NCBI GenBank assembly: GCA_963798085.1
Contig: CAWCRS010000005.1
Span: 512,001 to 576,000 of the forward strand
DNA: 64,000 nt
From: an uncultured Gemmatimonadales bacterium
GTDB taxonomy: Bacteria > Gemmatimonadota > Gemmatimonadetes > Longimicrobiales > RSA9
Direction: 5' to 3'
Below, piece after piece: positions 1-64,000 of the stretch. Position 1 is the stretch's first letter. Every line of letters starts with the position of its first letter. The position numbers and the translations under genes were made by a program. The notes beneath the pieces are model-generated. The model worked only from the letters and a program-made list of their open reading frames with translations, did no database searches and was not told the origin of the DNA.

Positions 1-1
1 T

Positions 2-919
2 CTTGTAGCTCTTGCGCGTGGAGTCGTAGCCGGCGAACGCGATGGTGCGCCCATCGGGCGACACGACGGGGGCGGTCCAGGCGCCCGGACGCGTGGTCAG
101 TCTGCGAATGGCGCCCGTCTCCACGTTCACGATGTGAATGGCCGAATTGCGATAGTTATAGTCCGCATCGGCCCCCAGATCGCCGTCGAACACAATGCTC
201 TTGCCATCGGGTGTCCAGTCATAGCCCACGCCGCCCGGCAGTCCGTCGAAGCGCGCACCCACGCTGAAATCGCCGTGCGTGATCTGGCGCGCCGTGCCGC
301 CTTCCGCCGGCACCATGAAGAGGTGCGTGCGTACCAGCTTCATGTAACCCACGCGGTCCTCGCGGTAGTGCAGTTCCGTCACGTGCCGCGGCGGGCCCGT
401 CCACTTCGCGCCCGAAGGTGGCGACGGCATGCTGATGTTCCAGGGATTCTCGTAGGGCACGCTCATGCTGAAGGACAGCCATTTGCCATCGGGTGACCAG
501 GCCAGGTCGCCGGGCGCTTCCGTGAGGTGCGTGACCTGCGACACTGCGCCTTCCGCGTCCATCCAGCGCACGAAGATCTGCGCCTTGCCATCGGCTTCAC
601 CAATGTAGCCAATGCGTGTTCCGTCCGGTGACCAGCGCGGGCTGCCGCCGTCCACCAGGTAGCGCTGCCGCGAGCCGTCCGCATCCATGATCCAGAGCGC
701 GGTCTGCCAGCGATCCTCCATCTTGTTGACGAAGCGCCGCGCATACACGATGCGCGTGCCATCGGGCGAGATCTGCGGGTCACCCACCTGCTCCCAGTCC
801 AGGTAGTGCTGCACCGTGAGCAGCGTGTCGGACGGGATCTCCTGCGCCCGTGCACTGCTCGGCGCGCCTCCAGTGAACGTGAACGAAAGTGCAATGAATC
901 CGGCAGTCAGCTTCTTCAT
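2..919 (-). CDS. S9 family peptidase (acylaminoacyl/dipeptidyl peptidase), N-terminal beta-propeller part; runs off window start
   Basis: Not in ORF track; manual translation MKKLTAGFIALSF...QEIPSDTLLTVQHYLDWEQVGDPQISPDGTRIVY, with a signal peptide and repeated W/xSPDG PD40-type motifs. Confidence 0.85.
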   Translation of the reverse strand, partial: MKKLTAGFIALSFTFTGGAPSSARAQEIPSDTLLTVQHYLDWEQVGDPQISPDGTRIVYARRFVNKMEDRWQTALWIMDADGSRQRYLVDGGSPRWSPDGTRIGYIGEADGKAQIFVRWMDAEGAVSQVTHLTEAPGDLAWSPDGKWLSFSMSVPYENPWNISMPSPPSGAKWTGPPRHVTELHYREDRVGYMKLVRTHLFMVPAEGGTARQITHGDFSVGARFDGLPGGVGYDWTPDGKSIVFDGDLGADADYNYRNSAIHIVNVETGAIRRLTTRPGAWTAPVVSPDGRTIAFAGYDSTRKSYK

Positions 920-977
920 GATGTCCGCCTGTTGCTCGAAGGACATGGAGAATCGCAAGCGCTCCGGGTGTCGCTGT

Positions 978-3161
978 TCAGTTGCCCGGGTGATACTCGC
1001 GCTCGGTGTGCCCCTTCAGCTGCGAAGCGTAGAAATACACGGTGCGCAGATTGCCGCTGGCGTAGCGCTGCGCTTCATCGTTGAAGTGCGGCGAATCCGT
1101 GTGGCCGCTCTCGCCGCCCGCGGTGACAGCCCGCGCACGGATGCTGTCGCCGAATTCGATGACGGCGACGAAGCTGTTGCCGCTCGTGCCGTACCACTTC
1201 TTCGTGTTCGGGTATTGCCGCGCGCCGAACGATGCGAGCGAGCCCCACTGTGAGGAAGTGAAGGGCACGGGAATGCTCGCGCCCGCGTCATCGAAGTTCG
1301 ACGCAATGTCATCGTTGAGGCGCTGGAAGCGGTTGATCTCGCCCCACGCCGTCTTCCAGGTACCGAAATCGGCGGTGAGCTTGTCCGATGCCGCGGCCAG
1401 CGACTGCAGCAGCTCGTCCGCCGGTGCCTTGTGCGTGACATAGTCCTCGACAGACATGCCTGCCTGGCGGGCACCGCCACGCACCCGTCGCATGAGGTCC
1501 GTGCCCCAGTACACAGCCAGCGAAGTGGGCACAGAGGAAGCCGACCAGCGCAGATCCCAGGTGCGCAGCATCCCGATCTGCCCGGACAGTTTCGCGTGCA
1601 GCGGATTCGTTGCCGGCGTCTGGTCGAATGCCTTGAGCAGCGGCGGCACCAGCACGGCGAACTCGGTGAGGTAGCTGTCGAACGCGGCTGTCAGCAGGCC
1701 ATCCAGCGTGAAATCCTTGCGGTCCTTGAGCACGCGCACCGCGTGAATGCCGCGCGCGTTCTCGCTTCCCGTCTCGACGTACGCGGGAAAGTCCTTCTGT
1801 TTCGGGCTGTACGGACCCGCCGCGTTCCACGGCGAGTCGTTGGTATTGAACAGCCAGCCACTCTGCGGATTGTGCAGCATCGGGCTCTGGTCGACGGACA
1901 GGACGTCGTGCCAGTCCGTGGCCGGATTGCTGCCATCCACCGGCTTCGTCCAGTCGAAGGACGGGTCGCGCTGCGGAATGAAGTTGGCGTGGAAGTACGC
2001 GATCGTACCGTCGGCATCCGCATAGATCGTGTTATTGGAGGAATTCGTGTGCAGCTCCATGGACTTGCGGAAATCGGCGTAATTCTGCGACCTCGTGCGC
2101 GAGTACGACTGTGTCAGCGCCTTGAGCGGCTCGTTCATCAGGCGAGTGGCCACCCACTTGCCATCCAACTTGCGTACGACCGGTCCGTGCTGCGTGTAGT
2201 AGACCGTGAACGTCTTCTCGGCCATGCCGCTGCCCGACTTGTAGGGCACCTTGATGGTAGCGCTGGTGACCGGCAGGTCGCGGTTTCCATAGCGGTAGTA
2301 GAAGCGGTCGCCCTTCCTGGTGACGCTCTCCAGGTACTCGTCGATGGCGTCGACGTTGCTCGACGTGTGCATCCAGCCGACGCGCCGGTTGAAGCCCTGA
2401 TAGACGAAGAACTGGCCCCAGGTGACAGCGCCGTAGGCATCGAGCCCCTCGTCGCTCGACATCTGCAGTTCCGAGCGGAAGAAGAACGACGTGTGCGGAT
2501 TGATGAGCAGCAGCGCGTGGTGGTTCACGGTGTTCGAAGGCGCTATGGCGATCCCGTTGGAGCCCGTCGGCTCGCGCAACACGTCATCGTCAGCACCGCC
2601 GTTGCGTGGGGCCGAGACGTCGGTTCCGCCGCCGCCGTAGAAAGCCTGCAGCTGGCGCAGGTCCACACGCTCCATGTCGCCGCCAATGCTGCCCTCGCTG
2701 AAGGTCAGCGCCATCCACGGCTCGAAGTGTTTGATGACGCGCGGCTTCACATCGGGATGCCTGTACAGGTAGAAGTTCAGACCATCCGCCCACGCATCCA
2801 TCAGCGACTTGAGCCACGCCGGGCTGCTCGCGTACAGTGCCTTCATGGTGTCGGGATTGATGAACAGCTTCATGCGCAGGTCGCGCCAGATCTCGCCCTC
2901 GCCTTCCGCCTCCGCCAGCCGGCCCATGGCGTTGAGGAAATTCGTTTCCACGCGGTTGAAGTCGTCCTCCGCCTGCGCGTAGATCATGCCGAAGACCGCA
3001 TCGGCATCGGTCTTCCCGTGAACGTGGGCAATGCCCCAGTCGTCGCGCGTGATGCTGACGGCCTGCGCCTCTCTTTCCCAGCGCGCCGCGTCCTGTGCCT
3101 GGAGCGGGTGTGCGCCGAGCACTGCGCACGCCGTCACGATGCCGAGAACGATTGTCTTCAT
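978..3161 (-). CDS. Penicillin acylase family (S45 Ntn-hydrolase)
   Basis: ITRDDWGIAHVHG, GSNG nucleophile site, LLINPH, HGPV motifs; signal peptide. Confidence 0.93.
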   Translation of the reverse strand: MKTIVLGIVTACAVLGAHPLQAQDAARWEREAQAVSITRDDWGIAHVHGKTDADAVFGMIYAQAEDDFNRVETNFLNAMGRLAEAEGEGEIWRDLRMKLFINPDTMKALYASSPAWLKSLMDAWADGLNFYLYRHPDVKPRVIKHFEPWMALTFSEGSIGGDMERVDLRQLQAFYGGGGTDVSAPRNGGADDDVLREPTGSNGIAIAPSNTVNHHALLLINPHTSFFFRSELQMSSDEGLDAYGAVTWGQFFVYQGFNRRVGWMHTSSNVDAIDEYLESVTRKGDRFYYRYGNRDLPVTSATIKVPYKSGSGMAEKTFTVYYTQHGPVVRKLDGKWVATRLMNEPLKALTQSYSRTRSQNYADFRKSMELHTNSSNNTIYADADGTIAYFHANFIPQRDPSFDWTKPVDGSNPATDWHDVLSVDQSPMLHNPQSGWLFNTNDSPWNAAGPYSPKQKDFPAYVETGSENARGIHAVRVLKDRKDFTLDGLLTAAFDSYLTEFAVLVPPLLKAFDQTPATNPLHAKLSGQIGMLRTWDLRWSASSVPTSLAVYWGTDLMRRVRGGARQAGMSVEDYVTHKAPADELLQSLAAASDKLTADFGTWKTAWGEINRFQRLNDDIASNFDDAGASIPVPFTSSQWGSLASFGARQYPNTKKWYGTSGNSFVAVIEFGDSIRARAVTAGGESGHTDSPHFNDEAQRYASGNLRTVYFYASQLKGHTEREYHPGN

Positions 3162-3236
3162 GGTTCTCTCTGCCGGGTGAGCGGAAGCGATCCGGGCGAT
3201 GGGTCGCCGAATTCCTGCGGTGTTGTGCCGCTGAAG

Positions 3237-3264
3237 AGCTGACGGTCGGATTCGAACCGACGAC
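3237..3264 (-). repeat. 28-bp copy of the tRNA-Thr 3' end (att-like direct repeat)
   Basis: AGCTGACGGTCGGATTCGAACCGACGAC is identical to 10984..11011. Confidence 0.95.
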
Positions 3265-3566
3265 TCGCCGTCTCCAAGCCCGTCAAGGTACGCGTGGAGA
3301 CAGGCACGCGCAATCCGTTGTCATCAAGCTAACTGCGCGACATGCAGCGGGTTGCGACCAGCTGGCCCGGGCCGAGCCCGCGCCCGATCGAGCTGTGGGG
3401 TCGCGCCGATCCGGCGACATGCGCCTGTCGTTCAACCAGCTCACCGCCTCTTGCGCCAAAATCGCGCGACACCCTATCCTACCGGTCCGGCAATCGCATC
3501 GCGGGCACCGTGCTTGTGCATGCCCCGAGTCAATCGTGACCCTGCGCGGGTTTCAGACCTGGCGCA

Positions 3567-3606
3567 AGGTCCGATGGGAGGTACCTGGGTAGGTCCCCAT
3601 GGAGGA
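3567..3606. promoter_or_regulatory. Tandem 16-bp imperfect palindromes upstream of the LuxR gene (possible autoregulatory sites)
   Basis: AGGTCC-GATG-GGAGGT (3567) and AGGTCC-CCAT-GGAGGA (3591), 24 bp apart. Confidence 0.4.
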
Positions 3607-3766
3607 GGAAATGCGTGTGTGTACCTGCAGCGTGCGTGTGCCTGCATCGTGTGTGTATGTGTGTGACGTTGACTGCTGTTCGGTTCTTCCCATTACCCCC
3701 CCCCAATCATCTTGCTTTGCGGCTCGGCCAGTCCGCGTGCTTTCGATCTGATCGAGGGGTCCAGGT

Positions 3767-4486
3767 ATGCGTCGAAATACGTCTGGCAGGAACAACAGCG
3801 CTCCGGTGGTCGCGCCTGCCACGCCGATCGCGCTTGTGCTCATTGACGACAACCGGCTGCTGCGTGAAGGAATCGTGGCGATGGTCCACACGCAGCCGGA
3901 TTTCAAGGTATTGGCCGCCTCCGCCGATGTGGACGAAGCCATACAGAAGGTCAGGGAAGCGAAGCCCGACGTCGTCCTTCTGGATTTCGGGCTCGATGAC
4001 CACGACAGCCTGAGCCTGACGGCGACGGTTCACACCGAGGTTCCTACCGCCCGGGTGATCGTCATGGGCCTGCTGCCGATTCAGGAGGAGGTCGCCGACT
4101 ACGTGCGGGCTGGAGCGTCCGGCTTCATCATGAAGGACGCGACCTTCGAGGAATTCTTCTCTACAATTCGCACGGTCGCGCGCGGTGGCGAGGTTCTGCC
4201 CAGCGAGCTGACCAACTCTCTGTTCGCGCAGATCGCTCGGAACGAGGCCGGAGGCGACAGGTCCCGCGTGCTGGAGGCGGTGCGTCTGACCAACCGGGAG
4301 CGGCAGGTGGTAGCCCTTCTCGGAGAGGGCCTCAGCAACAAGGAAATTGCGAACCGCATGCACGTTGCCGTTCACACTGTCAAGAGTCACGTGCACAACG
4401 TCCTGGAAAAGTTGTCGCTGCGCAGTCGCCTCGAGGTGGCGGCCTTCACCCACGCTTCCCAGCGAGGGGACGGCAGCCGCGATTAG
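3767..4486 (+). CDS. NarL/LuxR family response regulator (REC + HTH_LuxR), orphan
   Basis: LIDDN, PDVVLLD, GASGFIMKD; LTNRERQVV..GLSNKEIA..TVKSHVHNVLEKL. Confidence 0.95.
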   Translation: MRRNTSGRNNSAPVVAPATPIALVLIDDNRLLREGIVAMVHTQPDFKVLAASADVDEAIQKVREAKPDVVLLDFGLDDHDSLSLTATVHTEVPTARVIVMGLLPIQEEVADYVRAGASGFIMKDATFEEFFSTIRTVARGGEVLPSELTNSLFAQIARNEAGGDRSRVLEAVRLTNRERQVVALLGEGLSNKEIANRMHVAVHTVKSHVHNVLEKLSLRSRLEVAAFTHASQRGDGSRD

Positions 4487-4569
4487 CGGCTCGAATGGCT
4501 CCTGCGCGGGGCGCCGGCCAATCAGCGGTGGGCACGCCCCGGCGACGCAGTCCTTCCCCATGGCCCCCC

Positions 4570-4614
4570 GCCTGATCCCCGGGACTAGCTCCAAATCTGC
4601 TCGTTTGATCAATG
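4570..4614 (+). promoter_or_regulatory. Island bipartite motif, copy 1
   Basis: CTGATCCCCGGGACTA...CGTTTGATCAAT, ungapped spacing equal to the other copies; upstream of the 4688 gene. Confidence 0.55.
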
Positions 4615-4687
4615 GGCTCAGCGCGCTGGCGGCAATAGCATTCATGCGTGGCGTCATCACGCTGCCAACCTCATGCAAGGAGCGTCC

Positions 4688-4924
4688 GTGCGTTCGCTTA
4701 TCGTCGCGGGGATCGTAATTGTCGTTATCGGCGTCCTGATGCTCATCCCGGGAGGAAGTTTCATCACGCGACGCAATGTGCTCAAGGTGGGCGAGATCAG
4801 GGTCACAGCCGATGAGCAGCGATCGATCCCGCCGTGGGCGGGAGGCGTGGTCATGCTGGTGGGAGTCGCGCTGATCGTGACGGGTGCGAGGCGGGTCATG
4901 AAAGAACGGCCAGCGGGGTCCTGA
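4688..4924 (+). CDS. Small two-TM membrane protein (DUF3185-like)
   Basis: AAGGAG RBS before GTG; two hydrophobic helices flanking VLKVGEIRVTADEQRSIPPWAGG. Confidence 0.75.
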   Translation: MRSLIVAGIVIVVIGVLMLIPGGSFITRRNVLKVGEIRVTADEQRSIPPWAGGVVMLVGVALIVTGARRVMKERPAGS

Positions 4925-4940
4925 GAATGAGGTTCTGGAG

Positions 4941-5531
4941 ATGAAAAACGAAATGGTGGTGGACGGTCGGCCGATGAGCCGGGGCTTCTTCCGGGGCTCG
5001 GTCTTCCTGCACCCGGAGCTGTGTTTCCAGTACCAGTTCCCGGACGGATGGAACACCTGGAACGGAGGCGATGCAGTAGTCGGACTGAATTCAGAGCAGG
5101 ATGCGATCATCAAGCTTGCCGTCACCCCGGCTGCACCGCCCGCTGCTGTACAGGCGTTCTTTGGTCAGCCCGGGATCGAGGCAGTGAACACCGCTGCCGA
5201 CAAGATCAATGGCTTGCCCGCGACGATCGGCGAGTTCGTAGCCGAAACCGGGCAGGGGACGGTACGCGGCATCGCGACCTTCATCGAATGCGGCGACGCC
5301 ACCTATCAGGTTACGGCAACTGCGCTCAGTGAAGAGTTCGCCAGATACAACTCCCTGCTTCGGAGGAGCATCGCCACCTTCGAGCCGCTGACCGATCACG
5401 CCACCCTCACCACACCCGTTCGGCGCGCCGGGACCAGGCCAAGGCGCGCAACTTCGCAGTCGAATAGTCCGTTCGAGCCCGGCCCTGATCCCATCGCAGG
5501 ATCGATTCCATGGCGAAGGCGTCGCCGATAG
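4941..5531 (+). CDS. Stand-alone C-terminal domain of an M48 metalloprotease (possibly a gene remnant)
   Basis: GFFRGSVFLHPELCFQYQFPDGW aligns with GYFLGGRFIQPTLKLEITFPAGW of 39215..40672; no HEXXH and no signal peptide. Confidence 0.65.
   Translation: MKNEMVVDGRPMSRGFFRGSVFLHPELCFQYQFPDGWNTWNGGDAVVGLNSEQDAIIKLAVTPAAPPAAVQAFFGQPGIEAVNTAADKINGLPATIGEFVAETGQGTVRGIATFIECGDATYQVTATALSEEFARYNSLLRRSIATFEPLTDHATLTTPVRRAGTRPRRATSQSNSPFEPGPDPIAGSIPWRRRRR
5463..5507 (+). promoter_or_regulatory. Island bipartite motif, copy 2
   Basis: TAGTCCGTTCGAGCCC...GATCCCATCGCAGGATCGATT; 32/45 identical to 10699..10743 without gaps. Confidence 0.65.
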
Positions 5532-5629
5532 ACTTTGAACAAGGACTTCGTCTGGCCGTTCCCGGCCAGTGTGGTGATAGAACGGGCCGGGGCGCTTGTC
5601 GCCCCGGTTCGACCCCAACGGAGGTTCAC

Positions 5630-6121
5630 ATGTCGACTCAGAAGTTGTTCGCCGTCGCGCTTTCCATTGTCACGGCCGCTGGCTGTAACCCTTTCCACCA
5701 TAGTCAGGCGGTCGAGATGACCACGGTGGATGCAACACTCAACAGCCGCTGGCACGCGAATCTTGCCTCCCCAGCTACCCTCGCCGGGGTGGTGCAGATG
5801 AACGGCTCATCATCGATGGCCCCGGATCCGATCGGCGCCAGCACTGTCATTACCATCAACGTGGCCAACGCGTCGCCCGGTGGCGTCCATCCATGGGAAG
5901 TTCGTTCGGGCCAGTGCGGGTCTGGAATGGACTACGGCGTGTTTGGATCGAATGAGGCGTACACACCGCTCGAAGTGGAGTCCGACGGACACGCGGAAGG
6001 GACGGCCCGGGTTCCGCTGCGAACGCCAACGACCGGCAGCTACTTCGTCGTCGTGCATGCGTCGGCGGCGAACCCGGAACTGGTCGTCGCATGCGGCAAT
6101 CTCGCGCCGCCGACCCGCTGA
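5630..6121 (+). CDS. Lipoprotein, Cu/Zn-SOD-like fold (degenerate metal ligands)
   Basis: GGAGG RBS; lipobox TAAGC; HPWEVRSGQC and YFVVVHAS..VVACGNL motifs. Confidence 0.7.
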   Translation: MSTQKLFAVALSIVTAAGCNPFHHSQAVEMTTVDATLNSRWHANLASPATLAGVVQMNGSSSMAPDPIGASTVITINVANASPGGVHPWEVRSGQCGSGMDYGVFGSNEAYTPLEVESDGHAEGTARVPLRTPTTGSYFVVVHASAANPELVVACGNLAPPTR

Positions 6122-6264
6122 CGCCCTTTCGACAAGCGGAGCCCGCTCGCTTCCCGGCTCACGGAAATTGCTACGCGTGCCGGGATGCGGCGGGCGGAGT
6201 CATGCGGATCAAGCTTACTGTCAGGATTACTGTTTGAAGGTCACTTGCCGGAAAGGATCCCATC

Positions 6265-6417
6265 ATGTTTATCGCGTTGGCCGTTGTTCTCGTGTTAGCC
6301 TGGCTCCTCGGATTCAGCGTTTTCCATTTGGCCGGAAGCATGATTCATCTCCTGCTGCTGGTCGCCGTGGTCGCCGTCGTGTGGCACTTCATTGGCGGCC
6401 GCAGGTCTGCCGTATGA
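6265..6417 (+). CDS. lmo0937/DUF5670-like 50-aa membrane protein
   Basis: Below ORF-track cutoff; AAGGA RBS; MFIALAVVLVLAWLLGFSVFHLAGSMIHLLLLVAVVAVVWHFIGGRRSAV. Confidence 0.85.
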   Translation: MFIALAVVLVLAWLLGFSVFHLAGSMIHLLLLVAVVAVVWHFIGGRRSAV

Positions 6418-6522
6418 AGTCGCGGCCGCGGTCGCGTTGACGTCCGGTGCGGGCCGGGACGGCGCCATCGCGGCCGGGAATGCGGAAGTATGGGATCCGG
6501 ATTGGTGCTCCCCGGCTCTGGC

Positions 6523-6567
6523 GGTAGTCCTTCCGAGTTAATCCCAATTCAACCCGTTTGATCGATT
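6523..6567 (+). promoter_or_regulatory. Island bipartite motif, copy 3
   Basis: GGTAGTCCTTCCGAGTTA...CGTTTGATCGATT; 32/45 identical to 10699..10743 without gaps. Confidence 0.65.
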
Positions 6568-6645
6568 GGCTGTCAAGGCGCTGTCCGATAGCGTTGTTGT
6601 GCCGATTCAGGGATGGCGCTTGACTCTCTCTTACTGAGGAACCCC

Positions 6646-7023
6646 ATGTCGAAACGACTTTCACTATCGATGCTCATGGCTGTCACCGCACTGGGCGTGA
6701 CCGGTCCCCTGCATGCCCAGGTCAGGAGCGCCGTCAGCGGTGCGGAGCTGGACGCGGCTGTCGCTGCACGGCCGGCCGCGAGCGCAGAGGCAGTCCGGAA
6801 ATTCCTTGCCACCGACCAGGCACAGGAAGCGGCGAGCCGGCTGGGGGTAAGCGCCTCTGAGCTGTCGTCGCGAGTCGCCAGCCTGGACCAGGCGTCCCTG
6901 AACCAGATCGCCGAGCGAACCGATTCGCGTGACAGGATTCTGGCCGGCGGCGCGGACACGATCGTCATCGGCACTACCACAGCCATCATCATCGTCCTGC
7001 TGATCATTCTCCTGGTTCGGTAG
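6646..7023 (+). CDS. PA2779-like secreted protein with AGG motif and hydrophobic C-terminal tail
   Basis: GAGGA RBS; Sec signal ending PLHA; LGVSASELSSRVASLDQASLNQIA; ILAGG followed by ADTIVIGTTTAIIIVLLIILLVR. Confidence 0.75.
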   Translation: MSKRLSLSMLMAVTALGVTGPLHAQVRSAVSGAELDAAVAARPAASAEAVRKFLATDQAQEAASRLGVSASELSSRVASLDQASLNQIAERTDSRDRILAGGADTIVIGTTTAIIIVLLIILLVR

Positions 7024-7046
7024 AGGCGCCGCGGCGACGGGGACCG

Positions 7047-9125
7047 GTGCGCGTTGCCCGGCTGGTTGCGGCAGGACTCTGTTTCACGGCGGGACTGGGC
7101 TGTGCTCCAGGGCTGGCCCGGCGGGTGTCCTCGAGTCCACCCGTCGGCCAACCCGCCGTGCTCGACGTGCCGTACCTCCCGCAATCCGTCCTGCTTTGTG
7201 GTGGGGCAGCCATTGCGATGGTGGAAAGGTGGTGGGGGCGGCGAGGAGTCTACGCCCTGGATTTTGCCCGCCTCGTCCGTCCGGCCTCCGGTGGCATCCT
7301 CACGACGGACCTCGAGTCAGCCACGCGCGCTCGTGGCTGGGATACCCACGTGTTCCGTGGCACGCCCGAGCGGGTCCGGCAGAATCTCCACGACGGCGTG
7401 CCTGTCGTCGTCCTCATTGAAGTCGCGCACGATCGATACCACTACATTGTTGTGCTCGGCTGGAGCGATGGGCGCGTGGTATTTCACGACCCCGCTACTG
7501 GCCCGTTCACCTCCCTCGATGAGAATACCTTCCTTGCTCGCTGGGCACGGGCCGACCTGTGGGCGCTGGTGGTACGACCGGCGCCGGTCGCAGCGGTGAC
7601 CGCGAGCGCCGACAGCACGGCTCTGGTTGCGATCGACTCGACGCTGCCGTGTCCTCCATGGCTTGATCGGGCGCTCGACGCAGTGGCCGCCAACCGACTG
7701 GATGATGCCTCCAGTCTTCTCGACCAGGCAGGCCGGGCGTGCCCGAGCGAACCGCTCGTTCTGCGCGAGACCGCCGGCGTCCGGTTCAAGCAGGGACGTT
7801 ATGTGGAGGTCATCCGGCTGGTCTCCGAGTATCTTGCATTGGTTCCAGACGACGAGCTTGGCTGGCAGCTCCTCGCCACCGGCAAGTATCTCGCCGGTGA
7901 TCGGGACGGCGCGTTGCAGGCGTGGAACGTCATTGGCCGGCCCACTGTGGACCTCGTCCGGATCAATGGCGTGCGCGCAATCCGTTTCACGGACATCGCC
8001 GGGGCGATGTCCGCGCCACCCGGATCGCTGCTCACCCCGGCCCGGCTGGCGCTCGCTCGACGCCGGGTCTCCGATGTCCCGGCCCTCCGCCGAGCGTCCG
8101 TCGACTATCAGCCGGTTCCGGGCGGGATCGTCGAGGTCCGGGCGGTCGTCCGGGAACGGCCTACCCTGGACGGCGCCTGGCGCCTGGCTGCGACCGGAGC
8201 GATCCGCGCGTTCGCCCAGAGCGAGGTGGGCCTCGAGCTGGCCAGTCCCACGGGCGCAGGCGAGCTGTGGTCCGCCAACTGGCGCTGGAAACGCGCCCGG
8301 CCTCGCGCTTCCTTGCGACTCGACATGCCGGTGCACCCCTCGCTGCTGGGGGTGATCACCATCGAGGGCGCATGGGAGCGATTTCGTTTCGCACTCCATG
8401 ATGCGCAGGCACCGGTCGTTGAGGAGGCCCGATTTGCAACGGTCGGTTTGAGCAGCTGGGTCACCGCCAACCTGCGTCCGTCTGCAGCTCTCCGGCTCGA
8501 ACGCTGGACCGGAAACCTGAACTACCTGGCAGTGTCGCTCGGCGCCGAGCTGCGCGCTCGTGGCGACCGACTCGTCATGACCGCGAGGAGCGAGCGTGCG
8601 GTGGCACTCTCGGCTCACCCGTCGTACTCCAGCGGGAGTGCGGGCGTGGCCTGGGCCTCCTCGGCCGGTTTGAGCCACGCGTCACTGTCCGCACGCATGG
8701 GAATCGACTGGGTGGGCAAGTCTGCACCATTCGGAATGTGGCCGGTGGCCGGCGGCGATCTCGCCTGGTCCGCTCCGCTCCGCGCTCATGCACCAACCAG
8801 CAACGGACTTCTCACAGGCCAGAGCGTTGGTCGCAGGATCTTCCATGGCGGACTCGGCGCCGACCGCCCGCTCTATCGCACGGGGTTGCTGGTCATCGCG
8901 GGCGGGATGTTCGTGGATGCGGCCGACGTCGTCGCTTCAGCGGACGGCTCGCCCGATGCCCGGCTCTACGTCGACGGCGGCGCAGGACTCCGGATCGGCG
9001 TCGCCGACGGACAAACCGGTGTGCTTCGAATCGACCTGGCGAAGGGACTGGTAACGGATCGGCAGCTCGCGCTCACGCTCGGCGTCCACCGAAACTGGCC
9101 GCTATTTCAGCGCGACACTCGGTGA
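7047..9125 (+). CDS. Lipoprotein fusion: C39-like cysteine peptidase + TPR + POTRA + Omp85-like beta-barrel
   Basis: Lipobox-like AGLGC; LDVPYLPQSVLLCGGAA (Cys), HYIVVLG (His), FHDPA (Asp); TPR helices; POTRA-like VRINGVR..EVRAVVRERP; C-terminal DGGAGLRIG..LRIDLAKG. Confidence 0.75.
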   Translation: MRVARLVAAGLCFTAGLGCAPGLARRVSSSPPVGQPAVLDVPYLPQSVLLCGGAAIAMVERWWGRRGVYALDFARLVRPASGGILTTDLESATRARGWDTHVFRGTPERVRQNLHDGVPVVVLIEVAHDRYHYIVVLGWSDGRVVFHDPATGPFTSLDENTFLARWARADLWALVVRPAPVAAVTASADSTALVAIDSTLPCPPWLDRALDAVAANRLDDASSLLDQAGRACPSEPLVLRETAGVRFKQGRYVEVIRLVSEYLALVPDDELGWQLLATGKYLAGDRDGALQAWNVIGRPTVDLVRINGVRAIRFTDIAGAMSAPPGSLLTPARLALARRRVSDVPALRRASVDYQPVPGGIVEVRAVVRERPTLDGAWRLAATGAIRAFAQSEVGLELASPTGAGELWSANWRWKRARPRASLRLDMPVHPSLLGVITIEGAWERFRFALHDAQAPVVEEARFATVGLSSWVTANLRPSAALRLERWTGNLNYLAVSLGAELRARGDRLVMTARSERAVALSAHPSYSSGSAGVAWASSAGLSHASLSARMGIDWVGKSAPFGMWPVAGGDLAWSAPLRAHAPTSNGLLTGQSVGRRIFHGGLGADRPLYRTGLLVIAGGMFVDAADVVASADGSPDARLYVDGGAGLRIGVADGQTGVLRIDLAKGLVTDRQLALTLGVHRNWPLFQRDTR

Positions 9126-9168
9126 ACGTGCCCTCGCCGCCGCAGCCTGCCGAGGCAGCGACTCAGAC

Positions 9169-9426
9169 TCAAGCGCGGCGCCGGCCGCGAATGGCGCGCA
9201 GCAGCAGAAGGAGCACGACCGCACCAATGAACGCTACGATTATTGTGCCGGCCAGACCGCTGACAGGCATCCGGACTCCAAGCGCTCCGAAGAGCCAGCC
9301 TCCAAGGAAGGCACCGACGATTCCCACGACAATGTCGCCCAGGATGCCGTACCCGACGCCACCAACCGCAAAGCTGGCGAGCAGACCAGCGACAAGACCA
9401 ACGATGAGCAGGGTGATGATATCCAC
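9169..9426 (-). CDS. GlsB/YeaQ/YmgE family (transglycosylase-associated) membrane protein
   Basis: GGAGG RBS with GTG start; LIVGLVAGLLA..GILGDIVVGIVGAFLGGWLF..AFIGAVVLL. Confidence 0.92.
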   Translation of the reverse strand: MDIITLLIVGLVAGLLASFAVGGVGYGILGDIVVGIVGAFLGGWLFGALGVRMPVSGLAGTIIVAFIGAVVLLLLLRAIRGRRRA

Positions 9427-9562
9427 TTGAACCCTCCGGCTTCCGAGTAAGCGCTGCAAAGACCCTGTGCTTGAAACGTCCCGGGGTCACGATCTGGAGA
9501 ACGACGTGTGTCCCTGTTGACTACGCTTCATGGCAATCGCGTCCCTCACCTCGCCGTGCACA

Positions 9563-10237
9563 TCAATGAACATCGCCGGGCGAGGCGGCTGAACGGCTGG
9601 CGGCGGCGCGTGCCTCGGCGCTGGCGAAGATCGCCACTTCCACCCGCCGGTTGGCCTGACGGCCGGCTTCGGTGTCGTTCGAAGCGATGGGCTCGGTCTC
9701 ACCGAGACCGCGCGTAGCCAGGCGGCCGCCGTCTACGCCCTGCGATCTCAGGTATGTGGCCACGCTCGTGGCCCGACGATTCGACAGTCCCTGGTTGTAC
9801 GACAGCGAGCCAACCTGGTCCGTGTGACCGACGATAAGGAGATCGGAGCCCGGATACTGAGCGAGACTCCTGGCCAGCTCTCGAAGATTCGCCCCGGCTT
9901 CGGGTCGCACTGCGTCGGCATCGAAATCGAACATCAGTCCGGAGTCGAACGTCACCTGGATGCCTTCGCCGACCCGCTCTACTGTGGCTCCCTTGATATT
10001 CTGCTTCAGTTGTTTCGCCTGCTTGTCCATTTGCGAGCCGATGATGGCGCCAGCCGCTCCACCGACCGCGGCACCGATGATGACGCCCTTCGCCGTGGAA
10101 CCGGTCGCCGTGCCGATCACCCCGCCCACCACCGCACCTCCCGCCGCGCCGACAACGGCACCCTGTCCGGCCCGCGTGGCGCAGCCGGCAAGGAACAGGC
10201 ATGCAATGGAAGCCAGCTGATAATAGCGTGTACGCAT
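9563..10237 (-). CDS. OmpA family lipoprotein with glycine zipper (YiaD-like)
   Basis: Lipobox LAGC; Gly-zipper; IVGHTD..YNQGLSNRRA..NRRVE. Confidence 0.93.
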   Translation of the reverse strand: MRTRYYQLASIACLFLAGCATRAGQGAVVGAAGGAVVGGVIGTATGSTAKGVIIGAAVGGAAGAIIGSQMDKQAKQLKQNIKGATVERVGEGIQVTFDSGLMFDFDADAVRPEAGANLRELARSLAQYPGSDLLIVGHTDQVGSLSYNQGLSNRRATSVATYLRSQGVDGGRLATRGLGETEPIASNDTEAGRQANRRVEVAIFASAEARAAASRSAASPGDVH

Positions 10238-10315
10238 GGCACACTCCCACAAACCAATGGTTAGAGATCTGCGTATAGCACCCCATTACAAGCTACGCGG
10301 AAACGGAAATGACAC

Positions 10316-10360
10316 CATCCATCGAAGGGTGGCCCGGCGGGCTAGCCCCAATGATCAATG
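10316..10360 (-). promoter_or_regulatory. Island bipartite motif, copy 4 (upstream of the OmpA-family gene)
   Basis: Minus strand TTGATCATTGGGGCTA...CCCTTCGATGGAT, same spacing as the other copies. Confidence 0.5.
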
Positions 10361-10508
10361 GTGGAGTCGCGCGCACCTGTCCATGATTGGGGGTGACGGT
10401 TCTTGCCACTCCGAATTCGCGGAGCGGGGATCGGCGGCTCATCGTGAGCGCCGCGCGGAAGCGGACATTGCGCCCCACGCTGCATGTTCGGGCAAAGGAG
10501 GCATCGGT

Positions 10509-10703
10509 ATGAATGATACGGGTGACACCATCGGCAACATCGCGAAACGCGGCAAGGCTGCGACCAGGAAGGCCGCCAGCAATGCCAGTGATGCGGCGCA
10601 GGCTGCAGCGGACCAGACTCTGGAACTGGCGCGGCGGGCATTCGAGAAGATCAAGGCAGACCGCATGAAGACTGTGAAGAAGTCCGACGCCGGCGTCGGG
10701 TAG
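10509..10703 (+). CDS. Small Ala/Lys-rich hydrophilic protein (CsbD/LEA-like character)
   Basis: Strong AAGGAGG RBS; MNDTGDTIGNIAKRGKAATRKAASNASDAAQAAA, 64 aa. Confidence 0.6.
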   Translation: MNDTGDTIGNIAKRGKAATRKAASNASDAAQAAADQTLELARRAFEKIKADRMKTVKKSDAGVG

Positions 10704-10743
10704 TCCTTCAGAGCTAGGCCAGGATCCCGTCGATTGATCGATT
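10699..10743 (+). promoter_or_regulatory. Island bipartite motif, copy 5
   Basis: GGTAGTCCTTCAGAGCTA...GATCCCGTCGATTGATCGATT. Confidence 0.65.
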
Positions 10744-10827
10744 CCTCGCGGCCCGTGCGGATGATAACGTTGATGGCTGGATCGTGTCGCCCGTCGTGAA
10801 ATCCACGCAAGGCGCATCGGTCATTGC

Positions 10828-10989
10828 ATGAAAGACAACATGACACGCGAGGTTTCGCTCAATTCGCGGATCGTGGCGCTGCTGCGCAACGTGCAGAAGA
10901 CGCAGGCCCAGCTGCGCAAGGGCCTGGGGTTTCCGTCCGGTAAGGCGTGGAGGATTGCGTGGAAGACGAGCGGATCCCGACAAAGCTGA
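10828..10989 (+). CDS. Putative 53-aa ORF whose stop codon lies in the tRNA 3' end/att core
   Basis: MKDNMTREVSLNSRIVALLRNVQKTQAQLRKGLGF...; downstream of motif copy 5; weak RBS. Confidence 0.35.
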   Translation: MKDNMTREVSLNSRIVALLRNVQKTQAQLRKGLGFPSGKAWRIAWKTSGSRQS

Positions 10990-11056
10990 CGGTCGGATTC
11001 GAACCGACGACCTGCTGATTACAAATCAGCTGCTCTACCAACTGAGCTACGTCAGC
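10984..11056 (-). tRNA. tRNA-Thr (anticodon TGT), CCA not encoded
   Basis: GCTGACGTAGCTCAGTTGGTAGAGCAGCTGATTTGTAATCAGCAGGTCGTCGGTTCGAATCCGACCGTCAGCT forms a full cloverleaf. Confidence 0.98.
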
Positions 11057-11179
11057 ATGCACGGAACGGGGTAAGCGACGACGCCGTTCCGGCGCACGTT
11101 CCCGTGGTACCGTCGTCGCCCGACAAGCTAATCAGGCGGGCGCGACGGGGTCAACGCACCGCCATGCACGGTCTCCGCC

Positions 11180-12631
11180 CTACAGCTTCTTCCACCGCGG
11201 GCCGGCGGGCGTATCCTCGACGGCCACGCCGGCGGCCGCCAGTTGCTGGCGGATCGCGTCGGCGGCCGCAAAGTCGCGCCGGCCCCGCGCGGCCTGGCGC
11301 TCGCCCACCTTCTGCTCCACCCACGCCGCGAAATCCGACGCCATGTCCGCCGACGCCTGCCGCGCCAGGCTGATCACGCCCAGCACGTCATCCATGCTGT
11401 CCACCGCGTGGCGCGCACGTTCCAGGTCGGCCGGCCGCACCGTACCCAGCCGGTCCAGCTCGGCGTTCACTTCGCGCACGAACGGAAACAGCGCGGCCAG
11501 CGCATTCGCCGCGTTGAGGTCGTCGTCCAGCGCGGCTTCGAATTCCTGCAGCGCGCGCAGTGCTGCTTGCGCGATCCCCGACAGGGGCGCTGCGTCGCTC
11601 ACGGGCGTCTCGTCCAGGCGGCGGCGGAACGCGAGCAGGCGCTGCACCGCCGTACCCGCATCCGCCAGCGTCTGCAGGGAGAAGTTCAGTTCCTTGCGAT
11701 AATGTGTTGTCAGGTACAGATAGCGCAGCGCTGCGGCCGAGTAGCCTCGCTCCAGCAGCTGCCCGAGCCGGTAGTCGTTGCCTTTCGACTTGGACATCTT
11801 CTCGCCGTCGACCTTCAAATGCGTCACGTGCAGCCAGAAACGCACGAACGGCCGGCCGGTCGCGGCTTCGCTCTGCGCGATCTCATCCTCGTGGTGCGGG
11901 AACTTCAGGTCCTCGCCGCCCATGTGGATGTCGAAGGTTTCGCCCAGCTCCTTCATGCTCATGGCGGAGCACTCAATGTGCCAGCCGGGCCGGCCCTCGC
12001 CCCAGGGCGTGGCCCATGCCGCATGCGCGTGGCGGTCCGCTTCGTTCGCCGCCTTCCAGAGCGCGAAGTCGCGCGCATCCTCCTTCTCGTACTCGTCGGC
12101 ATCCACCGTATTCGTGCGACTGGCCAGTCCCGCGCCCGCGCGGATGGCACTCAGGTCGATGCGGGACAGCCGACCGTACGCCGGGAACGATGCGATCGAG
12201 AAGTAGACGGAACCATCGCTCACGTAGGCGTGGCCCTTCTCGATGAGCCGCTCGATCAGCGCCACCATGTCGGGAATGTGCTCCGTAGCGCGCGGGTACA
12301 CATCGGCGCGCTTGATGCCCAGCCGGTCCAGGTCCGTGAAGAACACTTCGATCTGCGGGCCCGTGATGTCCGCAATGCAGACGCCGCCTTCCAATGCGGC
12401 ATCAATGATCTTGTCCTCGACATCCGTGAGATTCATCACATAACGGACTGTCAGCCCCTTCCATTCGAGGAAGCGGTGCAGGATGTCGTAGACCACGAAC
12501 GAGCGGAAATTGCCGATGTGCGGCGCCCGATAGACGGTGGGCCCGCAGGCGTAGAGGCGGGCCACACCGGCCGCCAGCGGCTGGAATGGCTCGACCGTCC
12601 GCGACAACGTGTTGTAGAGCTGGATCGCCAT
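11180..12631 (-). CDS. cysS: Cysteine--tRNA ligase
   Basis: CGPTVY, HIGN, GRPGWHIECSAM, KMSKS. Confidence 0.98.
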   Translation of the reverse strand: MAIQLYNTLSRTVEPFQPLAAGVARLYACGPTVYRAPHIGNFRSFVVYDILHRFLEWKGLTVRYVMNLTDVEDKIIDAALEGGVCIADITGPQIEVFFTDLDRLGIKRADVYPRATEHIPDMVALIERLIEKGHAYVSDGSVYFSIASFPAYGRLSRIDLSAIRAGAGLASRTNTVDADEYEKEDARDFALWKAANEADRHAHAAWATPWGEGRPGWHIECSAMSMKELGETFDIHMGGEDLKFPHHEDEIAQSEAATGRPFVRFWLHVTHLKVDGEKMSKSKGNDYRLGQLLERGYSAAALRYLYLTTHYRKELNFSLQTLADAGTAVQRLLAFRRRLDETPVSDAAPLSGIAQAALRALQEFEAALDDDLNAANALAALFPFVREVNAELDRLGTVRPADLERARHAVDSMDDVLGVISLARQASADMASDFAAWVEQKVGERQAARGRRDFAAADAIRQQLAAAGVAVEDTPAGPRWKKL

Positions 12632-12651
12632 CGTTCCCCGGGTTGTGCGCC

Positions 12652-13584
12652 TCAGCGCCGCGTGGCCGCCTCGTCGGCCAGCTCGCCTAACGCGGGCTTC
12701 TGGTCCTGCCCCCAGTACACGCTGATGTGCCTGAACGGAATCTCGATCTTTTCCGCATCAAACCGGTTCTTGATGCGGCGCCGCAGTTCCCTCGCCACCG
12801 CCCACTGCTGCTGCGGCAGCGTGCGCACGCTCATGCGGATCACCACGGCGGATTCGCCCAGCTGCTCCACGCCCAGCACTTCCGGGGCGTCCAGCAGCAG
12901 CGGCGCCCATGCCGGGTCGGCGTGGAAGGAACGGCCCTCGCCGCGCAGCACATCGATCACATGATCGACATCTTCCCGATACGCCACGCCAATGTCGAGC
13001 ACCGCACGCGACCACGACTTGGTCAGATTGCTGACCCGCGTGATGGCGCTGTTGGGCACGATGTGCACGGTACCATGCGCGTCGCGCAGCACCGTGGTGC
13101 GCAGGGTGATGCGTTCCACCTGACCCGACACATCGCTGAGCCGCACAATGTCACCCACCGCGAACTGGCCTTCCAGCAGCAGGAACGTGCCGGTGATCAC
13201 GTCCTTGACCAGCGATTGCGCACCGAAGGAGACGGCGAGACCGAGCACGCCGACGCTGGCCAGCAGTGGCCCGATATCGACGAAGTTGCCCAGCACGGTC
13301 AGCGCGGCCACCACCGCGATCACCACCAGCGCCACACTGCCCAGCAGGCTGGCCAGCGTCTGCGCCCGCTGCTGGCGCAAGCGCTTTTCGACGGGGTCTT
13401 CGTCCTGGATCTCGCGCTCGACCAGCTTGCTTATCAGCAGTCGCACACCGCGATACGTGAGTACCGCAATGACGATGACGACGGCGGTCTGGAGCAGCTT
13501 CAGCAGGAGGGCGTCGAAGTGCAGCAGCCCGCGCCAGCCCGGGAGCGCCTGGACTGCGGAACCTGCAGGCTGTTGCGCAATCAT
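12652..13584 (-). CDS. MscS family mechanosensitive channel (YbiO-like)
   Basis: GLAVSFGAQSLVKDVITG, GQVERITLRTT, VPNS, IEIPF. Confidence 0.93.
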   Translation of the reverse strand: MIAQQPAGSAVQALPGWRGLLHFDALLLKLLQTAVVIVIAVLTYRGVRLLISKLVEREIQDEDPVEKRLRQQRAQTLASLLGSVALVVIAVVAALTVLGNFVDIGPLLASVGVLGLAVSFGAQSLVKDVITGTFLLLEGQFAVGDIVRLSDVSGQVERITLRTTVLRDAHGTVHIVPNSAITRVSNLTKSWSRAVLDIGVAYREDVDHVIDVLRGEGRSFHADPAWAPLLLDAPEVLGVEQLGESAVVIRMSVRTLPQQQWAVARELRRRIKNRFDAEKIEIPFRHISVYWGQDQKPALGELADEAATRR

Positions 13585-14006
13585 CGGGGCAGCAGTCGGA
13601 TCTCCGTAATCAGCCAGCGATCACGCTCCAGCTCGAGCGCTACGAACACGGTGGACGATTCGGGAATGCTGGTGCCGCGAGAGCGCGTGATCCACGTCAG
13701 TTCGACCCACGCGCGACGCGGCTGGCCCGGCAGTTCCTTGGCCGTGCCCACTCGCGTCTCCACGGTCTGGCGCTCATCGAACAGATGACGCAGCGCGGAG
13801 GCCGCCTGCCTTCCCGTCAGTGGACCGACACGCTCGCCGCTCACGTCCAGCGAAACACCGGCACGTGCGAGCTGTCCCAGCACTGCGGTGACGTCGCCGC
13901 GCTGCCAGGCACTGGCAATGTGCTGCGCAACGGGACGGAAGTCCTGCGCCTTCGCACCCGCCGCAGCGCACAGCAGCGCGCCCGCCACCAGCAGGGACCG
14001 ACTCAT
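13581..14006 (-). CDS. Exported hypothetical protein (DUF4783-like)
   Basis: Signal peptide; ATGA overlaps with both neighbours. Confidence 0.7.
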   Translation of the reverse strand: MSRSLLVAGALLCAAAGAKAQDFRPVAQHIASAWQRGDVTAVLGQLARAGVSLDVSGERVGPLTGRQAASALRHLFDERQTVETRVGTAKELPGQPRRAWVELTWITRSRGTSIPESSTVFVALELERDRWLITEIRLLPR

Positions 14007-14716
14007 CCGGCGAGCTGTGCCGTGCCGTTCATCTCGGCGAGAATCTGCTCGACGGCGGCAACGTGATCTTCCGCTTCCAGCACGGGCCGGCCAATGACCA
14101 GATAGTCGGCGCCGGCGCGTACAGCACTGGCAGGCGTCAATGTGCGTGCCTGATCCGATGAACTCGACCCTTCCGGCCGGATGCCCGGCGTCACGACGAG
14201 GAAGTCGACGCCATGACGCCGCCGCAGGGCTTCGGCTTCGAGCGGCGACGTCACTACGCCGTGCATGCCGGCTTCCGCAGCGAGCAATGCCAGCCGCACC
14301 ACTTCGTCGCGTACCGAGAGAACTTCCTTGTTCCAGACTTCTTCCACATCCACCGGCGTGAACGACGTGAGAATGGTGACGCCGAGGAGGCGAGGACCAT
14401 CGTCGCCAACAGCCGCACGCGCCGCGCGCATCATGGCCGTGCCACCCGATGCGTGCAGTGTCAGCAGCTGCACATCCAGCGCGGCCGCGCTCTCCACCGC
14501 CCGCGCGACGGTATTGGGAATGTCGTGGTACTTGAGGTCCAGGAAGACGCGCTTGCCGCGCGAGCGCAGCTCGCGGATCACGCCGGGACCACCACGCGTG
14601 AACAGCGGCGACCCGATCTTGTAGAAGCTGATCGCATCGCCCAGGTCATCAACCAGCCCCATGGCGACACTGGTAGAAGGCAGATCGAGCGCAACAATGA
14701 TTTCCGCCATCGACAT
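14003..14716 (-). CDS. pyrF: Orotidine-5'-phosphate decarboxylase
   Basis: IIVALD, FLDLKYHDIPNTV, VTPGIR, VIGRPV. Confidence 0.97.
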   Translation of the reverse strand: MSMAEIIVALDLPSTSVAMGLVDDLGDAISFYKIGSPLFTRGGPGVIRELRSRGKRVFLDLKYHDIPNTVARAVESAAALDVQLLTLHASGGTAMMRAARAAVGDDGPRLLGVTILTSFTPVDVEEVWNKEVLSVRDEVVRLALLAAEAGMHGVVTSPLEAEALRRRHGVDFLVVTPGIRPEGSSSSDQARTLTPASAVRAGADYLVIGRPVLEAEDHVAAVEQILAEMNGTAQLAG

Positions 14717-14727
14717 CCTGCTGCCGA

Positions 14728-15642
14728 TCAGAGCCGGCCGACCCCCACAATGTCCTCGACGCGCGCGATGCCGTGATCGGCGCCCCAGCGATTGAGACCC
14801 GTCAATACACGCCCCGCCGCGCGGGGGTCCGCGAATGTAGCCGTGCCGATCTGGATCAGCGACGCCCCCGCAAACAGATACTGCAGTGCGTCCTTCGCGG
14901 TGCGGATGCCACCTGCGCCAATGATGGGGACGGACACCCGCCTGCGCGCCTGCCACACGGCGTGCACACCCATGGGCAGGATCGCGGGACCGCTGACACC
15001 GCCCGTGCCCGCACCCAGCACGGCCTGTCGCGTTTCCGGATCGAACAGCAGGCCGGGGAACGTGTTGATCAATGTGAGCGCATCCGCGCCCGCCGCCACA
15101 GCCACTTCGGCCAGGCGTCCGATGTCGGGCACGTTGGGCGCGAGTTTGACAACCAGGGGTCGCTTCGTGATCGGCCGGACGGTTGTGATCACTTCGCTCA
15201 GCAGATCCTCGCGCGTCGAAAAGATCGCACCACCCCGCTCCACATTGGGGCACGAGACATTCAGCTCGTAACAGAAGAAGCCCGGCGCATCATCCAGACG
15301 GCGCACGATCTCGGCGTATTCGCCGGCTGAGCCACCGGCGACATTGACGAGCACGTGCGCCCGGCCCAGTCGTTGCGCCAGCCAGGGCAGCTTCTCGCCG
15401 CGTACCGCGTCCACGCCGACATTCGCGAGACCCACCGAATTGAGCATGCCGGCGTCGAATTCGGCGACGCGCGGCGAGGCGTTACCGGCGCGGGCCTCGA
15501 GCGTGACCGCCTTGATGACGAGTCCGCCCAGCGTGTCGATGTCGAAATTGCCATCCAGTTCCTCACCGTAGCCGCACGTGCCGCTGGCGAGCAGGATGGG
15601 ATTCTGGAAGGTCTGCCCGAGTACGTTCTGCTCGAGCTTCAC
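14728..15642 (-). CDS. pyrD: Dihydroorotate dehydrogenase, family 1
   Basis: NPILLASG, NSVGLAN, ELNVSCPN, VKLAPN, GGVSG. Confidence 0.96.
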   Translation of the reverse strand: MKLEQNVLGQTFQNPILLASGTCGYGEELDGNFDIDTLGGLVIKAVTLEARAGNASPRVAEFDAGMLNSVGLANVGVDAVRGEKLPWLAQRLGRAHVLVNVAGGSAGEYAEIVRRLDDAPGFFCYELNVSCPNVERGGAIFSTREDLLSEVITTVRPITKRPLVVKLAPNVPDIGRLAEVAVAAGADALTLINTFPGLLFDPETRQAVLGAGTGGVSGPAILPMGVHAVWQARRRVSVPIIGAGGIRTAKDALQYLFAGASLIQIGTATFADPRAAGRVLTGLNRWGADHGIARVEDIVGVGRL

Positions 15643-17300
15643 GGACGCCGCAGCGCGAACGTGTCGGGAATGACCTTGCCTTTCGCTTTCGCCTTGTTGC
15701 GGAGCGAGTCCACCGCGAGCCGCGTGGAATCACGCAGCAGCAGCGTGTCCATGTGCAGCACCGCGGCCACGCGCGCCCCATCCCTGCGCACGCACGCCGA
15801 GCGGACACTGTCGGCGCGAATGCCGTTGATGGCGAGGCTGTCGATGAGCATGCCGCAGGCAAGGCGCAGGCTGTCGGCCGCAGCACGCGCCTCCAGGCTG
15901 TCGAGGCGGGCTATGGCAACACCCACGCGCACGTCGCGTGCGTCGGCCTCGTGCATGGCGTCGTCGCGCAGAGCGGTGAGCGAACGCAAGAGACGCGACT
16001 CCGCCGCGCTGTACGCCTCCGCATCGGGGTCGCCGCCGGTCACGGCCAGCACATACACGTTGTCAGGGTGTGCATGCAGGCGGGCCACGACGGTGTCGTT
16101 CTGCTCGCCGTTCACTGACAGGGCCGCCGCGGCCAGCATGGCTTTCGGCGCCCAGATCGCATCGGGCACAATGTCGGCATAGGCGAGGAAGAGCTGGCGC
16201 GCGAGGCGGGGCGCGCGCAGTTCATCGCGCGCGATCTCGGCTGCCGCGAAGAGCGCCAGTGGCTGGGCCGCCTGGTCGGCGCGTTCCATCAGCACTTCGA
16301 CCGTCTTGATGCCGCGCAGCATGATGCGCGCGTCCGGATCGTTCAGTGCGGGGAGCAGCAGCGCGCGCACGGGCGAGAGGTCCGTGATGCTGTCCGCACG
16401 CGCCAGCTCGAGCCGTCCCGCCAGAGCCCTCGCCTGCCCCGCGGTCACCGGTGACGCGCGGCCCGCCAGCTCGAGCGCGGCCGTGATCGCAGCCGTCGTG
16501 TCACCGGCCCGCGCACGCAGCGCAATGCGCAGGAATCCCTGTGACTCGCGTTGCGCCGTGGGCCAGTCGCTGCCGGCCGCCGCATCGAGCAGCAATGCCG
16601 CCCAGGCCGCGCCGAAGTGACCCGCGGCCTGGTCGACGAGCACGCCCACACTGTCGGCCCAGCGCGCCGCAGCGCGTTCACGGAACAGCCGCCCCGTGCT
16701 GGCGCGCAGGCGGGCGCTGTCCTCCAGCTCCACGGCGCGGCGCGCGCGTTCCAGCTCGGCTTCCAGTGCTGCCGGGGCGTGATTCGCGCTCGCGGCATCC
16801 AGATCCTGCCACGCACCCTGCGTCTCATCCTCGCCAAAGCGCACCCTTGCGCGCCAGAGCCGGGCAAACGCTGTGTTATCGGCATCCAGCCTGCCACTCA
16901 GCGCGCTGTCCAGGCGGGCGCTGGCCAGCGCGGGATTGCCCAGCAGCAGCTCGCACGCGCCCAGTCTCGCCTGCGCGGCCGCGCGGCGCTCGCCCTGGGG
17001 CTCCATCTCGAGCAGCTTGAGCAGTGCGCCGCGCGCGGCCTCGTATTCACCGCGCTCGAAGCGTGCACGCGCGATCAGCCACAGCGCATCGTCGGCCCAG
17101 CGCCCAGCGGGGTGTTTGCGATAGCTCGCGGCCGCCTTTTCAATGGACTCGAGCCACGCCCGGCTGGCCGCTTCGCGCTGCCCGTGCGCGGCCGCGTTTT
17201 CCGCCGCGCTGAAGCGGCGCTGCGCGTTGTACATGGAATTGAAATAGCCGCAGCCCGCGAGCAGCAGTGCAGCCAGCAATGCGAGCGGCCGGCGCATCAC
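15639..17300 (-). CDS. TPR-like lipoprotein
   Basis: Lipobox LAGC then YFNSMYNAQR, WADDALWLIARA; coupled to both neighbours. Confidence 0.75.
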   Translation of the reverse strand: MMRRPLALLAALLLAGCGYFNSMYNAQRRFSAAENAAAHGQREAASRAWLESIEKAAASYRKHPAGRWADDALWLIARARFERGEYEAARGALLKLLEMEPQGERRAAAQARLGACELLLGNPALASARLDSALSGRLDADNTAFARLWRARVRFGEDETQGAWQDLDAASANHAPAALEAELERARRAVELEDSARLRASTGRLFRERAAARWADSVGVLVDQAAGHFGAAWAALLLDAAAGSDWPTAQRESQGFLRIALRARAGDTTAAITAALELAGRASPVTAGQARALAGRLELARADSITDLSPVRALLLPALNDPDARIMLRGIKTVEVLMERADQAAQPLALFAAAEIARDELRAPRLARQLFLAYADIVPDAIWAPKAMLAAAALSVNGEQNDTVVARLHAHPDNVYVLAVTGGDPDAEAYSAAESRLLRSLTALRDDAMHEADARDVRVGVAIARLDSLEARAAADSLRLACGMLIDSLAINGIRADSVRSACVRRDGARVAAVLHMDTLLLRDSTRLAVDSLRNKAKAKGKVIPDTFALRRP

Positions 17301-18449
17301 GGTGTGCCGCCCGTCATGAGTCGCTCGTGGTCATCGAAGAAGCTGTCGATGGCGCCGGCCACCGCCTTCGCGATGTCTTCCTGGAACGTGGCCTGGCGGA
17401 TCAGCTTCGCCTCCGCGGGATTCGAGATGAACGCGACCTCCACGAGCACAGCCGGCATGAGCGCGCCCACCAGCACGCGGAAGCCCGCGCGCTTGACGCC
17501 GCGGTCCGGCCCGCTGTGTACCCCCGCGATCGCCGACTGAACATCGTCGGCCAGATCGCTCGAGGCACGCACCCAGAAATCGTTGCGCAGTCCGTTCAGG
17601 ATGCCGTCTTCTTCGGAGTCCGACTTCGCCGGCTGGTTCTCGAACGCAACCGCCGCGTTCTCCATCTCGGCAACACGCTGTTCGTCTTCCGTGCGCGCAT
17701 CGGCCAGCAGGAAGGTCTCGAAACCGCGCACCGTCTTCGTCTGCGTGGGCGCCGAGTTCATGTGTATCGAGATGAAGAGCGCCGAGGGCCGGCCGTTCTT
17801 CCACTGATTCGCGAAACGGGGCCGGTCGGCGAGCGCGATCAGTGTATCGGTGGTGCGCGTGAAATGCACTTCGTAGCCCCTCGCCTTCAGCAGACTGCCC
17901 AGCCGCCTGCTCAGTTGCAGCGTAGCGTCTTTCTCGCGCAGACCATTGGGCCCGATCTTGCCCGTGTCTTCGCCCACCGTGACCGGGATCGATCACGACC
18001 ACGCGCTGCGGCGGTTTCGCGGGTGGTGGCGGCGCCACGGGCCGGTCGATGGCGCCGCTGATGGTGAGCACACCGTCGGCGAAACGTACCCGATCCGCGT
18101 GCGCGGCGGGCAACCAGTCGCTGAAGAAGGCGGCCGGCAGTGCCACGTCGTCGCCGGCCTGGCCCACGGGCGTAGCCAGTGGCACGACCGCAGCGCCACG
18201 TGTGAAGAAGGGCGACCCCACCCAGAAGCTCAGCGTATCGCCGAGCAGCACCACGCGCATGCCGCCGGCCGTGGGAATGAAGCGGGCTCCCGCTGCTTCC
18301 AGCGCGCGCGACGGCCACGCGAGCGCGCCAGCGCCCGCGACCGCATCCACGGTGGCCTTCTGCCCGCCCGCATTGATCTGCAGCCTCGAGCCCTGCGCGG
18401 CGAGGGCGCCCGGCAGTGCCAGCGTCAATGCCAGCGCGACACTGCGCAT
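17297..18449 (-). CDS. N-acetylmuramoyl-L-alanine amidase (Amidase_3); +1 frameshift at ~17974
   Basis: VVIDPGHGG in one frame continues as EDTGKIGPNGLREKD..ISIHMN..PAVLVEVAFISN; extra G in a G run. Confidence 0.9.
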
Positions 18450-18916
18450 CAGCGGCTCTTCAACGCGCGTTCCACTTCGCGCTCCGCGTCGCGGCGGCGC
18501 ACGGTCTCGCGCTTGTCGTGCAGCTTCTTTCCGCGTGCCAGGGCCAGCGTCACCTTGACGTGGCCTTCGCGCAGATAGACGTCCAGGGGCACCAGCGTGA
18601 GGCCTTTCTGCTGAGTCGCGCCGATCAGCCTGCGAATCTCCTTGCGGTGCAGCAGCAGCTTGCGCGGCCGTGTCGGGTTCGTGTTCTCGCGGCTGGCCGG
18701 CTCGTACGGGCTGATGTGCATGTCCCGCAGCCAGACTTCGCCGCCATCCACGGTAGCGAACGCCTCGGCCAGACTCACCTTCGACGCGCGCACCGACTTG
18801 ACCTCGGGGCCGGCCAGGACAATACCCGCCTCCCAGGTCTCCTCGACGAAGTATTCGTGGAGAGCCTTCTTGTTCCGTGCTACGATCTTGCGCGAATCGC
18901 CGGTCGCCCTGGCCAT
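18449..18916 (-). CDS. smpB: SsrA-binding protein
   Basis: NKKALHEY, EAGIVL.G.EVKS, RKLLLH, GKKLHDKR. Confidence 0.98.
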   Translation of the reverse strand: MARATGDSRKIVARNKKALHEYFVEETWEAGIVLAGPEVKSVRASKVSLAEAFATVDGGEVWLRDMHISPYEPASRENTNPTRPRKLLLHRKEIRRLIGATQQKGLTLVPLDVYLREGHVKVTLALARGKKLHDKRETVRRRDAEREVERALKSR

Positions 18917-18964
18917 GGTGCGGTCAATCTAGTGGCGCAGGACCCGGATTTGGAGACGGCTCGC

Positions 18965-19885
18965 CTAACTCAACCGCTCCTTCTGCCGGCGGCGGATGCG
19001 CCGCAGCGCCGCCACCTGACCGACTTCACCGCCGATCACGAAAGCGACGCTCATGTAGTAGATCCACAGCAGGAAGATGATCAGCGTGGCAAACGCGCCG
19101 TAGGTGGAATTGTAGGCGGCGACGTTCGTCACGTACCACCCGAACAGCATTTTCATCAGCTCGAAGAGCACCGCGGTGAAGGTCGCCGCGATCATGGCAA
19201 TGCGCCATTGAATGCGGCGTTTGGGCAGATAGCGGTAGATGAGCACGAACATGAACCAGATGGAGAGGAACGCCAGAGCCGTGAGCATGAGGCTGTCGGC
19301 CGCGCGGAAGCTGACCGGGTCGATGCCCAGCACACTGCGCCCGTAGTTGCCGACCAGCTCGATGACCACGGTGACGCCCACATTGACGGCGAACAGCGTA
19401 CCGGCGGCGATGACCATGCCCATGTCGAACAGCTTGCCCAGGACAATGCCGCGATCCACCTCGATGTCGAAGATTTCGCGCAGTGCCGTGCGCAGCGTGC
19501 CCACCAGCCGGGTGGCGATCCAGATGAGGAATATGGAGCCCACGCCCACGAAGCCGGTGGCGCGCGAGATCAGGTTCTTCAGCGTCTCCTGGAACCACGC
19601 CAGCAATTCCGGATTGAGGGGCGGCAGTACTTCCGAGATCAGACGAAGTACCTGGTTAGCCGCGTTCTCGCCGTATTTCGAGCGCAGCAGCAGGCCGGTG
19701 ATGCCGAGGACGGCGAGAATCAGGGGAACGATGGCCACCACAATGTTGAACGCGATGGCGCCGGACAGGAAGAAGATGTTGTCCTGCTCCAGCTTCTTGT
19801 ACAGGCGGACGAAGAAGTCGCTGATGTCAGCGAGTGCGGCGCCGCGGGGTTCGCGGTCCCGCGGCGCACGCAAGGCGTCGCTCAA
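18965..19885 (-). CDS. YihY/virulence factor BrkB family membrane protein
   Basis: Six TM helices; IYRYLP, YNSTYGAFA..LLWIY. Confidence 0.9.
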   Translation of the reverse strand: MSDALRAPRDREPRGAALADISDFFVRLYKKLEQDNIFFLSGAIAFNIVVAIVPLILAVLGITGLLLRSKYGENAANQVLRLISEVLPPLNPELLAWFQETLKNLISRATGFVGVGSIFLIWIATRLVGTLRTALREIFDIEVDRGIVLGKLFDMGMVIAAGTLFAVNVGVTVVIELVGNYGRSVLGIDPVSFRAADSLMLTALAFLSIWFMFVLIYRYLPKRRIQWRIAMIAATFTAVLFELMKMLFGWYVTNVAAYNSTYGAFATLIIFLLWIYYMSVAFVIGGEVGQVAALRRIRRRQKERLS

Positions 19886-20328
19886 ACGCCGATGTCGCCC
19901 GCGTTACCGGCCGCGTCGCCACTGCCCGCATCGGCTGCGCCAGGTGGCCGCCGCGCGGCATCGACGCCGGCGCGCACGCGCTCGCGCGTCTCACGTACCT
20001 TGCGCTCGAGGTCGTCGCGCGTGTCGCGGGCCGCCTGACGTCCGGCCTCGAACGCGTCACGGGCGGCGGAAACGCGATCGTTCACGTTGGTCTTCACGCC
20101 CTCGATTGTCTGCGACACCGCATCCTGCACGTTGCGCACGGTGTCTTCGGCACGCTCGCGGATGCGACGCACACCCGTGCGGATCTCCGCCCGTGTCTCT
20201 TCGCCGCTGCGCGGCGCGAACAGCAGCGCCACTGCAGCGCCCGCCAGGGCACCGGCCACGAAGGAGCCGAAGCCGCCACCCCTCCGCTCGATCACGATGG
20301 TGGTGGGATGTTCTTCGCGATGCCTCAT
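19882..20328 (-). CDS. YtxH domain protein
   Basis: GALAGAAVALLFAPRSGEETR; GGAGAG RBS. Confidence 0.9.
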   Translation of the reverse strand: MRHREEHPTTIVIERRGGGFGSFVAGALAGAAVALLFAPRSGEETRAEIRTGVRRIRERAEDTVRNVQDAVSQTIEGVKTNVNDRVSAARDAFEAGRQAARDTRDDLERKVRETRERVRAGVDAARRPPGAADAGSGDAAGNAGDIGV

Positions 20329-20381
20329 CTCTCTCTCCTCCCGCCGGCCCGGGCGCCGGCGCGGAATATCCGATTGGCGCA

Positions 20382-21743
20382 TCAGACCGCCTCCACTGGT
20401 TCCTGGCAATAGGCCAACAGGCGCTCGCGCAGGGCCTCGTCGTCAATGCCCAGAATGCGCGCCGTGCGCACATGGTCGCCATCCGCGAACGCGAACGTCT
20501 TGAGGGTAATGCGCCGCTCCGATTCGGCCAGTGACGTGCCGACCGGGATGCGCACCTCCGATTCATCGAGAGCCAGGTGTCTGGGCCGCAGGTCGGCGGC
20601 CCCGATAATCGCGTGTTTGGCGAGAATCACCGCGCGCTCCACCGCGTTCTTCAGCTCACGCACGTTGCCTGGCCAGCGATAGGTCTCAATGTACTCCAGC
20701 GCGCCGTCACCGAAGCCGGTCACGTTCTTGCCCAGCCCCTCGGCGAAGGTGCGCAGAAACGTCTCCGCCAGCAGGCGGGCATCGCCCTCCCGCTCGCGCA
20801 GCGGCGGCAGCACGATGGGCACCACCGCCAGGCGATGATACAGATCCTCGCGCAGGTCGCCGGTCTTCAATGCCTCACTCACGTCGCGGTTGGTGGCCGA
20901 CACCACGTTGATGTCGACCGAAATCTCCTTGCGTCCGCCCAGACGGCGGAACGAGCGCTGCTCCAGTGCCCGCAGCAGCTTGACCTGGATGTCCGGCTGC
21001 ATTTCCGCGACTTCGTCCAGGAACAGCGTGCCGCCGTCCGCCTGCTCGAAGGCGCCCGCCTTCTCGTTGATGGCGCCCGTGAATGCCCCCTTTTCGTGGC
21101 CGAACAGCTCGTTCTCCAGGATTTCGCGCGGGAAGGCACCGCAGTTCAGCGCTACGAAAGGTCCTTTCTTGCGGCCCGACTTGTTGTGCAGGGCGCGGGC
21201 GACGAGTTCCTTGCCCGTCCCGCTCTCCCCCACGATCAGCACATTGGCGTGCGCTGGCGCCACTGCCTCGATGATGTCCCACACCTTCCGCATCTCCTCG
21301 GACTGGCCGAGCATGTCGCCGTAGCGTGTGAGACTCTCCAGCTGCTTCTGCAACCGCTTGTTGGCCGTCTTGACTTCGTGCTTCTCGAGCGCCTTGGGAA
21401 TCAGCGCCTTCAGGCGCTCGACATCGAGCGGTTTGGTCAGGTAGTCGTAAGCGCCATTGCGCATGGCTTCCACGGCGGGCGCGGCCGTGTTGTCGCCGGT
21501 GATGACGATGATCTCGGCGTCCAGCTTCTCCTCCCGCATGCGCTTGAACAGCTCGAGGCCGTCCATCCCCGGCATGCGCAGGTCGGCCAGAACGAGGTCG
21601 AAATCACCGGAGCGAACCAGTTCCCAGGCCGCAGCGCCATCCGTCGCGGAATGGATCTCGTACCCTTCTGCCTCGAGGAGCATGCGCAGCCCCTCGGAGA
21701 TGTTGGCTTCGTCGTCGGCAATGAGCAGCTTCGGTGCGCTCAT
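20382..21743 (-). CDS. Sigma54-dependent NtrC/AtoC-family response regulator
   Basis: REC (IADDE, DLRMPG), GESGTGKE, GAFTGA, LFLDE, WPGNVREL. Confidence 0.96.
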   Translation of the reverse strand: MSAPKLLIADDEANISEGLRMLLEAEGYEIHSATDGAAAWELVRSGDFDLVLADLRMPGMDGLELFKRMREEKLDAEIIVITGDNTAAPAVEAMRNGAYDYLTKPLDVERLKALIPKALEKHEVKTANKRLQKQLESLTRYGDMLGQSEEMRKVWDIIEAVAPAHANVLIVGESGTGKELVARALHNKSGRKKGPFVALNCGAFPREILENELFGHEKGAFTGAINEKAGAFEQADGGTLFLDEVAEMQPDIQVKLLRALEQRSFRRLGGRKEISVDINVVSATNRDVSEALKTGDLREDLYHRLAVVPIVLPPLREREGDARLLAETFLRTFAEGLGKNVTGFGDGALEYIETYRWPGNVRELKNAVERAVILAKHAIIGAADLRPRHLALDESEVRIPVGTSLAESERRITLKTFAFADGDHVRTARILGIDDEALRERLLAYCQEPVEAV

Positions 21744-21796
21744 GTTCCTCTGCAGGTCGGGTTCGGTGCGCACACTTTCTCGGTCACCGGATGGTA

Positions 21797-22500
21797 TCAC
21801 GGCGACAGCGGCGGGATTCCCCGGCTCGACTCCCCGGGCAGCCTGACATTGATCACCAGTCGATTGGTATCGGACCCCCCGTCGAGGTCGGCGGTTCCAC
21901 CTTCGTTGCCGAGCCATGTGCTTGCCAGTCGGAGTGCATGATTCAGGGCTGCACCATCTGTGCCGCCCGTTCTCTCCTCGCCGGCCAGCCCGCGGCTTTC
22001 GAGTCGCAGCACGACGGCGGCTGCGTCGCCTGTTCCCTGCACCGTCATTTCACCGCCACCCGCCGCATGATTGCGCAGCTCGAACGCGAGTCGCAGCAGT
22101 GCCAGCCAGACCGGCTCGCAGCGCACGCGGACGCGCAGCGCCGCAGCCACGGGCTCACGCTCGTACCGCACACGACCGCCCCGTGCCATGGCTCGCAGCA
22201 GCGGATCAATGGCGGCGAGCAGTGTTTCGACCGCGATGTTCTTCGGTCCCGGTTCGGCCGGACGCGCCAGCAGCAGGAAGGCTTCGCTGAGTGCGTGCAG
22301 CCGGCGCACTTCTTCTTCCAGCACCGCCGCGCGATCCAGCACCACGTTTGCATCGGCCGCACGCCGGCGCAGCACTTCAATGTTGACGAGCATGGACTGC
22401 ACCGGCCCGCGCACCTCGTGCGCAACATCACGACCAATGGCGCGCAGCAGCCAGCCGACCTCCGCATCGCCCGCATGGAGCGCGACTGCATCGGGTGTAT

Positions 22501-22504
<4 letters not shown>
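21797..22504 (-). CDS. Sensor-less HisKA protein with degenerate ATPase domain
   Basis: DVAHEVRGPV H-box; no recognisable N/G boxes; GTGA overlap with pgi stop. Confidence 0.65.
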
Positions 22505-23891
<1,387 letters not shown>

Positions 23892-23895
<4 letters not shown>

Positions 23896-24695
23896 TCCTC
23901 TGTGTCGATTGCATCACCGTGGAATTCCACCACCAGTCCATCGTACGCCGGCTCAATGCCGGGCGGCAGCGAAGCCGCCAGCCGCGCGTGCTGCACACGG
24001 TGCGTCAGATGGGTGAGATACACGCGCGCCGCCCCTACCTCGCGGGCCGCTTCCACCGCCTCCTCGACGTTGAAATGCGTGGGATGCGGGTTTCCCTCCC
24101 ATAACGCGTTGAGCACGAGCACGCGCACGCCGCGCAGAATGGCGAGGGCGGGCGGCGGCAGCGCCTTGGCATCGGTCACGTAGCCCAGCTCACCGCAGCG
24201 GAACCCGAACGCAGTCATATCACCGTGCGGCACCGCGAACGGCTGCAGTCGGAACCCGACAATGCGCAGTTCGTCTTCCGGTTGGAACACGCGCAGGTCG
24301 ATCTCCGGCTTGGTCGTGCCTTCAGGCGGCTGGTACGCGGGGTCGAAGATGTAGGGAAACGTGCGCCGCAGCCGGTCCGCGTTCTCGGCATCGGCCCACG
24401 CTTCCAGCGGCCGGCCTCGCCGCGCGGAGAAGACGCGCAGATCATCAATGCCGTGCGTGTGATCGGCGTGCGCGTGCGTGAAGAAAACGGCATCGACCTG
24501 GCCTATGCCCGCAGCCACCAGCTGCAGGCGCAGCTCGGGCGGCGTGTCCACCAGCAGCGCACTGCCCTCCTGTTCCAGCGTCACCGCGTGGCGACTGCGC
24601 CGGTCGCGGCTGTCCGTCGACGTGCACACGTCGCAGGCACAGCCGATCACGGGAATGCCGAACGACGTGCCGGTGCCCAGAAAGCGGAGCTTCAA
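23892..24695 (-). CDS. MBL-fold metallohydrolase (PhnP/YcbL-like)
   Basis: TTG start overlapping pyk stop; FLGTGTS.G.P, THAHADHTHG, THLTH. Confidence 0.92.
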
Positions 24696-26106
24696 AGCTC
24701 CTCCACCCGCAGCATGTTGGTGGTGCCGCTGACGTGGAAGGGAATGCCGGCCGTGACCACCACGCGCTGGCCTTCGCGCGCCACGCGATGCTCGAGCAGC
24801 CAGGCGCGCGCCGCGGCCACCATGCTCTCGTAGCTGACTTCGCCCTCGCAGTGCACCGGGAGCACGCCCCACACCAGCGCCAGCTGGCGCCACGTCGAGA
24901 TCTGGTCGGACACGCCGATGATGGGCACAGGCGGGCGATAGCTGGACACCAGACGCGTGGTCGTTCCCGAGCGCGTCAGCGTCACGATGGCCGGCGCACC
25001 CAGCCGCCTCGCCGCTTCCACCGTGGCCGCGGCAATGGCGTGTTCCGTCGCCGTGGCGCCCGCCCGCGGATGCTTCTCCGGCACGTCGTAGTGCGGGCCC
25101 TCCTCCATGACGTGCGCCCGCTCGATCTCACCCACAATGCGCACCATCGCATCCACTGCCAGGAACGGGTAACGCCCGGCCGCCGTCTCGCCCGACAGCA
25201 TCACCGCATCGGTGCCGTCGAACACCGCGTTAGCCACATCGCTGGCTTCCGCACGCGTCGGCCGCGGATTCTCCATCATCGATTCCAGCATCTGCGTGGC
25301 CGTGATCACGGGCCGGCCGTGGAAGTTGGCCAGCTGCACAATGCGCTTCTGCGCCATGGGCACACGCTCGAAAGGCAGCTCGACACCCAGATCGCCGCGC
25401 GCCACCATCACTGCATCGCTGACGTCGAGGATCGACTCGATCTCCTCCAGCGCCCGGTCCTTCTCGATCTTGGCCACAATCAGCGCGCGTCCGCCCAGAC
25501 GCTCGCGCAGATCCAGCACGTCGCTGGCGCGCTGCACGAAGGACAGTCCCACGTAGTCGACGCCGTGCGCGGCCGCGAACTCCAGATCCAGGATATCCTT
25601 CGGCGTCAGCGCGGGCGCGCTCACCGCGATGCCCGGCAGATTGATGCCCTTGTGCTCGCGCAGCAGTCCGCCGCGCACCACGGTGCAACGCACGCGCGGC
25701 GGCGTGACTTCGGTAACACGGAGTTCCATGAGCCCGTCATCGAGCAGGATGCGGCGCCGTGCCCACGTCCTGCGCCAGGGCCGCGTACGTGGTGGGCACT
25801 CGTGCCGGGTCGCTTCCGCCTCCGGCGCCAGCACGATGAGGCTGCGATCGTCCAGCTGCAGCGGCGCGGGCAGTGCGCCAATGCGGATCTTCGGACCCGC
25901 CAGGTCGGCCAGCACCGCCAGCGGCTTGCCCATGTCTCTGCTCGCCTCGTGCGTCCAGCGGATCACCTCCGCCGCATGGTCTCGTGCGATTCGTGCGCGA
26001 AGTTGATGCGAATCACGTCCACACCCAGCTCGGCAAGGGCGTGCACCTGGTCACGCTCCGCCGTCGCGGGCCCGACTGTGGCTACGATCTTGGTCCGCAA
26101 ATCCAC
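24692..26106 (-). CDS. pyk: Pyruvate kinase; frameshifts near 25970 and 25760-25800
   Basis: RTKIVATVGPA, RINFAH, DLAGPKIR, AKIE, MVARGDLGVE, ATQMLESM, MLSGET. Confidence 0.93.
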
Positions 26107-26129
26107 GCCCTTTCGTCCCCTCTTCGATG

Positions 26130-27729
26130 TCAGCTGTGCACGATGATGCCGCCCACCACGGTGGCGGTGCAGCGCAGATCGAGCAACGCGGTTTCCGGCG
26201 CGAGCGGGTCGTGCTGCCAGGCCACGAAGTCGGCGGGCGCACCCGTTTCCAGCACACCGGTGGGCAGGCCCGCCGCCAGCGCAGGCCCGCGGGTGTACCC
26301 GCGAAGCGCGGCTTCGGCCGTCAGCCGCTCCGACGAATGCCACCCCCCCTGCGGTGCGTTGTCGAGATCCGTGCGCTGCACGGCGGCGAAGAGACCGAGC
26401 CCCGGATCGGCTGGCTCGACTGGCGCATCCGATCCAAACGCCAGCAGCGCGCCCGCCTGCTGCAACGAATGAAACGCGTAGGTGCGCGACGCGCGCGCTT
26501 CGCCCCAGTGACGGTCCGCAATGCGCCAGTCCGTGATCAGATGCGCCGGCTGCATCGAGCAGGTGATGCCGGCGCGCGCCGCATCGGCAAAGCGCTCCGC
26601 GGGACAGCATTGCACGTGCTCGATGCGGTGCGCCATGCCTGGCACCCGCGTCGCCGGATCGGCGAGCACATCGAGCGCCAGCGCTACCGCGGCATCACCG
26701 ATGGCGTGCACCGTGCTCGCAATTCCGCCTCTCGCCGCGCGCTGCACGTGGTAGCCGGAATTCGGCCGCGTCCAGCACCTGCATGCCGCGATTTCTGGAA
26801 CCCTGTAAGGCTCGCGCATCCAGGCCGTGCGCGAGCCCAGTGCACCATCCAGAAACATCTTGACGCCGCCCACGCGAATCCACCCGTCGCCGGCGCCGCT
26901 GTACAGCCCTTCGCGCAACGCGTCATCCAGCCGGTGCAGCGGCAGATGCTGGAGCACGCGCAGGCGCAGCGTTCCGCGCGCACGCATGGTTGCGAACACG
27001 CCCAGCGGCTCGGGCTCCACAATGTGCAGCGACGGCAGCGCGTGCACCACGTGATGCCCAGCGCGTGCAGCGCCTGCTGCGCCTCGCCCAGCGCGCTCAG
27101 CGTTTCGCTTCCGTGAGCGCGGGCAGGATTCGCGCGACCAGCTGCCCCGCGTTCTCCAGCAGCAGCCCCGTGGGCTCGCCGGCATCGTCGCGCACAATGC
27201 GCCCGCCCTCCGGATCCGCTGTGTCCCGATCGATGCCCGCGCGCCGCAGCGTCTCGCTGTTCACCCACAGCGCGTGCATGTCGTGACTCTGCAGCAGCAC
27301 CGGCCGCTCGCGGATCAGCGCATCGAGCATGGCGAGGTGCGCCGTCTCTTCCCGCCAGAGGTGCGCGTTCCAGCCGCGACCGCGCACCCATTCCGTCCTT
27401 GTGCCGCGGGCGTGACCGGCAGCCAGTGCGGCCGCGGACTGAGGCAATGTCGCGTGCGACAGGTCGACTTCGCGCCGCGCCAGCGCCCATTCGGTGAGAT
27501 GGATGTGGGCGTCGGTGAGACCGGGCGTGAGCGTGGTGCCGCGCAGGTCGAGCCGCGTGGCACTGCCGGCGCGCGCGCCCACATCGGCCGCCGGTCCGAT
27601 CGCCGCAATGCTGCCGTTCTCGATCAGGAGGGCGACCGGCCCCTGCACGCTCGACTCGCGCGCACCCGCCGCGAAGGTGTGCGCGCGATCCGCCAGCACG
27701 AGCAGCGATTCCGGCGCGGCGTCACGCAT
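26130..27729 (-). CDS. Amidohydrolase 3 (YtcJ-like); frameshifts near 27050-27100 and 26760-26800
   Basis: PGLTDAHIH, HALWVNS, KMFLDGALGSRTA, HAIGD, RIEH, FGSDAPV. Confidence 0.9.
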
Positions 27730-27842
27730 GGGCAGCCACGTCGCGCGCGCACCGTGCGCCTCGCCGCAGTCTGCCGGGACCGCGAGCCCGCCCGGGTTGC
27801 GGCATCTAACGACCCATTATCATGCCGGCGGGCATTCCGGCC

Positions 27843-28052
27843 TCAGCGCCCGCCGCCGCGCGCGTCGATGCCCTCGACGCTCGCGATCTTCACGCCGGAA
27901 TCGGCCAGTCCGGGTTGCAGTGGTTGCCACCCGTGCCATCGTCCCCGAGCGTGCCGCGGCGCGGGATGTCGTTGAGGGAATCCTCGAGCTGCACGACCAC
28001 CCGGCGGTTGCCACCCGCGGCACGGCCCGGGCCCTCCTTCGGTGATCAGCAT
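27843..28052 (-). CDS. Possible small hypothetical protein broken by indels
   Basis: GGAG RBS then MLITEG; protein-like segments RRVVVQLEDSLNDIPRRGTL and LADSGVKIASVEGID in different frames. Confidence 0.3.
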   Translation of the reverse strand: MLITEGGPGPCRGWQPPGGRAARGFPQRHPAPRHARGRWHGWQPLQPGLADSGVKIASVEGIDARGGGR

Positions 28053-28286
28053 CGCTTGTCTCCGGACGGATCGTTCTGCACGGACGAGGGCATGATCGGG
28101 CGTGCCGTCGTTCGGGGCAACCGCTTGCAACGGTGCAGCGTACCGCGGCCAGCGTACGGTGTCGGGACAGGCGTTTGGAAGCGAGCCGCCCGAACGATAG
28201 TTTCCTGCGCCAGTCGCCCGCGCCACATGGGAGTGCCGGGCGGGAATTTCGGGACGCGGCCCGACCGGGCCGCCAACCATGAGCGC

Positions 28287-29402
28287 ATGGATTACATCGA
28301 GCAACCGGGACAGCTGCAGGAACTCGCGGATTCGCTTGCGCTCGAGCCGCTGCTGGCCGTGGACACCGAGGCCGCGGGCTATCACCGCTACGCGGACCGC
28401 GTGTGCCTGCTGCAGCTGTCCACGCGGCGCCGGACGTTCGTGGTGGATGCGCTGGCGCTGGATCTCGCGCCGCTGCGTTCCGTTTTCGCCGACACCTCGC
28501 ACGAGATCGTCATTCACGACGCGGAGTACGACCTGCGCCTGCTGGCGCGCGATTTCACGATCGGCATCGGGCGGCTCTTCGACACCAAGCTCGCGGCGCA
28601 ATTCCTGGGTGAGCCCGCCATCGGGCTGGCCGGCCTCGTGGAGAAGCACCTTGCCGTGCGCCTGGACAAGAAACACCAGCGCGCGGACTGGGCGCAGCGC
28701 CCGCTGCCGCGCGAGCTGCTCGAGTACGCCGCGGACGATACCCGCTACCTGGCGGAGCTGCGCGACCGGTTGCGCACCGCCCTCGAAGAGCTCGGCCGCC
28801 TGCACTGGGCGGAGGAGGAATTCGCGCTGCGGGCAGCCGCCGATTTCTCGCCCGCCCAGGCCGATGGCGATGGCTTCCTGCGCCTCAAGAACACGCGTGA
28901 CCTGGGGCCGCGGCAGCTGGCGGCGCTGCGCGAGGTGTACGGCTGGCGCGACGACATGGCGAGGGAGCGCGATCTCGCGCCGTTCCGCGTGGTCTCCAAT
29001 GAAGTGCTCGCGGCGATTGCGCGCGGCATGCCGGAATCGGTGCGTGAGCTGACCGAGCTGGAGGGCATCAATGCCGCGGGCGTGCGGCACGCGCGCGATC
29101 TCGTGGCCGCCGTGCGCCGGGCCCGGGAGCTGCCCGAATCGGCGCTGCCGGTACGCCGCCGCGGTCCGCGGCGACCCGCGGCGGACCCCGCCTTCGAGAG
29201 CCTGGTCGAGCGACTCAAGACCGTGCGCGATGAAACCGCCGACCGCCTTGCCATGGATCGCGGCTTCCTCATGCCTCGCCAGCAGCTCGAGGACATTGCG
29301 CGCGCCCGGCCGCGCACCCTCGCGCAGCTGCGCGCCATTCCGGAAATGCGGAACTGGCAGGTGGAAGTGCTGGGCGACGCGCTGCTCGAAGTGCTGCGCT
29401 GA
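28287..29402 (+). CDS. rnd: Ribonuclease D (DEDDy exonuclease + two HRDC domains)
   Basis: AVDTE, LLQLS, HDAEYD, LFDT, DWAQRPL, YAADD, WRD..ARERD. Confidence 0.92.
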   Translation: MDYIEQPGQLQELADSLALEPLLAVDTEAAGYHRYADRVCLLQLSTRRRTFVVDALALDLAPLRSVFADTSHEIVIHDAEYDLRLLARDFTIGIGRLFDTKLAAQFLGEPAIGLAGLVEKHLAVRLDKKHQRADWAQRPLPRELLEYAADDTRYLAELRDRLRTALEELGRLHWAEEEFALRAAADFSPAQADGDGFLRLKNTRDLGPRQLAALREVYGWRDDMARERDLAPFRVVSNEVLAAIARGMPESVRELTELEGINAAGVRHARDLVAAVRRARELPESALPVRRRGPRRPAADPAFESLVERLKTVRDETADRLAMDRGFLMPRQQLEDIARARPRTLAQLRAIPEMRNWQVEVLGDALLEVLR

Positions 29403-29423
29403 ACCGGGCCGCCAGCGCGCGGC

Positions 29424-29640
29424 TCAGTCCTCGAATGTACCAGACGCTGACAATGATCTCCCTGCCACCCCCCGGCGTGGTCAGCGCGGACTGCCGGATC
29501 TCCACGATCTCACGCCGCGGCTTCACCGACAGCCACGCATTGATCGCTGATTCCAGGTCCGCAATGTCGGGCTCCTGGAAGAAGCGAACCTGCATGGGAC
29601 CGTGCTCCGTGTGGATGCGTGGCGCCTGGCCGAAACTCAT
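29424..29640 (-). CDS. Small Cse60/DUF2758-like protein; probable +1 indel near the C-terminus
   Basis: MQVRFFQEPDIADLESAINAWL; removing one T at ~29434 ends it VWYIED-stop. Confidence 0.6.
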
Positions 29641-29643
29641 GGC

Positions 29644-30123
29644 TCATCCCTCCCACGGATTGAAGCCGAACGCCAGGTAATCTCCCGAGCGCGCGTCCAG
29701 TGCGGCAATGCCCTCATCAATGGCCTTGATGGTTTCTTCGCGTTCGCCCGCACCTACCGCGGCGGCCCTGATCGACTCGAGCAACGGCCGGATTTCGCGG
29801 GGCTTCAGAAGCACGTAGGCCTTCGGCCCTTCGCCGTTGCCGCGCGGCTCGATCACCAGGTCGACGAGGTCTGTCTCCTGTGATATCTTCCACACGTCGC
29901 CGGTTTTCTTGAGCAGCTTGTCTGCCACTTTGACGTCGGCGTGCAGGGTTCGCACCATCTTCTGTACCTCGCGGTCAGCCGATCCGCCGCGCTGCCGCGA
30001 GAGTCGCTTGCCGAGCGCCTCTGCGGCTTCGGCTTCGCGTTTTTCGGTGGCGTGTGCCAGGACTTCGCCGACATAGGCGTAAATGCCGAGGACCAGTGGG
30101 ATCGGGTCCAGGGGTATGCGCAT
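29644..30123 (-). CDS. Hypothetical protein
   Basis: GGAG RBS; natural composition; 3 bp from the next gene. Confidence 0.75.
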   Translation of the reverse strand: MRIPLDPIPLVLGIYAYVGEVLAHATEKREAEAAEALGKRLSRQRGGSADREVQKMVRTLHADVKVADKLLKKTGDVWKISQETDLVDLVIEPRGNGEGPKAYVLLKPREIRPLLESIRAAAVGAGEREETIKAIDEGIAALDARSGDYLAFGFNPWEG

Positions 30124-30232
30124 GGAACTCCTCCGTACGGATGCGAACGGTAACGAAAACGACGGGCGAATACGCCCGAAAGGCTGGAAGATGTTCCGAT
30201 CATGTCGGGTGAGTCAATCGAATGGAGGTGAG

Positions 30233-30592
30233 ATGAGCGAAGCCGGAACTGTGAGAATGGCGAGGACAGCCGCCATTCTGGGCAGCCTGGCGCTCCTCGC
30301 GGCCTGCGTGGATTCCGGGCTGCCGGACAAGAACCTCCCCTTGGACCAGGCGACCATCCGGCCGTTCCGGTACCAGGTCTACGATGCCTCACGCGACGTC
30401 GCGCCCGTCCGCGCAATGGACCGTGACTGGCGACCTGCCGGCCCGGCGACCTCGATTCCGGAGAGCCTGCTCACCCGCGTGGCCACGGACAACAACCGCG
30501 ATGTGTTCGCGCTCGCTACCGAGACGGCGCCCTACAGCCGGCTCTATGTCAAGGCGGATGGTGGCGGGTTCGTGCCCATGGCCATCGACTGA
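30233..30592 (+). CDS. Hypothetical lipoprotein
   Basis: GGAGGT RBS; lipobox LAAC. Confidence 0.7.
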   Translation: MSEAGTVRMARTAAILGSLALLAACVDSGLPDKNLPLDQATIRPFRYQVYDASRDVAPVRAMDRDWRPAGPATSIPESLLTRVATDNNRDVFALATETAPYSRLYVKADGGGFVPMAID

Positions 30593-30733
30593 GCCCCGGC
30601 CATCGGCGCTTCGGCGCGCCGGCCGACGGTCCGTCCCCCGCATGCCGCCCGCGCACAACCCCGCCCTGGCCGCGCTTGTCTAATGTGTTGCCGTGCCGCC
30701 AGCTGTGCGGCGGGTCCCCGGAAGTCTGGAGTG

Positions 30734-32536
30734 ATGTCGAGGCTGAAGCGAATCCTGATCGAGCTGCGCCGCCGCCACGTGTTCAAGGTGGTGGGTGTCT
30801 ACGCGGTGGGCGCATGGGCCGTCATCGAAGTCAGTACGACGACATTCCCTCTGCTCGGCATACCGGAGATCGGCCCGCGCCTCGTCGTCTGGCTCGCCAT
30901 ACTGGGCTTTCCGGCGGCGACCGTGCTCGCCTGGTTCTTCGATCTCACACCCGAGGGCGTCAAACGAACGACGACACTCGAGGAGGCGTCGTCGCCCTCC
31001 ATGATCGGCCCCTCGCCGGCAACGCCACCCGCTGCCGCGACTGACGCCAGCCACGCCCACTCGCGCGTGGCCAGCCGCGCCGCCGGCTTCTTCGGTCTGG
31101 GCATGCTGGTCGCGCTGGTGACCGTGGCCGCGTACTTCCGCTTCGGCCCGACGCGCGCCAGCTCGATCATCGACTCCATCGCCGTCATGCCCTTCGTCGA
31201 CCTCAGCGCCTCGCACGACCAGGAGTATTTCGCTGATGGCATGACCGAGGAGCTGCTGGACCACCTGGCTCACGTGGAAGGTCTGCGCGTGGCCGCGCGA
31301 ACCTCGTCGTTCGCATTCAAGAACACCACCGATGACGCGACGGAAATCGGCCGCAAGCTGCGCGTCGCCTCCATCCTCGAGGGCAGCATACGCCGGGACG
31401 GCAGCAAGCTGCGGGTGACGGCACAGCTCATCAATGCCCGTTCCGGCTATCACCTCTGGTCGCAGAGCTACGACGTGGAGTCGTCCTCCGTCTTCGATGT
31501 CCAGGACGAGATCTCCAGCGCCATCCTGAAGGAGCTGCGCAAGCAGTTCGCGGGGGACACGACGCCCGAGTCCGGGCGCACCGAAAACCTCGTCGCGCAC
31601 GACCTCTACCTGCGCGCCCTCGCCCGCTGGCACTACCGCAGTGAGGCCTCGGTGCGGGAAGCCGTTTCCCTGTTCGAACAGGCTGTTGCGGAGGACCCCG
31701 AGTACGCCGCCGCCTGGGCCGGGCTGGCGCAGGCCTACGCCGTGCTGCCTTCACTCGGCCGCTTCTCCATCGACGAAGCCGTGGCGAAGGGATCGGCTGC
31801 TGCGGCGCGCGCACTCTCACTCGATGCGCAGCTCGCCGATGCGCACGCGGCACTGGGGCAGATCGCGCAGGGCTTCGAGTGGGACCTCAAGGAGGCCGAG
31901 CGCGACTACCGCCACGCCATCGCCTTCAACCCCGGTTACGCCACCGCCCACCAGTGGTACGCCGAGACGCTCATGATGCTGGGCAACACGGCGCAGGCGA
32001 ACGCGGAGATCGACAAAGCGCTGGAGCTGGATCCGCTCTCACCCGCGGCCATGTCCGTGCACGCGTATCTGCTTTCCGTCGAGGGCAAGGGCACTGCCGC
32101 GCTCGAAGCCTACCGCAATGTCACCCGCCTCTATCCCGAGTTCGTGCTGGGTCAGCTCAACCGCATTCTGCTGGCCGCGTACCTGCACCAGCCGCAGGAA
32201 CTGAGCGGGGCCGCGATTCTGGCCGGCGGCGACAGCGCCCTGGCAACGGCCATGCGCACCATCGTGCGGGCGGCCGGCGACCCCGTACAGCGCAGCGCTG
32301 CCCAGGCCGCGGCGCGCACACTCAATGCCGCCAACCCGCCCGCCATCGCCGCGCTCTGGTTCGCGGCCGCCGGCGACAGTGACGCCGCGCTGCAGAGACT
32401 GGAGCAGGCCGTGGCCGGGCGCGCCGACCCCAACGTGCCCTTCATCCTGCTGCACCCGCTATTCCAGCCGCTGCGCGCCAACCCGCGTTTCGCAAAACTG
32501 CTGGACGAAGTCGGTGTGGTTCTGCCCGCAGGCTGA
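30734..32536 (+). CDS. Membrane-anchored TolB-like/TPR protein
   Basis: ELRRRHVFKV + TMs; SIAVMPFVDLS..QEYFADGMTEEL; RVAARTSSF; TPRs. Confidence 0.9.
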   Translation: MSRLKRILIELRRRHVFKVVGVYAVGAWAVIEVSTTTFPLLGIPEIGPRLVVWLAILGFPAATVLAWFFDLTPEGVKRTTTLEEASSPSMIGPSPATPPAAATDASHAHSRVASRAAGFFGLGMLVALVTVAAYFRFGPTRASSIIDSIAVMPFVDLSASHDQEYFADGMTEELLDHLAHVEGLRVAARTSSFAFKNTTDDATEIGRKLRVASILEGSIRRDGSKLRVTAQLINARSGYHLWSQSYDVESSSVFDVQDEISSAILKELRKQFAGDTTPESGRTENLVAHDLYLRALARWHYRSEASVREAVSLFEQAVAEDPEYAAAWAGLAQAYAVLPSLGRFSIDEAVAKGSAAAARALSLDAQLADAHAALGQIAQGFEWDLKEAERDYRHAIAFNPGYATAHQWYAETLMMLGNTAQANAEIDKALELDPLSPAAMSVHAYLLSVEGKGTAALEAYRNVTRLYPEFVLGQLNRILLAAYLHQPQELSGAAILAGGDSALATAMRTIVRAAGDPVQRSAAQAAARTLNAANPPAIAALWFAAAGDSDAALQRLEQAVAGRADPNVPFILLHPLFQPLRANPRFAKLLDEVGVVLPAG

Positions 32537-32637
32537 TCTTAACAGTCCGTTAGAAACGAGACCGCCAACCCCCGCCTGGCCGCGCCCTGATCCGTCAGCC
32601 CAGCCCCGGTCCGAGCCCCAGCCCGCGCCCGAGCAAC

Positions 32638-33720
32638 TCAGTTATCCGTCACGGGAAGCACGCGGGCCAGTCGCTCCAGGCCGGCGCGCAGCGTCTCCGT
32701 GCGGCAGCCGAACGCGATGCGGAAATGGGCCGGCGCTTCGAAGAAGCTGCCCGGCACGATCGCCGTGTCGAACTCCTGCTGCAGGCGATCCGCGAGCGGC
32801 GTCGTGTCCGTTACGCCCGCAACCCGCGGGAACGCGACGTTGCCGCCCCGCGGCTGCACCCATGCGAGACTGCCGTGGGCGTCGACGAATGCGCTGAGCA
32901 GGCGCAGGTTCGGCTCCAGGATGGACCTGGCCCTGGCTTCCAGGCGAGCCAGCTGCGCGAACGCCAGCACGGCCAGCCGGTCCGATGGGAACGAGCCGGA
33001 GCCTTCCATTACATCGCGCGCGCGGCGCACAGCCTCCGCTACCGCGGGCTCGGCAATGATCCAGCCGCAGCGCAGGCCGGACAGGCCGTACCCCTTGGTC
33101 AGGCTGTTCGCGGAGAGGAACACCGGGTCCAGCGTAACGGCGGGCGAGGGCCTCGCCGCGTACACGGCGTCGAGGTACGCCTCATCCACCAGGACGCGGG
33201 CGCCCACGCGGGCCGCGTGTTCGCCCACTGCGCGCAGCGCTGCGACATCGGCCAGAGCGCCGCTCGGGTTGTGCGGGCTCGTGATAACAATGAGTTTCGT
33301 GCGCGGCGTCAGCGCCGCGCGCACGCGCTCCGGGTCCAGCGCCCAGCCTTCCTCGAAAACGCGATCGAAGCGCCGCAGGTTCGCGCCCAGCAGCCGGGCC
33401 GCACCGAGGAAAGGATCGTACGCCGGCCGCTCGATCAGAACGTCGTCGCCTGCCCGAAGCAGCGCGGCCATGGCCAGGAAGTTGGCGCCGCCCGCACCGG
33501 TGGCCGAGGCCACGTGCGGCGGCGTCACGCCGTAATGCTGTGCTATGGACTCGACCAGCGGCGGCCAGCCTTCCGAATTGCTGCCGTTCAGCTCCAGCAC
33601 CTCGCGACTGCCCGGCAATTCCTCCACCGTGCAGCCCAGCAGGTTGCTGCCCGCCAGATCGTACGTCACGTCGGGCCGCTTCTTGGCCCACTCCATGTAC
33701 GGCGCCCAGTGCAGCTCCAT
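32638..33720 (-). CDS. PLP-dependent aminotransferase class I/II
   Basis: PHNPSG, VDEAY, SLTKGYGLSGLRCGW. Confidence 0.92.
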   Translation of the reverse strand: MELHWAPYMEWAKKRPDVTYDLAGSNLLGCTVEELPGSREVLELNGSNSEGWPPLVESIAQHYGVTPPHVASATGAGGANFLAMAALLRAGDDVLIERPAYDPFLGAARLLGANLRRFDRVFEEGWALDPERVRAALTPRTKLIVITSPHNPSGALADVAALRAVGEHAARVGARVLVDEAYLDAVYAARPSPAVTLDPVFLSANSLTKGYGLSGLRCGWIIAEPAVAEAVRRARDVMEGSGSFPSDRLAVLAFAQLARLEARARSILEPNLRLLSAFVDAHGSLAWVQPRGGNVAFPRVAGVTDTTPLADRLQQEFDTAIVPGSFFEAPAHFRIAFGCRTETLRAGLERLARVLPVTDN

Positions 33721-35072
33721 CAGTCCGCTTCCCCGGAAGAATCCTCGAAAGTTGCCTCATCCCGGCGCGGCGGCACGCGCCGGCTCCAGTACCACCAGGC
33801 GGGAACGCCCGTCGCCAGCAACGCGATGCCCATGCCGGAACGCACGGGATTCGATAACAGCACGCTAGCAACCACCAGCACCGCCGAAGCCACGAACAGC
33901 GCGGGCAGCAGCGGATAGCCGGGCGCGACGAAGGTGCCCGCCGGGCGCGTCGCCAGCGGCATGCGCCGCCGGAACACGAACAGCGCCACCACCGTCGAGC
34001 CGAAGAAGATCCAGTCGGGAAACACCACCGTGTCCACCAGCTGCGCATAGGTTCCCGTCAGCGCCAGCAGAATGGCCCACGAGGCCTGCATCACGATGGC
34101 GCGCGTGGGTGTGCCGAATCGCGGATGCAGCCTCGCCACCGAAGTGAAGAACACGCCGTCGTTGGCCATCGCCCAGTACACACGCGTGGGCGCCAGCAGA
34201 CACAGATCGAGAAAGCCGAACGTCGAGATGGCGATGGCACTGGCGATCAGGCGGTCGCCGTAGCGGCCGAACGCCAGCGCCGCCGTGTCCGCCGCCGGCG
34301 TGCGCGTCGCCGCCAGCCCGCCGTGCCCGAGCGCACGCAGGTAGATGGCGTTGACCGCCACATACACGAGCACCACCGCTGCCGTCCCCGCGATCAGCGC
34401 CAGCGGCAGATTGCGGCGCGGCTCGCGGATCTCCTCCGCCACCTGGTTCGCCGTCTGCCAGCCGCCGTACGAGAACATGATGGGAATCAGCGCCGCGCCG
34501 AATGCCAGCGGCAGGAAGCCCATCGTGCTCAGCGCGGGTGGCGGCGAAACCGGTGCGGCCGGAACGAAGATGCCGGCCACGATCAGCGCCGCGAGTGCGA
34601 CCACCTTGAGCACGACGAACACATTCAGCAGGCGGCTGCCCGGCTTTACACCCACATAGTTCACTGCGGCCACCGCGATGATGGAGAGGATCGCGAGCGG
34701 CGTCGAGCTGCCGCTGCGCCCCACCAGCCGCAGCGCATACTCCGCGAAGGTGATCGCCACCGCGGCAATGCCGCCGCCGAAGATGAGCAGCAGCAGCGCC
34801 CAGCCATAGAGGAACGCCAGCAGCGGATGGAAAGCGCGGCGCAGGTACACGTACTGGCCGCCCGCCTGCGGAAAGAGCGAACCCAGCTCGGCGAAGCTGA
34901 GCGCGCCCGCGCCCGCAATCGCGCCGCCCGCCACCCACGCCGCCAGCACCAGGCCCGCCGAGTCCAGACGCTGCGCCACGATGTAGGGATTGATGAAAAT
35001 GCCGGCGCCGATGATGCCGCCGATCACGACCATGGCGGCATTGAACACGCCCAGCTCGCGGCGGAACGTCAT
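33720..35072 (-). CDS. APC family amino acid permease
   Basis: GGIIGAGIF, AELG..FPQAGG.Y, FSYGGW, EEIREPRRNLP. Confidence 0.93.
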   Translation of the reverse strand: MTFRRELGVFNAAMVVIGGIIGAGIFINPYIVAQRLDSAGLVLAAWVAGGAIAGAGALSFAELGSLFPQAGGQYVYLRRAFHPLLAFLYGWALLLLIFGGGIAAVAITFAEYALRLVGRSGSSTPLAILSIIAVAAVNYVGVKPGSRLLNVFVVLKVVALAALIVAGIFVPAAPVSPPPALSTMGFLPLAFGAALIPIMFSYGGWQTANQVAEEIREPRRNLPLALIAGTAAVVLVYVAVNAIYLRALGHGGLAATRTPAADTAALAFGRYGDRLIASAIAISTFGFLDLCLLAPTRVYWAMANDGVFFTSVARLHPRFGTPTRAIVMQASWAILLALTGTYAQLVDTVVFPDWIFFGSTVVALFVFRRRMPLATRPAGTFVAPGYPLLPALFVASAVLVVASVLLSNPVRSGMGIALLATGVPAWWYWSRRVPPRRDEATFEDSSGEAD

Positions 35073-35494
35073 GCGGACCCGCTGCCGTTGCCGTCGGGGA
35101 ATTCGGTCGGGACCCGCGTGGCGGCGGCCAGCAGCACCTTCGCGGCGCGTGCGTACGGCACCAGTCCGAACACGTGCCCGCGCTCCAGCGCGAGCTTGCC
35201 CGACAGCACGCCCAGGATCGGGTCGATACGCCCATCCAGCACCTGCCGCCACGTGTCCGCCGGCGCAGCAATGATCCAGGGCGACGACGCCACGTCGGCC
35301 GCCGTCGCGACCCGCGCTGTGCGGCATTCGCCGCCGTCCAGGTCCACGAAGACGCAGCGCTCCGTGGTACCGGCCGCCGGCTTCATGCGCAGCACGACCC
35401 CGCCCTGCCACGAGCGGCCTGCCTCGCGGTACGCCGGATCCGCGTTGATCGCCGCCTGCCAGGCAACCGCCCACTCGGCACCGAAGATCTCCAT
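35069..35494 (-). CDS. SCP2 sterol/lipid-binding domain protein
   Basis: FGAEW...INADPAY..AGRSW, W.QVLDGRIDPI..VLSGKL. Confidence 0.85.
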   Translation of the reverse strand: MEIFGAEWAVAWQAAINADPAYREAGRSWQGGVVLRMKPAAGTTERCVFVDLDGGECRTARVATAADVASSPWIIAAPADTWRQVLDGRIDPILGVLSGKLALERGHVFGLVPYARAAKVLLAAATRVPTEFPDGNGSGSA

Positions 35495-35937
35495 GCTCTA
35501 ACCCGATGTTACAGGGAGCGACGCGAGACCCGCAGCCGCGTCCGGTCCGCACCGCCACCCCGCTCCCGCGATGGGATCTGCACACTGCCCCCCGCCTGCG
35601 CAGCCTGTCGCATTCGACCGGCGGCGCCGTTTGCCGGCAGCCTCGCGTCGCAGGTGGCAACGTCTCAACCGCCCGCGTTGCGCGCCGGGCGCCGCAATGT
35701 AAGCGGCCGGCCGGCCCGCTCCCAACGGCACGGCCACGACGAACCGCCCGCCGCCACCGAAAACTCGCGTCCGACGGTTGGCGAGGAGTTGCCACGATTT
35801 GATCGATTCTGCATGGCTGATTTGACCAGAAACATGCACATCGCGAGGGGTGAACGACCCTTGCGGCCCTCGCGCCGTACCGCTAAGTTGTTGCCGCTGC
35901 GACTGTTGCCACTTCTTCCCGGGGGCAGCCGCCTCGC

Positions 35938-35952
35938 TGGCACGGTGCTCGC
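35938..35952 (+). promoter_or_regulatory. Putative sigma54 -24/-12 promoter
   Basis: TGGCACGGTGCTCGC versus consensus TGGCACGNNNNTTGC; IHF-like TAAGTTGTTG at ~35884. Confidence 0.55.
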
Positions 35953-36072
35953 CACAGGAAGTCCATGCGCGAACACGCACGGCGTGGCGCGTTGATGGTT
36001 GCGGGGCGGGCCGGCAGGAGCCGGCGGAATGGAAGTCGACGAATGGGAGGCGCGACGTCGCGTCCGGCAAAC

Positions 36073-36270
36073 ATGATTCTGGCTGAGAAGTACCTGCAGC
36101 GATACGGCAACAGCTTCGACGCATACATGGCCCTGCAACGGGCCCTGATGCAGCGATACCTGCTGCGCGGTGGGACCAAGGAAGGCTGGTGCGAGCGTAT
36201 CGCCCCGGTATTCCGCCGCCGCTACGACCCCATCTTCCAGCAGCTGCGCAGCGTGCCACCCCGCCCCTAG
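36073..36270 (+). CDS. Small hypothetical protein (65 aa)
   Basis: MILAEKYLQRYGNSFDAYMALQRALMQRY...; strong GC3 bias; downstream of the sigma54-like site. Confidence 0.65.
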   Translation: MILAEKYLQRYGNSFDAYMALQRALMQRYLLRGGTKEGWCERIAPVFRRRYDPIFQQLRSVPPRP

Positions 36271-36771
36271 ACGCTCGCTCAGCCGCCCGCCGAACAGCAC
36301 CGATCCGCTGCGTGGCTCGGGCTGGTCGCAGGGGCCGGTTGCCCGGGAACGCAGCGCATCGCGGATCCGGGCTCTGCCCTGGCTCCAGTGTTCTACGCGA
36401 CCGCCTGCCTGCCGCAGTGCGCAGCGTCGCCACCTCGCGCACCGATCGCGCCCAGCGGATACGGCGGGAAAGACGATCGAAGTGTTCCCCTCGAGCGTGA
36501 TCGTTCTCTGCCTGCACAACGCGGCCGCCAGATTCTCTTCTCGCAGCATCCATCCCCAGTCGCGGTGGAATCCGTCCCGCCCAATCAGCCCCGGCAACCA
36601 GCCCGCGCACAACACACCCGAGTTCAGGCACTTGAATCGCAAAATCCGGCTTTCCATTCTGCCGAAAGGTGATGGCTTCCAGGCGCCCCGGCGTCGTCGT
36701 CGACCCCGCCGGCCGGGGAATGGTGCTCCGCCAGACTCCGTTCGACTTCCAGCCAGCTGGAGGGATACAGC

Positions 36772-37626
36772 ATGAGTGGCAACGGTCAGACCGGTTATGC
36801 GCATCCGGAGGTGCTGGTCAGCACGGACTGGGTGGCACAGCACGCGAAGGACCCCGACGTGCGCGCTGTCGAAGTGGACGTAGATACATTGGCGTGGGAT
36901 CAGGGACATGTTCCCGGCGCGATCGGCTGGAACTGGGGGACGGACCTGTGCGACACGGTGATGCGCGATATCGTGCCGCGCGAGAAGCTGGAAGCGCTGC
37001 TCGGGAAGTCGGGCATCGGCAATGACACGACCATCGTGCTGTACGGCGACAATAACAACTGGTTTGCGGCGTGGGCCTTCTGGCAGCTGAAGATCTACGG
37101 ACACCGCAACGTGCGCATCATGAACGGGGGCCGCAGGAAGTGGCTGGAAGAGGGACGTGAGGTCAGCACCGAGAAGCCGTCCCCGGAAACGCGCAACTAC
37201 CGGGCGCAGCCACCGGATCTCTCCATCCGCGCGTTCCTGCCCGATGTGCGTTCCATCCTGGGCAGCGACGCCGTGCTCATCGACGTGCGCAGTCCGGCGG
37301 AGTTCACGGGCGAGATCCTGTCGCCGCCCGGGCTGCCCGAAACGTGTCAGCGCGGCGGCCACATACCGGGGGCGAAGAACGTGCCGTGGGGCAAGGCGTG
37401 CAATGAAGACGGCACGTTCAAGACGGCGGCCGAATTGAATGCGCTGTACGGCTCGGCCGGCGTGTCCCCGGAACGACCTGTTATCGCGTACTGCCGCATT
37501 GGCGAGCGCTCCAGCCACACCTGGTTCGTGCTCAAGTATCTGATGGGCCATGACAATGTGCGCAACTACGACGGCTCCTGGACCGAATGGGGCAATCTGG
37601 TGGGTGCGCCGGTCGAGAGGCAGTGA
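36772..37626 (+). CDS. Sulfurtransferase (double rhodanese, CysA/SseA type)
   Basis: LVSTDW, GHVPGA, GHIPGA, YCRIGERS, NYDGSWTEW. Confidence 0.96.
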   Translation: MSGNGQTGYAHPEVLVSTDWVAQHAKDPDVRAVEVDVDTLAWDQGHVPGAIGWNWGTDLCDTVMRDIVPREKLEALLGKSGIGNDTTIVLYGDNNNWFAAWAFWQLKIYGHRNVRIMNGGRRKWLEEGREVSTEKPSPETRNYRAQPPDLSIRAFLPDVRSILGSDAVLIDVRSPAEFTGEILSPPGLPETCQRGGHIPGAKNVPWGKACNEDGTFKTAAELNALYGSAGVSPERPVIAYCRIGERSSHTWFVLKYLMGHDNVRNYDGSWTEWGNLVGAPVERQ

Positions 37627-37635
37627 GGTGAGCCA

Positions 37636-37851
37636 TTGAATGCGGAAGAGTATCTGATACGCAGGGACACGCTGGGCGGCTGGCCCGTGCGCGTCATTTC
37701 GTATCGCCTGGGCGGGCGTTACCTCGCCAGTGTCGAAAACCAGGACCCGGGCGCGCGCGTGTCGCGCGGCGAGGGCGCAACGCGCGAGGAAGCGGAGCGG
37801 CTGGCGGTGGACAAAGCCGCCGAGCGCCTGTCCAAGACGCGCCGGCGTTGA
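37636..37851 (+). CDS. Small hypothetical protein
   Basis: GAGGTG RBS with TTG start; VENQDPGARVSRGEGATREEAE; coupled to the next gene. Confidence 0.7.
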   Translation: MNAEEYLIRRDTLGGWPVRVISYRLGGRYLASVENQDPGARVSRGEGATREEAERLAVDKAAERLSKTRRR

Positions 37852-39014
37852 ACGGGCCCCGCCTGCTTCTTCTAACCTACGAGTTCGCACCTTTCCGCGG
37901 TGGCATTGCCGCGGAAGTCGAGGGGCTGGCGGCGGGCGCCGCCAGCCTCGGTCACGATGTGCACGTGCTGGCACCCGACTATCACAGGGATCTGCGCGCG
38001 CTGGACACGATGCGACCGTACACCGTGCATCGCTTCACCGGCGACTTCTGCAGTCTGCTCTCCATCGACAAGCTCACGCGTTTCGCCCGGCTGTGCCGCG
38101 GCGCAACCGTGCGTCTGCAGCCACGCGTGCTGCACGCCACGGACCCGCAGGCCCAGATGGCGCTCACGGCACTGGCGCGCTTCGGCCTTGCACGCGGATA
38201 CTGCTTCACGGTGCACGGCACGGAACTGCTGCGTTATCAGCGAGAAATGCTGCCGCGTCTCTGGATGCGCGGCGCCATGCGTCGGCCTCTCGCCATTGCC
38301 TGCGTCAGTCACGCCGTGCGGGAACGACTGTTGCACGACACGAATGCGCCCGCAGCCCGCGCGTTCGTCTCGCACCCGGGCATCGCGCCCCGCTGGTTTC
38401 AAACACCCGCCGATCGCGTTGCGGCTCGAGAGGTGTGGGGTGCAGGCGACGATGGGTTCGTCATCATCACGGTCGCCCGCCGGGTGCCGGACAAGGGCCA
38501 CCGCCTGGTGATCGCGGCACTGTCGCGACTGCCGGATGCGCTGCGCGCTCGCACACGGTACGTCGTGGTGGGCACCGGTCCCGCAGACTACGCGGCCGCG
38601 CTCGCAGCGGAAGCGAGCCGCGCGGATGTGCGACTGCAGCTCGCAGGTGAACTGGACGACGACGCGCTCGTGCAGTCGCTCGATGCCGCGGACCTGTTCG
38701 TGATGACCAGTCAGCGAACCGGACGCCGGCTCGAAGGCTTCGGCCTCGCCTACATCGAAGCCGCAGCGCGTGGACTGCCCGCCATTGCCCTCGATACCGG
38801 CGGAGCCGCCGAAGCCGTACAGGATGCGGTCACGGGCCTGGTGCTGCCCGAGCAGGGCAGCGCCGAGACCCTGGCGCACGCCATTGAGCGAATGCTGGTT
38901 GACGACGAAGCGCGCGCACGCATGGGTGCAGCCGCGCGTGTGCGTGCGCGATCCCTCACCTGGCAGGCGCACGCCGGTGACGTGTACACCCGCTTTCTCG
39001 CGGCAACCGCCTGA
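37848..39014 (+). CDS. Glycosyltransferase family 4
   Basis: GGIA, TVHGTE, TVARRVPDKG, EGFGLAYIEAAARGLP. Confidence 0.92.
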   Translation: MNGPRLLLLTYEFAPFRGGIAAEVEGLAAGAASLGHDVHVLAPDYHRDLRALDTMRPYTVHRFTGDFCSLLSIDKLTRFARLCRGATVRLQPRVLHATDPQAQMALTALARFGLARGYCFTVHGTELLRYQREMLPRLWMRGAMRRPLAIACVSHAVRERLLHDTNAPAARAFVSHPGIAPRWFQTPADRVAAREVWGAGDDGFVIITVARRVPDKGHRLVIAALSRLPDALRARTRYVVVGTGPADYAAALAAEASRADVRLQLAGELDDDALVQSLDAADLFVMTSQRTGRRLEGFGLAYIEAAARGLPAIALDTGGAAEAVQDAVTGLVLPEQGSAETLAHAIERMLVDDEARARMGAAARVRARSLTWQAHAGDVYTRFLAATA

Positions 39015-39214
39015 GACTGGACGAGGCCGCGCAATTCCCTCGATTGATCGCGCCGCGTCGCTTGCCGCACGCAGGCAGGGCGCGGCTCAGCCGCCGACAG
39101 GCTTGCTGGTGCGGTTCTCGCATGGCGAATCTGCGAATGTGCTGCCGCGGCGGCTTGTGGAAGCGGCGCTGACGCGGAATACTGACAGTGCGCACGACAA
39201 CGGGGGGAAACGTC

Positions 39215-40672
39215 ATGATGACATCACGACGGCGAGCGATGTGGGGGCGCCTGAGTGCAGGACTGCTGCTGACGGCGGTCGGTTGCGCGACTAACCCGGC
39301 CACAGGAAAAAGGCAGCTCTCGCTCGTCAGCGAGAGCCAGGAAATCCAGATCGGCAAGGATTCGGATCCGGCCATCACTGCGCAGATGGGCGGACTCTAT
39401 TCCGATTCCTCGCTGCAGCGTTATGTCCGCGAAGTGGGCATGAAGCTGGCCGCATTATCGGAGCGGCCTTCCCTGCCCTGGTCCTACAAGCTGCTTGATG
39501 ACGACATCATCAACGCTTTCGCCATACCCGGCGGCTTCGTCTACATCACACGCGGCATTCTCGGCTACATGAACTCCGAGGCGGAGCTGGCCGCTGTGCT
39601 GGGCCATGAAACCGGCCACGTGACTGCCCGCCATTCCGCGCAGCAGATCACGCGCTCGGAGCTGGCGCAGCTGGGCCTGGGCATCGGCTCGGTGCTCTCG
39701 CCCGCGATCGCGCAATATGGCCAGGTGGCCGCCACCGGCCTGCAGCTGCTGTTCCTCAAGTACAGCCGCGAGAACGAGGCGCAGGCCGACGAGCTGGGAT
39801 TCCGCTACATGACGCGCGTGCACTACGATCCGCACGGCATGAGCGACGTGATGCGCATGCTGCAGTCAACGGAGCCGGCCGGCGGCAGCACGCCGGACTG
39901 GCTGCAGACACACCCGGACCCCGGCAACCGCGTGCAGGCCAACGAACAGCGCATCACGGAAGCGAAGACGGACTTCAGCAGCTACGCCACCAACCACGAC
40001 GCCTTCCTGCAGAAGCTTGATAACATCGTGTTTGGCAGCGACCCGCGGCAGGGCTACTTTCTGGGCGGGCGTTTCATCCAGCCCACGCTGAAGCTCGAGA
40101 TCACGTTCCCCGCCGGCTGGCAGACGGCCAACACCTCACAGGCGGTACAGGCGCAGAGCCAGCAGGGCGATGCCGCCATGCAGCTGACCTTCGCCAACGC
40201 CTCCAGTCCTGCGGATGCCGTGCAGAAGCTGCAGGCCACGCAGGGGCTGAGCGTGACGCGCACGTACCAGGACCGGGTCAACGGCATGGATGCGCAGTTC
40301 GTCGACTTCGATCTGCAGAGCCAGAACGGAAATCTGCGGGGCAGCGCGATGTACGTGCAGATCGGCAGCTCGGTCTACGAAATCGTCGGCTATGCCTCGC
40401 CCGCAAACTGGAGCGGCTACAGCGGTACCGTCAGCAGCGCGCTGCACAGCTTTGCGCAGGTGAGCGACGCGCACCTGCTGGACGTGGCGCCCGATCGCGT
40501 GCAGATCGTACGCCTGCCGCACGCCATGACGTTCACGGAATTCACGCAGCAGTACCCGTCCAGTGTTCCCGTGGACCAGGTGCGGCTGGCGAATCAGGTG
40601 ACGCAGAATGAACAGCTTGCCGCCGGCCGGCTGATGAAGCGCATCACCGGCGGGCGGGTGCCCACGCGCTGA
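39215..40672 (+). CDS. M48 family metalloprotease lipoprotein
   Basis: Lipobox VGC-ATNPATG; INAFAIPGG; HETGH; YSRENEAQAD; THP. Confidence 0.95.
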   Translation: MMTSRRRAMWGRLSAGLLLTAVGCATNPATGKRQLSLVSESQEIQIGKDSDPAITAQMGGLYSDSSLQRYVREVGMKLAALSERPSLPWSYKLLDDDIINAFAIPGGFVYITRGILGYMNSEAELAAVLGHETGHVTARHSAQQITRSELAQLGLGIGSVLSPAIAQYGQVAATGLQLLFLKYSRENEAQADELGFRYMTRVHYDPHGMSDVMRMLQSTEPAGGSTPDWLQTHPDPGNRVQANEQRITEAKTDFSSYATNHDAFLQKLDNIVFGSDPRQGYFLGGRFIQPTLKLEITFPAGWQTANTSQAVQAQSQQGDAAMQLTFANASSPADAVQKLQATQGLSVTRTYQDRVNGMDAQFVDFDLQSQNGNLRGSAMYVQIGSSVYEIVGYASPANWSGYSGTVSSALHSFAQVSDAHLLDVAPDRVQIVRLPHAMTFTEFTQQYPSSVPVDQVRLANQVTQNEQLAAGRLMKRITGGRVPTR

Positions 40673-40682
40673 GAGGTGATCG

Positions 40683-41462
40683 ATGTCGAGCGGACGATGT
40701 GTGCGTCGTGCGACAGGAATATCGCTGCTGCTCTTTGGCACACTGTCAGGAGGCGGCAGCTCGCGCGTCGCGGCGCAGCAGTGGAAGCAGCACGACCCGG
40801 CTCGGCCGCACCCGCCTGCGGTGCAGCCGGCGCCGGCCGGCCCCGCCGTGCTCCCGCCCGCGGACGCCATCGTGCTCTTCGACGGCCACGGGCTGGGCGC
40901 CTGGCAGAGCGCCAAGGACGGGCCGGCCGCATGGAAGCTCGCGGGCGATTACATGGAGGTCAGCCCCGGCCAGGGCGCCATCCACACGCGCGACGGCTTC
41001 GGTGATGTGCAGCTGCATGTGGAGTGGGCCACGCCGCCGACTACCGAAGGCAGTGACCAGGAGCCGGGCAACAGCGGCGTGTTCCTCATGGGCATGTACG
41101 AGGTGCAGGTGCTCGATTCCTGGCACAATGTTACCTATGCCGACGGCCAGGCCGGAGCCATCTACGGCGAGTTCCCGCCCATGGTGAACGCCAGCCGGCC
41201 TCCCGGTCAGTGGCAGACCTATGACATCGTATTCACACGCCCGCGCTTCGCCGCCGACGGTGCCGTGCAGAGTCCGGCGTACCTGACTGTGCTGCACAAT
41301 GGCGTACTCATCCACGACCACGTCGCACTCGTCGGTCCCACGGCGAATCAGGCAAGGCCGCCGTACAAGGCGCACCCTGACCGGCTGCCGCTGCAGCTGC
41401 AGGATCACGGCCAGCCCGTGCGCTACCGCGAGATCTGGATCCGCGACCTCGAGAAGCACTGA
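40683..41462 (+). CDS. DUF1080 (3-keto-disaccharide hydrolase-like) protein
   Basis: LFDG, FGDVQLHVEW, GNSGVF, YEVQVLDS, LQDHG..VRYREIWIR. Confidence 0.92.
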   Translation: MSSGRCVRRATGISLLLFGTLSGGGSSRVAAQQWKQHDPARPHPPAVQPAPAGPAVLPPADAIVLFDGHGLGAWQSAKDGPAAWKLAGDYMEVSPGQGAIHTRDGFGDVQLHVEWATPPTTEGSDQEPGNSGVFLMGMYEVQVLDSWHNVTYADGQAGAIYGEFPPMVNASRPPGQWQTYDIVFTRPRFAADGAVQSPAYLTVLHNGVLIHDHVALVGPTANQARPPYKAHPDRLPLQLQDHGQPVRYREIWIRDLEKH

Positions 41463-42983
41463 TGCGCGGGCCGCTCCGCGCCGGCCTGCTGCTCCTCATC
41501 CTCGCGCTCGCGGCCTGCACGCCACGCGCCCGCACACCCGCATCGCCGCAGATCGCCGCGCACGCCGATGAGGACGTCTGGATCACGATCCTGCACTTCA
41601 ATGACGTCTATGAGATCACACCCGTCGGCGGCGGCCGCTGGGGTGGGCCCGCGCGGGTCGCCACCCTGCGCCGGCAGCTGCTGGCGAGGAATCCCCGCAC
41701 GCTGACCGTGCTCGCAGGCGATCTGCTGAGTCCGTCCGCCCTGGGCACCGCGAGTGTCGCGGGCCGGCGCGTGGACGGGCAACAGATGGTTGCCACGCTC
41801 AATGCGCTGGGCCTGGACTACGCCACGTTTGGTAACCACGAGTTCGATCTGCCCGAAGCGGCGTTCCGCCAGCGGCTGCGCGAGTCGCGCTTCCAGTGGC
41901 TCTCCGTCAACGTGAGCGCAGCCGGTGACTCCGCTCTGCCGAACGTCGTGCACCATGTGATCCGCAGATTCGCCATCGGCCCGCGCGACACGCTGCGCGT
42001 CGCGCTGTTCGGCGTCACCATGGATCGCGATCAGGCCGCGTACGCACCCATCGCCTACCCGCTGCCGCCGGCGGAACGTGAGGCGCAGCTGCTGCGCGAC
42101 AGCGCCGACATCGTGATTGCGGTCACGCACCTGCCGCTGGCGCAGGACATCGCGCTGGCCGACGCCTCGCCCGGGATCGATCTGATCCTGGGCGGACACG
42201 AGCATGAGAATCTCGAAGTGCGCCGAGGCGCGCGCTTCATTCCCATTGCCAAGGCGGACGCGAATGTCCGCACCGTCTTCGTGCACGAGCTGCACTACGG
42301 CCTGCGCAGTCACAAGCTGGACATCGCGTCGCATCTCGTGTCGATCAGCGATTCCATCCCCGACGATCCGGCCACCCTTGCCGTAGTACAGGACTGGGTG
42401 GAGCGCGCATATGATGGGTTCCGCCAGCTCGGATTCAAGCCGGAAGTCGTGGTGGCACGCTCACCCGTCGCGCTCGATGGCCTGCGCGCCAGTGTGCGCG
42501 TCGATACCACCGTGCTGACCGCCGAGATCGCGCGCGCCATGCAGCACGAAGCGACCGGCGCCGAAGCGGCGCTCTACAATGCCGGCTCCATCCGTGTCGA
42601 CGATGTCCTGCCCGCCGGACCGGTGACACAGTACGACGTGATCCGCGTGCTGCCATTCGGCGGCCTCGTAGTGCTGACCGAAATGCGCGGCTCGCTGCTG
42701 CGCCGCGTACTCGAGCAGGGCCTGCGCAACCGCGGCGGCGGCGGATTCCTGCAGTACACGGGCATTGCGCATGGCGCTGCGGACGGCTGGAGTATCAACG
42801 ACCAGCCGCTGGATGATGCGCGCATATATCGGGTGGCGCTCACGCGATTATCTGCTCACCGGGCGTGAGCAGGGACTGGACTGGCTGAACCGCGATAACC
42901 CGGATGTTCGCGTGGTGCGGCAGTTGCGCGATGTGCGCATGGCTCTGATCGATGAACTGGGCCGGCGCTTTCCTGCTCGCTGA
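41462..42983 (+). CDS. 5'-nucleotidase/metallophosphoesterase lipoprotein; +1 frameshift at ~42845
   Basis: HFNDVYE, AGD, GNHEFD, GGHEH, NAGSIR; continues DYLLTGREQG in the next frame. Confidence 0.9.
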
Positions 42984-43016
42984 GCGATCCCGGCTCCTCT
43001 CCTGACGGAAGACACA

Positions 43017-44778
43017 ATGTTCCGCATTCGTCGCATACATGATGATGTTCTGCCGATCAACCGCCAGTCGATTGCGCAGGTGCAGGCGCTGCTGACCGAG
43101 GCGTTCGCCGAGGTGGCTGCGCGCGAGGGTGAGGCACTGGCGGAGAAGCTCAGAAATCCCTTCAAGCAGCAGTTCCGCTCCATTCTGCTGGTGGCGGAGA
43201 ACGGACGCGGGCGCGTGCTGGGATTCGCACTGCTGATGGTCGAGCCCCGGCTGAAATTCTGCTATCTCGACTTCATTGCTACGGCGCAGCGCTCGCGCAG
43301 TGGCGGCATTGGCGCTTCACTGTACGAGCAGGTGCGCGGTGAAGCGCTCGCGCTGGGGGCGAGCGCGCTGTTCTTCGAGTGTCTGCCCGATGACCTGGAA
43401 GGTTGCCCCGAACCCGCGCTGATCGATGGCAACCGAGCACGCCTGCGCTTCTACGAACGCTACAACGCGCGACCCATCATTGGCACGGCGTACGAAACGC
43501 CAGTCCGTCCTGCGGACACCTGCCTGCCGCATCTCGATGTTCGATGATCTCGATCGCGGCGAGGCTCTGCGTGCGCCCTTCGCGCGTGCCGCGGTGCGCG
43601 CCATCCTCGAGCGCAAATACGCGAGCCTGTGCCCGCCCGCGTACGTGGACCAGGTGGTCGGCTCGTTCGTCGATGATCCGGTGCGCCTGCGGCCACCTCG
43701 CTACGCCAGACCGCGCACGGCGCAGCGCGCGCCGCCTGCAGTACAGCGCGAACGCATGGCCGTCATCATCAACGACCGGCACGAGATCCATCACGTTCGC
43801 GAACGCGGCTACGTGGAAGCGCCCGTCCGCATCCGCGCCATTCGCACCGAGCTGGAAAACGCAGGACTGATCGACATCCGGCCGGTGCGGCGCTACGCGG
43901 AGTCGCATATCCGCGCCGTACACGAGCCCGCGCTCGTCGACTACCTGCGGCGGGCCTGCGCGGCTACGCCCGAGCGGCGCTCCGTGTATCCGTACGTGTT
44001 TCCCATCCGCAACGCCGCGCGCCCGCCGCGCGAACTGTCGCTGCGCGCCGGCTACTTCTGCATCGACACCTTCACGCCCATCAATCGCAACGCCTTTCCC
44101 GCGGCGCGCCGCGGCGTCGAGTGTGCGCTGACGGCGGCCGATGAGATCCTGAACGGGCGCCGCGTCGCCTACGCACTGGTGCGACCGCCAGGGCATCACG
44201 CCGAACGGCGTGTGTTCGGCGGCTTCTGCTACTTCAACAATGCGGCGATTGCGGCACAGCACCTGGGAGGCGCGGGTCGCGTCGCCATCCTCGACATTGA
44301 CTACCATCACGGCAACGGCCAGCAGGACATCTTCTACCACCGCAACGATGTGCTGACCGTGTCCATTCACGGCCATCCTTCGTTCGCATACCCGTACTTC
44401 TCCGGCTTCGCCGATGAACGCGGCGAAGGCAGGGGCAAAGGCTGCAATCTCAACATGCCGTTACCGGAAGACGTGGACGGCGCCGCGTATCGCAAGGCAC
44501 TGCGCAAGGCGATGGACTTCATCGTCGCATGGAAGCCGACCTTCCTCATCATCGCGCTCGGGCTGGACCCGGCGAAGGGCGATCCCACCGGATCATGGAG
44601 CCTCGTGGCGAAGGACTTCGAGGAGAATGGCGCCATGCTGGGTGAGATCGACCTGCCCACGCTGGTAGTGCAGGAAGGCGGCTACCGCACGCGCACGCTG
44701 GGCGTGAACGCGCGCCACTTCTTCCAGGGTCTCATGGCGTCGGCCCTGGGCTGGCCCCGGCCGGGCTCGCGGCCTTGA
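43017..44778 (+). CDS. GNAT acetyltransferase - histone deacetylase/acetylpolyamine amidohydrolase fusion; frameshift at ~43537
   Basis: N-terminal YLDFIA..RSGGIGASLY; C-terminal RPPGHHA, GGFCYFNN, DIDYHHGNG, LGLD, QEGGY; LPHL to MFDDLD junction with one extra base. Confidence 0.82.
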
Positions 44779-44842
44779 TCCAGCCTCCTCCAACAGGCAA
44801 TTTCAGCGGCGCCGTTCCCAGCCAACCTTCTGATGCGCGCTG

Positions 44843-46550
44843 ATGGCCACCACCCCGCAGGAAACCCGGCCGGGCTTCTTCTCCGAGCTGCGACGACGCA
44901 AGGTGATCCGCGTTGCCATCGCCTACGGCGTCGTCGGCTACAGCGTCACGGAAGTCGTGAACAACGTGATAGGCCCGCTCGGCCTTCCGCCCATCACGAG
45001 CAAGCTGATCATTCTGCTGCTGCTGCTCGGCTTTCCCGTCGCCGTAGTGCTCGCGTGGGCCTTCGACATCACGCCGCGCGGCATTCGAGCGCACGGCCGA
45101 CATCGCGCCGGCGCCCGTCGATCACGCACACGAGCGGTTGGCGTCCGGGACCGCCGCTGGCGCGGTTGCGCAACGGCCGCCCGACAGCATTGCCGCGCTG
45201 CCTTTCGCCAATCTGAGCGGCGATCCGGCCCAGGAATATCTCGCGGATGGGCTGACTGAAGAACTGCTCAACGCGCTGTCCCGCGTGCCCGGCCTGCGCG
45301 TGGCCGCACGCACATCGTGCTTCGCGTTCAAGCACACCACGCAGGACGTGCGTCAGGTGGGCGAGCGACTGGGCGTGCGCCACGTGGTCGAAGGCGGTGT
45401 GCGGCTGGCGGGCAAACGACTGCGGCTCTCGGTGCAGCTGGTGGATGCCGCGAGTGGCTTCGTGCTGTGGTCCGACACGTACGAGCGTGACCTCGACGAC
45501 ATCTTCCTCATGCAGCGCGAGATGGCGACGACCATCGTCGCACACGTGGTCAACCGGCCGGGCGCGGTGGAACCACCGCCACCGGCGACGCTCAACGTGG
45601 AAGCCTTCACGCTCTACCTGCACGGCCGCTACCACTGGAATCGCCGCACTGAAGCAGACCTGCGGCGGGCCATCGGTTACTTCGAGCAGGCGGCACGTCT
45701 CGATCCACCCTACGCGCCCGCGTGGGCCGGACTCGCCGATGCATACACGCTGTTACTCGACTATGGCGGCATGTCCCCCGCCGAAGCGCTGCCGCCGGCG
45801 AGGGATGCAGTCGAGCGTGCACTGCAGCTCGATCCTTCCATGGCCGAAGCCTACACATTGCTGGCCCTGGTGCGGCAGTTCGAGATGCGGTGGGCCGATG
45901 CCGACGCGGCGTTCCGCCGTTCCCTCGCACTGCGACCGGACTACGTCGTCGCCCATCAGCGCTTTGCGCTGCACCTGGCCTGGCAGGGACACACGGACGA
46001 GGCCGTCGCGGAGGCCAGGCGGGCGGAGGCGCTGGATCCGCTGGCCGTCGCGGTCTGCGCCAGCTCGGCGTTCGTGCTCTACTACGCACGCCGCTTCCAG
46101 GACGCCACGAAGCAGGCGGAACGCGCGCTCGAGATGGATCCGCAGTTCGTCGCCGCCCGCTCGGCGCTGGGGCTGGCGCTGCTGCAGATCGCGCCGCCCG
46201 CCGATGCCGTGGAGCAGTTCCGGCAGGCGGTCACACTCTCCGGTCGCGCCGCATCCACGGTGGCGCTGCTCGCGACAGCGCTGGCGAAAGCGGGTCAGAA
46301 GCAGGAAGGCTGGAAGCTGCTCGATGAGCTGGATGCGCGCGCGCAGACGGGCTGGGTGTCCAGCTACTACCGCGCCGTACCGCTGCTGGCGCTCGGCAAT
46401 AACGAGCAGGCGCTGGACCGCCTCGAGGCAGCCTGCGAAGAGCGCGCCCCGCAGATGGCCTATGTGCGCGCCGAGCCGCTCTTCGATCCTGTGCGCCAGT
46501 CGCCGCGCTTCCACGCCGTCCTGCAACGCATTGGACTGCGCGCTCCCTGA
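44843..46550 (+). CDS. Membrane-anchored TolB-like/TPR protein (paralog of 30734); +1 frameshift at ~45085
   Basis: ELRRRKVIRV + 2 TM; removing one T gives GIERTAD..SIAALPFANLS..QEYLADGLTEEL. Confidence 0.88.
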
Positions 46551-46560
46551 CACGCTGTTG

Positions 46561-47939
46561 TCAGAGCGTCACGATCTCGAGAGGCTTGTTCGTGCGCCAG
46601 CGGCCGCGCGTGAAATCCGGGAACTCGACCGGCTCGCCCCCGCCCGCCACGGAACGCTGTGACAACTCGACCACCGCGCTGATGGCGGCCGCGTCGTAGA
46701 CGTTCATGTCGGTGGGCTGCCCATTGCGCAGGCACTTGATCAGCCGGTAGTCCTCGAGATAATCCATGCCGCCATGGCCGGCAAACTCATCCTGCCGCTC
46801 ACGAATGCCGCGCCACAGCGGATGGTCGTACTCCGCGTACCACTTCTCGGCATCATCCCACTGGTCGGGCCTGGCGCTGCGGCCCTCGATATACACGCGA
46901 TGCGGCCAGCCCTGTACCAGGCCGCGCGTGCCCTGCACCATGTGCACCCTGCTGTACGGGCGAGGCAGGTTGGTGCAATGGCTGACGAAAGCGTCCGGCC
47001 ATTGGCCGTCCGGATGACACTGCTGTTCACATCGCCCAGCCGGAACGTCTCGCTGCGTTTCGGATCGCTGGCCGGATAGTGCTCCGCCGCGTACAGCTGC
47101 AGACCCCGCGAGGCACTGCTCAATGACACCAGCGACTCGAAACGGTCGCCGCGGTTGATGTCCATGCAGTTGGCTACCGGACCCAGCCCGTGCGTGGGAT
47201 AGAGGTTGCCGTTATGCGTCTTCGACCACTCACGGCGCCACAGGCCCTCGCCTTCATCCGCGAACTTGATGGCGCGCAGGTCGTGCAGGTAGCCGCACTC
47301 GCCGTGCAGGACTTCCCCTAACAGACCCTTGCGCACGAGGTGGAAGCTCAGCATCTCCAGTCGGTCGTAATTGCAGTTCTCCATCATCACGCAGTGCTTC
47401 TTTTCCTTCTCCGCCGTCTCCACCAGCGCCCAGCAGTCATCCAGCGTCATGGCGAAGGGCACCTCGCTGGCCGCGTGCTTGCCGTGTTTCATGGCGGCCA
47501 GCGCAATGGGCACGTGCCACTGCCAGGGCGTGGCGTTGAAGACGATGTCCAGTTCCTCCTCCGCACACAGCCGCTCGAAGTCCCGCTCGCCGCGTGTGTA
47601 GAGACGCGGCTCGACGAATCCCTTGTCGGTCACGATCTTGCGCGCGCGCTCCGCATGCGCGGGCCGGATGTCGCAGATGGCTGTGATCTGGGCGCCCGGC
47701 ACGGCCACCAGATTCTCCACGTGCGATGTGCCCTGGCCACCCACCCCCACGAAGCCGATGCGGATGGTCGGCGCCGCACCCGCGACTGCGGCCATGCGCG
47801 CCGCCGTCGCACGCGGCATCTCTGCCGACAGCGCCTGGGCATCGACCCCCGCCAGCGCCAGTGTCGCGCCCACCGCACTGCTGCGCAGAAAATCGCGGCG
47901 GCTCAGTCCGGCGTCCGCGACGCGCTCGTCTTCGTGCAT
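46561..47939 (-). CDS. Gfo/Idh/MocA family, GH109 alpha-N-acetylgalactosaminidase-like, Tat-exported; frameshift at ~46990
   Basis: SRRDFL Tat motif; ATPWQWH, MENCNY, GNLYPTHGLGP, GHGGMDY. Confidence 0.9.
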
Positions 47940-48100
47940 GACAACCTCCCCTGAGCGATGTGCCGGTCGCGTGCGTCCGCCCGCACGCCAAGGCATTCCA
48001 TACTGCGCCCTCGCCCGCGCCCGGGGCAAGCGACCGACGGGCTGTGGCCTGCGCTGCAGCGGGCCGTGAGGTGTTGAGTCGGCGTGTGTTGCCGTCCGGA

Positions 48101-48147
48101 TTGACAGGTTCGGGTGTGGGACTATATTCAACCGCATGGTTGAATAT
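48101..48147 (+). promoter_or_regulatory. Sigma70-like promoter with overlapping ArsR operator palindrome
   Basis: TTGACA(48101)-16bp-TATATT(48123); ATATTCAACC-GCAT-GGTTGAATAT (48124..48147) covers the ATG. Confidence 0.8.
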
Positions 48148-48486
48148 TCGCTGGACGCCCTCCATATTGCGCTCGCGCACCCCGCCCGCCGCGAGATCGT
48201 CGGACGACTGGCCCGCCGCGGCGCGGCCAGGGTCGGTGACATCGCGGCCGCCTTCAATGTTTCTCTCAATGCCGTATCGAAGCACCTCAAGGTGCTGGAG
48301 CGGGCCGGTCTGGTGGAGCGAGAAGTGATTGGACGCGAGCACTGGCTTCGCCTGGACGCGCGACCACTCGTGGCGGCGGAGCAATGGATGGCGCGGCAGC
48401 GCCAGTTCTGGGAGGAGTCGCTCGGGCGACTGGAGGACTACGTCGTGCGCAAGCGAACACGAAACATACGGAAAGGGGAACCATGA
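48136..48486 (+). CDS. ArsR/SmtB family regulator
   Basis: ALAHPARREIV, AVSKHLKVLERAGLV. Confidence 0.93.
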   Translation: MVEYSLDALHIALAHPARREIVGRLARRGAARVGDIAAAFNVSLNAVSKHLKVLERAGLVEREVIGREHWLRLDARPLVAAEQWMARQRQFWEESLGRLEDYVVRKRTRNIRKGEP

Positions 48487-48938
48487 GCGCAGAAGCGAAG
48501 GGCACGGCACAGCGCGTGGAGACCGCGCCTGCAGTGGTTGTGCGACGCACGATACCGGCGTCGCCGGAGGAGCTGTTCGACGCATGGACCGACGCCGAGG
48601 GCATGCGCCAGTGGCTGCTGCCCGCCACATCAAAGGATGTGAAAGCCGTGCTCGACGTGCGCGTGGGCGGCCGCTTCACGATCGACATGATCGATGGCCT
48701 GAAGGTGTTCGCGCATCACGGCGAATACCGCATCGTGGATCGCCCGCACAAGCTGGTGTTCACGTGGAACGCCGAGTGGATTCCGGGCGGCTCACTCGTG
48801 ACCATCGAGTTCCTTGCCCGCGGCGAGAGCACCGAGATCGTGCTCACCCATGAGCGCCTGCCTGACGCCCAGCTCCGCGCCAACCACAGCGAAGGCTGGG
48901 GCAGCATCCTCGACCGCCTGGCCCAGCGCTTCTCCTGA
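48483..48938 (+). CDS. SRPBCC/AHSA1 domain protein
   Basis: LFDAWTD, DVRVGG, KLVFTW, HSEGW; ATGA overlap with the ArsR gene. Confidence 0.92.
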   Translation: MSAEAKGTAQRVETAPAVVVRRTIPASPEELFDAWTDAEGMRQWLLPATSKDVKAVLDVRVGGRFTIDMIDGLKVFAHHGEYRIVDRPHKLVFTWNAEWIPGGSLVTIEFLARGESTEIVLTHERLPDAQLRANHSEGWGSILDRLAQRFS

Positions 48939-49032
48939 TCGAGCGGGCCGAGCGGGCCCCGGCAGGTTGCCACACCCTTCCGGGGCCCGCGGCCCAACAT
49001 GCTGTTATGGAGCAGCGCGCTCCCCCTGACGC

Positions 49033-51760
49033 TCAATCCGCGCGCAGCGCGGTCAGCGGATCCACGCGCACGGCGCGGCGCACGGGAATCAGGCTGGCCA
49101 GCACACCGGCCAGCATGAGCACCAGGATCGCGCTGCCCAAGATGAGCGGGTTCCACGGCTTCACGCCATAGAGAACGGTGCTGAGTCCGCGCGTGGCGAA
49201 CAGCGCCAGCGGCAGCCCCGCGGCCAGGCCAGCCGCCAGCACGAGCATCGATTGCCGCAGAACGAGACGCAGCACATTGCCGGCGCCGGCACCCAGCGCC
49301 ATGCGCGTGCCGATCTCGCGTGTACGGCCCGCGACGTAGTACGCCATGATGCCGTACAGTCCCACCGCGGCGATGAGCAGGGCGAAGCAGCCGAACGCGC
49401 CGGCCAGCAGGGCGGCGAGGCGCTCGCGCGCGAGTGCTTCATCGATGGCCTGCTCCATGCCTTCCATGCGCCGGATCCAGAGACCGGGCGCGCCCGCATC
49501 GATCGCCCGCCGCACCTGCTCGGCGCGCGCCACCGGATCGCCTTCCATGCGCGCGACCAGGATGAGGAACGGCGCGCCGCCATACTGCTGGAGCGGCAGG
49601 TAGTACATCGGCTGGGCGGGTGAGCGCAGATCGTCGTAGCGGGCGTCCGCGACGACGCCCACGATGCGCACCGGCGCGTTGTCGAAGCCCTCGTGGAACT
49701 CCGCGCCCACGGGCGCGCGACCACTCAGGTAGCGACGCGCGAACGCTTCGTTCACCAATGCGACGCGCTCGCCGGTCTCGTCCGCATCCGTGAAGTCGCG
49801 ACCGGCACGCAGCGGGATGCCGGCCGCCGCCAGATAACCCGGTGTTATGGCGTTCATGGCCACACCCATGCGCTCGTCGGGCGCGGGCTGGTAGCCGGGC
49901 ACGTCGATGATGGAGAAGGTCGAGCGGCCGCCGGAGACGGGCGAGGTGGTGCCGAAAGCCGCGGTGCGCAGGCCGGGTACCGCGCGCAGGCCGTTCAGCA
50001 GTTCCGGCACCAGCGGCATGGCACCGCTCTGCTCGTAGCGCGTGCCGCGCGTGTCCAGCTGCGCCACCAGCAAGTGCGTGTGATCGAAGCCGAAATCCAC
50101 GCTCCGGAGATTGCGCAGCGTCTGCACCAGCAGCCCCGCGCCGCTCACCAGCAGCAGCGCGAGCGCCACCTGCACCGCGACGATCAGACGCTCCGCGGAC
50201 AGGGAACGGCGCGCACCGCGCTGCCCGCCTTCGCGTAGCGGCGACGTGAGATCGACGCGCGTTGCCCGCCACGCCGGCAGCACGCCGAACAGCAGACTGC
50301 AACCGAGTGCGAGCAGCATCGTGAACAGCAGGATCGTGCGGTCCGGCCGGAAGCGGATCGTGTCTGCCATCATTGCTACCTGCAACGGCAGCCGATGGGC
50401 CAGCAGCGTCGTGCCCCACCAGGCGAGCGGCAGCGCGAGCAGCGCGCCCAGCAGCCCCAGCTCGAGGCTCTCCGTCAGCAGCTGGCGCACCAGACGGCCG
50501 CGCTGCGCGCCCAGCGATACCCGCACCGCCAGCTCATTCTGCCGCGAGCGCGCCCGTGCTAACAGCAGTGTACCCACGTTGGCGCAGGCAATGAGAAGCA
50601 GCACGGCCACGCCGCCCATGAGCGCGTAGAGAATCGTCGCATACTGCGAGCGCAGATCGAACTTCGGGTTGGTGATGCCGCGGCTGATGTCGCTGAGCGT
50701 GAAACGCGGCGCGTCATTGCCGCCGCCACCCCCCTTGGGCAGGATCTTCGGCGCATGCTCGGCGCAGCAGTGCGCGTAGGCCGCCGCCCAGGCCGTCTCC
50801 ACCTGCGCGCGGCGCGCGCCCGCAGACAGCCGGCCGATCACGGACACGAACGGCCCGCGCGGCTGGCGCAGATCCGGCGCGCCCACCAGCGCCGCCGTCG
50901 ACGCCGGGATCGCCATGTCGAACGAGCCCGGGAACATCAGCCCGCGATACGCGCGCGGCAGCACACCCACCACGGTGAATGGCACGCCATTCACGCGGAC
51001 CGGCTCGCGCAGTGCCGGATCGCTATTCAGCCTGCGCTCCCAGAAGTCCTGTGACACCACCATGACCGGCGACGCGCTCGCTTCATCCTGCGGGCCCAGC
51101 ACACGGCCGACCAGCGGACGGATGCCGAGCACGGAGAAGAAGTCGCCATCGACCAGGTCGACCGATCCATAATCGTGCTGTTCGCCCACGTCGCGGTTGA
51201 ATGACAGGATGGTGAACGCGGCGGCGCGCATCCCGGGCGTCTCGCGCAACGTCTGGAAATCCGGCCAGGAGACGCCCAGGTCAAAGCGCGCGACCGCCAC
51301 CCGTACGCCCACCAGCTGCTCCGGGGAAGGCACGGGCAGGCAATGCAGCAGCACCGTCCGGATCAGGCTGAAAATCGCGGTGTTCGCGCCGATCCCCAGC
51401 GCCAGCGATAACACCGCTGTCAGCGTGAACACGGGCGAGCGGCGCAGCGCGCGCCAACCGAACCGGATGTCCTGTTGCAGAATGCGCCAGCGCTTCGCCC
51501 GCTCGCATGCGTCGCTCCCTCTGTTCTGTCAGTCGACGACACTCCGCCTCGATCTCCGCCGCGTCACCGAACCGCCGTCTCGCCGCCGCCCTCGCCGCCT
51601 CCTGCGTCATCCCCGCCGCTTCGTACTCCGCCGCCCGCGACTCCAGGTGGAAGCGCAGCTCCGCGTCCAGGTCCGCATCGCGCTCGCGTTCAGGAGGCAG
51701 TCGCTCCGCACCGCTGCGCGGCCGTCTGGGCCTCCTGCCCTGCTCGCTGTCTTCTGACAT
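49033..51760 (-). CDS. ADOP-type duplicated ABC permease (MacB/FtsX); frameshift at ~51490
   Basis: DLDAELRFHLE prefix; LALGIGANTAIFS; LLIACANV; RTREIGTRMALGA; VDPLTALRAD. Confidence 0.92.
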
Positions 51761-51837
51761 GCTGTTATCGGTTCCCTTTTCCCCCGCGGCCGCGAACAAC
51801 CGTTCCGGCGCGCGCCAGCCGAGCCCGCCGCGAAGCG

Positions 51838-52173
51838 CTACGGCCGGGCTTCCAGCACTTTGCCCACCACCTTGACCAGCCGGCTCCACGCGGCGGTGCC
51901 TGTCGCGAGCTGACGCCGGCCCGCGGGCGTCAGCTGATAGTACTTGGCCCGCCGGTTGTTCTCCGTCCGCTTCCACTGCGCTTTCACCCAGCCCCGATTC
52001 TCCAGCCGATAGAGCGCGGGATAGAGCGTGCCCTCTTCCAGCTGCAGCGCGTCGTCCGTCACCTGCTGGATCCAGCGCGCTATGCCGTAGCCGTGCATGG
52101 CACCCCAGGAAAGGGTCTGAAGCACCAGCACATCGAGGGTACCCTGCAGCAGTTCCACGGTCGACCTGGCCAT
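51838..52173 (-). CDS. PadR family regulator (ADOP-associated type)
   Basis: LLQGTLDVLVL, HGYGI, GTLYPALYRLE, NNRRAKYY. Confidence 0.95.
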   Translation of the reverse strand: MARSTVELLQGTLDVLVLQTLSWGAMHGYGIARWIQQVTDDALQLEEGTLYPALYRLENRGWVKAQWKRTENNRRAKYYQLTPAGRRQLATGTAAWSRLVKVVGKVLEARP

Positions 52174-52179
52174 GCCTTC

Positions 52180-52202
52180 CTTCCTCAGTCGTGCTAGGGA
52201 AG
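52180..52202. promoter_or_regulatory. Putative PadR operator (imperfect palindrome over the RBS)
   Basis: CTTCCTCAG-TCGTG-CTAGGGAAG just upstream of the padR start. Confidence 0.55.
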
Positions 52203-52575
52203 CAAAACTACTCCGCCTGGAAGCATCAAGTCAACAGAATCGGGGCCACATGCGACCGCCAGTGCTGCGCGGCCAGGCGGGAATGATGACGAGAATCGGG
52301 ACCGATCACGGCGCGGGGTCTGGCGCCGCGGCCTCCAATACCGCAGTATGATGGCCGGCCCGGCGCCGGCTGGACCGACTGACATCTTCAGCATTCTGCT
52401 CCGCAGATTTCGGCGCCGGCCGGCGGCGCTCTTCCCGTGGCGCTCGAGCAGTTCCCGTCGAAGGTTTTTCCGAAGCGGCAAGCGGGTTCGTACCTGAGAA
52501 TGGTTCGTACGGTCGTGATGCGACTGTTTCACGACTCGCGGCAGGCGGACACGCGTAAGGCGAGGAGCGTCAGGG

Positions 52576-54177
52576 ATGGGCAAGAAGAAGCTGCGGATCG
52601 GGATCCTGGACCTGGTGACCCGGGCGCCATCGCCGGGCCTGTACGGCCGTGTGATGAACCCCAACCTGGCGAGCATCATGCCGCAGGCCGTGGGTGTATG
52701 GTGCCAGGAGCTTGGGCACGATGTCACCTTCGTCTGCTACACGGGCTCGGAGGACCTGCTGCGGGAGCTGCCCGAGGCCATGGACGTGCTGTTCGTGGGC
52801 GCGTTCACACAGGCCGCGCAGCTCTCGTATGCGATCAGCAACCTGTTCCGGCAGCGCGGCGCCGTGACGGTGCTGGGTGGTCCGCACGCCCGCTGCTACC
52901 CCGACGATGCGCGGCAGTACTTCGACTACGTCCTTGGCTTCACGGATCGCCCGCTGATCGAGGACATCCTGAAGGATTGTGCGCCGCACCGGCCGGTGGG
53001 CGTGCTCGCGCGCGCGAGCCGTCAGCCGCTGGAGTTGCCGGGTGTGCGGGAGCGCTGGCGCTTCATCGAGCCGACGCTCGCCAAGTGCCCGACGAGTCTC
53101 AAGCTCGTGCCGATGATCGGCAGCCTGGGCTGTCCCTACACGTGCGCGTTCTGCATTGACTCGGTGGTCGACTATCAGCCCATGAGCTACGACCAGATCC
53201 GCGAGGATCTGCGTTTCCTGGTGAAGACGATGAAGCGGCCGTACGTCGGCTGGCACGATCCGAATTTCGGCGTGCGTTTCGACGACTTCCTGGGAGCCAT
53301 CGAGGACGCGGTGCCGGCCGGCAGCGTGTCGTTTGCTGCGGAGAGCAGTCTTTCGCTGCTGTCCGAGGCCAATCTGAAGCGCATGCAGAAGGCCGGCTTC
53401 AAGGCCATGCTCCCGGGCATTGAATCGTGGTTCTCGCTGGGCAACAAGGCGAAGACGGGGCGCAAGCAGGGCATGGCGAAGGTGGAGCAGGTCTCCGACC
53501 ATGTGAACATGATCCTGCGTTATATCCCGTACGTTCAGACCAACTTCGTGTTGGGCATGGACGACGATGTGGGTGATGAGCCCTTCGAGTTGACCAAGCG
53601 GTTCCTGGACAAGACGCCCGGTACGTTCCCGGGCTATTCGCTGCTCACCGCGTTCGGCGAAGCGGCGCCGCTGAACCTGGAGCTGCAGCGTGCGGGCCGC
53701 CTGCTGCCGTTCCCGTTCCATTTCCTGAACAACAACCAGGCGATGAACGTCCGGCCCAAGAACTACCAGTGGCCGGATTTCTACGACCGGATGATCGACC
53801 TGACCGAGTACTCGTTCTCGTGGAAGACGATCATGCGCCGGGCGCGGGGCACGCCTCTTGGATTCCCCACGTGGGTCAACTTCGTGCGCGGCGTTTCCTC
53901 GGAGGGCTTCGGCCGGATCAAGTACCACCGCAACATCCGGCGCATGCTGGACACGGACCGATCGGTTCGCGCCTTCTTCGAGGGTGCGAGCGACACGTTG
54001 CCGGATTTCTACGTGCAGCGAATCCGGCGCGAGCTGGGTCCATTGTGGGAACAGCTGCCCCCGAACGCCCTGATGCACGATCCGCTGGCGTACATGCGCA
54101 AGTCGACGGCGGAGTCACTGGTCACGCTGACAGCGGCGGCCTCGCCGGCGCCGGACATCACGCTGTCGCCCAACTGA
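52576..54177 (+). CDS. B12-binding-domain radical SAM protein
   Basis: TVLGGPHA (B12-binding domain); GCPYTCAFC (CxxxCxxC); GIES; FVLGMDDD. Confidence 0.88.
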   Translation: MGKKKLRIGILDLVTRAPSPGLYGRVMNPNLASIMPQAVGVWCQELGHDVTFVCYTGSEDLLRELPEAMDVLFVGAFTQAAQLSYAISNLFRQRGAVTVLGGPHARCYPDDARQYFDYVLGFTDRPLIEDILKDCAPHRPVGVLARASRQPLELPGVRERWRFIEPTLAKCPTSLKLVPMIGSLGCPYTCAFCIDSVVDYQPMSYDQIREDLRFLVKTMKRPYVGWHDPNFGVRFDDFLGAIEDAVPAGSVSFAAESSLSLLSEANLKRMQKAGFKAMLPGIESWFSLGNKAKTGRKQGMAKVEQVSDHVNMILRYIPYVQTNFVLGMDDDVGDEPFELTKRFLDKTPGTFPGYSLLTAFGEAAPLNLELQRAGRLLPFPFHFLNNNQAMNVRPKNYQWPDFYDRMIDLTEYSFSWKTIMRRARGTPLGFPTWVNFVRGVSSEGFGRIKYHRNIRRMLDTDRSVRAFFEGASDTLPDFYVQRIRRELGPLWEQLPPNALMHDPLAYMRKSTAESLVTLTAAASPAPDITLSPN

Positions 54178-54270
54178 TCGGTTGTGCCGATCCCGGCGAC
54201 GCCAGTCGCCGGGATCGGCGGCTGATCGCGGGCAGTTCGCCGCGTTGTCCCGACCATCGTCCGCTGAAAC

Positions 54271-55671
54271 GTGCGATCGCTGACCCTGCGCCGTTCCCTC
54301 ATCCTTCCCATCGCGCTCGCGTGCGGGTCCGGGCCGGCATCCGTACGCGCGCAGGTCGCTGACAGCGCAGGGGCACGCGGGTGCGGACCGTTGCGCGCCT
54401 CACTCGCCGTCGAGGAAGTGCTCGCCATCAATCTCGCCGTCAACCGGTTCGATGCGGTGGTTCTGAAGGACGAGTGGGCGCGCTCGAACTTCGAGAGCTG
54501 GAGTCGCAACTTCCGACTGGGCTGGGAATGGGATGAGAACGCGTTCCCGACGAACATGTTCGCGCACCCGTTCCACGGCTCGCAGTACTTCAGCTCCGGG
54601 CGTGCGAACTGTCTGAACTACTGGGAGTCGGCGCCGCTGGCCTTCCTCGGCTCCTGGGTCTGGGAGTTCTTCGGCGAGACGTTCCGCCCTTCGTTCAACG
54701 ACTTCCTCATGACGAGCTTCGGCGGCGTCGCGGTGGGTGAGATGACGCACCGTGTGGCGGCGACACTGCGCGACACGGAAACGCGCGGCGCGGGGCGCGT
54801 GACACGCGAAGCTGCGGCACTGCTGATCAACCCCATTGAGGGAATCAACCGCTTGTTTCGCGGGCAATGGACGGCAGTGGCGCCGAATCCGCCGGAACAT
54901 GATGCGGGCGCTTTCGCCTTCCGCTTCGGCGCCGGTGTGCGCAAGGTCCACGACGATTCGTCGGGCGTCAGCAATTTTGCGCCGACCATTCTCGTCGACA
55001 TTGATTATGGCGATCCGCTCGATCACGCGTATCGCGAGCCCTTCGACGCCTTCTCCGTGCACGTGCAGGTCAGCCCGGGCGGCGGCGGCCTGAATGCGCT
55101 GCAGACGGAGGGTCGCATCTTTCAGCTGGCGCTGCCGTGGTGGGGGACGAGGGTGAGGCATGCGCTCATGCTCTCGCATCGCTACGACTACATTAACAAT
55201 CCCGTCTACAGCTTCGGCGCGCAGAGCATTGAGACCGGACTGATTTCGCGTTTCCCGCTGCCGGGACAGTTCGTGCTGCACGCAAAGGCGGCCGCCGATG
55301 TCGTCGTGCTGGGCGCCATCAACGCGCCATTCAGCGGCTTCGGCGAGCGCACGTACGATTTCGGTCCTGGCGCCGGTAGCCGGCTGCAGTTCGCGCTGGT
55401 GCGCAACGGCAACACGTATCTCTCGTGGTACAATCGCGGCGAGTACGTGCACTCGGTGAGCGGCGCTCCGGCGGATCACGTCATCCTGTTTTCCGGGCTC
55501 GAAGGCAACTTCCCGCTCGCCCACGGGATTGGCCTGGGCTTTTACGTGAGCGGCGACCGCCGGCAGAGCCGCTACATGAATGGGCCGCAGAACACGCGAG
55601 ACTTCCTCGAGTCGCGCGTTTTCCTGTCCTGGGCGGGAGCGCGGCGCTCGGCCGGCGGCGAAGTGCGATGA
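54271..55671 (+). CDS. DUF3943-domain outer-membrane protein
   Basis: WEWDENAFPTNMFAHPFHGSQYF, GSWVWEFFGE..PSFND; beta-strand-rich C-terminus. Confidence 0.8.
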   Translation: MRSLTLRRSLILPIALACGSGPASVRAQVADSAGARGCGPLRASLAVEEVLAINLAVNRFDAVVLKDEWARSNFESWSRNFRLGWEWDENAFPTNMFAHPFHGSQYFSSGRANCLNYWESAPLAFLGSWVWEFFGETFRPSFNDFLMTSFGGVAVGEMTHRVAATLRDTETRGAGRVTREAAALLINPIEGINRLFRGQWTAVAPNPPEHDAGAFAFRFGAGVRKVHDDSSGVSNFAPTILVDIDYGDPLDHAYREPFDAFSVHVQVSPGGGGLNALQTEGRIFQLALPWWGTRVRHALMLSHRYDYINNPVYSFGAQSIETGLISRFPLPGQFVLHAKAAADVVVLGAINAPFSGFGERTYDFGPGAGSRLQFALVRNGNTYLSWYNRGEYVHSVSGAPADHVILFSGLEGNFPLAHGIGLGFYVSGDRRQSRYMNGPQNTRDFLESRVFLSWAGARRSAGGEVR

Positions 55672-56282
55672 AACACTCGATTGCGACTTGCCTCTTCGCC
55701 CTGCTGGCGGCAATGCCCGCGCATGATATCACGGCGCAGCGGCCGTATCGCAGCGGTTTCTGGCTGGAGAACGGCGTGGGCACGGGCACCATTCGCATCG
55801 GTTGCACGAGTTGCGCGGAGCCCACGGTCGTGTATGGGCAGAGCAGCTACCTGCGCGGCGGCGGCTCGCTCTCCTCGCGTGTGCTGCTGGGCTTCGAGGT
55901 CTTCGCGCTGCTCGATGACCACTTCGGCATCGCGCAGGGTGACAGCTCCCTTACGGTCGAAAACGTGAGCCTGGGCCCGGTGGTGCTGTGGTATCCGTGG
56001 CGCAGCGGCCTCTTCTTCAAGGGCGGCTTCGGCCTTGCCCACGCGGAAGTCACTCTTGGCGCCACCGACCCGAAGACGCAACCGGTCTCGCTCGCCAGCG
56101 GTACCGGCTCGGGCGTGACGTTCGGCGTCGGCTTCGACGTGCCTGTCTTCAAGTGGCTCGCGATCACTGCCAATCTGGGCATCTACTACACGGCGCTCGG
56201 CGACGTCACCGTGCGGGGTTCGCTCGTGGACGACGTCATCACATCCATGTACAACGCCAACTTCGCGATCACCATCCGCTAG
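55668..56282 (+). CDS. Small outer-membrane beta-barrel protein
   Basis: Signal peptide; amphipathic strands; CTSC motif; ATGA overlap. Confidence 0.7.
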   Translation: MKHSIATCLFALLAAMPAHDITAQRPYRSGFWLENGVGTGTIRIGCTSCAEPTVVYGQSSYLRGGGSLSSRVLLGFEVFALLDDHFGIAQGDSSLTVENVSLGPVVLWYPWRSGLFFKGGFGLAHAEVTLGATDPKTQPVSLASGTGSGVTFGVGFDVPVFKWLAITANLGIYYTALGDVTVRGSLVDDVITSMYNANFAITIR

Positions 56283-56304
56283 CTCGTCAATAGCGGGTTG
56301 TGCG

Positions 56305-57675
56305 CTACAGCGCGTAGCGATCGAGGCGCATGACCAGCGACTGCAGGCCCTCCGCGAGCGTGGGATGAACCGCTTCCGCGTCCACAATGGCGCGGGCGGT
56401 GGCGCCGGCCTGCATCAGGGCGACGAATACGTGGATCAGCTCGCCCGCCTCGAAACCCACAATGGCCGCGCCCAGGATGCGCTCGGTGTCCGGGTCGATG
56501 AGCACCTTGAGTGTGCCGGCCGTCTCATCCAGCTCGATGGCGCGCGAGATGTTGCCGAACGGCATGGACGCCATCGCGTAGCGGATTTCCTGTCGTTTCG
56601 CGTCGCGTTCGGACAGGCCCACGCGCGCCACCTGCGGATCCGTGAACACGGCGTACGGCACCAGCCGGTCCCTGCGCGTACGTCCGGCACCGTGGCGCAG
56701 CAGGTCGTACAGAATGCGATGGTCATCCCACGACGTGTGCGTGAACTGCGGGCCGCCCGTCACATTGCCGATGGCGAACACGCCGTCGGTGCTGGTGCGA
56801 TAGTGATCGTCGACCTGGATGAAACCGCGTTGGTCGAGACGGATGCCGCCCGCCTCACAGCCCAGCAGTTCGGTGTTGGCGGATCGGCCCACGGCGACGA
56901 GCAGGTGGCTGCCCGTCACGGCGCTGCCGTCATCGAGGTGCACGCTCACGTCGTTGCCGGTTTGTGCGACGGCCGAAACCTGCCGGCCCAGGCGAAGCTC
57001 GATGCCTTCGTTGCGGAAGACCCCCTCGAGCGATTGCGAAATGTCCTCATCCTCGCGGTCGACGAGGTGTGAGCCGCGATTGATGATCGTGACCCTGCTG
57101 CCGAAGCGCCGGAACATCTGGCCGAACTCGCAGCCGATGTAGCCACCGCCCAGCACAACCAGGTGGGCGGGCGTCTCGCGCAGCTCCATGATGCCCGTGC
57201 TGTCCACCCAGGCCACCTGGTCCAGACCGGGCAATGGCGGAATCGCCGGCCGGCACCCCGCATTGATGACAATGACGTCGGCACTGCAGCGCTCGTCGTT
57301 GACCTCGATAACACGCGGTTCGACGAAGCGGGCCGTGCCCGCGAGCGAAGTGAGGCACGAGCCCGCTCTCTGCAGTCGTCGCCCGATGCCATCGCGCCAG
57401 TGCCGCACAATGCCGTTCTTGCGGTCGACGACGGCGCTCAGATCGACGTGCACATCGGGCACGCGCACGCCCAGGCGAGCCGCGTTGCGCGCGACGTGCG
57501 CGGCGCGTGCGCTCGCCACCATGGTCTTGGTCGGCGTACAGCCGCGGTTCACGCAGGTGCCGCCCAGCTCCGCGCGTTCGACCAGGAGCGTGCGCCTGCC
57601 GGCCGCGGCCGAACGCACGGCGAAAGGAACGCCACCCTGCCCGCTGCCGATCACGATTACATCGAAGCGCTTCAC
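56305..57675 (-). CDS. Class I pyridine nucleotide-disulfide oxidoreductase (MerA-like without the C-terminal CC)
   Basis: IGSGQGG, GGTCVNRGCTPTK, GGGYIG, HPTLAE. Confidence 0.9.
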   Translation of the reverse strand: MKRFDVIVIGSGQGGVPFAVRSAAAGRRTLLVERAELGGTCVNRGCTPTKTMVASARAAHVARNAARLGVRVPDVHVDLSAVVDRKNGIVRHWRDGIGRRLQRAGSCLTSLAGTARFVEPRVIEVNDERCSADVIVINAGCRPAIPPLPGLDQVAWVDSTGIMELRETPAHLVVLGGGYIGCEFGQMFRRFGSRVTIINRGSHLVDREDEDISQSLEGVFRNEGIELRLGRQVSAVAQTGNDVSVHLDDGSAVTGSHLLVAVGRSANTELLGCEAGGIRLDQRGFIQVDDHYRTSTDGVFAIGNVTGGPQFTHTSWDDHRILYDLLRHGAGRTRRDRLVPYAVFTDPQVARVGLSERDAKRQEIRYAMASMPFGNISRAIELDETAGTLKVLIDPDTERILGAAIVGFEAGELIHVFVALMQAGATARAIVDAEAVHPTLAEGLQSLVMRLDRYAL

Positions 57676-58239
57676 CGGCCCCCCTTGTTGTTCACGTGCG
57701 GTGCGTGGCGCGGCGTGCCGCGATGCGACCTGCATGGCGTATCCGTGCGGACCGCGTCCGTGGCCTGGATGACATTGGACGAAAGGAACGCGCAGCCCTG
57801 CTCGTGCAACACTCGCGCCGCACTGAAGATCGCACTGCGGGTCGTTTGGGTGATGGCCATTGCCGGCGAGTGGAAACGCGCTGGCTGCGAAGAAGTTCCT
57901 GACGAACAGCCCTGCTGCCAGCCCTGCGTGTGCGGGAGCGCGATGCCCGGGCCGAGTCGCCACTCGGGCTGACCCGGTCGTGGAGACCGGGTCCCTCGGC
58001 CTGCGCATAAGACACACCCCGACAGCGTGGGTCGGGTACGGGTTCGCCGGTGGACAGCCTGAGCGCGCGCACAATCGTGCCCGGTGCAACCGTGGACTTC
58101 ACCGGGCTCGTGTCCGACGCGGCCGGGCGCCGGCCCGGCGGGCGCCACCCGGCACGGGCAGCGCCGCCATCGGAGTGAAGGCCAGCAGGCTGATCATGGG
58201 GTATTCCCTCCCGTGTCTCGAAACCTGCGTTCGTCCCGG

Positions 58240-58734
58240 TTACAGCAATGGCGCGGTGCCGAAGTTCACGCTGAAGCGGCGGCACCAGATGGTCACGGCG
58301 CGGTATTTCGACAGGTCCGTATCCGCGGGCAGCGCGTAGTTCTGATCGCCCATGTTGCCCTTCATGGCGCCCAGTTCCAGGAAACCGGCTTTGGTAACAG
58401 TCTCGTTATCAGTCACATCACCGGCGGCAACCAGGTACACGTGCACATCCGGTCCGTTGGAGGTTGCGAACTCCGTGAGGCGCAGTGTCAGCCTGCCGTC
58501 AGGAAGCCGGTAGATGGTTGCCTTGCCGCGCGTCTCGTGCGCGTTGCTGTGGAAGCTGCCATTGACGACCTGCACGGGCTGCGCTTCCATGCCCGCCTGC
58601 ATGGTGGCGGCCGAAGCCTGCGGGAACGATTCATCCACTGTTCTGTTGACGAACAGGCGCTCGGGCCGGAACGCATACCACAGTCCGGCCAGCACGACCA
58701 GACCGAGGGCAATGATGAAAGGACGCTTCTGCAT
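58240..58734 (-). CDS. DM13 domain protein
   Basis: GPDVHVYL, LGAMKGNMGDQNY, IWCRRFSVNFG. Confidence 0.93.
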   Translation of the reverse strand: MQKRPFIIALGLVVLAGLWYAFRPERLFVNRTVDESFPQASAATMQAGMEAQPVQVVNGSFHSNAHETRGKATIYRLPDGRLTLRLTEFATSNGPDVHVYLVAAGDVTDNETVTKAGFLELGAMKGNMGDQNYALPADTDLSKYRAVTIWCRRFSVNFGTAPLL

Positions 58735-59025
58735 GGTACTGCCTCCTGTTTCTCCTGGGGATCACGCGCGCCGCAGAAGCGCGACGCGCGTAGTTCGCTC
58801 GTTCAGTGCGGGCTATAACGTCGCGGGTCGCGGAAACGGTTCCATGCGGTGCAGGATGTCGCGATCGGGTTGCGGGGCACGCCTCGAGAGACATGCGCAG
58901 CGTTTCGTGAAACGGCGTGCGCACGCTGCATTCGGGGACGCAACCAGCGCGCGACGGGTGCCGATAGTGCAGCAGCCGGCGGCTGCCGTCGGCGAGGCGA
59001 CAATCCCGTACCGGAGCATGACATC

Positions 59026-61791
59026 ATGAGCCACATTGGATCGGTGGCGAGCCGTCTCAGGGAAACAGCCGAGCGCACGCAGAACTGGACGCGCTGGGGT
59101 CCGTACCTCTCGGAGCGCCAGTGGGGCACGGTGCGCGAGGATTACTCGGAGTACGGCGACTGCTGGGAATATTTTCCGCACGACCATGCGCGCAGTCGTG
59201 CGTATCGCTGGGGCGAGGATGGCCTGCTCGGCATCACCGACCGCGAGGGCCGCCTCTGCTTCGGGCTGGCCCTGTGGAACGGGCAGGATCCGATCCTCAA
59301 GGAGCGCCTGTTCGGTCTGACCGGACCGGAGGGCAATCACGGCGAGGACGTGAAGGAGCTGTACTACTTCCTCGACTCCACACCCACGCACTGCTACATG
59401 AAGGCGCTCTACAAGTATCCGCAGCGCGCGTTCCCCTACGAAGAGCTGCTGCGCGAGAACCGGCTGCGCGGCGCGCACGATCCCGAGTACGAGCTGCTGG
59501 ACACGGGCGTGTTCGCGGAAGACCGCTACTTCGATGTGTTTGCCGAGTACGCGAAGCACGCGCCCGACGACATCCTCGTGCGCGTGACCCTCGTGAATCG
59601 CGGACCCGAGGCTGCGCCGCTGCACGTGCTGCCCACACTCTGGTACCGCAACACGTGGTCCTGGGGCCGCACCGGCGAAGGCTACTGGCCGAAGCCACGC
59701 ATGGCGGGCACGGACAGCGCCAGTGCGCGACTGGAGCACGCATCGCTCGGGCGGTTCGTCTTTCATGCGGATGCGACGGACGCGGGCGAGTTGCCCGACC
59801 TCCTGTTCACCCACAACGAAACGAACGCCGAGCGCCTGTTCGGCTCAGGCAATAACAGTCCGTTCGTGAAGGATGCGTTCCACGAATACGTGATTCACGG
59901 GCGCCGCGACGCGGTGAATCCCGCAGGCGAGGGCACGAAGCTGGCCGCGCACTATCGCATGGTCATCCCCGCAGGCGGGCAGGTGGTGCTGCGCCTGCGC
60001 CTCTCCGCCGAGAGCCAGGCGCCGGCGAAGCCTTTCGCTGCGGCGTTCGACACCACGTTCGCGCACCGGCTGCGGGAAGCCGATGAATTCTACGCCACGC
60101 GCATTCCGTCCTCGGCCGGCGAAGACGAGCGTCGCGTCATCCGCCAGGGCTACGCGGGACTGCTGTGGTCCAAACAGTTCTTCCACTACATCGTGCGCCA
60201 CTGGCTGGAGGGTGATCCCGCGCAGCCGCGGCCGCCGCGGGCGAGGCTCGAGGGCCGCAACCACGACTGGCCGCACCTGTACAACCGCGACGTCATCTCC
60301 ATGCCCGACACGTGGGAGTATCCCTGGTACGCGGCCTGGGACCTGGCCTTCCACATGATCCCGTTCGCGCACGTCGACGGCGACTTCGCCAAACAGCAGC
60401 TGGTGCTGTTCCTGCGCGAATGGTACATGCATCCCAACGGTCAGATACCGGCATACGAGTTCGCCTTCGGCGACGTGAATCCGCCGGTGCACGCCTGGGC
60501 CTGCTGGCGCGTCTACAAGATGACGGGCAGGCGGGGTCAACGCGACCGTGCCTTCCTCGAGCGCGTCTTCCACAAGCTCCTCCTCAACTTCACGTGGTGG
60601 GTCAACCGCAAGGACTTCGACGGTAACAACCTGTTCGAGGGCGGCTTCCTCGGCCTGGACAACATTGGCGTCTTCGACCGCTCTCAGCCACTGCCCACGG
60701 GCGGCCACCTGGAGCAGGCGGACGGCACCGCCTGGATGGCGTTCTTCTGCGCCACCATGCTCTCCATGGCGCTGGAGCTGGCGGCGGAGGACCCCGTGTA
60801 CGAAGACGTCGCGTCGAAGTTCTTCGAGCACTTCGTCGCCATCACCGATGCCATGAACTCACTGGGTGGCACCGGCCTCTGGGATGACCTGGATGGCTTC
60901 TACTATGACCAGCTGCACGTCGATGACCACGTAATGCCACTGCGACTGCGGTCCGCGGTGGGCCTGATTCCGCTGTTCGCCTGTGAAATCCTGGACAACC
61001 GCCGCATACGCAAGCTGAGCAACTTCACGAAGCGCATGAACTGGTTCCTCGAGAACCGGCCCGAGCTGCGCCAGCAGATTTCCTACATGCAGCGCGATGG
61101 TGCCGGCGAGGAAGATGACATGCGCCTCCTCGCCATACCCTCGCGCGAGCGCCTGGAGCGTGTGCTGCGCTACATGCTGGACGAGAACGAATTCCTATCG
61201 CCATACGGCCTCCGCTCCATCTCGAAGGTGCACGAGCAGCATCCGTACACGCTCGACGCCGACGGTACGCGCTACGTGGTGGAATACGATCCGGGCGAGT
61301 CGACGACGCGTCTGTTCGGCGGCAACTCGAACTGGCGCGGACCCATCTGGTTCCCGCTCAACTTCCTGCTCGTGGAAGCGCTCGAGCGCTATCACCACTT
61401 CTACGGGGATTCGCTGCTCGTCGAATTCCCCACAGGCTCCGGTCAGCGCGTGAATCTGCGTACGGTGGCGCGCGAGCTGGCGTCGCGGCTGGCGAAGCTG
61501 TTCCTGGCGGATGCGCAGGGACGCCGTCCCTGTCATGGCGATGAGCGCCGCTACGCCGAGGATCCGCACTGGCGCGACCTCGTGCTCTTCAACGAGTACT
61601 TCCACGGCGACAACGGGCGCGGCCTGGGCGCTTCGCACCAGACCGGCTGGACTGCGCTGGCCGTGCGCTTCCTCGAGGACATGGTGAAGGCCAGAACGGA
61701 AGAGAGCGCGACGCATGACGACACCGGAACCGACGCTGCTGCAGCAGCCGTCTCTGCGGGCGTGGCGGCCGGGTCCAGCCGAGGCGGGTGA
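59026..61791 (+). CDS. MGH1/GH63-like glucosidase
   Basis: WGPYLSERQWGTVREDYS, WEYPWYAAWD, GASHQTGWT. Confidence 0.92.
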   Translation: MSHIGSVASRLRETAERTQNWTRWGPYLSERQWGTVREDYSEYGDCWEYFPHDHARSRAYRWGEDGLLGITDREGRLCFGLALWNGQDPILKERLFGLTGPEGNHGEDVKELYYFLDSTPTHCYMKALYKYPQRAFPYEELLRENRLRGAHDPEYELLDTGVFAEDRYFDVFAEYAKHAPDDILVRVTLVNRGPEAAPLHVLPTLWYRNTWSWGRTGEGYWPKPRMAGTDSASARLEHASLGRFVFHADATDAGELPDLLFTHNETNAERLFGSGNNSPFVKDAFHEYVIHGRRDAVNPAGEGTKLAAHYRMVIPAGGQVVLRLRLSAESQAPAKPFAAAFDTTFAHRLREADEFYATRIPSSAGEDERRVIRQGYAGLLWSKQFFHYIVRHWLEGDPAQPRPPRARLEGRNHDWPHLYNRDVISMPDTWEYPWYAAWDLAFHMIPFAHVDGDFAKQQLVLFLREWYMHPNGQIPAYEFAFGDVNPPVHAWACWRVYKMTGRRGQRDRAFLERVFHKLLLNFTWWVNRKDFDGNNLFEGGFLGLDNIGVFDRSQPLPTGGHLEQADGTAWMAFFCATMLSMALELAAEDPVYEDVASKFFEHFVAITDAMNSLGGTGLWDDLDGFYYDQLHVDDHVMPLRLRSAVGLIPLFACEILDNRRIRKLSNFTKRMNWFLENRPELRQQISYMQRDGAGEEDDMRLLAIPSRERLERVLRYMLDENEFLSPYGLRSISKVHEQHPYTLDADGTRYVVEYDPGESTTRLFGGNSNWRGPIWFPLNFLLVEALERYHHFYGDSLLVEFPTGSGQRVNLRTVARELASRLAKLFLADAQGRRPCHGDERRYAEDPHWRDLVLFNEYFHGDNGRGLGASHQTGWTALAVRFLEDMVKARTEESATHDDTGTDAAAAAVSAGVAAGSSRGG

Positions 61792-61926
61792 GTGAACGGC
61801 GTTGCCGGGGCTGGGTGCTCAGGCGGGTTGCGCGAGAACGGATTCCTCGACAACCGGTTTGTTCGTGTCGCGTTTGCTGGTTTGAAGAGCTTTCCTGCAG
61901 TACGCTGAACGCAAGGGAGTGCGGTG

Positions 61927-63954
61927 ATGAGCAGCATACACATTGATGAGCGCAACGAGTGGCTGGAGGCGGATGGACTGGGCGGGTTCGCGTCGGGCAC
62001 GCTGACCGGCGTGCGAACACGGCGTTATCACGCGCTGCTGCTGCCCGCCACGACGCCGCCCACCGGTCGCTACGTGCTGGTCAACGGCTTCGATGCCTGG
62101 GTGGATACGGCGGCCGGTCGGCACGCGCTCAGTACGCAGCGCTACGGACCCGATGTCCTGTTCCCCGATGGGGCGCACCGCATTGCGGAGTTCCGGGACT
62201 CGCCCTGGCCCACCTGGATCTACCACCTCGAGGATGGCACCGAGATCGTGCACGAGGTGTTCGCGCGACGGGACAGCGGCATGATTGCGCTTTCCTGGCG
62301 CCTGCTGGCGCCGCAGCCTGGCGTCACACTGGTGCTGCGGCCGTTCCTGTCGGGGCGCGATCTGCACGCGACACACCACGAGAACGGCGCATTCCGTTTC
62401 GAGGCGCAGCAAGCGCGCGGTCAGGTGTCGTGGCAACCGTACGAAGGGCTGCCCCGCATCGTCGCCTGGCACAATGGCGACTACACGCACGAACCGCTGT
62501 GGTACCGCAATTTCCTCTATGCGGAGGAACGTGCGCGCGGCCTCGATGACACGGAGGACCTGGCTTCGCCCGGCACGCTGCGCTGGGAGCTGGGGGCAGG
62601 CGAAGCAGTCTGGGTGCTGGGCACGAGCGGTGCTGCGCCGCAGGGCAATGACATGGAGGCGACGCAGTGGCTCAAACAGGCGAGAGCGGCGGAACGGCGT
62701 CGTCGCCAGCGCCAGCATTCCCGTCTCGAGTGCGCCGCCGATGCCTACATCGTGCGCCGCGGCACGGGTCGCACGATCATCGCCGGGTATCCCTGGTTCG
62801 GAGACTGGGGCCGCGACACGTTCATTGCACTGCGCGGTCTCTGCATCGCGACGGGCAGAATTGCGGAGGCGAAGGACATCCTGATCGAATGGGCCGGCCA
62901 GGTGTCGGAAGGCATGCTGCCCAACCGCTTCGCCGAGCAAGGTGATCAGCCGGAATTCAATTCCGTGGACGCGGCGCTCTGGTTCGTGATCGCCGTACAC
63001 GACCTGCTGGAGGTCGTGGGCGCCAACCGGCGCAAGCTGCTGGCGCGCGAGCGCACCACGCTGCGGCAGGCCGTGCAGCGCATCCTCGAGGGTAACGCAG
63101 CGGGCACGCGTCATGGCATCCGCATGGATGCGGATGGCCTGCTCGCCGCGGGCGCGCCCGGACAGCAGCTTACCTGGATGGATGCGCGTGCCGGCGATCG
63201 CGAGGTGACGCCGCGCATTGGCAAGCCGGTCGAGGTGCAGGCGCTCTGGCTGAATGCACTGGCCATCGGCACCCGGCTGGATGCGCGCTGGGAGCCCGTC
63301 TTCGAGCGCGGTCGCTGCGCCTTCACGGAGCGCTTCTGGGACGGCGAACGCGGCTGCCTGCACGATATCGTCGATGCGGGACACCGCGCCGGCGCGGTGG
63401 ATCCCACGTTCCGGCCTAACCAGATCTTTGCAGTGGGCGGCCTGCCGCTCGTGCTGCTCGATGGCGCGCGCGCTGCCCGTGTCGTGGATCAGGTCGAGCG
63501 CCGCCTGCTTACACCCATGGGCCTGCGCAGCCTGGCGGCCGATGAGCCCGGCTACGTCGCGCACTACGAGGGCGGCGTCGCGCAGCGCGATGCGGCCTAC
63601 CATCAGGGAACCGTGTGGCCCTGGCTCATGGGCGCCTTCGTCGACGCCTGGGTGCGCGTCCGCAGTGCCGGCCTGGACGGGGGCGATGCGGCAGCGGATA
63701 CGGCGCAGGCGACGAATGCCGCCTCAGCCACGACGCTGACACCGCAACGCGCCCGCGCGGCGCGACGCGCCGTCCTCAAGGAAGCGAAGCAGCGGTTCCT
63801 CGAGCCGTTGCTCGCCCATCTCGATGAAGCCGGCATCGGTCACCTCTCGGAAATCGCCGACGCCGAGCCACCCTTCACACCGCGCGGCGCGCCATTTCAG
63901 GCGTGGTCGCTGGGTGAGACCATCCGGATCAGCCACAGGCTTGGTAACATCTGA
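61927..63954 (+). CDS. Amylo-alpha-1,6-glucosidase (glycogen debranching enzyme family)
   Basis: EWLEADGLGGFAS, TRRYH, AGYPWFGDWGRD, TWMD, YHQGTVWPW, QAWS. Confidence 0.94.
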   Translation: MSSIHIDERNEWLEADGLGGFASGTLTGVRTRRYHALLLPATTPPTGRYVLVNGFDAWVDTAAGRHALSTQRYGPDVLFPDGAHRIAEFRDSPWPTWIYHLEDGTEIVHEVFARRDSGMIALSWRLLAPQPGVTLVLRPFLSGRDLHATHHENGAFRFEAQQARGQVSWQPYEGLPRIVAWHNGDYTHEPLWYRNFLYAEERARGLDDTEDLASPGTLRWELGAGEAVWVLGTSGAAPQGNDMEATQWLKQARAAERRRRQRQHSRLECAADAYIVRRGTGRTIIAGYPWFGDWGRDTFIALRGLCIATGRIAEAKDILIEWAGQVSEGMLPNRFAEQGDQPEFNSVDAALWFVIAVHDLLEVVGANRRKLLARERTTLRQAVQRILEGNAAGTRHGIRMDADGLLAAGAPGQQLTWMDARAGDREVTPRIGKPVEVQALWLNALAIGTRLDARWEPVFERGRCAFTERFWDGERGCLHDIVDAGHRAGAVDPTFRPNQIFAVGGLPLVLLDGARAARVVDQVERRLLTPMGLRSLAADEPGYVAHYEGGVAQRDAAYHQGTVWPWLMGAFVDAWVRVRSAGLDGGDAAADTAQATNAASATTLTPQRARAARRAVLKEAKQRFLEPLLAHLDEAGIGHLSEIADAEPPFTPRGAPFQAWSLGETIRISHRLGNI

Positions 63955-64000
63955 GACAGAACGGCGACAGCGTTCCTCGGGCCGGGGCTGGGGCTGGGGC

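Follow-up and report, generated by a model that had tools for sequence, protein, structure and literature searches.

The window analysed here, a 64,000-nucleotide stretch from an uncultured Gemmatimonadales bacterium, contains a two-gene unit that raises the question of what a C39 peptidase fused to an outer-membrane barrel would do, and for which substrate. How single-pass helical peptides could get to the outer membrane of bacteria is little understood. Our best explanation, to which we give a little less than an even chance, is that the unit encodes a station at the outer membrane dedicated to processing a single substrate.

The locus and its small precursor

A sequence-only reading of this DNA had described two genes 23 bp apart, and both open reading frames are present (6646-7023 and 7047-9125). 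The features of the unit up to the start of gene 2 are as follows:

6566..6594, + strand: possible promoter of the pair, TTGGCT-17 nt-TAGCGT, read from the sequence
6646..7023, + strand: gene 1, PA2779-family precursor, 125 aa (NF033919, 44 bits against a cut-off of 40)
6646..6717, + strand: Sec signal peptide of gene 1, residues 1-24 (P21, A24 and Q25 nearly invariant)
6724..6771, + strand: first mature helix of gene 1, residues 27-42, predicted TPR-groove binder (complex prediction)
6940..6951, + strand: LAGG, predicted cleavage site after Gly102 (Gly-Gly conserved in partners, lost where the protease is lost)
6952..7020, + strand: 23-aa hydrophobic tail without a basic cluster, 21-26 aa in relatives (tail comparison)
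7047..9125, + strand: gene 2, C39-TPR-POTRA-Omp85-type barrel fusion, 692 aa, GTG start (Pfam/NCBIfam matches, model, fold matches)

The start of gene 2 is backed by the aligned N-termini of relatives; the database call P0001 has 635 aa, that is, a later start. By eye, several relatives also have a hexamer resembling TAG(C/T)GT some 55 nt before the start; a consensus scan did not find the candidate TTGGCT/TAGCGT promoter. A sigma-54 promoter was rejected, as 6 of the 70 regions examined upstream carry its pattern (against a shuffle rate of 0.02), which is clear only in two Acidobacteriota loci and is absent here. Stop-codon read-through from gene 1 into gene 2 was rejected as well: the genes are in frame at 43 of 75 loci and out of frame at 32, including this window, the spacer is variable, and all three stop codons are used. 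Gene 1 is a single-copy gene, no second LAGG-plus-tail client was found in the genome, and a search of plasmids gave no match. Judged from the neighbouring genes, the peptide may have a role in the envelope or in stress.

The Sec signal, helical body, AGG and 23-aa hydrophobic tail that had been proposed for gene 1 are borne out by its relatives and model. The signal peptide ends in P21-x-x-A24/Q25, with these three residues at least 90% conserved, and the model, which is of low confidence (pLDDT 60.7), has five helices and places LAGG (99-102) in a loop ahead of a tail helix at 105-124. In the survey of pair conservation, the partner lies directly upstream of the fusion in 76 of 80 loci, which are all those with readable upstream DNA; in the remaining four, no more than 159 bases precede the match and no partner was detected. 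All 76 partners carry Gly-Gly in an unfiltered search, which is the unbiased count, as the rows of alignment A3 had been filtered for Gly-Gly. Double-glycine leaders are hydrophobic at -4, -7 and -12, and their precursors lack a Sec signal. In the partners, positions -4 (hydrophobic in 72/73), -2 and -1 fit this pattern, and residues -7 and -12 are hydrophobic in only 1/73 and 7/73.

The peptide that follows Gly-Gly is nearly uniform across phyla and almost wholly aliphatic. Two or more K/R after the tail helix are found in none of 73 barrel-fusion partners, compared with 50 of 63 barrel-less PA2779-type partners, and the residues left after this helix number a median of 1 in the former and 14 in the latter, 58 of 63 of which have a TD.LG.T..F extension. 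Gene 1 falls below the cut-off of Pfam DUF6627, and its Atlas matches are only DUF6627 or unnamed clusters. Membership of the Nif11/NHLP leader family was not supported, those Pfam models being matched by 0/73 partners among 25 of 37 families listed.

A C39 protease on an apparently remodelled Omp85-type barrel

Within gene 2 we recognise the following parts:

7161..7580, + strand: C39 peptidase domain, residues 39-178 (Pfam C39_2 and C39 over cut-off; LahT fold match)
7197-7199, 7440-7442 and 7488-7490, + strand: triad codons of Cys51, His132 and Asp148
7653..7928, + strand: TPR region, residues 203-294, predicted substrate receptor (Pfam, model, complex prediction)
7944..8156, + strand: single POTRA, residues 300-370 (hhalign to the genome's own BamA-like POTRA, 96%, E 2e-9; model)
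8175..8219, + strand: hydrophobic helix, residues 377-391, where Omp85 proteins have strand beta1 (model pLDDT 93-96; BamA beta1 alignment; conserved pattern)
8223..9089, + strand: 15 barrel strands, residues 393-681 (DSSP of the model)
8778-8789, + strand: loop-6 LRAH motif (aligned to LRGY of the genome's BamA-like protein)
8910-8918, + strand: FxD motif (D624 invariant)

Two Pfam models score above their cut-offs (PF13529, 34.2 against 24; PF03412, 27.8 against 22), and the Cys/His/Asp triad noticed in the sequence-only reading is indeed intact, since C51, H132 and D148, together with the oxyanion Gln Q46, are invariant in 103/103 close homologues. Among diverse rows, H132 and D148 are kept in 150/150 and C51 in 146/146 with a residue there. 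In an alignment with ComA (E 0.036), the three catalytic residues fall on its DCG, HYYVV and GDP motifs, and the closest folds to the domain are double-glycine proteases (LahT, 6mpz: Z 18.6, rmsd 2.1, 133 aligned). The lipobox-like Cys of the same reading did not survive comparison: Cys19 lies in a non-canonical G-L-G-C, and among homologues with a full N-terminus a loose lipobox pattern occurs in 13/76 close and 11/120 diverse ones. We thus reject a conserved lipoprotein anchor; most homologues look like signal-peptidase-I substrates.

The TPRs, one POTRA and Omp85-like C-terminus that had been proposed were recovered in the model, whose C-terminal region is a predicted Omp85-fold barrel with a pLDDT of 92. 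Its fold matches include TamA (Z 27.5, rmsd 4.5, 351 aligned), the TpsB translocator FhaC (Z 24.0) and BamA. R579 and D624 are invariant in 150/150 rows. Gene 2 has several hallmarks of the Omp85 superfamily: at least one POTRA before the barrel, the barrel fold, and the loop-6 Arg and FxD motifs. The Pfam Omp85 model detects only 1 of 57 fusion members, weakly. A barrel-region profile from close relatives gave nothing significant against PDB sequences (best E 0.55, chance level), and a deeper profile retrieved BamA, TamA and POTRA entries (E 3e-5 to 2e-4).

The Omp85 barrel is described, in the accessible parts of two sources, as 16 strands closed by beta1-beta16 (PMC13067283, PMC8292188). 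The predicted model of gene 2 instead has 15 strands and a helix at the beta1 position, and we file the protein as an Omp85-derived variant on the basis of this model rather than a solved structure. From the model and the conservation, it is probable that the barrel lacks strand beta1 and has a hydrophobic helix in its place; helix 377-391 aligns with beta1 of BamA. Helical periodicity exceeds strand periodicity at this position in 7/10 split barrels and 5/7 protease-less ones, whereas strand periodicity prevails in 3/4 ordinary Omp85 proteins of this genome. The periodicity is clear for residues 373-385 (strand moment 0.03) but not for 377-391 (strand moment 0.22 versus 0.29 for helix). The topology suggests that the helix may span the membrane and fill the barrel seam.

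Co-loss of the Gly-Gly motif and the protease

A 50%-identity library holds 549 representatives of this subfamily at E 1e-30 or better, a count that may include partial matches. In seven loci of six genomes, a TPR-POTRA-barrel occurs without C39. None of the seven partners keeps hydrophobic-[AV]-GG (bare GG is found in one), all seven keep T-I/V-T/S-I-S and the hydrophobic tail, and no C39-domain match was found in the five of six genomes searched. These barrels form a single clade with one loss event in the precursor tree, a quick version of 84 rows in which the 73 fused rows were thinned to every third and many forks are open. Gly-Gly is also lost in orphan-partner clades; GG-less partners without a protease or barrel match occur in six genomes that are 87-99% complete (G221, G186, G104, G787, G834 and G843). 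Where a partner keeps GG but no protease lies beside it, the genome encodes a protease at another site (G260, G189, G550 and G389).

The co-loss of Gly-Gly with the C39 domain indirectly suggests that this domain cuts there. Together with the pairing and the conservation of Gly-Gly, it supports the cleavage hypothesis of the earlier reading, and we consider it likely that the C39 domain of gene 2 cleaves the gene 1 product after LAGG. Gly-Gly might instead be a flexible hinge or the site of another enzyme, in which case the C39 domain would have different clients in the periplasm or serve as a chaperone. This would accommodate the partial leader pattern, the Ala-Gly of most split Acidobacteriota partners and the predicted complex, which has no confident active-site contact. 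However, it is very improbable, considering that Gly-Gly is invariant with the fusion, disappears with the protease in the barrel-keeping and the orphan clades, and is matched by a protease elsewhere in the genome where no adjacent one exists, and that no second LAGG-plus-tail client was found in the genome.

Nine Acidobacteriota loci have split operons of a partner, a free C39 protein and a TPR-POTRA-barrel. As both the C39-less and the split barrels keep the TPR and the partner, the barrel travels with these rather than with the protease, and a lineage that lost the protease and LAGG yet kept the TPR-POTRA-barrel implies that the barrel is not just a protease anchor. Barrel-less PA2778-type loci, of which 72/80 have a partner and 0/80 a barrel match within 3.5 kb, are common, which implies that the core job is possible without a dedicated barrel.

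Predicted docking, and what the barrel might do

The complex prediction places the first helix of gene 1 in the TPR groove of gene 2 with a score of 0.62 against 0.00 for the best control, passing a mark that 116/157 solved complexes and 2/215 mismatched pairs reach. At least 64% of the contacts are shared between runs, and the partner has a pLDDT of at least 58. The TPR region is thus predicted to capture the gene 1 product through residues 27-42. As to AGG in the active site, which the sequence-only reading had looked to, the model has no confident contact between LAGG and the active site or between tail and barrel, residues not named in the output being uncertain.

In our preferred reading, the gene 1 product would be exported by Sec and, to judge from the motif, lose its signal peptide, whereupon its first helix would dock in the TPR groove. 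The periplasmic C39 domain would then cut after LAGG to give a soluble body of 78 aa and a hydrophobic peptide of 23 aa, and the remodelled lateral gate would hand this tail to the outer membrane; the tail would be the conserved working part and the body a long leader. Insertion of the tail by the gate is possible, at less than an even chance. Unlikely is the fuller proposal, in which a machine derived from Omp85 no longer templates beta-barrels and has the sole task of inserting a single-pass alpha-helical peptide into the outer membrane. Such an insertase would carry both a TPR receptor and a periplasmic double-glycine leader peptidase in the same protein, and would be the equivalent, at the outer membrane, of PCAT transporters. 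In BamA, it is strand beta1 that templates beta-barrel clients. If the proposal is true, an Omp85 gate can be adapted to a different sort of substrate, with a helix at beta1 and one small named client, in a widespread fusion subfamily that the Pfam Omp85 model hardly detects; the two-gene unit makes it directly testable. Several observations weigh against the processing station: the frequent barrel-less PA2778-type pairs, the orphan partners, the three barrel-less Acidobacteriota loci L158-L160, whose short tails also lack basic residues, the single loss event and the lack of a confident contact of LAGG with the active site or of the tail with the barrel. A tail so hydrophobic would, according to the accessible text of PMC13067283, usually be retained in the inner membrane at the Sec step, which counts against outer-membrane insertion.

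The barrel might also be a mere outer-membrane anchor for the TPR receptor (and the protease), replacing the lipid anchor of PA2778-type lipoproteins, with the partner tail-anchored, probably in the inner membrane, and the protease freeing the soluble body into the periplasm or cutting a TPR-body tether between the membranes. We consider this unlikely, despite several points in its favour. The TPR is always anchored, by a lipobox-type N-terminus in barrel-less forms (L177, L180-L186) and by the barrel otherwise, and the lipobox is mostly missing from fusions; orphan partners persist without machinery; the best-supported contact is that of body and TPR; and the enzyme domain of PlpD stays periplasmic in the accessible account. 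However, an anchor gives no account of the conserved exchange of beta1 for a helix, which is common to the fused barrels, the split ones and those without a protease, nor of tail conservation beyond hydrophobicity or the loss of basic residues. In favour of our own reading, a protease on one POTRA and three TPRs at the outer membrane would seem poorly placed for a site near the inner membrane.

Secretion resembling that of Fap or two-partner systems, in which the protease would mature the precursor and body or peptide would pass through the barrel to the surface or medium as a signal, bacteriocin-like peptide or filament subunit, seems improbable. In the part of PMC5557850 available, secretion by way of an outer-membrane barrel depends on the periplasmic C39 peptidase FapD, the fold match extends to TpsB translocators, and a PA2779-family gene among the top 3% of Pseudomonas stutzeri transcripts, in the accessible portion of PMC10155442, fits an abundant product. 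Yet the post-GG peptide is near-uniform, whereas bacteriocin cores are expected to be variable, no immunity, modification or pilus gene recurs among the neighbours, there is one POTRA rather than two, and the helical body has no amyloid-like or TPS-like match.

Comparison with known systems

In the literature searched, where most subscription papers were missing, no C39-Omp85 fusion is described, in keeping with the novelty suggested earlier, and a C39-TPR N-terminus is absent from the ten Omp85 subfamilies in the accessible text and four supplements of PMC4104836. Gene 2 shares with TamA and BamA the POTRA, barrel fold, loop-6 Arg and FxD motifs, and with PlpD (patatin) and the Omp85-metalloprotease an enzyme fused at the N-terminus; unlike other Omp85 proteins, it has a predicted barrel of 15 rather than 16 strands, with an added helix, and a dedicated co-encoded partner. 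The analogy with type Vd export is a weak precedent, as the PlpD enzyme domain is now reported, in what is accessible of PMC11116518, to stay periplasmic.

The PCAT/AMS proteins (ComA, LahT, PCAT1) have the same C39 fold and triad and likewise combine, in one protein, a protease with a membrane machine whose substrate is a Gly-Gly precursor. Their C39 domain is cytoplasmic, on inner-membrane ABC exporters, whereas that of gene 2 is Sec-exported and sits on an outer-membrane barrel; gene 1 has its own Sec signal and gene 2 no ABC domain, which sets the pair apart from double-glycine bacteriocin export. The Fap system also combines a periplasmic C39 peptidase with an outer-membrane barrel, but its barrel, FapF, is a trimer with 12 strands and is not joined to the protease FapD, and Fap substrates are amyloid subunits.

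GlyGly-CTERM proteins, too, are Sec-exported with Gly-Gly before a C-terminal hydrophobic helix. They are defined, in the accessible part of PMC3237569, by the motif, a TM helix and a cluster of basic residues, and are served by a rhomboid (rhombosortase); here there is a cysteine protease, one conserved client family and no basic cluster. This identity was rejected, as none of 73 partners has the basic residues, the GlyGly-CTERM model (TIGR03501) is not among NCBIfam matches to E 0.1, and the best rhombosortase candidate in the 90% complete genome is below cut-off (TIGR03902, 44.6 bits against 84). Of the earlier proposals for the product, the GlyGly-CTERM-like anchor therefore falls, and peptide insertion is the one we would favour.

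The analysis adds the predicted 15-strand barrel with a conserved helix at beta1, the predicted TPR-groove docking, the co-loss of protease and LAGG, and the tails without a basic cluster. The sequence-only reading did not mention the helix that stands in for beta1, or the versions of the system that are split or lack the protease.

The match to PA2779/PA2778-type pairs (NF033919/NF033920; DUF6627), which the earlier reading had named, is partial: gene 1 is a PA2779 member and the gene order is the same, but residues 39-292 of gene 2 match PA2778 (E 3.6e-18) at 65.9 bits, below the equivalog cut-off of 150. PA2778 is a C39 and TPR lipoprotein without a barrel (as at L183 and L184), to which gene 2 adds a 400-aa POTRA-barrel while the lipobox is not conserved. 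PA2779 relatives in barrel-less pairs also have Gly-Gly or Ala-Gly before a hydrophobic helix, but differ from the fusion partners in their extension and basic residues after it. No function for the pair was found in the same literature; the accessible part of one study lists PA2778 only as a putative T6SS toxin candidate (10.1101/733030), a role that would seem ill-suited to a partner-paired exported protein. This unstudied pair, present in Pseudomonas, now gains a concrete hypothesis of TPR capture and Gly-Gly cleavage.

The gene pair and its families

The two open reading frames proposed in the sequence-only reading lie where it placed them, with 23 bp between them:
6646-7023, gene 1 (the partner), 125 aa
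7047-9125, gene 2, 692 aa

Both occur once in this genome, which also encodes ordinary Omp85 proteins. By its NCBIfam score, gene 1 lies above cut-off as a PA2779-family member. Residues 39-292 of gene 2 resemble the barrel-less PA2778, with a score far under the NCBIfam cut-off; Pfam matches its C39 and TPR regions, and past residue 294 neither Pfam nor NCBIfam gave a family match. The nearest relatives are mostly from Gemmatimonadota, more distant ones from Acidobacteriota and Krumholzibacteriota.

The C39-TPR-POTRA-Omp85-type order that had been read by eye is seen in an AlphaFold2 model of gene 2 (input 150 diverse rows; mean pLDDT 92, pTM 0.89):
residues 39-178, C39 domain
residues 203-294, three TPR pairs
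residues 300-370, single POTRA
residues 393-681, barrel

The C39 domain superposes on the LahT double-glycine protease domain (Z 18.6, rmsd 2.1) and likewise on PCAT1 and ComA, and C51, H132 and D148, which align with the catalytic motifs of ComA, are kept throughout the homologues. Structural matches to the C-terminal part are TamA (Z 27.5, rmsd 4.5, 351 aligned), FhaC and BamA, and the Atlas features for gene 2 suggest Omp85 (0.97). The Pfam Omp85 model matched only 1 of 57 family members, and weakly, which may be why databases label such proteins C39 peptidase or hypothetical. The lipobox suggested earlier (at Cys19) is present only in a minority of homologues. Cysteines 202 and 232 (window 7650-7652 and 7740-7742) flank the first TPR helices, are kept in 142 of ~147 rows, and probably form a periplasmic disulfide.

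A probable altered gate

Reviews define Omp85 barrels as 16-stranded and assign to beta1 the templating of clients at the lateral gate (passages of PMC13067283, PMC8292188). Counted from the C-terminus, the modelled gene 2 barrel shows 15 strands, of which five follow loop 6 and ten precede it; a helix (377-391, pLDDT 93-96) sits between the POTRA and the first strand. A global profile alignment with Omp85 proteins of the same genome (98% probability, on a thin template of five sequences) places the helix segment on BamA beta1, LRAH on the loop-6 motif and FxD on its counterpart. The length of the segment is near-constant (E370 to E406 spans 37 residues in 136 of 150 homologues), and its hydrophobic positions are consecutive across the 150. 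Strand-type periodicity is 0.03 for residues 373-385 and 0.16-0.69 for the 15 strands, though 377-391 gives 0.22. The corresponding segment looks helical in 7 of 10 split barrels and 5 of 7 protease-less barrels (see below), and strand-like in three of four ordinary Omp85s. From this topology, we infer that the helix would cross the membrane and fill the barrel seam.

The partner and its motif

A gene 1 homologue lies immediately upstream in 76 of the 80 loci found via gene 2, the other four all being near contig ends. The Gly-Gly at which cleavage had been proposed precedes the tail in 76 of 76 partners, residue -4 is hydrophobic in 72 of 73, and the peptide that follows (21-26 aa) has a conserved I/V-V-I-S-T-T start and then an aliphatic helix. 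The predicted gene 1-gene 2 complex reached a score of 0.62, whereas the highest of the three controls was 0.00, with at least 64% contact agreement between runs and partner pLDDT of at least 58; the score mark was attained by 116 of 157 solved complexes vs 2 of 215 mismatched pairs. Its confident interface consists of the TPR groove and POTRA loop 356-360 holding partner residues 27-42, and the LAGG and tail have no certain placement in it.

Natural variants and mechanism

Partner-based searches were positive for 27 of the 301 phylum genomes and 22 of the 200 from the order; the phylum to which an Acidobacteriota genome belongs contributed 28 of 251, and that of a Polyangiaceae record 4 of 201. 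They revealed five arrangements. Fusions as in the window (16 and 11 loci, in two surveys partly sharing genomes) have partners with xxGG in every case. Split systems, with partner, free C39 and TPR-POTRA-barrel, occur at nine loci with a mostly Ala-Gly motif; at a tenth the protease is located elsewhere in the genome. A TPR-POTRA-barrel without protease was found at seven loci in six genomes (locus L203 partly degenerate); here hydrophobic-[AV]-GG is found in none of the seven partners and the tail in all seven, and the five such genomes searched gave no C39-domain match. These loci form one clade in a quick tree, therefore a single loss. Architecture, pairing, motif conservation and the co-loss of protease and motif are shown computationally.

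We suggest that the TPR of gene 2 would grip the partner's first helix, as predicted, and that the C39 domain likely cuts the partner after LAGG. Because the barrel persists without the protease, it would serve the partner itself; plausibly, the rebuilt gate would deliver the tail to the outer membrane. In barrel-linked partners the tail has no positive-inside residues, and it stays conserved where no cut would be made.

The main rival sees the barrel as a mere anchor for the TPR, as lipid is in PA2778. It is favored by the remaining two arrangements: PA2778-type C39-TPR lipoproteins without a barrel, whose partners' tails are mostly longer with basic residues, and orphan partners. PlpD, with its periplasmic enzyme domain, lends it credibility (PMC11116518, in part). 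For orphans with GG, the machinery is encoded at another site of the same genome (G260, G189, G550, G389), and some GG-less orphans co-occur with a protease-less barrel; six genomes with GG-less PA2779-like orphans gave no protease or barrel match (loci L125, L126, L127 in G221, G186, G104; L198, L202, L208 in G787, G834, G843). A third option is Fap-like secretion by the pair (PMC5557850, in part).

At the C-terminus of barrel-less PA2779-type partners (L215-L294) lies a conserved extension, TD.LG.T..F.F (58 of 63 distinct), which barrel-linked partners lack and which may be a different targeting signal. At one locus (L177, genome G527), PA2778 is split between two genes behind the partner, one for a free C39 and one for a TPR lipoprotein. 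Some Acidobacteriota-phylum genomes carry two to five partner paralogues (G389, G447, G465, G467, G550, G496), and the two checked, G389 and G550, each have a single split protease and barrel set, which suggests multiple clients per machine.

Relation to known systems

The ten subfamilies of a 2014 Omp85 survey include C39 or TPR in none, as far as the consulted part of that survey goes (PMC4104836). No description of the pair was found in the literature searched, where PA2779 and PA2778 receive passing mentions only (excerpts of PMC3985676, 10.1101/733030). Gene 2 is a real and conserved variant of Omp85 that has its own dedicated substrate and is apparently undescribed; its significance would be raised by helical insertion, if shown.

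Neighborhood and expression

The following genes lie near the pair in the window:
3767-4486, NarL-type regulator; recurs beside relatives
6265-6417, lmo0937/DUF5670 membrane protein
9169-9459, transglycosylase-associated protein
9563-10252, YiaD-type OmpA lipoprotein; recurs beside relatives

Across 115 loci no neighbor is constant; those that recur, namely NarL-type regulators (23), OmpA/glycine-zipper lipoproteins (17), M48 peptidases (12) and small membrane proteins, suggest an envelope or general-stress context. A 196-aa ORF at 4941-5531 aligns (38% over 187 aa) with the C-terminal part alone of an M48 peptidase of 584 aa that occurs near related loci, and looks like a truncated remnant without the protease domain. 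The exported protein at 5510-6121 has no Pfam or NCBIfam match; relatives 57-61% identical to it are encoded in the vicinity of the system at three other loci. A sigma-54-like -24/-12 motif, absent in the window, lies ~78 nt before the partner at two Acidobacteriota loci (L075, L081). In P. stutzeri, a PA2779-family gene ranks among the most highly transcribed (PMC10155442, in part).
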